Source: Octopus bimaculoides (lineage: Eukaryota). Taken from it: 32,241 nucleotides of DNA. A program made the translations under genes and the position numbers. The stretch covers positions 162,172,732 through 162,204,972 of the forward strand of contig NC_068983.1 of the NCBI RefSeq assembly GCF_001194135.2, read 5' to 3'. This document shows, in pieces, positions 1-32,241 of the stretch; the stretch's first letter is position 1; each line of letters opens with the position of its first letter. Below the pieces are notes generated by a model, which ran no database searches, was not told the DNA's origin, and saw only the letters and a program-made list of their open reading frames with translations.

Positions 1-392
1 TGTTCGAACTCTTCTTTCCTGCAATCCAATTTTCCGCTTTTACTTTCAGTAAATAAATGTTTCGCATATTGATAGGGATTGTTCACAAAGCTACGATAGT
101 TCTTTTCTCTCTCCTTTCTTCTGTTCTTCCTTCTTTCTTTCCTCAATAGTTCTCGATGCCTCTTTTTTATCTCTTCATATAGCTGCTTTAGCCCTTCGCT
201 TTCCTCCTCCTTTGCATCCCTCCATCTGGTTCTGAGTTTTCTCTTCTCTTCTCGAATCTTTACAATCCGTCTTTCTCTCCTCGAAGTTCTGCTCTTTGCC
301 GGTGATTCTACCTTCTCTGTTGTTTCCATTCCAAATCTTTTCTCTCCTTCTGGGAAGATTGTATAAGCCAGGTTCTCGACTTTTTGTTCGTC
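1..392 (-). mobile_element. Fragment of an RLE-type non-LTR retrotransposon ORF (HERO-like), region upstream of the RT domain; continues off the left edge
   Basis: Hand translation of the minus strand gives a stop-free frame: QKVENLAYTIFPEGEKRFGMET...SRRERRIVKIREEKRKLRTRWRDAKEEESEGLKQLYEEIKKRHRELLRKERRKNRRKEREKNYRSFVNNPYQYAKHLFTESKSGKLDCRKEEFE. This matches the recalled pre-RT pattern of HERO-clade elements (ERFG ... RRRKER..R..F..NP..F.K.L....SG.L.C..EE). It is missing from the ORF track, presumably because it has no stop inside the window. Confidence 0.75.
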
Positions 393-3300
393 GTGCGTAC
401 GTTCGAGTAAACGAACATGCGTACCTATGTGCGTTCGTTCTTTATCATATATACGTGCGCACGTTCGAACAAACGAACGTACGTACCTACGTGCGTTTGT
501 ACTTTCGCATATATACGTGCGTACGTTCGAACAAATGAACGTATGCACCTACGTGCGTACGTTCGAACACACGAACGTATGCACCTACGTGCGTTCGTTC
601 TTTCGTATATATACGTGCGTACGTTCGAAAAAAAGAACGTACATACCTACGTGCGTTCGTTACTTTGCATATATACGTGCGTTCGTTCGAACAAACGAAC
701 GTACGTACCTACGTGCGTTCCTTCTTTCGCATATATACTTGCGTACGTACGTTCGAACAAACGAACGTACGTACCTACGTGCATTCGTTTTTCCTCATAT
801 ATATATACGTCCGTACGTTCGAACAAACGAACGTACGTAACTACGTGCGTTCGTTCTTTCGTATATATACGTGTATACGTTCGAACACTCGAACGAACAT
901 ACATACGTGCGTTCGTTCATTCGAATATATACGAGCGTACGCACCTTCGAACAAAAGAATGTACGTAGCAACGTGCGTTCGTTCTTTCTAATATACACGT
1001 TCGTTCGTTCAAATAAACGAACGTACGTACCTACGTGCGTTCGTTCCTTCGCATATATACGTGCGTTCGTTCGAACAAACGAACGTACGTGCCTACCTGC
1101 GTTCCTTCTTTCGCATATATACGTGCATACATTTGAACAATCGAACGTACTTACCTACGATCTGACGTTCTTTCGCATATATAAGTGCGTAGGTTCGAAG
1201 AAACGAACTTACGTACCTTCGTGCGTTCTTTCTTTCGATATATACGTGCGTACATTCGAACAAACGAACGTACGTACCTGCGTGCGTTCGTTCTTTCGCA
1301 TATATACGTGCGTTCGTTCGCACAAACGAACCTACGTACCTACGTGCGTTCGTTCTTTCGCATATATACGTGCGTACATTCGAACAAACGAACGTACATA
1401 CCTACTTGCGTTCGTTCTTTCGCATATATACGTGCGTTCGTACGTTCGAACAAACGAACGTACGTACTTACGTGCGTTCGTTCTTTCGCATATATACTTG
1501 CGTACGTCCGTTCGAACAAACGAACGTACGTACCTACGTGCGTTCGTATTTTCGCATATATACGTGCGTAAGTTCGAACAAACGAAAGACCGCACCTACG
1601 TGCGTTCGTTCTTTTGCATATATACGTGCGTACGTTCGAACAAACGAACGTACGTACCTACGTGCGTTCGTTCGTTCGCATATATACGCGCGTACGTTCG
1701 AACAGACGAGCGTACGTACCTACGTGCGTTCGCTCTTTAGCATTTATACGTGCGTACGTTTGAACAAACGAACGTACCTACCTACGTGCGTTCGTTCTTT
1801 CGCACATATATGCGCGTACTTTCGAACAAAACGAACGTACGTACTTACGTGCGTTCGTTCTTTCGCATATATACGTGCGTTCGTTCGAACAAACGAACGT
1901 ACGTACCTTCATGCGTTCGTTCTTTCGCAAATATACGCGCGTACATTCGAACAAACGAACGTACCTACATACTTGCGTTCGTTCTTTTGCACATATACGC
2001 GCGTACTTTCGAGCAAAACAACGTACATATTTACGTGCGTTCGTTCTTTCGCATGTATACGTGCGTTCGTTCGAAAATACGAACTTACGTACCTTCGTGC
2101 GTTCGTTCTTTCGCATATATACGCGCATACGTTCGAACAAACGAACGTACGTACCTACGTGCGTTCTTTCTTTCGCACATATACGCGCGTACTTTCGCAA
2201 AAAACGAACGTACGTACCTACGTGCGTTCGTTCTTTCGCACATATACGCGCGTACTTTCGAACAAAACGAACGTACGTACCTATGTTCATTCGTTCTTTC
2301 GCATGTATACGTGCGCTCGTTCGAACAAACGAACGTACGTACCTTCGTGTGGTCGTTCTTTCGCATATATACGCGCGTTCGTTCGAACAAACGAACGTAC
2401 GTACCTACGTGCGTTCGTTCTTTCGCACATATACTCGCGTACTTTCGAAGAAAACGAACGTACGTACTTAAGTTCGTTCTTTCGCATGTATATGCGCGTT
2501 CGTTCGAACAAACGAACGTACGTACCTATGTGCGTTCGTTCTTTCGCACATATACTCGCGTACTTTCGAAGAAAACGAACGTACGTACTTACGCTCGTTC
2601 TTTCGCATACATACGCGCGTACGTTCGAACAGACGAAAGTACGTACCTACGTGCGTTCGTTCTTTCGCACACATACGCGCGTACTTTCCAACAAAACGAA
2701 CGTACGTACTTATGTTCGTTCGTTCTTTCGCATGTATACGTGCGTTCGTTCGAACAAACGAACGTACGTACCCTCGTGTGGTCGTTCTTTGGCATATATA
2801 CGCGCGTACGTTCGAATAGACGAACGTACGTACCTACGTGCGTTCGTTCTTTCGTACGCATACGCGCGTACTTTCGAACAAAACGAACGTACGTACATAC
2901 GTGCGTTCGATCTTTCGCATTCATACGCGCGTACGTTTGAACAGACGGACGAACGCACGTACCTATGTTCTTTCGTTCTTTCGCATGTATACATGCGTTC
3001 GTTCGAACAAACGAACGTACGTACCTTCGGGTGGTCGTTCTTTCGCATATATACGCGCGTTCGGTCGAACAAACGAACGTACGTACCTACGTGCGTTCGC
3101 TCTTTCGCACATATACGCGCGTACTTTCGAACAAACGAACGTACCTACCTATTTGCGTTCGTTTTTAGCACATATACGCGCGTACTTTCGAGCAAAACAA
3201 CGTACATATTTACGTGTGTTCGTTCTTACGCAATTATACGTGCGTTCGTTCGAAAAAACGNNNNNNNNNNGTACGCATCTACGTGCGTTCGTTCGAACAA

Positions 3301-3407
3301 ACGAACGTACGTACGTACGTGCGTTCGTTCTTTCGCACAGATACGCGCGTACTTTCGAACAAAACGAACGTACGTACCTACGTGCGTTCGTTCTTTCGCA
3401 TATATAC
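387..3407 (+). repeat. ~62-bp satellite array, forward block 1
   Basis: Tandem monomers approximating TACGTGCGTTCGTTCTTTCGCATATATACGTGCGTACGTTCGAACAAACGAACGTACGTACC; period 62 seen e.g. at 1621 and 1683. N gap at 3261-3270. Confidence 0.97.
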
Positions 3408-4410
3408 AGAAAGGACGAACGCACGTTGCTACGTACGTTCTTTTGTTCGAACGTGCAACGCTCATATATATGCTAATGAACGAACGCCCGTAGTAATTTT
3501 CGTTCGATTGTTCGAACGTATACACGTGTATACACGACAGAACGAACGCACGCAGGTGCATACGTTTGTTTGTTCGAATGTACGCACGTATATATGTGGA
3601 AGAACGAACGCACGTTGTTACGTACGTTAGTTTGTTCGAACGTACGAACGCACGTATATATGCGAAAGAACGATCGCACGTAGGTACGTACGTTCGTTTG
3701 TTCGAACGTACGCACGTATATATGAGAAAAACCGAACGCACGTAGTTACGTACGTTCGTTTGTTTGAACGAACGCACGTATATATGCGAAGTAACGAACG
3801 CACGTAGGTACGTACGTTCGTTTGTTTGAACGAACGCACGTATATATGCGAAGGAACGAACGCACGTAGGTACGTACGTTCGTTTGTTCGAACGTCCGTA
3901 CGCAAGCATATATGCGAAAGAAGGAACGCACGTAGGTACGTACGTTCTTTTGTTCGAACGTGCGTACGTACGTATATATACGAAAGAACGAACGCACGTA
4001 GGTACGTACGTTCGTTTGTTCGAACGAACGCACGAGGGTACGTACGTTCGTTTGTTCGAACGTACGCACATATATATACGAAAGAACGAGCGAACGTAGG
4101 TGCATACGTTCGTTTGTTCGAACGTACGCACGTAGGTGCATACGTTCATTTGTTCGAACGTACGCACGTATATATGCGAACGAACAAACGCACGTAGGTA
4201 CGTACGTTCGTTTTTTCGAACGTGCTCACGTATATNNNNNNNNNNTACGCGCGTATATATGCGAAAGAACGAACGCACGAAGGTACGTACGTTCGTTTGT
4301 TCGAAGGAACGCACGTATATATGAGAAAAGAACGAATGTACGTAGGTACTGTCTTTCGTTTGTTCGAACGTACGCACGTATATATGCGAAAGAATGAACG
4401 CACGTAGGTA
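3408..4410 (-). repeat. ~62-bp satellite array, inverted block
   Basis: Monomers read as the reverse complement (GGTACGTACGTTCGTTTGTTCGAACGTACGCACGTATATATGCGAAAGAACGAACGCACGTA). N gap at 4236-4245. Confidence 0.95.
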
Positions 4411-4667
4411 CGTCCATTGCTCTTGTCTTAACGTACGCCCGTTCTGCCGAAGAGCTACGGAGCTTCGTCCGTTGCTCGTCTTAACGTACGCCCGTTCTAC
4501 CAAAGAGCTACGGAGCTTCGTCCGTTGCTCTTGTCTTAACGTACGCCCGTTCTGCCGAAGAGATACGGAGCTTCGTCCGTTGCTCTTGTCTTAACGTACG
4601 CCCGTTCTGCCGAAGAGCTACGGAGCTTCGTCCGTTGCTCTTGTCTTAACGTACGCCCGTTCCGCCG
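4411..4667. repeat. 55-bp minisatellite, ~4.7 copies
   Basis: Unit CGTCCGTTGCTCTTGTCTTAACGTACGCCCGTTCTGCCGAAGAGCTACGGAGCTT; the GTTC(T/C) register recurs at 4441, 4494, 4549, 4604 and 4659. Confidence 0.95.
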
Positions 4668-6692
4668 TGAGTTCGTCCTTTCGCATATATACTTGCATAC
4701 GTACGTTCGAACAAACGAAAGACCGTACATACGTGCGTTCTTTTCTTCGCATATATACGTGCGTACGTTCCAACAGACGAACGTACGTACCTACGTNNNN
4801 NNNNNNNNNNNNNNNNNNNCCTGTCTTAACGTTCGCCCGTTCTGCCGAAGAGCTACGGAGCTTCTTCCGTTGCTCTTGTCTTAACGTACGCCCGTTCTGC
4901 CGAAGAGCTACGGAGCTTCGTCCGTTGCTCTTGTCTTAACGTACGCCCGTTCCGCCGTGAGTTCGTCCTTTCGCATATATACTTGCATACGTACGTTCGA
5001 ACAAACGAAAGACCGTACATACGTGCGTTCTTTTCTTCGCATATATACGTGCGTACGTTCCAACAGACGAACGTACGTACCTACGTGCGTTCGTTCTTTC
5101 GAATATATACTTGCGTACGTACGTTCGAACAAACGAACATACGTACCTACGTGATTTTGTTCTTTCGCATATATACGTGCGTACGTTCGAACAGACGGAC
5201 GAACGTAGGTATCTACGTGCATTTGTTCTTTCGTGTATATACCTGCGTACGTTTGAACAAACGAACGTACGTACCTACTTGCGTTCGTTGTTTCGCATAT
5301 ATACTTGCGTACGTTCGTTCGGACAAACGAACGTACGTACGCCCCTACGTGCGTTCGTTCTTTCGCATGTATACGTGCGTACGTTCGAAGAAACGAAAGT
5401 CCATACCTACGTGCGTTTGTTTTTTCGCATATATACGTGCGTACATTCGAACAAACGAACGTACGTCCATACGTACGTTCGTTCTCTCTCGTATATACGT
5501 GCGTACGCACGTTCGAACGAACGAACGTACATACCTTCTTGCGTTCGTTTTTTTCGCATATATACGTGCGTACGATCGAATAAACGAACGTACGTACATA
5601 CGTGCGTACGTTCTTTCGCATATATACATGCGTACGTTCGAACAAACGAAAGTCCGCACCTACGTGCGTTCGTCCTTTCGCATATATATGTGCGTACGTT
5701 CGAACAAACGAACGTACGTACCTACGTACATTCGTTCCTTCGCATATATACGTCCGTTCGTTCGAACAAACGAACGTACGCACCTTCATGCGTTCGTTCT
5801 TTCGCATATATACGCGCGTACGTTCGAACAGACGGACGAACGTACGTACCTACGTGCGTTTGTTCTTTCTCATATATACGTGTGTACGTTCGAACAAACG
5901 AATGTACTTACCTACGTGCCTTTGTTCTTTCGCATATATACGTCAGTACGTTCGAACAAACGAACGTACGTACATTCGTGCGTTCCTTCCTTCGCATATA
6001 TACGTGCGTACGTTTGAACAAACGAACGTACGTCCACGTGCGTTCGTTCCTTCGCATATATACGTGCGTACGTTCGAACAAACGAACGTACTTACCTACG
6101 TACGTTCTTTCTCTCGCATACATACGTGCGTAGGCACGTTCGAACAAAAGAACGTAGGTACCTACGTGCGTTTGGTCCTTCGCATATATACGTGCGTATG
6201 CACGTTCGAGCGAACGAAATTACGTACCTACTTGCGTTCGTTCTTTCTCATATATACGCTTGTACTTTCGAACAAACGAACGTACTTACCTACGTACGTT
6301 TGTTCTTTCGCATCTATACGTCCGTACGTTCGAACAAACGAAAGTCCACACCTACGTGCGTTCGTTCTTTCGCATATATACGTGAGTTCGTATGTTCGAA
6401 CAAACGAACGTACGTACCTACGTGCGTTCGTTCTTTCGCATATATACGCGCGTACGTTCGAACAGATGGACGAACGTACGTACCTACGTGCGTTCGTTCT
6501 TTCTCATATATACGTGTGTACGTTCGAACAAACGAATGTACTTACCTACGTGCGTTTGTTCTTTCGGATATATACGACCGTACGTTCGAACAAACGTTAG
6601 TCCACACCTACGTGCGTTCGTTCTTTCGCATATATACGTGCGTACGTACGTTCGAACAAACGAACGTACCTACCTACGTGCGTTCATTCCTT
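4667..6692 (+). repeat. ~62-bp satellite array, forward block 2 (interrupted by the gap and 55-bp units at 4797-4957)
   Basis: Same monomer as block 1; ends at ...CCTACGTGCGTTCATTCCTTT near 6692. Confidence 0.95.
4820..4957. repeat. 55-bp minisatellite, second block (~2.5 copies; may be a false duplication across the gap)
   Basis: Same unit as 4411-4667. It follows the N gap at 4797-4819 and is followed by sequence identical to 4667-4796. Confidence 0.8.
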
Positions 6693-6817
6693 TTTGCAGC
6701 TGAGGAGTACATTTTCATTGTTCATTCTATGTAGTGTTCTCACTACATGAATGAATGGAGCTTTTACGAAACTTACGTACTGCTATTACCTATTGAATTT
6801 TTGTTGCTTTTCTGAAA

Positions 6818-6922
6818 ATATATATATATATATGGACGTATATATATATATATATATNNNNNNNNNNCACACATATATATATGTATATATATACATGCAT
6901 ATATATATGTATACACACACAC

Positions 6923-6958
<36 letters not shown>

Positions 6959-6972
6959 TGTATGTATGTATG
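6818..6972. repeat. Compound (TA)n/(CA)n/(TATG)n microsatellite with N gap
   Basis: Direct reading; gap at 6858-6867. Confidence 0.95.
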
Positions 6973-7059
6973 GGCTATTTTGGTATTGAATGCGACTGAT
7001 TACGTGACGTTAGTGATTTTCATCATCATATCATCATCAGCATCATCGTCATCCAAATC

Positions 7060-7250
7060 GTGAGAGCATTGGTAAAAGTGCTTGATGGCAGCATTCATTT
7101 CGGCGCTTTTCGTTTTGGGCTCGAGTCACTCTGAGTTCAGTTTTTACCTTTCATTCCTCCGAGATCGATGACATAAAATACCGATCAATAGCTGGAGTCG
7201 ACTTAATCGACAAATACCTTTCCCTGTTGGCCTTCTGCCAAATATTGTAT
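7060..7250 (+). mobile_element. Highly degraded SINE, family A of this window
   Basis: Remnant motifs TTTACCTTTCATTCCTCCGAGATCGAT...AAAATACC...GGAGTCGACTTAATCGAC...TGGCCTT align by eye with the copy at 11643-11857. Confidence 0.6.
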
Positions 7251-7261
7251 TATAATTTTCA

Positions 7262-7407
7262 CTCATAATTTTTTTGTTTTCTTAAACATAAGAAACCAAA
7301 TATATGACACCCTAGGCATAACACCAACATGAACTTCTAACATGTTGTCTCTTGAGCTCTCTGGGTGAGACGTGAAGCCAACTAGTATAAATACAAAGCA
7401 AATTTTT

Positions 7408-7454
<47 letters not shown>

Positions 7455-7476
7455 TATAATAATAATAATAATAATA
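7262..7476 (+). mobile_element. Probable 3' UTR remnant of an R4/Dong-type LINE with (AAT)n tail
   Basis: CCCTAGGCATAACACCAACATGAACTT...CTCTGGGTGAGAC...TACAAAGCAAA is followed directly by ~65 bp of (AAT)n (7410-7476). It resembles the recalled 3' end of octopus R4/Dong-like elements. No coding sequence remains to confirm this. Confidence 0.4.
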
Positions 7477-8019
7477 AATGATCTGATACACTACTAGGCA
7501 CTGGCTCGCATGGCTTCTGATCTTAACTGATTGGAAGTGTTATCATGTACATTATCTTGTCTTGGTATAAAAGATGGGCTACAGCAAATATTCTGCTCCC
7601 ATACCAAAGATTTGCTTGTCATTTGTTTGACCTTAACCAGTTGAGCATGCCCCTTGGTGGCTGACGATATGTGCATCTCTGATCACTGGCAGAAGTTGTG
7701 GGGGAGCATCATAGCCATGTTTGGGGTTTGAAAAAATCACGTCAAGAAACATGGGTGTTTCGCTCAATATCTTTAAACAATCCTTATTCAGGGACCTTTT
7801 GAGCGGGATGGGCTACTCGATCTGAAGAAAATTCTAACTTGGTCCCACCTGCAAGGTCATGCGCAGTTTATCTTGATATGAGATCACCATGTCGTGCACA
7901 TATGGTGGTGATACATGTACCTGGTGTGCCCTTATGTGACGGGTAGTCATGATTAGTATACTGGGCTTCGTATATTTTACCCCAGTGTCACTTTGATGGC
8001 TTGCACTGCTCTCTCACTC
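7477..8019. mobile_element. Unclassified ~540-bp interspersed-repeat-like element embedded in (AAT)n
   Basis: A GC-richer complex segment with sharp boundaries against (AAT)n on both sides (7410-7476 and 8020-8045). It resembles a recalled high-copy octopus repeat. No credible ORF. Confidence 0.55.
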
Positions 8020-8045
8020 AATAATAATAATAATAATAGTAATAA

Positions 8046-8257
8046 CCTTTTCTACTGTAGGCACAAGGCCTGAAATTTGGGGGAAGGAGTAAGTCGATCA
8101 CATCGACGCCAGTACTTGACTGGTTTTTAATTTATCGATCCAGAAAGGATGAAAAGCAAAGTCGACCTCGGCGGAATTTGAACTCAGAATGTATCGACAG
8201 ACGAAATACCACTAAGCATTTCGTACGGCGTGCTCACGATTCTGCCAGCTCACCGCC
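8046..8257 (-). mobile_element. SINE family A, near full length
   Basis: The reverse complement begins GGCGGTGAGCTGGCAGAATCGTGAGCACGCCG, with B-box-like TTCTGAGTTCAAATTCC and core GCCGAGGTCGACTTTGCTTTTCATCCTTTC. (AAT)n lies on both sides. Confidence 0.9.
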
Positions 8258-8258
8258 T

Positions 8259-8341
8259 TAATAATAATAACAATTATAATAATAATAGTAATAATAATAA
8301 TAATAATAATAGTAATAATAATAATAATGATGATGATGATG
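8259..8341. repeat. (AAT)n grading into (GAT)n microsatellite
   Basis: Direct reading. Confidence 0.95.
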
Positions 8342-8455
8342 AAGCTGTCCTTTAGTAGTGTGTGTATAGCTAACACAAGAAGAACAACAACAACTGTTAG
8401 CAGTAGTACAAACAAACATGGTTATCAACGATATAAAGAGTGTAAAATAAATAAA

Positions 8456-8461
8456 GAAGGA

Positions 8462-8551
<90 letters not shown>
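8456..8551. repeat. (GAAA)n microsatellite
   Basis: Direct reading. Confidence 0.97.
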
Positions 8552-8552
<1 letters not shown>

Positions 8553-9483
8553 GCCGCGAAGTAAATTAAGGAAACTAAAATCAAAGTATAAAGATATTAA
8601 GTGAAGACTAAAAAAGATGTTTGAATGTAAAATGTTTGTGAAAATATTTGTATCGAAGAAGTGGGCGTTCTGTTGCCGTCTGTCTGTGTGTCCTTGTTTA
8701 TAACTGATGGTCTGTTTGGTTGGTTTAATATCGGAAAATTCCCGAGAAAAACTTTCAGAATAACAAAAATAAAAACAACAAAACAATAACAACGTGATAA
8801 ACTTGTTCGTCTATTTTATAGGTCTTCATTTTACGTTTTATTTCCTTTTTATTTGTTGTTTATTTTTTAAATATTAAATATCAACTTCGTCACTTTTTCA
8901 TTTCTCGAACTTTTTACATATTTTTATTGTTTTGTTTATCTTCTATTCGCACCCCACCCCCGTGTTTCTGTTACTGATTTCATTCTTAAAGATTGGGCTA
9001 CAAATTTCTCAAGTTAAGATGGTGTAAGATTCGTGTCCGACAGTTGAGAATCAGAACTGATTCACAGAACTTTCTGCGAGGATTATTCAATGTTCTATCA
9101 TCAATGGGTTTTTGACTAAACTGATTGATGATAAACAAATCCCCAACAAACCCCCCAAGAAGTGTTTTACAGAGACGGCACACAAGCCCGATAAGCGATA
9201 CGACGATGAATTATTCTAATTTTGGCAGGGCTTTAACAACCAACAACTACAGCCCTCTGCAGCAGCCACGTTATTTATTTATCGTTGAAAGTTGAATAAT
9301 TCAGCGTCAAGCAGACAGAAGCTTTGTCCAGATTCGAACCATCTCTCTCAGATTTCTAGTTGAGAACCACGGCCTAGACTATATTGCCATAAAGCACTTG
9401 ACCAGCTCTTTGAATTTAACTACACCGCCATAAAAAACACGAACGCCTACGTAAATGTTTATCGATCAATAAGTATCGGTAGT

Positions 9484-9678
9484 AAAGCGGCTAGCTGCCA
9501 GAGTCATTACCGCGTCGGACAAAATGCTTAGCAGCATTTCTTCCGACATTACGTTCTGAGTTCAAATGCCGCCCAGGTCGACTTTGCCTATCATCCTTTC
9601 GGGGTCGATAAGTTAAGAACCATTTGAGCAGTGGGATCAATGTAATCGACTTACTGCCTCTATCGAAATTGCTGGCCT
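9484..9678 (+). mobile_element. SINE family A
   Basis: GCGGCTAGCTGCCAGAGTC...AAAATGCTTAGCAGCATTTC...TTACGTTCTGAGTTCAAATGCCGCCCAGGTCGACTTTGCCTATCATCCTTTCGGGGTCGATAA...GAAATTGCTGGCC. Confidence 0.9.
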
Positions 9679-10501
9679 AGTAATTAACGGTGGTAACATT
9701 AAAGAAAAGTTTTGTAAAATTCCTGGCAAACTGTTTTCCGAAGGTTCTGGAAGCTTTGACCAAAGTTATAAAAAGTTGGAGTTTTGCGTCTTCCAGCAGA
9801 GCCACTTTACACGCTAAAGGAACTCTATCGTTTTGTACCATGAGATAGGCTCTCACTTCTATTCTTCTTACATAACATACTCTGCATACAATGTTCATAA
9901 AGATAATCAATCTTATGCTGTATTGTCAACATACATACATATATACATATATACATACACCTTTATCTTATTTAGCATTTCTATCGTCCAGGTCTTGTCT
10001 GCTTTTTCATAATTTTTGTACTTATCGTTTCCTCCTTATATAAACAACATGCAACGCTTGACAATCTCACAATGTAAGATCTCACTTTTTTCGTGCAAGT
10101 CTGATGACGTATCACTTCAGCGTAAAAATCCGCAAATACAACGTAACTTTTCACATGAAATATTTACGTACAATGGCGTAAACAATTGTATCTGGTACCG
10201 AAACAATTGTATCTGGTAATTAAAGCTGCTAAACTCTTTCTTCGTCTTCTTATTTGGATTAAACACACATATCTATATACAGGCGAACATCCTTCTATAT
10301 AACTCTCTGTTTTATTCTGTTTTATTCTGTTTAAACTATTTAAACTTTATTCTGTTACATAACACTATTAACTAAAACATTCTCTTTATCTTACGTATTG
10401 TAAAGCTTTAAACATCTTTACAGAAATGCTTCTTTCAATATAATATAAATATGTCTGGCCTGGAACCAAAATTTGAAACCAAAATAGCATAAATATGTGA
10501 A

Positions 10502-10800
10502 AGCACGTGCCCTAGTGGCTTAGGCACATTGCACTTGCGATCATGAGATCGTGGGTTCGATTCCCAGACCAGACGGCACGTTGTGTTCTCAAGCAAAACA
10601 CTTCATTTTCACATTGCTCCGTTCCACTTAACTGTAAATGGGCCACTCTGCGATGGAAGAGCCCTCCGATTATGGGTAGGGGTGGCCTGCACGCCTAACC
10701 AGCGGGGTGGCATCGTTCGAAGCTAAAACGATGCAAAGCACTTTGTGACCAGCAATGTATAATGACATCCGATAGTCTGGTCGACCACATGATCACGTGA
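10502..10800 (+). mobile_element. tRNA-derived SINE with CORE-like domain (family C)
   Basis: A-box-like GCCCTAGTGG and B-box GGTTCGATTCCC, then GTTGTGTTCTCAAGCAAAACACTTCA...CTGTAAATGGG, resembling the CORE-SINE domain (TGTGACCTTGGGCAAGTCACTT...CTGTAAAATGGG). Confidence 0.75.
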
Positions 10801-11039
10801 ATAGAAATATAACTTGAACGTTTGTAATCTATCAAGTGTTTAAAATAATAAATGTATGGAAGCGCAGTATTTATTATGCGGTCATTGTTGTCTAAAATGC
10901 AGCCTCATAGTTTCTTCTTTGATAACCAATGACAGTGCAATGACCAACCCAAAACACTGACCGCTCAACATGGAGTCCAGTACTTTATCGACTCAATCGG
11001 TCAAGAATTCACTGAAGAAGAAAAATGAGAAATTTATAC

Positions 11040-11203
11040 AGGCGCAGGAGTAGCTGTGTGGTAAGTAGCTTGCTTCCCAACCACATGGTTCCGGGTTCAG
11101 TCCCACTGTGTGGAACCTTGGGTAAGTGTCTTCTACTATAGCTTCGGGCCGACCAAAGCCTCGTGAATAGATTTGGTAGACGGAAACTGAAAGAAGCCCG
11201 TCG

Positions 11204-11244
<41 letters not shown>

Positions 11245-11374
11245 ACACCATCGCTTGACGACCGATTTTGGTGAGTTTACGTTCCCGTAACTTAGCGGTT
11301 CGGCAAAAGTGACCGATTGAATAAGTACTAGGCTTACAAAGATTAAGTCCTGAGGTCGATTTGTTCAACTAAAA
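11040..11374 (+). mobile_element. tRNA-derived SINE family B with internal (TA)/(TG) microsatellite; 3' end lost in gap
   Basis: A-box-like TAGCTGTGTGGT, B-box GGTTCAGTCCC, CORE-like ACCTTGGGTAAGTGTCTT; closely similar to 15030-15427. Confidence 0.9.
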
Positions 11375-11642
11375 NNNNNNNNNNNNNNNNNNNNNNNNNN
11401 NNNNNNNNNNNNNNNNNNNNNNNNNNNNNNNNNNNNNNNNNNNNNNNNNNNNNNNNATAAAACTATCATAGATTATTGAACAAAAATCGATTTTAGACGA
11501 TAATTATCAATTTTTTGTGATATTTATAATCGGAGGAAGAGAATTGTAAAACAATCAATTCGGTAAAAGATAGAAACGTAGAACTAGAATATTTGACAGG
11601 CTTTGTTGTTGTTGTTCTTTTTTCATATTGTTGTTGTTGTTT

Positions 11643-11857
11643 AGGCAGCGAGCTGGCCGAATCGTTAGCACACCGGGCAAAATGCTTAGCAGCGTTTCGT
11701 CTGCCGTTACGTTCTGAGTTCAAATTCCGCCGAGGTCGACTTTGCCTTTCATCCTTTCGGGGGTCGATAAAACAAGTACCAGTTGAGTACTGGGGTTCGC
11801 TGTAATCAAGTAGCCCTGTTCCCCGAACTTGCTGGCTGTGTGCCAAAATTTGAAACC
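11643..11857 (+). mobile_element. SINE family A, best-preserved full-length copy
   Basis: AGGCAGCGAGCTGGCCGAATCGTTAGC...GTTCTGAGTTCAAATTCCGCCGAGGTCGACTTTGCCTTTCATCCTTTCGGGGGTCGATAAAACAAGTACC...GCCAAAATTTGAAACC, flanked by (GTT)n on both sides. Confidence 0.92.
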
Positions 11858-12449
11858 ATTATTGTTGTTGTCGTTGGTATTGTGGCTGTTACTGCTGCTG
11901 TTGTTGTTGTTGTTGTTGCCATAACTGGAGTTCAGTATTGCAATTTCAGTTGAAATCTTTCTTCTACTTTCTCGAGGTTAATCCATAAACCCAGTAGATT
12001 TAGATTAGCTAGATTAACAGACATGTCATTGCTATCTGGACATATGATGGCGACATCTGGATTAATTCGACGGCGGTGGTCATTTAACATGAACCAAAAA
12101 CAGCGACATAATAATCTCAGGTATACACCTTGTTTCCCGTGGTTGGCAGTCTTCTTCGTTGATCCTGAGTAATGATGGATGACCGCCCAGTCGTACTCAA
12201 TACTGGAACCGCGAATTAGGCCCCCAAACAACAAACAACAAAGGTTACTCATTGCCATCTCTTAGCTTTTTATTGTTGATCAATTTATAAATTGCATATT
12301 TTCCGTTGAATTTCGTGAATAAAAATTCTCTTTATACTTTGTTTGTGGCCTGAAGTTTGAAGACAACTGGCGACAGGAGTCACTTCCGCTGTATCACTTA
12401 ACAAGATATAATGAAACCAGATGATATGAGCGCAGTTTTACTTTCAATA

Positions 12450-12450
<1 letters not shown>

Positions 12451-12495
<45 letters not shown>
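12451..12495. repeat. (GT)n microsatellite at gap edge
   Basis: Direct reading; gap at 12496-12505. Confidence 0.95.
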
Positions 12496-12729
12496 NNNNN
12501 NNNNNTGTGCGTGCGTATGTGTATGTGTGTCTTGGATATTTGGGAATTGGTCGACCAATTACATTGTAGCTGTTACAATTGTGAATACTTCTGTATCCAG
12601 GTACTTCCAGCCAATAAATGGTTTCTCTTCGTTGAGCATGACCTAGTATTCTTCTACAATGGAATGAATAACTGAATATTGTGTCGATTATTATCAAACC
12701 TTATTCGGACGCAGACTCTTATCCTTATA

Positions 12730-13749
12730 CAGGGGTTGGACAAAATAATGGAAAACAAATTTATTTTAATATGGGATAGGACCGCCTTTGGCAATAATTA
12801 CAGCTTGAATTCTACGAGATATGAACTCGTACAGAGTTTGAATTGTTTCCAAAGGAATTTTTGTCCATTCTTCAGCTAAAACAGACTCCAGTTCTTGTAG
12901 TGATGATGGTGGAGGATATCGACTTCTTACTTGTTTTCCTAAAATACGCCATAATGTTCAATACTATTGAGATCTGGAGACTGTAGTGGCCAGATAAGAT
13001 GTTCAACTTCTCTAGAATGTTCCTCATGCCATTCAGTAACAACTTTAGCTGTGTGAATTGGTGCATTATCATCCTGAAAGATTGCGTTTCCCTCCGGAAT
13101 CAGTTCCACAAACGTAGGATGAATTGGATCAGATAAAATGCTTAAATAGTCTTGACTATTAATTCTACCATGAAGAAAAACCATTGGGCCAACGGATTTC
13201 CAAGATATAGCCCCCCCCCCCAGATCATCACAGATTCTCTTCCATGTTTAATAATTGGAAGAATGCGGACTGGGTCAAATGCTTCTTTTGGCTATCTCTA
13301 CACGTATACTCGGTCGGTGGTCGGAAATAAGGTAAAGGATGACTCGTCCGAAAAAATAACATGCTTCCACTGCTCTAGGGACCAATTCTGTAGGTTTTTA
13401 CTCCACTCTAAACGCTTTACAACGTTTGTTTTTGAAAGTAGTGGTTTTCTGATTGCAGCCCTCCCATGAAATCTGGCTTTGTACAGCTCCTGGTGAACAG
13501 TTTTTGTGGAAACTGGTTTCTCGAGGTAGTCATTAAGCTCTGCAGAAATTTTGGGAGCTCTACTTTTGTGATCCTTTCCAACAATTCGCAACGGTCCCTA
13601 TCTGAAAGTTTTGGTTTTCTTCTGGAGTTTTGTTTCGACGAGGAGGTTTTTCCCTCTTTCTCAAAGGCTGTCGTTACTTTGGAGACAGTACTTCTTGATA
13701 CGCCAAACATTTCGGCTGTTTTCCTTACGCTAGCACCTGCCATACGAAA
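12730..13749 (-). mobile_element. Tc1-like DNA transposon remnant with DD36E spacing (Incomer-type); frameshifted transposase pseudogene, one TIR
   Basis: ORF pieces: 13417-13743 (HTH: MAGASVRKTAEMFGVSRSTVSKV...RKPKLSDRDR), 13298-13591 (RKPLLSKTN..KRLEW...VIFSDESSF) and 12939-13184 (FQDDNAPIH...WPLQSPDLNSIEH). TIR-like end TA|CAGGGGTTGGACAAAATAATGGAAAAC at 12728-12756. The opposite end is missing. Confidence 0.9.
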
Positions 13750-13969
13750 TAGACAAATGTTTCAATGTCTTTTGTATACAGTTCCATCTAGTTTTGGTAT
13801 GAATGCGATCGACTCCCTTAGTTACGCAACATATCTTTCACAGCTACTTCTGACACACCGAGATATACTATTACCTGTATATGGCTGTCGCAGTACTACC
13901 GTAATAGTCTCCACTTCATGAACGCGCAATCTAGATCGCCTGCACCCTTCTCTACCTAATGAACTCGTT

Positions 13970-13984
13970 TATCTCTTCTCCCTC

Positions 13985-14019
<35 letters not shown>

Positions 14020-14098
14020 CTCGCTATTTCTCTCTCATCTTTCCTGTGTCTCATTTTCTATTCTCCACACTAACCACTTTACACTATCACCGCCCACC

Positions 14099-14143
<45 letters not shown>
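13970..14143. repeat. (CT)n-rich microsatellite region before gap 14144-14765
   Basis: Direct reading. Confidence 0.9.
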
Positions 14144-14774
14144 NNNNNNNNNNNNNNNNNNNNNNNNNNNNNNNNNNNNNNNNNNNNNNNNNNNNNNNNN
14201 NNNNNNNNNNNNNNNNNNNNNNNNNNNNNNNNNNNNNNNNNNNNNNNNNNNNNNNNNNNNNNNNNNNNNNNNNNNNNNNNNNNNNNNNNNNNNNNNNNNN
14301 NNNNNNNNNNNNNNNNNNNNNNNNNNNNNNNNNNNNNNNNNNNNNNNNNNNNNNNNNNNNNNNNNNNNNNNNNNNNNNNNNNNNNNNNNNNNNNNNNNNN
14401 NNNNNNNNNNNNNNNNNNNNNNNNNNNNNNNNNNNNNNNNNNNNNNNNNNNNNNNNNNNNNNNNNNNNNNNNNNNNNNNNNNNNNNNNNNNNNNNNNNNN
14501 NNNNNNNNNNNNNNNNNNNNNNNNNNNNNNNNNNNNNNNNNNNNNNNNNNNNNNNNNNNNNNNNNNNNNNNNNNNNNNNNNNNNNNNNNNNNNNNNNNNN
14601 NNNNNNNNNNNNNNNNNNNNNNNNNNNNNNNNNNNNNNNNNNNNNNNNNNNNNNNNNNNNNNNNNNNNNNNNNNNNNNNNNNNNNNNNNNNNNNNNNNNN
14701 NNNNNNNNNNNNNNNNNNNNNNNNNNNNNNNNNNNNNNNNNNNNNNNNNNNNNNNNNNNNNNNNNGTCATCTAA

Positions 14775-14857
14775 CGGCAGCGAGCTGGCAGAACCGTTAG
14801 CGGCGTTTTGTCCGTCCTTACATTCTGAGTTCAAATTCAGCCGCGTCGACTTTACCT
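14775..14857 (+). mobile_element. SINE family A, 5' part only, with internal deletion
   Basis: GGCAGCGAGCTGGCAGAACCGTTAGC|GGCG (deletion between the two TTAGC direct repeats)...TTCTGAGTTCAAATTCAGCCGCGTCGACTTTACCT. Confidence 0.85.
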
Positions 14858-14988
14858 GCAGTTTCGGAGAGGGAGTAAGTCGATATCATGGAGCCCAGTG
14901 TTCAACTGGTACTTATTTTATCGACCCCGAAAGGATGAAAGGCAAAGTCGACCCCGGCGACATTCGAACTCAGAACGAAAAGATGGAC
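14858..14988 (-). mobile_element. SINE family A, body and 3' part, convergent with the preceding copy
   Basis: CTGGTACTTATTTTATCGACCCCGAAAGGATGAAAGGCAAAGTCGACC...GAACTCAGAACG is the reverse complement of the family A core. Confidence 0.9.
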
Positions 14989-15029
14989 TGTGTCGCTAAA
15001 TATACTACAATGTGTTATTAAATGCAATA

Positions 15030-15427
15030 AGGCGCAGGAGTCGCTGTGTGGTAACTAGCTTGCTTACCAACCACATGGTTCCGGGTTCAGTCCCACTGCG
15101 TGGCACTTTGAGCAAGTGTCTTCTACTATAGCCTCGGGCCGACCAAAGCCTTGTGAGTGGATTTGGTAGACGGAAACTGAAAGAAGCTCGTCGTATATAT
15201 GTATATATATATGTGTGTGTGTGTGTTTATGTGTCTGTATTTGTCCCCCCACCATCACTTGACAACCGATGCTAGTGTGTTTACGTCCCCGTAACTTAGC
15301 GGTTCGGCAAAAAGAGACCGATAGAATAAGTACTAGGCTTACAAAGAATAAGTCTTGGGGTCGATTTTCTCGACTAAAAGGCTCCAGCATGGCCTCAGTC
15401 AAATGACTGAAACAAGTAAAAGAGTAA
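15030..15427 (+). mobile_element. tRNA-derived SINE family B, full length
   Basis: Same head and body as 11040-11374, internal (TA)/(TG) tract, 3' end CCAGCATGGCCTCAGTCAAATGACTGAAACAAGTAAAAGAG. Confidence 0.92.
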
Positions 15428-17509
15428 TATAAATCTTAACCCAAGTATTTTTAATCTCTCCGTAGACAGAAAAAAAAACACCGTGTCTGTTCGATCCTAG
15501 TTGGAATATTTTCTCGTATCACACCTTTGTCTAAAATTTAAAAAAGTATAGCTTATAGCAATATCATAACTTCGTTAAATTGATTTTTCCGATTTGCACA
15601 AATAGTGCTTTCACTGCCTACGTAATCTGTGATTTAATTACACCTTGCAGGTTACATTTTGGTGCCTTAATAGTTAGACCCATGCTTTGTATATTTGGTA
15701 CGTTGATTCCTAAATGTCATGAGTTCTTCTCGACCTACTCAGTGAAAAATTTTAAAACATTCCAGAGATTCTCCATTTGAGATTCCTGAACAAACACGTT
15801 CACACAATCATACGCGCGCACGCACACACACACACATACACACTTACATATAAATCGTAATGAAGCCCCCCACCTCACCCCACCCTTGTACAGTGATATA
15901 CAGACAAACAGATCTTATAGTCAATGGCATGCTTTCTTTCCTTCATTCGCCCGTTATGCCTTTTATTTGAGCAGCCTGAGACCCCATTTGTCAGTTATGC
16001 TACGCAGACCTTCATTAAGTGTTTATTATTCACAAATTAACAAATTTACGTAAAGATATAATTTGTTGTGACATGTTTGTATATCTTCGCTGTATGACTG
16101 ATAGCCATTCCAGGTGCTGCTTCGACGATGGAACAATACGTCTCTGTCTTCTAGTTTCACTCCATTCTGCGCCTGTGTAATATCGCTGGTTCTATCTGAC
16201 TAGTCCTTTATGTACAGCAGGATGTATTCCGTTACTTATGGCAAATATATAATTGTCGTAAACCATTAATAAAGACGGCTACTTAGAAATTATTCATAAT
16301 TTTTGTGAATGAGCAAGTGATAAACTTGTGAAAATATGACAAGAAACCAAACGAGAAAGTCATTGAATAACAAACACGACACACTAAGCCATTTCATACT
16401 ACAACTCCATCAAGATTTATTTATTTTTCGCATTAAGCTACGTATGTCAGAGACGTTCTCGAACATCAAATATATATATATATATANNNNNNNNNNNNNN
16501 NNNNNNNNNNNNNNNNNNNNNNNNNNNNNNNNNNNNNNNNNNNNNNNNNNNNNNNNNNNNNNNNNNNNNNNNNNNNNNNNNNNNNNNNNNNNNNNNNNNN
16601 NNNNNNNNNNNNNNNNNNNNNNNNNNNNNNNNNNNNNNNNNNNNNNNNNNNNNNNNNNNNNNNNNNNNNNNNNNNNNNNNNNNNNNNNNNNNNNNNNNNN
16701 NNNNNNNNNNNNNNNNNNNNNNNNNNNNNNNNNNNNNNNNNNNNNNNNNNNNNNNNNNNNNNNNNNNNNNNNNNNNNNNNNNNNNNNNNNNNNNNNNNNN
16801 NNNNNNNNNNNNNNNNNNNNNNNNNNNNNNNNNNNNNNNNNNNNNNNNNNNNNNNNNNNNNNNNNNNNNNNNNNNNNNNNNNNNNNNNNNNNNNNNNNNN
16901 NNNNNNNNNNNNNNNNNNNNNNNNNNNNNNNNNNNNNNNNNNNNNNNNNNNNNNNNNNNNNNNNNNNNNNNNNNNNNNNNNNNNNNNNNNNNNNNNNNNN
17001 NNNNNNNNNNNNNNNNNNNNNNNNNNNNNNNNNNNNNNNNNNNNNNNNNNNNNNNNNNNNNNNNNNNNNNNNNNNNNNNNNNNNNNNNNNNNNNNNNNNN
17101 NNNNNNNNNNNNNNNNNNNNNNNNNNNNNNNNNNNNNNNNNNNNNNNNNNNNNNNNNNNNNNNNNNNNNNNNNNNNNNNNNNNNNNNNNNNNNNNNNNNN
17201 NNNNNNNNNNNNNNNNNNNNNNNNNNNNNNNNNNNNNNNNNNNNNATATATATATATATACACGTGAGTGTGTATTGTATGTTTTTCGTTCTCTAAGAGT
17301 AACAACATTAAATGTTAATTTGGAAACTTAGTTTATCGTGATTAAATAATTAAGCCATAGAAATTGAGCGATTAATTGAAGGGATATAATGAATTAAAGT
17401 TCACTTCCACCAGTGAAATTAATGATAAACAGGACTCAATGTAACAAAAGTTCTTTATAGAGAACAACAATATCGCTGTGTGCATTTGGCGTGAGAGAAC
17501 GAGAGCGTG

Positions 17510-17593
17510 GAGCATGTGTGCGTGTGCGTATAACATGTATATACTCATACATACACATGTATGTATATATGTGTGTGTGCGTGTATGTGTATG

Positions 17594-17689
<96 letters not shown>
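17510..17689. repeat. Compound (TG)/(TA)/(GA) microsatellite
   Basis: Direct reading. Confidence 0.93.
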
Positions 17690-17692
<3 letters not shown>

Positions 17693-17823
17693 TTTGTCTT
17701 GAGTCGACAGGTTCGTTAAGCCAGAATTAATCGCAAATTCTGAAGCATTTAGCAACAGAGTATAGAAGATTCTTCCCTGAACAGGTCACCAGTCGGTAGA
17801 AAGGTCAAACCCCCGGAAGAGCG

Positions 17824-17858
17824 ACTGCTGCTGCTGCTACTGTTGCCACTGTTGCTGT

Positions 17859-17889
<31 letters not shown>

Positions 17890-17922
17890 ACTATTGTCGC
17901 TGCTGCTGCTGCTGCTGCTGCA
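17824..17922. repeat. (CTG)/(GTT) trinucleotide microsatellite
   Basis: Direct reading. Confidence 0.9.
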
Positions 17923-18044
17923 GTTACTCGTTTTCAGCTGAGTGAAGTTAAGCACTCCAGGACACAACGTGTCACCCGGATCGGGAATGGAACACATGAC
18001 TTTACGATCATGCACCGAACACCCTAAACACTAAGCTACATGCA

Positions 18045-18046
<2 letters not shown>
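17921..18046 (-). mobile_element. SINE family C head fragment
   Basis: Reverse complement GCATGTAGCTTAGTGTTTAGGGTGTT...GATCGTAAAGTCATGTGTTCCATTCCCG...GACACGTTGTGTCCTGG parallels the start of 10502-10800. Confidence 0.7.
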
Positions 18047-18099
<53 letters not shown>

Positions 18100-18355
18100 N
18101 NNNNNNNNNNNNNNNNNNNNNNNNNNNNNNNNNNNNNNNNNNNNNNNNNNNNNNNNNNNNNNNNNNNNNNNNNNNNNNNNNNNNNNNNNNNNNNNNNNNN
18201 NNNNNNNNNNNNNNNNNNNNNNNNNNNNNNNNNNNNNNNNNNNNNNNNNNNNNNNNNNNNNNNNNNNNNNNNNNNNNNNNNNNNNNNNNNNNNNNNNNNN
18301 NNNNNNNNNNNNNNNNNNNNNNNNNNNNNNNNNNNNNNNNNNNNNNNNNNNNNNN

Positions 18356-18417
<62 letters not shown>

Positions 18418-18433
18418 GTGTGTGTGTGTGTGT
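18047..18433. repeat. (CA)n - N gap - (GT)n
   Basis: Direct reading; gap at about 18100-18354. Confidence 0.93.
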
Positions 18434-18891
18434 AGTAATGCAATGGGGATCAAATAAATCCTCTAAATTAACTTAGCAGCACCGCCACATATCCTTGACT
18501 GACAGATTACTCCGAAAGAAAATATTCCAGGTGATTCAATTGGTCAGTACAGCGGTCCATACAGAACTAAGCAGTCGCTTACTAGTCTTGGGTATCCCGT
18601 AAATCCGTGTATATACCAAAGATATAACTGGTACATATTACCGGTGTATTATTTACTAAATGAAAACGAATGTATGGCTCTAAGCATCATTACACGCGTT
18701 TCAATAGCCTAGTTAGTTTTGATCAATACAAAGTGAATTGCGTCGCATATTACATAACATTACGTAAAAACGCATTGTTACACAACCACCACACTTCGTC
18801 AGGGGATATTCAACCGTCTTCCGACGAAGTACAGTCAGACTATGGGGATAAACATATTTATAAACAAAACATGAATACGTTTGTATTACAT

Positions 18892-19250
18892 TAGGAAGAA
18901 AACGCTGATGCATTTCAAGCTGAGAAAGAAAGAAATGCATTTTTAGTCTTAATTGACATATTCAATCAATATTACATTTCCTTTCATTATTGATAACATA
19001 AACCTCTTTATTTGACAAATTGTTGATCCCTCGGGCGTACAATTGCTCAAGTTTCAGAGCAAAGAAACACTCGATATCATTTTTAACCTCTTCACAATTA
19101 TTAAACTGTTTTCCCTCTAGATTACTATGATGCGAAAAGATGTTGGTAAGAGTGAGCAAAGCCAGAAGAGTAAGAGAGATGAGACAAACCTTCCATATTT
19201 AGTTCTGTAATCTTTCTTGAGTAACTTAAGCAATTTGTGATCTTGACTAA
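18892..19250 (-). mobile_element. Degraded mariner-type transposase C-terminal fragment
   Basis: Minus-strand remnants TQERLQELNMEGLSHLSYS... and NLEGKQFNNCEEVKNDIECFFALKLEQLYARGINNLSNK resemble the mariner C-terminus (HPPYSPDLAPSDYHLF...GK.F...EV...FF..K...FY..GI..L..RW). Confidence 0.75.
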
Positions 19251-20463
19251 AAAGATCTTAAAATCTTATTTAGCCCAGGGTCAGCTCTCTTCAACCAGAT
19301 AAAAAATATGATACAAAGCTTTCCTTTCTTAATCAGGTATAGTATACCAAGGACTATATTAACCAATGTATCTTTTATTTTTGCTAGAGTTGGCTGTCAT
19401 TTGAGGGTTATTTGGTTGATAATTCTCGTCGGTCGAGAATGTCATTAAACTTGCAATGAAATCGGTCCCTGATTCCGTTCTTTTATTTCCTAGAGTCAAT
19501 ATCTAGAATTTGGGGAGGTTCTGTTAGGATAGATTTCTGTTCAATGCGCAAATCGAAAGCAAACCCTTCAAGCGAAATTATATAAACTAAAAAAGCTAGA
19601 ATCTCAATCAAATCAGAGATAAACGTTCAGGAACGCCGAAACCCTCAAACACCTACGAAACCGCCACTAGCTAACATTTATTAAATTACAGAAAGAAGTG
19701 AATTATGTATTTGTATGGATCTAAAAAAAACACTTTTATGAACTAATTTTTTCTAGTTTCTTTGCACAATTTCTCATATGGCGCCAGATATCTCACTTTT
19801 CATCGGATATAAGACTTTGCTCTGATAAACAGTAGCCCTCAATAATAATATAAACACACCACAATGTTCTTGTGTTATTGGGATGGCGGGGGAGGGATTA
19901 CTATTCTGCGTTGTTGCTGTTGTTGTTTTTTTACTAAAATCAAACCAAACTACAGTGCCAGTTGTTAGAGCTAGTGTACCGTCAGAACTAATAATGAATT
20001 TGTTCATATCAATTGCACAAGTTGATGACATACGGAAATGAATTTTAGAAAGCCCATTATATCTGACAAATAGGATAGTGTCTGCTTGTCGTGTGTGGTA
20101 AAACAATATTTCTACGTCCACATGTTTGTGTGGCTAATATCTCCTTTCATGTGTGATTATGTAGCTATGAGATCCCAACTATGCGTAATAAATCGCAAGG
20201 AATGCCTTAATTAAAATATACAGCATATGTTGTCCTAACATTCCAACTCTTGTAGCTTTCAAACTCTGACTACAAGTTCGGTTGCCCTTTTTTAAACTAT
20301 ATAAATAGTTATGGCCTTCTATATTAAAGTAAAACTGTTTTCCCTTCTATATCAAACTATGTTAATACTTATCCCCTTCTATATTAAACTATATAAGCAA
20401 TACATACATAATATACTATATATAAATAACATATATTAGTATATTCTATGTAAATTATACGGT

Positions 20464-20750
20464 GAAGGCGCATGGACCAGAGCTTAGAGGGCTGCTTTTG
20501 CAATCGTGAGATTATGAGTTCCATTCCCGGACTGCGCGTTGCGTTCTTCAGCAAGACACTTTATTTCAGTGAGTTGCGAGGTCACTGGTGTAAATCTGTA
20601 TCAGTTTTTGCTTTTCCCTTGGACAACATCGGTGGATTGGAAAATGGAGGCATGATATGTATGGGTGACTGCTGGTCTTCTACAAACAACCTTGCCTGGA
20701 CTTGTGCTACAGAGAGGAACTTTCTAGGAAATCGAAGGGGGTCTTTACCC
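20464..20750 (+). mobile_element. Degraded tRNA-derived SINE, family C-like head with a different 3' part
   Basis: GGCGCATGGACCAGAGCTTAGAGGG...GATTATGAGTTCCATTCCCGGAC..CGCGTTGCGTTCTTCAGCAAGACACTTTATTTCA (CORE-like). Confidence 0.6.
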
Positions 20751-20848
20751 TATGTAGATAATATATGAAATCTACTATGTATAGATAATGTATATAGCTA
20801 TATATCACACGCGTATATATATATATATAAAGCTTATGTTGGCCTGAC

Positions 20849-21285
20849 CAGCGGGGGTGGCTAACTTTGACAGTTTGCATAAAAAGGAAAAGAAAACATG
20901 ATATCCAAAATTAATAGTATTTTTAAAAAATCAAAAATTCTCACTTAATATTAATTTCTACTATGACCTCAAGGGGTTCCGGAACCTGGTGCATGCGTTC
21001 CTCGCGGAGTCCCTGGAGAAATCTTCGTATACCGCCTTGATGCTGGCCACCTACACTCTTGGTGCCTTTGTCACCGGCGCCCCACACATTAATCCATATG
21101 ATTACAATCGGGAGATTGGAAGGCCAGAAATTGGCGGTGGGGAAGTCATAGAAACTCTCTGAGAACCACTTCTGGGGTATGGCAAGCAGCTGAATCCTGC
21201 TGCCACACGTATGGCCTTCCAGCAGCTGCTCTCTCCCACCAGGGTTTGACCACAGTCCCCAGCAGCTTCATGTGGTCACCGTTGC
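20849..21285 (-). mobile_element. Degraded maT-like (DD37D) transposon, 3' half with probable TIR
   Basis: Hand translation of the minus strand: KLLGTVVKPWWERAAAGRPYVWQQDSAACHT..QKWFSESFYDF..ANFWPSN.PDCNHMD, homologous to 23490-24024. TIR-like CAGCGGGGGTGGCTAACTTTGAC at 20849. Confidence 0.75.
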
Positions 21286-21501
21286 AAATGTCTGTCACGT
21301 TCTACAGCGTTTTACAATGTTCACCCGGCGAGAATTATCATGAAGCAGGTAACTCTTTTCCAGTCCTCCTTGTTAGGTAACTTTTCTTAACTATAACTTT
21401 AATATTTATGCTCTCCAACGCCATTGACTGTTCACCAATACATCAGGCTGTTTCTGTCAATAAGAAGGCATAACATTCCTCAAATTTAGGTCGAAAACCC
21501 T

Positions 21502-21527
21502 GTGTGTGTGTGTGTGTATGTGTTTGC

Positions 21528-21562
<35 letters not shown>

Positions 21563-21690
21563 NNNNNNNNNNNNNNNNNNNNNNNNNNNNNNNNNNNNNN
21601 NNNNNNNNNNNNNNNNNNNNNNNNNNNNNNNNNNNNNNNNNNNNNNNNNNNNNNNNNNNNNNNNNNNNNNNNNNNNNNNNNATATACATA
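21502..21690. repeat. (TG)/(TA) microsatellite around N gap
   Basis: Direct reading. Confidence 0.9.
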
Positions 21691-22153
21691 CAGGTTCTTG
21701 CAGATAAACTAAGACAATCTTTTACGATACATAAAACTGGTTATAAATACTAAACTTTTGGTAATAGATATAATTTTAATGTAACATTTATTACATGAAA
21801 ACATTTATCACTCAATATGGCGTCTCTTTTGGGCAATTACTGCCGCCACACGAGAACGAAATCTTATATCAACTCAGATAATCCTCGACGAAATTCTCTT
21901 TGGATTCTGATAATTTTACTGGTATTCGACGACTGTTTTACAAATGTCTTACCAAACTTATTTTTAGAATAATCCAAGACATTTTTCTGCCGGTTCCTTC
22001 GACGACTATACAAGGGCTGATTTACATTATTAGTGCCTCTTGGACAGAAGGTATTCTAAACAAATGGCAATTGGTTTCGCGTTTATTGCGTAAAGCAGAT
22101 TTGAGATAAATGACAAAACACCAATTCCTGCAAACAATATTTGCATGTGGCAG

Positions 22154-22317
22154 GGTAGCGAGCTGGCAGAATCGTTCTGGGTTCAAATGCCACCGGGTCG
22201 ACTTTGCCTTTCATCCCTTTGGAGTCAATAAAAGAAGTACTAGTTGAGTCTTGGGGTTGATTTTATCAGCTTAGCCACTTCTTCGAAATTGCTGGCCTTG
22301 TAGCAAAATCTGAAACC
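22154..22317 (+). mobile_element. SINE family A with internal deletion
   Basis: GTAGCGAGCTGGCAGAATCGTT|CTGGGTTCAAATGCC (about 50 bp lost at CGTT microhomology)...GTCGACTTTGCCTTTCATCCC...GAAATTGCTGGCCTTGTAGCAAAATCTGAAACC. Confidence 0.88.
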
Positions 22318-23489
22318 AACATTGACACGTGGTATCTGGTAATACTTTTTGAAAATAATTTTTGGTATTGAGAAACTATAAATTAAATTGCCCCAGCACA
22401 CTTACAGTAGGCTTGAACTCATGACCTGCTATATTATATCCATATGGCCATTTCATGTATTTGCTAATAGTATTTTACGAAGAAAAATTCTCCTCTTAAA
22501 GTATATGGCCATGACATGAAGTCATTTATTTGTGAAAGTAATTTTTGGAAATATCTGAATAGTCGGACATTTAAGACAACATTCGAAAGAAAGCGGCTTA
22601 AAAATTACAAGTTGTAGGAGTGATTAACAAGTGGTTGAGACTGTTATTAATTGTCTGACTCAGTGGAGTTTGTACGCTGCGTCGGACAAAATAGCAAAAA
22701 ACATTTGAATAGTGGAAATGTTGTACCAGACTGGACAGAACTTCTTTTTAATGGCGTTGTACTGAAATTCTGACGTTGTGCTTTAATCCTAAATACCAAA
22801 ATACCAACCACTGGTGACTCTCTGATTAAAATAATTAGGTATCAGTATCGTAAATATTATCCAGCTGTGTATCACTGGACGACTCATGCTCTATATTCAA
22901 TACACTAAACATATATTTGAACAACTTAAATAAAGAAGGTCGTGGCAAAGTTTAGCCTTTGTTTGTTTGTTGTGGTTGGAATAAGCTTTTGCTTCTATTT
23001 TGACAATGTTGAAAAAATATTTCAACCATTTTAATTATTTTTCTCTATGAAGACAATGCAGTAGAATATCGGAGATGGCGCTGTTGCATCAGAAATATAT
23101 ACATACATATAAACACGCATTTATATTGACATGGATGTGTATATATACATAGCATACGTATAAACATATTAGGCTCGTTTTCGAGTGTGATATCATCTTC
23201 GAGGTGTGATGTTGAGTGAAAAGCAAAGTTTCGAGTTGTCTACCCTTGTTATACTGTTTAAATGTCCTTTTCGGAGTTAGAGGTTTACTATAAATACTAT
23301 TTTGCAGCTATAAGTTATTACTATTTGTTTAATCTTATGTGGCTTCGCGAAGTAATAAGCTGATGGATTCCCTGGCAACGTTTATATTCTTAACTCTGTG
23401 GACACCACCAGATTAAATCCTACTTCTCAGGTGTCGAAACCATAATGATATCCGTTTGGGCAGCTGATATCCGTTTGGGTGTCAATCTG

Positions 23490-24024
23490 AGAGCATGTAC
23501 CGAGAGTGATAAAAATCAAGCCTCCAGTCAACATCATGGTTTTTGGAGTGATCACTAGCGATGGCAACGTTATGCCTCCATTCATCTTCCCACACGGCCT
23601 CAGATTCAACATGGAGGACTACATCAAATACCTGAAGGAGGTAGTGCTGCTCTGGGTTAAGAGGGTGGCTGCTGGAAGACCCTATGTCTGGCAACAGGAC
23701 TCTGCACCATGCCACACAAGCAGGAGAACCNNNNNNNNNNTGGCAACAGGACTCTGCACCATGCCACACAAGCAGGAGAACCCAGTCATGGCTGTCAGAC
23801 AATTTCTGCGGTCACATAACTCTTAACATCTGACTACCTAACTCCCCAGACTGCAACCCACATATAATATGTGGGGCGCAGTTGAGCGAGAAACCAACAA
23901 AACTCCTTGAAACAGCAAAGATGAACTGAAGGCAAGGATTATGGTAGCATTGACAAACCTAAACAAAGAGACCCTCCAGAAGAGTTGCGGGAAATTCCGA
24001 AGTCGTCCGGAAGCCGTGGTTGAA
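23490..24024 (+). mobile_element. maT-like (DD37D) transposase pseudogene fragment
   Basis: PVNIMVFGVITSDGNVMPPFIF...RPYVWQQDSAPCHTSRRTQSWLSDNFCGHITLNI*LPNSPDCNP...WGAVERETNKTP*NSKDELKARIM...FRSRPEAVVE, with stops and a frameshift at the third catalytic residue. Spacing is compatible with D37D. Confidence 0.85.
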
Positions 24025-24044
24025 NNNNNNNNNNTATATATATA

Positions 24045-25224
24045 CTAGCAGAGATACCCGACGTTGCTCGGGATTAAAATAGCATAGCTTGTGCATATAT
24101 AACAGTTATGTTGAAACAGGTGATACGGGAAAGTGCAGCATTGACGACAAAACATTTGTGGAGTAAATGATGGGCTAATTCGATAAGCGACATGACATGC
24201 GTCCCTTTGGTGTATTCCAGGCCCTAACATGTCATCGAAAATTGGAGGTGAGGGGCATGTGATTTTTTAACCATTCGAAAAACTGTCAGTGGATATACTC
24301 TTCTTTGCGGCAGTCGGTGCTGCGTCTAACACGACCCATCGTCTGAAGTTTTGACACCTCCTTCGGATTTGTTGTCCTGCAACACTCAAAATAAATTTGG
24401 AGGAACTGTAGTTGTTCATTTGTGGGTAATAGGGAATCAATGAGGTGATAGACTTGCATTTGAACTTTGAACGTCGGCGTAAATCTTTTTCTCTTTAGAT
24501 GCACCAAACGATCTTATTTGAAATGCAGAGTTGTCTGATATTGTTCAGAAAATCCTTTGACTGGATAGAAATGCCTTCCATAAGAGGTTGAGAAAGAGCT
24601 GATAGAGCTGGCAATCTTACCTTATCGCCTGAGCAGCACATGCCATTAGTTTCATTTGGAAATGTTAAAGCTTTGTGGAAACGACAACTTCAGTTTAGCA
24701 CACCAATTTGGACAGAATTATCATTTTTATATGAATGGGATGGATCATATCTGAAAGCAACTCCAGGAGTTGTGAAGAACGAATCTGTTTCTGTGAGCTA
24801 TTCTATTGGACCTCTGTCTAATCATTAAAACAACGTTTTAATGATTCAGCATTAAGTACTGCAGCATGCGTTTGGTAATCTTGGGAAAGTCTCATCTCCC
24901 TTCTGTATTGAGACTTCATCTGGCGTGTTGCAGCATGTCTCATCTCCCTTCTTTCTTGAGACTCTCGCCTTCGGTTTTCTACAATCCTCCTTGCTTTATA
25001 CTTGTTTCTGGAGAGATTACGTCTTTTCTTTGGTGGCATATTTTTCCAATGTTGTAAACAAAAACTTATGAACATAGAAAGAAATTATACGCTAATCCCT
25101 ATTTTTGTAAACAGTTGTATGTATGTAGTATGTCTTTATTTTTGTATGCAGTGTAAATCAACCACACAGAAGCACATGTATGAACTGCTGATTTAACGGT
25201 AAATACCACAATAATTATTATAGA
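24045..25224 (-). mobile_element. Internally deleted Helitron (1180 bp) with both canonical termini
   Basis: On the minus strand: A|TCTATAATAA at 25224, and hairpin CCCGAGCAACGTCGGG (24057-24072) followed by TATCTCTG-CTAG|T at 24045. Coding remnants: MPPKKRRNLSRNKYKARR (24818-25075), KALTFPNETNGMCCSGDKVRLP, and FTPTFKVQMQVYHLIDSLLPTNEQLQFLQIYF (24286-24507), the conserved pre-Rep region of Helitron RepHel. Confidence 0.9.
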
Positions 25225-25827
25225 TAAATTTCTTAATATATATACATATATATATTAAGCACATGTATTAAATGTTAATTTAAGGATGAATATGTAATTG
25301 TAAATACCCTGCAACCTTGCATCTGCTGCGATAATTATTAACTAGTAGTGGAACAGTAAATGTGTATTTTTATATACCTTGGACAGCCACATCATTGTTT
25401 TTTGTCAAGAGTTTCACCTCCAGCCGTTCGTTAGGTCAGTCAACACACCATTCTGCTGTGGTGGCCGTAAAGAAGGAAAGTTGCCGATGCGTAATGTTGT
25501 TCACATTAGGATATAAATCATTCATTTATTTCAAATATAATAGAAATAAGATGATGCTAGTGTTATCAAATTAGAATTAAAAGTGAAAGAATAAAAGTGA
25601 AAGAATATTATATCTCATTACAACATAGAACTTATTCTTTCACTTTTGACACGTAATACCGAACCAGTGACAATGCTGTATTGTTTTATTCCAAATGAAA
25701 AAAAATTACATTTTGACACTCACGTGGTCTGATACCATTACCTTGTAAAATTTGATTTGATTTAGTCGAGCGATTTGAGAATGCATAGGAAACAGGCAGA
25801 CTGACAAAGAATTTTATATAGAGAGAG

Positions 25828-25830
<3 letters not shown>

Positions 25831-25868
<38 letters not shown>
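25831..25868. repeat. (CA)n microsatellite
   Basis: Direct reading. Confidence 0.95.
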
Positions 25869-25871
<3 letters not shown>

Positions 25872-25899
25872 TATGTGTGACCTGACATAATAATAATAT

Positions 25900-26194
25900 T
25901 GAACCCCGACCACCTCTTACAACTTGTCATATGTCACAAAACTTGTAAGACAATATCTGGACTTAAAAGACATTTGCTAGTTCTCAAAACCGTTTCTTCG
26001 GAATCAGATTCCAAAGGGCAAAGATATAGAAGAAATTTGAATAATATCTGTCACTTGTGTTTTAAACTCTGTCAGTCAGCAGCTGGTCTTAAAAGTCATT
26101 TGAGGGTTCATCAATGGAGTGGCTGTGTCGTGTGATGGGGTGGGGTGTGTGTGTTGATGGGACGGCTATCATCTCTCAAGATGAAGCAATCATC

Positions 26195-26200
<6 letters not shown>
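25900..26200 (+). mobile_element. 5'-truncated 3' end of an RTE-like LINE with two C2H2-like fingers and (ATC)/(TA) tail
   Basis: ICHKTCKTISGLKRHL and CHLCFKLCQSAAGLKSHLRVH (CX2CX12HX3H with the internal Cys and GL.SH.R.H signature of RTE ORF2 C-termini), then a stop, a short 3' UTR and AATCATCATATATA. Confidence 0.6.
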
Positions 26201-26232
<32 letters not shown>

Positions 26233-26555
26233 TTATTAATATTTCTAAGTCTCTCTAAAGGAGACTACGGCAGCGGTACTGGAAATTAATAGTTATCGCC
26301 AAGCCAACATGGCAGTCCCAAAATTAGGACGAAAGCTGCCGTGAATTAGCTCCAAGAAGCCATCGCCTCTAGCTAGCTATGTGACACACGTGTGTCNNNN
26401 NNNNNNNNNNNNNNNNNNNNNNNNNNNNNNNNNNNNNNNNNNNNNNNNNNNNNNNNNNNNNNNNNNNNNNNNNNNNNNNNNNNNNNNNNNNNNNNNNNNN
26501 NNNNNNNNNNNNNNNNNNNNNNNNNNNNNNNNNNNNNNNNNNNNNNNNNNNNNNN

Positions 26556-26597
<42 letters not shown>
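26556..26597. repeat. (TG)n microsatellite after gap
   Basis: Direct reading. Confidence 0.93.
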
Positions 26598-26601
<4 letters not shown>

Positions 26602-28436
26602 AAAGCCTATGAATTCGTTTCAATGAATTCATAGCTAATGAGAAAATAATCTCTTTTTGGGGTTAATAAAATTATTTAGAGCAAGGCTAGCTAACCCGTG
26701 AACTGTTGGCCAAAATAGTGCATTGGCCGACGACTTGATATAACACATAGCATTGTTTCATACATGTTTGACAGTTAGCATGATCCTGTCGCCGCGGCCA
26801 ACGCCGGTCCATCACAAATTTTTATCTACCAGGTTACAGGTGACACTCCTACGCAACAGAGCCGGCTTTGTTTGGCCGTTGTGAATGTTTGCAGATTTCT
26901 TCTTAAACCTGCAAATGTTCACAAATTAAACCTTGTTTTCACATTAAGCATCAAGCTGAAAGTGATAGTAAGTGGGAAAATTAATTCATATTTATATCAT
27001 TGTGTATTGTTGGTGAAAATAGTTTCTCATAGACTGGAAGACATGGCCTTAATAGATACTATGAAATATTAACATCAAGCTAAAATCCTAGGAAAAACTG
27101 GAGCTACTGCTTGGATCTGAGTTATGTTTAGCAGACGGGGCTTAATAAATTCTGTTTTGTTTTGACTGATAATGTTATTTCAGGATTAATTAATTAGTTA
27201 ATAGTATTAAATGACTGGCTTGACATTTGCAAATAACTCACAATGTCTACAAGTAAACTAGAAGCAAAAACAAAAGGGTCAGTACAGCAATATCATATTA
27301 TCGTACGCTAATTCGTATCAACGAATCTTGGTCAAGGACATCTGCAAAAGAGGTTGTACTCTGCTACATCCATCCAAAATCTATTTTCGCCCTTATAGTA
27401 GTTCTGCACATCTTTGAGAAAAACGGACAGCAGTGCATAGATGGGAATATTTCGCTGTTTTTATTCCAAATTGTCTTATCACAGAGTACAAAGGTTTCAA
27501 TTTGTTAATTAGTGATGTTTTTACTTCTTGGTTTTTGCCGAGGTGAGAACATTAATGAGTAATGTTTTAGGGAAGTAACTATTGTAATATAGTGTGTGTT
27601 TAAATAATTGTATGAATCTGAGTTGCGTTTCTTAGCAAGGGGTTTAAACCAACCAAAGGAGAAGAGTTTTGTTGCATAGCAATAAGGACGAAATGTCTTT
27701 GAACTTTAGAACAATATTATCGAACAGATGTTTACTCATCTTTCCTATATCAGTCTTTGTAAAGTTTATTTGTCCAATAGAGGGATTATTTTCGAAATTT
27801 GCCTTATGACCCTTAAATGTGAAGTATTGTTGTTTAAATGCTGGTGGTTCGGTTATGTTATCTACGTACAGATCAGAGGGGATATTTGCAGGCCTCGGTT
27901 ATTTCTTTAAAAGCGTTGAAGTCCCTTTTATTGTAAGATTACTGCGGTGACAGGGAAAAGGAAAATGGGGTACGTAGGATCAATTTCGTTTGGGTTTTAC
28001 AATTGCTGGATAGGATGCAACTATGGTTTGAATCCTTAAAGTCACTTATTTTTGCGTTGAAATTAAACTGGAGAGTATTTCTTAATTTTTTTTATACATA
28101 ACTCTACTGCTCTACACCATAAAATCATTTCCGTAAACGGCAGTCAACAACGTTTTAAACAAAAAAAAACCTTACAATCCACTACACTACAGACATGGAT
28201 TTTAATGCCGGTAACTTTAAATCCCATAGGATTTCCTCCAGTGGAAAACAAGCAACGGTGGTACATCAATATAAAGTAAATGTGAATATATTTACTTTAC
28301 AGTAAGTTTCAAAACATCTGGATGTTTCTTCGATAACTGTTTGTTTTTTTTCAACGGGTATAATGAGAGGTGGATTCTTATGAATTCTTTATATATATTG
28401 CAATCAGCTACAAGAGGGTAGCTCTTGAAGCTGATT

Positions 28437-28607
28437 GCACAAGGCCAGCAATAAGTCAATTGCATTGACCCCAGTACTCAGTTGGTACTTATTTTATCGA
28501 CCCCGAAAGGATGAACGGCAAAGTCGATCTCCGGCAGGGTTTTAAATCAGAACATAAAGACGGATGAAATGCTGCCAAACATTTTGTCCGGTGTATTAAC
28601 GATTCCG
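28437..28607 (-). mobile_element. SINE family A, degraded
   Basis: CAAGGCCAGCAAT...ACCCCAGTACTCAGTTGGTACTTATTTTATCGACCCCGAAAGGATGAACGGCAAAGTCGA...TTAACGATTCCG. Confidence 0.88.
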
Positions 28608-28775
28608 TAACGCCGAAGGGGAATAAAGCGACCGCATTAATGTACTCCCCAAAACATCCTCTTTGGTCAACGTCCAATACTTTTCAACATAGAGAAATCT
28701 TTCCAACTGCATTCATGACATTTTTATACTAAACATTTTTCCTCGTAACCATCATTTTGAAATTTCTTCGCATTG

Positions 28776-28790
28776 ACACACACACACACA

Positions 28791-28828
<38 letters not shown>
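28776..28828. repeat. (CA)n microsatellite before gap 28829-29647
   Basis: Direct reading. Confidence 0.95.
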
Positions 28829-29647
28829 NNNNNNNNNNNNNNNNNNNNNNNNNNNNNNNNNNNNNNNNNNNNNNNNNNNNNNNNNNNNNNNNNNNNNNNN
28901 NNNNNNNNNNNNNNNNNNNNNNNNNNNNNNNNNNNNNNNNNNNNNNNNNNNNNNNNNNNNNNNNNNNNNNNNNNNNNNNNNNNNNNNNNNNNNNNNNNNN
29001 NNNNNNNNNNNNNNNNNNNNNNNNNNNNNNNNNNNNNNNNNNNNNNNNNNNNNNNNNNNNNNNNNNNNNNNNNNNNNNNNNNNNNNNNNNNNNNNNNNNN
29101 NNNNNNNNNNNNNNNNNNNNNNNNNNNNNNNNNNNNNNNNNNNNNNNNNNNNNNNNNNNNNNNNNNNNNNNNNNNNNNNNNNNNNNNNNNNNNNNNNNNN
29201 NNNNNNNNNNNNNNNNNNNNNNNNNNNNNNNNNNNNNNNNNNNNNNNNNNNNNNNNNNNNNNNNNNNNNNNNNNNNNNNNNNNNNNNNNNNNNNNNNNNN
29301 NNNNNNNNNNNNNNNNNNNNNNNNNNNNNNNNNNNNNNNNNNNNNNNNNNNNNNNNNNNNNNNNNNNNNNNNNNNNNNNNNNNNNNNNNNNNNNNNNNNN
29401 NNNNNNNNNNNNNNNNNNNNNNNNNNNNNNNNNNNNNNNNNNNNNNNNNNNNNNNNNNNNNNNNNNNNNNNNNNNNNNNNNNNNNNNNNNNNNNNNNNNN
29501 NNNNNNNNNNNNNNNNNNNNNNNNNNNNNNNNNNNNNNNNNNNNNNNNNNNNNNNNNNNNNNNNNNNNNNNNNNNNNNNNNNNNNNNNNNNNNNNNNNNN
29601 NNNNNNNNNNNNNNNNNNNNNNNNNNNNNNNNNNNNNNNNNNNNNNN

Positions 29648-30857
29648 TAATACGCAAAGCGTACAATTGAAATGTAATCGATAGGTAGGACTACATACTT
29701 TAGTATTTAGTTGACATTCCCTTTGCAGTTTTTAATTCAGAAACTCTTTTTGGCATTGAACTGATGAGCTTTGTGATTGTCTCTTGTGGAATTTTTGCCC
29801 ACTTTTCATGCAACAATCGAAACAATTCATCTTTAAATTTAGGTTTCTGTCGAGTTTTTCGTATAGCTCTATCTAGTATGCTCCAAAGATTTTCAATTGG
29901 GTTCATGTCAGGAGATTGGCTCGGCCAAGGAAGCTTTTTGATCCCATTTTCAGTCAGCCATTAATGATTCCTTTTCGCTGTGTGGCATGGAGCCCCATCT
30001 TAAAAACTAATTTTTCATTGTTATCGTGTGAATACATCGGAAGTAGTCCTTGCTTAAGTATTTTAATGTATTTTTCAGAGTTTATGGTTCCAAAACATTT
30101 TATCAGCTCAGAACGACCATTGCTGGTGACAGCTCCCCATACCATTACAGAGATACCGCCATGTTTCACAGTTGGTTGGAGTCGTTTCAAATTAAATTTT
30201 TGATTGGGAAGCCTCCAGATCCAAATACGTCCACTGTCTGAAAATAATGCAAATCTGGATTAATCTGAAAAAATCACTCTATCCCAAAATGAACTGGATT
30301 TTTCTGACATCTCCTTAGCCCATTTCTTTCTTTTCATGATATTAATTGGTTGAAGGAGAGGTTTTCTTCTAGCTGCTCGCCCATAATACCCAAGCTTACG
30401 CAGATATGTAACTCACGTTCTTGGACTAACTTCTAGCTGTTTTGCAGTGTCAGAAACCTTCGAACGGGGTTCGTTTTCCACAATTCTCTTCAAACAGCGA
30501 AGATTCCTTTCCGAGAGCCCAAGTCGACCCGGACGAGAATCTGTTGATTCATTGCCTTGGCTTTTGAATTGCACTATAATTCTATTAACAGTAGCAAGAG
30601 GAATTTGAAAATTTCGGCAATTTTTCGCTAAGACCAGCCTCAGATTGCCCAACATTACGACCTCTTTGAAAATCTGGCAGTTCTGCTGAACTTTTTGTGC
30701 GTGGCATGGTTACACTTCGCAAATGTTTAATATAATGGCACTTGGAATGAAAAAGAATAATTACATTGTAAATTCTACACTGCTGAAAACATATTAAGAC
30801 GTTTAGATCAGAAATTTTGAAAATTAAAGGTGTCTATTTACTTCCTGCATGCCTTTG
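29648..30857 (-). mobile_element. Tc1 (DD34E) DNA transposon; near-complete but frameshifted transposase pseudogene
   Basis: ATG at 30707 (MPRTKSSAELPDFQRGR), HTH piece 30413-30655, PTVKHGGISVMVWG (29954-30190), DGAPCHTAKR...WPSQSPDMNPIENLW with 34 residues between D and E, stop at 29700. TIR-like TA|CAAAGGCATGCAGGAAGTAAATAGACACC at 30829-30859. The other end presumably lies in the gap. Confidence 0.92.
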
Positions 30858-30859
30858 TA

Positions 30860-31140
30860 TATATTACCATTTTCCTTTTCTCCTCTTTCTCTTTTTCTCT
30901 TTAAGTGTTTCCTTCTCTTTCCCCTACTGTTTTCTCTATTCATTGCCCCTGTTTTTTTTTTACCCATTTTCCTACTGCATTCACTTTTCCTCCTCATTCC
31001 CCCGATACTTCCCTTCTTCTGTCTTTTTTTGTGTTGAAGGGCCAACGCCTGAAACGTTAATACTCTCGTCCCTGAAGCGATAAACTAAAACCCTGTTTCT
31101 CGAACTTTGCTCTTCCTGTGTTGTCCTTTTTAATATTTAT
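30860..31140 (+). mobile_element. Penelope-like terminal-repeat fragment with decayed hammerhead-like motif
   Basis: A CT-rich tract, then TTGAAGGGCCAACGCCTGAAACGTTAATACTCTCGTC (31034-31070), then AAACTAAAAC, as in recalled PLE terminal repeats. No RT/GIY-YIG coding remnant seen. Confidence 0.5.
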
Positions 31141-32099
31141 TATCTTTCTCCTAATTTAAATATACTCCGACATTTTGTCGAAATTTCATTTTCCTTATCA
31201 CCTCCTTATTTTAATTTACCTAATCAATTAATTGGTTAATTATTTTGATTAAAAAAAAACAGATGCCAGGAAAAGTTGGCTGTAGTTAATGCTACGTGTG
31301 AACATGAATAACATGAATAACATGAATATTTTTTCCAGTCCACATCACACCGAAGATAAGATTTCCTAGCTACAAGTAGACTTCACCCAACAATAGACAT
31401 GCAGGCTATCCTACCATTAACTCAGTGCTTAAATTACTTACCTTTAATTTACAATTTTATAATTACATTTTACACCTAGCTAAGATCTTTACCTTATACT
31501 TACAAATACAGTTTTATATTTCTTTTAAGCACCCCTGCCTCACATATCTCTGTCAATCCTCATTCATCCATTTTTATTTTATTTTTTCTCCCTCTTTCTG
31601 AAAGTGTTAATACAAACATAGATATAATTACAACTACGACGCCCCTCGTCACTTAATTTATTTGGAAGTAAATGAATCTACAATAATATCTATTTATATT
31701 TTATGCTAAAATAATATATATATATATATTTCCCAAGTCACGTCTTCTTTGCAATATTAAAATTACATACTACACACGATAACCTTTTCTCACTAAATAC
31801 ATTCAGGAAATCTAGTCATAATTGCAACCTATGTACTTAATTATCTCCTGTTGCACACGACTTCTAAGAGCCTAGGTAATTCCTCTTAATAATAACACAG
31901 TACCGTATACGGGCATATGATATTCTGTGGTTTTATTCCATCATATAACTCTGAATGAATTATCTTCCTTTGACTTCTCAAAACATATTCAGGGCACAAC
32001 AGCATAAAGATTTTCTAAATGAACAGAAAATAACCGGTTTTTTTTTTTAAAGATTTTGAGAATATGCTTGAAAAAATATGTTTAAAAAGTTTATATATA

Positions 32100-32202
32100 C
32101 AGGGTATTCAAAAAGTCTCTCCGTAGGGAATTTTTCGGTGAACGGATTATTTCGAAGGGACTTTGGCCACCAAGATCACCTGATTTAACACTGCCAGACG
32201 TT
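32100..32202 (+). mobile_element. Tc1/mariner-superfamily fragment: TIR-like end joined to the catalytic WPPRSPDL region
   Basis: TA|CAGGGTATTCAAAAAGTC is followed directly by LRREFFGERIISKGLWPPRSPDLTLPD. Confidence 0.7.
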
Positions 32203-32206
32203 AGTG

Positions 32207-32207
<1 letters not shown>

Positions 32208-32241
<34 letters not shown>
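32208..32241. repeat. (TA)n microsatellite at window end
   Basis: Direct reading. Confidence 0.95.

What the first reader, a model, noticed from the sequence alone, without database searches (positions are those of the whole stretch)
387..6692. 6.3-kb CpG-ladder satellite whose 62-bp monomer can fold two mutually exclusive ways
Seen: the consensus monomer has 11 CpG in 62 bp, mostly in a 4-bp register (TACG TGCG TTCG ... TACG TTCG ... AACG AACG TACG), inside otherwise AT-rich DNA. It contains a perfect 10-bp hairpin, CGTACGTTCG-AACAAA-CGAACGTACG. It also has a competing ~20-bp-arm hairpin across the monomer junction, CGAACAAACGAACGTACGTA-CC-TACGTGCGTTCGTTCTTTCG (17/20 match). Many variants are CG>TG/CA type, suggesting methylation-driven decay. 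Inference: the unit grew from an (NNCG)n microsatellite and could be a methylation-dense or cruciform-forming domain, or a structured-RNA source. I do not recognise it as a described satellite family.
Basis: partly seen in the sequence, partly recalled or inferred. Interest (0 to 1): 0.75.

Follow-up and report, generated by a model that had tools for sequence, protein, structure and literature searches.

The report
CpG-rich 62-bp octopus satellite array
This is a real but ordinary non-coding tandem-repeat (satellite) array in a gap-rich octopus genome scaffold; its hairpins mostly follow from its CG-every-4-bases make-up, and it shows no sign of methylation-driven decay.

Summary
The array is real. 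There are about 92 copies of a 62-bp unit with 11 CpG; CpG observed/expected is 2.85 against 0.80 in the flanks, and 84% of CpG spacings are multiples of 4.

It is not one uniform 6.3-kb block:
- Direct monomers run 387-3407, inverted monomers 3408-4410, then an unrelated 55-bp repeat 4411-4667, then direct monomers to 6692.
- Gap 4797-4819 is flanked by a 267-bp, 98.5% dovetail duplicate. This is probably an unmerged contig overlap.
- The two 10-N gaps break the monomer phase, so 29 and 49 bases (+62k) are missing, not 10.

Both hairpins exist in the consensus, but neither looks maintained:
- The perfect 10-bp stem is intact in only 12 of 79 monomers.
- Variants break pairs as often as chance, with no covariation.
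- Permuting the CG-ending units gives folds nearly as stable (z -1.9).

CpG transitions are no more frequent than other transitions (4.2% vs 3.9% per site-copy), so decay by methylation is not supported.

Dispersed repeats in the window match Octopus bimaculoides and O. sinensis DNA. No paper, Rfam family, protein or contig collection holds the sequence.

Verdict: an undescribed member of a known kind (satellite DNA).

The parts
387..3260 (+). 62-bp satellite monomers, direct orientation (about 46 copies). 387-1684 are basic-type monomers. 1685-3260 is a sub-domain of variant types (TACGCGCG..., a 12th CpG) in irregular higher-order order.
3261..3270 (.). Assembly gap (10 N). The left side ends at monomer column 24 and the right side starts near column 53, so 29+62k bases are missing. 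Orientation and subfamily are the same on both sides. No dovetail.
3271..3407 (+). 62-bp monomers, direct orientation (2.2 copies), ending at the orientation switch.
3380..3426 (.). Head-to-head orientation switch. It is a fold-back with an 18-bp stem and 11-nt loop (GCATATATACA), -19.2 kcal/mol, z -5.5. It lies inside contiguous sequence, and the arms beyond the stem are not mirror images.
3408..4235 (-). Inverted sub-array (14 monomers), collinear with the start of the direct array. 4235-4023 matches 449-661 at 93.9% over 213 bp, including the same 36-bp short monomer (514 / 4170). Monomers 3528 and 3466 pair with 868 and 930.
4236..4245 (.). Assembly gap (10 N) inside the inverted sub-array. 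Phase is broken: 49+62k bases are missing. No dovetail.
4246..4410 (-). Inverted 62-bp monomers (2.7 copies), abutting the 55-bp repeat.
4411..4667 (+). Second, unrelated tandem repeat: 55-bp unit CGTCCGTTGCTCTTGTCTTAACGTACGCCCGTTCTGCCGAAGAGCTACGGAGCTT, 4.7 copies, 94% matches, CpG o/e 1.7. It has no notable fold (z -0.15). It sits where the orientation turns back to direct.
4668..4796 (+). 62-bp monomers, direct orientation (2.1 copies), running into the gap.
4797..5086 (.). Gap (23 N) plus a 267-bp copy of 4530-4796 (98.5-98.9% identical, ungapped, exact dovetail). Probably an unmerged contig overlap, so about 290 bases of the interval are likely artefact.
   Evidence: the same pattern (42 bp, 100%) occurs at gap 23731-23740
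5087..6692 (+). 62-bp monomers, direct orientation (about 26 copies), basic type with many 66-bp variants. The array ends at about 6692.
1..374 (-). Left flank: an open frame of 139 codons running off the window start. It is homologous to the N-terminal region (about residues 110-240) of 1000-1100-aa reverse-transcriptase proteins. This is a retroelement fragment cut off at the array edge.
6721..6755 (.). Right flank: a 15-bp-stem, 4-nt-loop hairpin starting 29 bases after the array. Its meaning is unknown.

Best explanation
This is a non-coding satellite (tandem-repeat) array in an octopus genome.

Origin of the unit (inferred). The 62-bp unit is built from about 14 WWCG tetramers plus CATATA. 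It reads as roughly (TACG TGCG TACG TTCG)(AACG)3(TACG)3(TGCG)(TTCG)3, which is an (AACG)n-type microsatellite and its own inverted copy.

Turnover by ordinary satellite mechanisms (variants shown, mechanisms inferred):
- Replication slippage in 4-bp steps gives the 66-bp variants.
- Recombination between the unit's internal direct repeat (columns 1-15 and 37-51, 14/15 identical) gives the 36-bp short monomer.
- Unequal crossing-over gives local subfamily domains and irregular higher-order order.
- At least one segmental inverted duplication occurred.

The hairpins. Reverse-complementing WWCG units keeps the CG register, and the W positions match half the time, so any such ladder is strongly self-complementary. 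The two competing hairpins are largely a by-product of that composition. They are not maintained in the individual copies.

The CpG richness. It is a founder property that has survived because CpGs here mutate no faster than other sites (shown). That fits octopus intergenic DNA being mostly unmethylated (published; not tested for this locus).

Any role would be of the generic satellite kind (chromatin, non-B DNA), not a specific coded function.
For: - Tandem structure and consensus.
- CpG ladder.
- 4-bp unit insertions.
- The same 36-bp deletion variant in both orientation blocks, and 93.9% inverted identity against an 84% background.
- Subfamily domains.
- No CpG-specific transition excess.
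- Hairpins in the consensus, but no covariation, decay in real copies, and near-equal folds from unit permutations.
- No coding or RNA-family signal. The stop-free plus strand gives long ORFs, yet no protein relative turned up in 5.8 billion sequences, and there is no Rfam hit.
- Octopus origin. Dispersed repeats match O. bimaculoides and O. sinensis loci at 77-91% nucleotide identity, including 1004 bp of Tc1 at 87%. The best named transposase hits are octopus proteins.
- Published methylome. In O. bimaculoides under 10% of CpGs are methylated, mostly in gene bodies, and intergenic DNA and transposons are low (PMC9476566).
Against: - The same paper reports relatively higher methylation on the satellite class in O. 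bimaculoides, so this array could be methylated despite the flat mutation spectrum.
- Concerted evolution can erase decay signals, and variant counts are per copy, not per event.
- The consensus fold is still somewhat better than the ladder-preserving nulls (4.3% and 0.8% of permutations), so weak selection for dyad symmetry is not excluded.
- Only one locus from a draft, gap-rich scaffold was seen.
- Genome-wide abundance and chromosomal position are unknown.
Confidence: 0.75

Rival explanations
1. It is a sample of a major (peri)centromeric or heterochromatic octopus satellite whose dyad symmetries matter. Monomer hairpins, the fold-back switch and kb-scale inverted sub-arrays around a minor 55-bp satellite would form non-B DNA that helps specify or organise centromeric chromatin.
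For: - Short dyad symmetries are enriched in centromeric satellites of many taxa (PMC5889037).
- Tribolium satellites combine short dyads, conserved inversion sites and intermingled major and minor satellites in macro-dyad symmetries (PMC13081366).
- This locus has all three levels in miniature.
- Each monomer also carries a 21-nt alternating pyrimidine/purine tract.
- Satellites are the more methylated repeat class in O. bimaculoides.
Against: - The array is only about 6 kb, with unique-looking flanks and ordinary transposons right beside it.
- The hairpins are not conserved in the copies and show no covariation.
- The inverted arms are not mirror images of each other around either switch.
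- The draft assembly may have misplaced or mis-oriented contigs.
- No data on abundance or location.
Confidence: 0.1
2. The tandem repeats belong to, or are targeted by, a mobile element. One version is an internal repeat block of a Helitron/Helentron-like non-autonomous element, as for oyster satellites (recalled from memory, not checked). Another is a repeat array that a site-specific retroelement inserts into.
For: - The left edge abuts a 5'-truncated reverse-transcriptase element.
- A 15-bp hairpin lies 29 bases beyond the right edge.
- Two different tandem repeats sit side by side.
- Dong-R4 and Penelope retroelements are abundant in cephalopods (PMC8967140).
Against: - No terminal inverted repeats, and no repeated flanks inside the window.
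- Neither repeat occurs elsewhere in the 32-kb window, in 32 kb of other octopus DNA, or in the retroelement relative L007.
- About 92 copies is far more than typical transposon-internal blocks.
- A single junction cannot show target preference.
Confidence: 0.1
3. Much of the unusual architecture is an assembly artefact of a short-read, gap-filled scaffold through a repeat. That covers the inverted block, the two 55-bp blocks and the total length.
For: - 267-bp 98.5% dovetail at gap 4797-4819, and a 42-bp 100% dovetail at gap 23731-23740.
- Phase breaks at both 10-N gaps.
- 14 N runs in 32 kb.
- The inverted block ends exactly at a gap.
Against: - The orientation switch at 3407 and both 55-mer junctions lie inside contiguous sequence.
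- The inverted block is only 84-94% identical to its direct counterpart and has a different monomer count, so it is not a flipped copy of the same reads.
- The tandem repeat itself cannot be an artefact.
Confidence: 0.3
4. The array is a source of structured or small RNAs (hairpin precursors, piRNA-like).
For: As RNA, the consensus plus strand folds at -25.6 kcal/mol, z -3.8.
Against: - No Rfam family.
- No compensatory changes.
- The minus-strand RNA fold is not unusual (z -1.65).
- Transcription could not be examined.
Confidence: 0.04

Closest known systems
Generic animal satellite DNA with short dyad symmetries (survey of Kasinathan and Henikoff 2018, PMC5889037)
   Same: Head-to-tail monomers and about 84% copy-to-copy identity. 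Local subfamily domains. Short inverted repeats inside the monomer that are predicted to form hairpins or cruciforms.
   Different: No evidence that this array is centromeric or abundant. The dyads are explained mostly by the WWCG ladder. CpG content is unusually high (11 per 62 bp).
Tribolium major/minor satellites with macro-dyad symmetries (PMC13081366)
   Same: Orientation switches within an array. A defined fold-back inversion site. A second, unrelated satellite sits at a transition.
   Different: The scale is 1-3 kb here against tens of kb to megabases. There is a single locus, so conservation of the switch sites cannot be judged. The arms are not symmetric. The assembly is a draft.
Minisatellite or microsatellite-derived arrays (tetranucleotide (AACG)n/(TACG)n type)
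   Same: 4-bp register, 4-bp step insertions, and a unit readable as a string of tetramers.
   Different: The repeating unit that is homogenised is the 62-mer, not the tetramer. The CATATA segment breaks the register by 2 in every unit.
Mollusc satellites carried by Helentron-type elements (oyster Cg170 type; recalled from memory, not checked here)
   Same: Mollusc genome. Tandem repeats next to other short repeats. A hairpin near one edge.
   Different: No element termini or repeated flanks were found, and the array is much longer. Membership was not demonstrated.

Membership tests
Satellite DNA (tandem repeat array) | Head-to-tail copies of one unit over kilobases | tested here: met
   TRF 62-bp period, scores 3475 and 1990; about 92 monomer equivalents aligned.
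Satellite DNA (tandem repeat array) | Copies homogenised around one consensus, with local variant domains or higher-order order | tested here: met
   Mean column identity to the consensus is 92%. Copy-to-copy identity is about 84% with peaks at lags 4, 7 and 11 in 1800-3260. Subfamily map.
Satellite DNA (tandem repeat array) | High genome-wide copy number, heterochromatic location | not testable with these tools
Centromeric satellite with functional dyad symmetry | Short inverted repeats in the monomer | tested here: met
   10-bp perfect and 17/20 dyads in the consensus. They are weakly above ladder-preserving nulls and decayed in the copies.
Centromeric satellite with functional dyad symmetry | Association with CENP-A or the primary constriction | not testable with these tools
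   No chromatin or cytogenetic data were reachable.
Methylated CpG-dense domain undergoing CpG decay | Excess of C>T / G>A at CpG relative to other sites | tested here: not met
   4.2% against 3.9% per site-copy, Fisher p = 0.66. Singletons: 2 of 13 against 9 of 30 are transitions. 45% of lost CpGs became TG/CA, in line with the overall transition share.
Methylated CpG-dense domain undergoing CpG decay | 5mC measured on the array | not testable with these tools
The literature says only that the satellite class in O. bimaculoides is relatively more methylated than transposons.
Structured RNA family | Match to a curated RNA family, or base pairs kept by compensatory change | tested here: not met
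   0 Rfam hits at gathering score. 1 pair with double changes in each hairpin against 2.7-2.9 in shuffles, and paired cells below the shuffle mean.
Transposon-internal tandem repeat (Helitron/Helentron-like or other) | Array bounded by element termini that recur at other copies | tested here: inconclusive
   No inverted termini, and the flanks are unique within the window. A right-flank hairpin and a truncated retroelement on the left are present. Other genomic copies could not be fetched.
Macro-dyad satellite architecture (Tribolium type) | Kb-scale sub-arrays in opposite orientation with a defined inversion site | tested here: inconclusive
   Orientation switches at 3407 and at 4411-4667; inverted identity is 93.9% over 213 bp. 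This is a single locus in a draft scaffold with proven overlap artefacts.
Protein-coding gene | ORF with relatives or domains | tested here: not met
   ORFs up to 707 aa exist only because the plus strand of the unit has no TAA, TAG or TGA. No relative among 5.8 billion proteins, and no exact record.

The most novel reading that the evidence does not exclude
The locus could be a small sample of a genome-wide octopus (peri)centromeric satellite system. A CpG-ladder 62-mer and a minor 55-mer would be arranged in inverted sub-arrays with fixed fold-back switch sites. That would be a macro-dyad architecture so far documented only in Tribolium beetles. It might also be the methylated satellite fraction reported for O. 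bimaculoides.
Probability: 0.08. Interest if true: 0.6.

Novelty: new member of a known kind. Interest (0 to 1): 0.25.

Why it matters
Cephalopod satellites are almost undescribed, so a catalogued 62-bp CpG-ladder family would be a useful marker for octopus chromosome and centromere work.

The flat CpG mutation spectrum adds a small independent piece of evidence that this intergenic octopus DNA has not been heavily methylated in the germline.

Two practical points follow:
- The locus shows that gaps in this assembly hide duplicated contig ends and phase breaks.
- The unit has no stop codons on one strand, which produces ORFs up to 707 aa that could be mistaken for genes.

Beyond that it is an ordinary satellite.

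Tried and rejected
That leaves no test of gap continuity by reads, copy number, methylation or transcription.
- Exact protein look-ups of satellite and Tc1 ORFs: not on record.
- Protein search with a 396-aa satellite ORF: no hit.
- Literature search for four 17-18-mers of the unit: 0 papers.
- Searches for octopus or cephalopod satellite papers: nothing relevant. Marino et al. do not mention satellites.
- DNA pattern scans: viral contigs 0; prokaryote genomes 0; metagenome contigs gave 2 single chance matches in non-repetitive DNA.
- Rfam and tRNA scans of the window: nothing.
- Dovetail test at the two 10-N gaps in the array: no overlap better than the monomer background.
- Mirror symmetry of the arms around either orientation switch: rejected. 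The inverted block matches the array start instead.
- Relation of the 55-mer to the 62-mer or to other window sequence: none found.
- Pfam on the left-flank ORF itself: no significant domain. Its identity came only through longer relatives.
- Sample names of ENA contigs carrying related transposases: uninformative.

Full report
**1. Is it there?**

Yes. Tandem Repeats Finder reports a 62-bp period over 550-3260 (43.4 copies, 82% matches, score 3475) and 4956-6692 (27.3 copies), plus an array on the other strand at 3400-4235.

A wrap-around alignment to the consensus splits the interval into about 100 monomer segments, 79-87 of them essentially complete. The majority consensus is TACGTGCGTACGTTCGAACAAACGAACGTACGTACCTACGTGCGTTCGTTCTTTCGCATATA, with 11 CpG. 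Real copies carry 9.4 CpG on average.

- CpG observed/expected is 2.85 in the array against 0.80 in the other 25 kb of the window. GC is 46% against 37%.
- Of 862 CpG-to-next-CpG spacings, 50% are exactly 4 and 84% are multiples of 4.

So the 'CpG ladder' is a fair description.

**2. The interval is not one homogeneous array**

- Direct monomers 387-3407.
- Reverse-complement monomers 3408-4410.
- A different 55-bp repeat 4411-4667 (4.7 copies, about 95% alike, CpG o/e 1.7).
- Direct monomers 4668-4796.
- A gap, then 55-bp units again at 4820-4957.
- Direct monomers to 6692.

**3. The gaps, tested first**

Gap 4797-4819. The last 267 bases to its left equal the first 267 to its right at 98.5%, ungapped, as an exact dovetail (BLAST 98.9% over 265 bp). 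Other copies of the 55-mer are only about 95% alike.

A second gap elsewhere in the window (23731-23740) shows the same thing: 42 bp at 100%. It also duplicates a transposase peptide on both sides. This assembly therefore leaves unmerged contig overlaps at gaps.

I read 4797-5086 as probable artefact. There is then one 55-mer block, not two.

Gaps 3261-3270 and 4236-4245. Neither has a dovetail. The monomer phase does not carry across either one.
- At the first, the left side stops at column 24 and the right resumes near column 53.
- At the second, the sequence stops at column 10 and resumes at column 60.
- So 29+62k and 49+62k bases are missing rather than 10.
- Orientation and subfamily agree across both gaps, so the array plausibly continues, with an unknown number of units lost.

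**4. Architecture**

The inverted block is not a mirror image of what lies next to it. It is collinear with the start of the direct array.
- 4235-4023 matches 449-661 at 93.9% over 213 bp, against a background of about 84%.
- Both carry the same rare 36-bp short monomer (514 and 4170).
- Monomers 3528 and 3466 pair with 868 and 930.

This is a diverged segmental inverted duplication, provided the scaffold is right.

The head-to-head switch at 3407 lies in contiguous sequence and is itself a fold-back: an 18-bp stem and 11-nt loop at -19.2 kcal/mol, z -5.5. The switch back to direct orientation happens across the 55-mer block.

Inside the direct array, 1685-3407 is a domain of variant monomers. 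TACGCGCG... adds a 12th CpG, there is a TTCG type, and there are CACATA or CATGTA tails. Their higher-order arrangement is irregular, with identity peaks at lags 4, 7 and 11. The rest is the basic type.

**5. How the unit is built and how it changes**

The unit can be read as CG-terminated pieces: TACG TGCG TACG TTCG AACAAACG AACG TACG TACCTACG TGCG TTCG TTCTTTCG CATATA. Each of the three 8-mers looks like two tetramers whose first CG has mutated. That reading is my inference from the sequence.

On this view the ancestor is roughly (AACG)3(TACG)3 TGCG (TTCG)3 with a short head. That is a tetranucleotide tract followed by its own inverted copy.

- Length variants support tetramer behaviour. About 20 monomers are 66 bp (two are 70 bp) through net insertions of NNCG-type units inside the ladder.
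- Columns 1-15 and 37-51 form an internal direct repeat (14/15 identical). Recombination across it explains the 36-bp monomer and the 36- and 98-bp periods that TRF sees at 452-661.

These are ordinary slippage and unequal-exchange signatures. The variants are shown; the mechanisms are inferred.

**6. The two hairpins**

Both exist in the consensus and share columns 15-32, so they exclude each other.
- With DNA parameters the minimum-energy fold uses the long imperfect hairpin: -17.7 kcal/mol, z -3.85 against dinucleotide shuffles.
- With RNA parameters the plus strand uses the 13-pair version of the short hairpin: -25.6 kcal/mol, z -3.76.

Three tests argue that they are by-products rather than maintained structures.

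(a) Composition. Reverse-complementing WWCG units keeps the CG register, so any such ladder is self-complementary.
- Permuting the twelve CG-terminated pieces gives a mean of -13.75 +/- 2.04 kcal/mol. 4.3% of permutations fold as well as the real order, and 12.8% do as dimers.
- 12% of permutations contain a perfect stem of at least 10 bp.
- Keeping CpG positions fixed and shuffling the other letters gives z -2.8.

(b) No covariation across 79 distinct monomers.
- Hairpin 1 has 85.7% of cells paired against 86.2% in shuffles.
- Hairpin 2 has 89.1% against 89.4%.
- Each has a single pair with double changes, against 2.7-2.9 expected.

(c) Decay in the copies.
- The exact 26-mer hairpin occurs only 7 times in the window.
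- The 10/10 stem is intact in 12 of 79 monomers.
- Real monomers fold at -12.4 +/- 3.1 kcal/mol, no better than the permutation null.

**7. CpG decay**

Per site-copy, transitions occur at 4.2% of CpG positions. The figure is 3.9% at non-CpG positions (Fisher p = 0.66) and 6.3% at non-CpG C/G positions.

- Counting each distinct variant once gives the same transition/transversion ratio at CpG and non-CpG sites (odds ratio 1.0).
- Among singletons, 2 of 13 CpG-site variants are transitions against 9 of 30 elsewhere.
- Of 165 lost CpGs, 45% became TG or CA, which is about the general transition share.
- 29 CpGs were gained, mostly through TACGTG>TACGCG.

There is no methylation-type excess.

Caveat: counts are per copy, and concerted evolution blurs the history.

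**8. Whose genome, and what is next to the array**

Two transposase remnants (12753-13745 minus strand, 23494-24024) have octopus proteins as their best named relatives.

Twenty-kb samples of the O. bimaculoides and O. sinensis assemblies share 12 and 33 dispersed-repeat matches with the window at 77-91% nucleotide identity. These include 1004 bp of Tc1 at 87%. The window is therefore from an octopus (family Octopodidae); the species was not determined.

The left flank (1-374, minus strand) is an open frame of 139 codons. It has 299 relatives, and the long ones are 1000-1100-aa proteins that carry RVT_1 at about residues 300-600. The match lies at about residues 110-240. So a 5'-truncated retroelement abuts the array, and the array might continue beyond it, outside the window.

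The right flank has a 15-bp hairpin starting 29 bases from the array, followed by AT and TATG microsatellites.

Neither tandem unit occurs elsewhere in the window or in the other loci fetched.

**9. Known or new?**

- None of four 17-18-mers of the unit occurs in about 8.3 million full texts.
- Searches for cephalopod satellite literature found nothing pertinent.
- There is no Rfam family, no protein relative of the satellite ORFs, and no viral, prokaryotic or meaningful metagenomic DNA match.
- Dfam and Repbase could not be queried.

As a kind of object it is well known. Satellites with short dyad symmetries are widespread (PMC5889037). Satellites with orientation switches, fixed inversion sites and an intermingled minor satellite are described in Tribolium, whose authors say such macro-dyads are so far documented only in that genus (PMC13081366).

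For methylation, O. bimaculoides has under 10% of CpGs methylated, concentrated in gene bodies, with low levels on transposons and intergenic DNA but relatively higher levels on the satellite class (PMC9476566). That is compatible with my result but does not settle this locus.

**10. Verdict**

This is a real, previously undescribed 62-bp satellite of an octopus genome, assembled imperfectly.

- The methylation-decay reading is not supported.
- The 'two mutually exclusive folds' are largely an automatic consequence of a WWCG ladder and are not kept in the copies.
- The one feature that could raise interest is the kb-scale inverted sub-arrays with a fold-back switch and a second satellite at the other switch. 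It rests on a draft scaffold with demonstrated overlap artefacts and needs long reads.

Interest is about 0.25. Novelty: new member of a known kind.

Noticed in passing
window 1-374 (minus strand): Open frame of 139 codons running off the window start. It has 299 relatives, the long ones being 1000-1100-aa proteins with RVT_1 at about residues 300-600 and no endonuclease domain before it. This is a 5'-truncated retroelement abutting the satellite, so the array could continue beyond it. One relative (L007) lies in a head-to-tail pair of copies.
   Followed up: partly
window 6721-6755: 15-bp-stem, 4-nt-loop hairpin starting 29 bases after the last monomer (z -3.25). It might be an element terminus or chance.
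   Followed up: partly
window 23689-23782 (gap 23731-23740): The 42 bases before this 10-N gap are repeated exactly after it, duplicating the peptide WQQDSAPCHTSRRT of a Tc1/mariner-type transposase remnant. This is independent evidence that gaps in this scaffold hide unmerged contig overlaps.
   Followed up: yes
window 12753-13745 (minus strand): Degenerate Tc1 transposon (HTH_Tnp_Tc3_2 domain, frameshifted), 87% nucleotide identity over 1004 bp to a copy in Octopus sinensis CM016861.1.
   Followed up: yes
window 7498-7971, 8047-8260, 11116-11373, 11643-11816, 15114-15427: Short dispersed repeats (SINE-like, some ending in TG microsatellites) shared with O. bimaculoides and O. sinensis loci at 77-90%. 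These were used to place the window in an octopus genome.
   Followed up: partly
window 387-6692, each monomer (columns 55-62 + 1-13): Each unit contains a 21-nt perfectly alternating pyrimidine/purine tract, CGCATATATACGTGCGTACGT, across the monomer junction. There are 48 such tracts of at least 10 nt in 387-3260.
   Followed up: partly
window 417-6734: The plus strand of the unit has no TAA, TAG or TGA in any frame, so the array yields ORFs up to 707 aa, and 425 aa on the minus strand of the inverted block. They have no relatives, but they are a trap for gene predictors.
   Followed up: yes
window 6816-6972, 7409-7477, 8259-8552, 11212-18433 and others: Very dense microsatellites ((AT)n, (TATG)n, (TAA)n, (AAAG)n, (TG)n, (CT)n). 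There are 14 N runs of 10-819 bases, several sitting right next to microsatellites.
   Followed up: no
window 20292-20396: A small 32-bp tandem repeat (3.4 copies, 71% matches), unrelated to the satellite.
   Followed up: no
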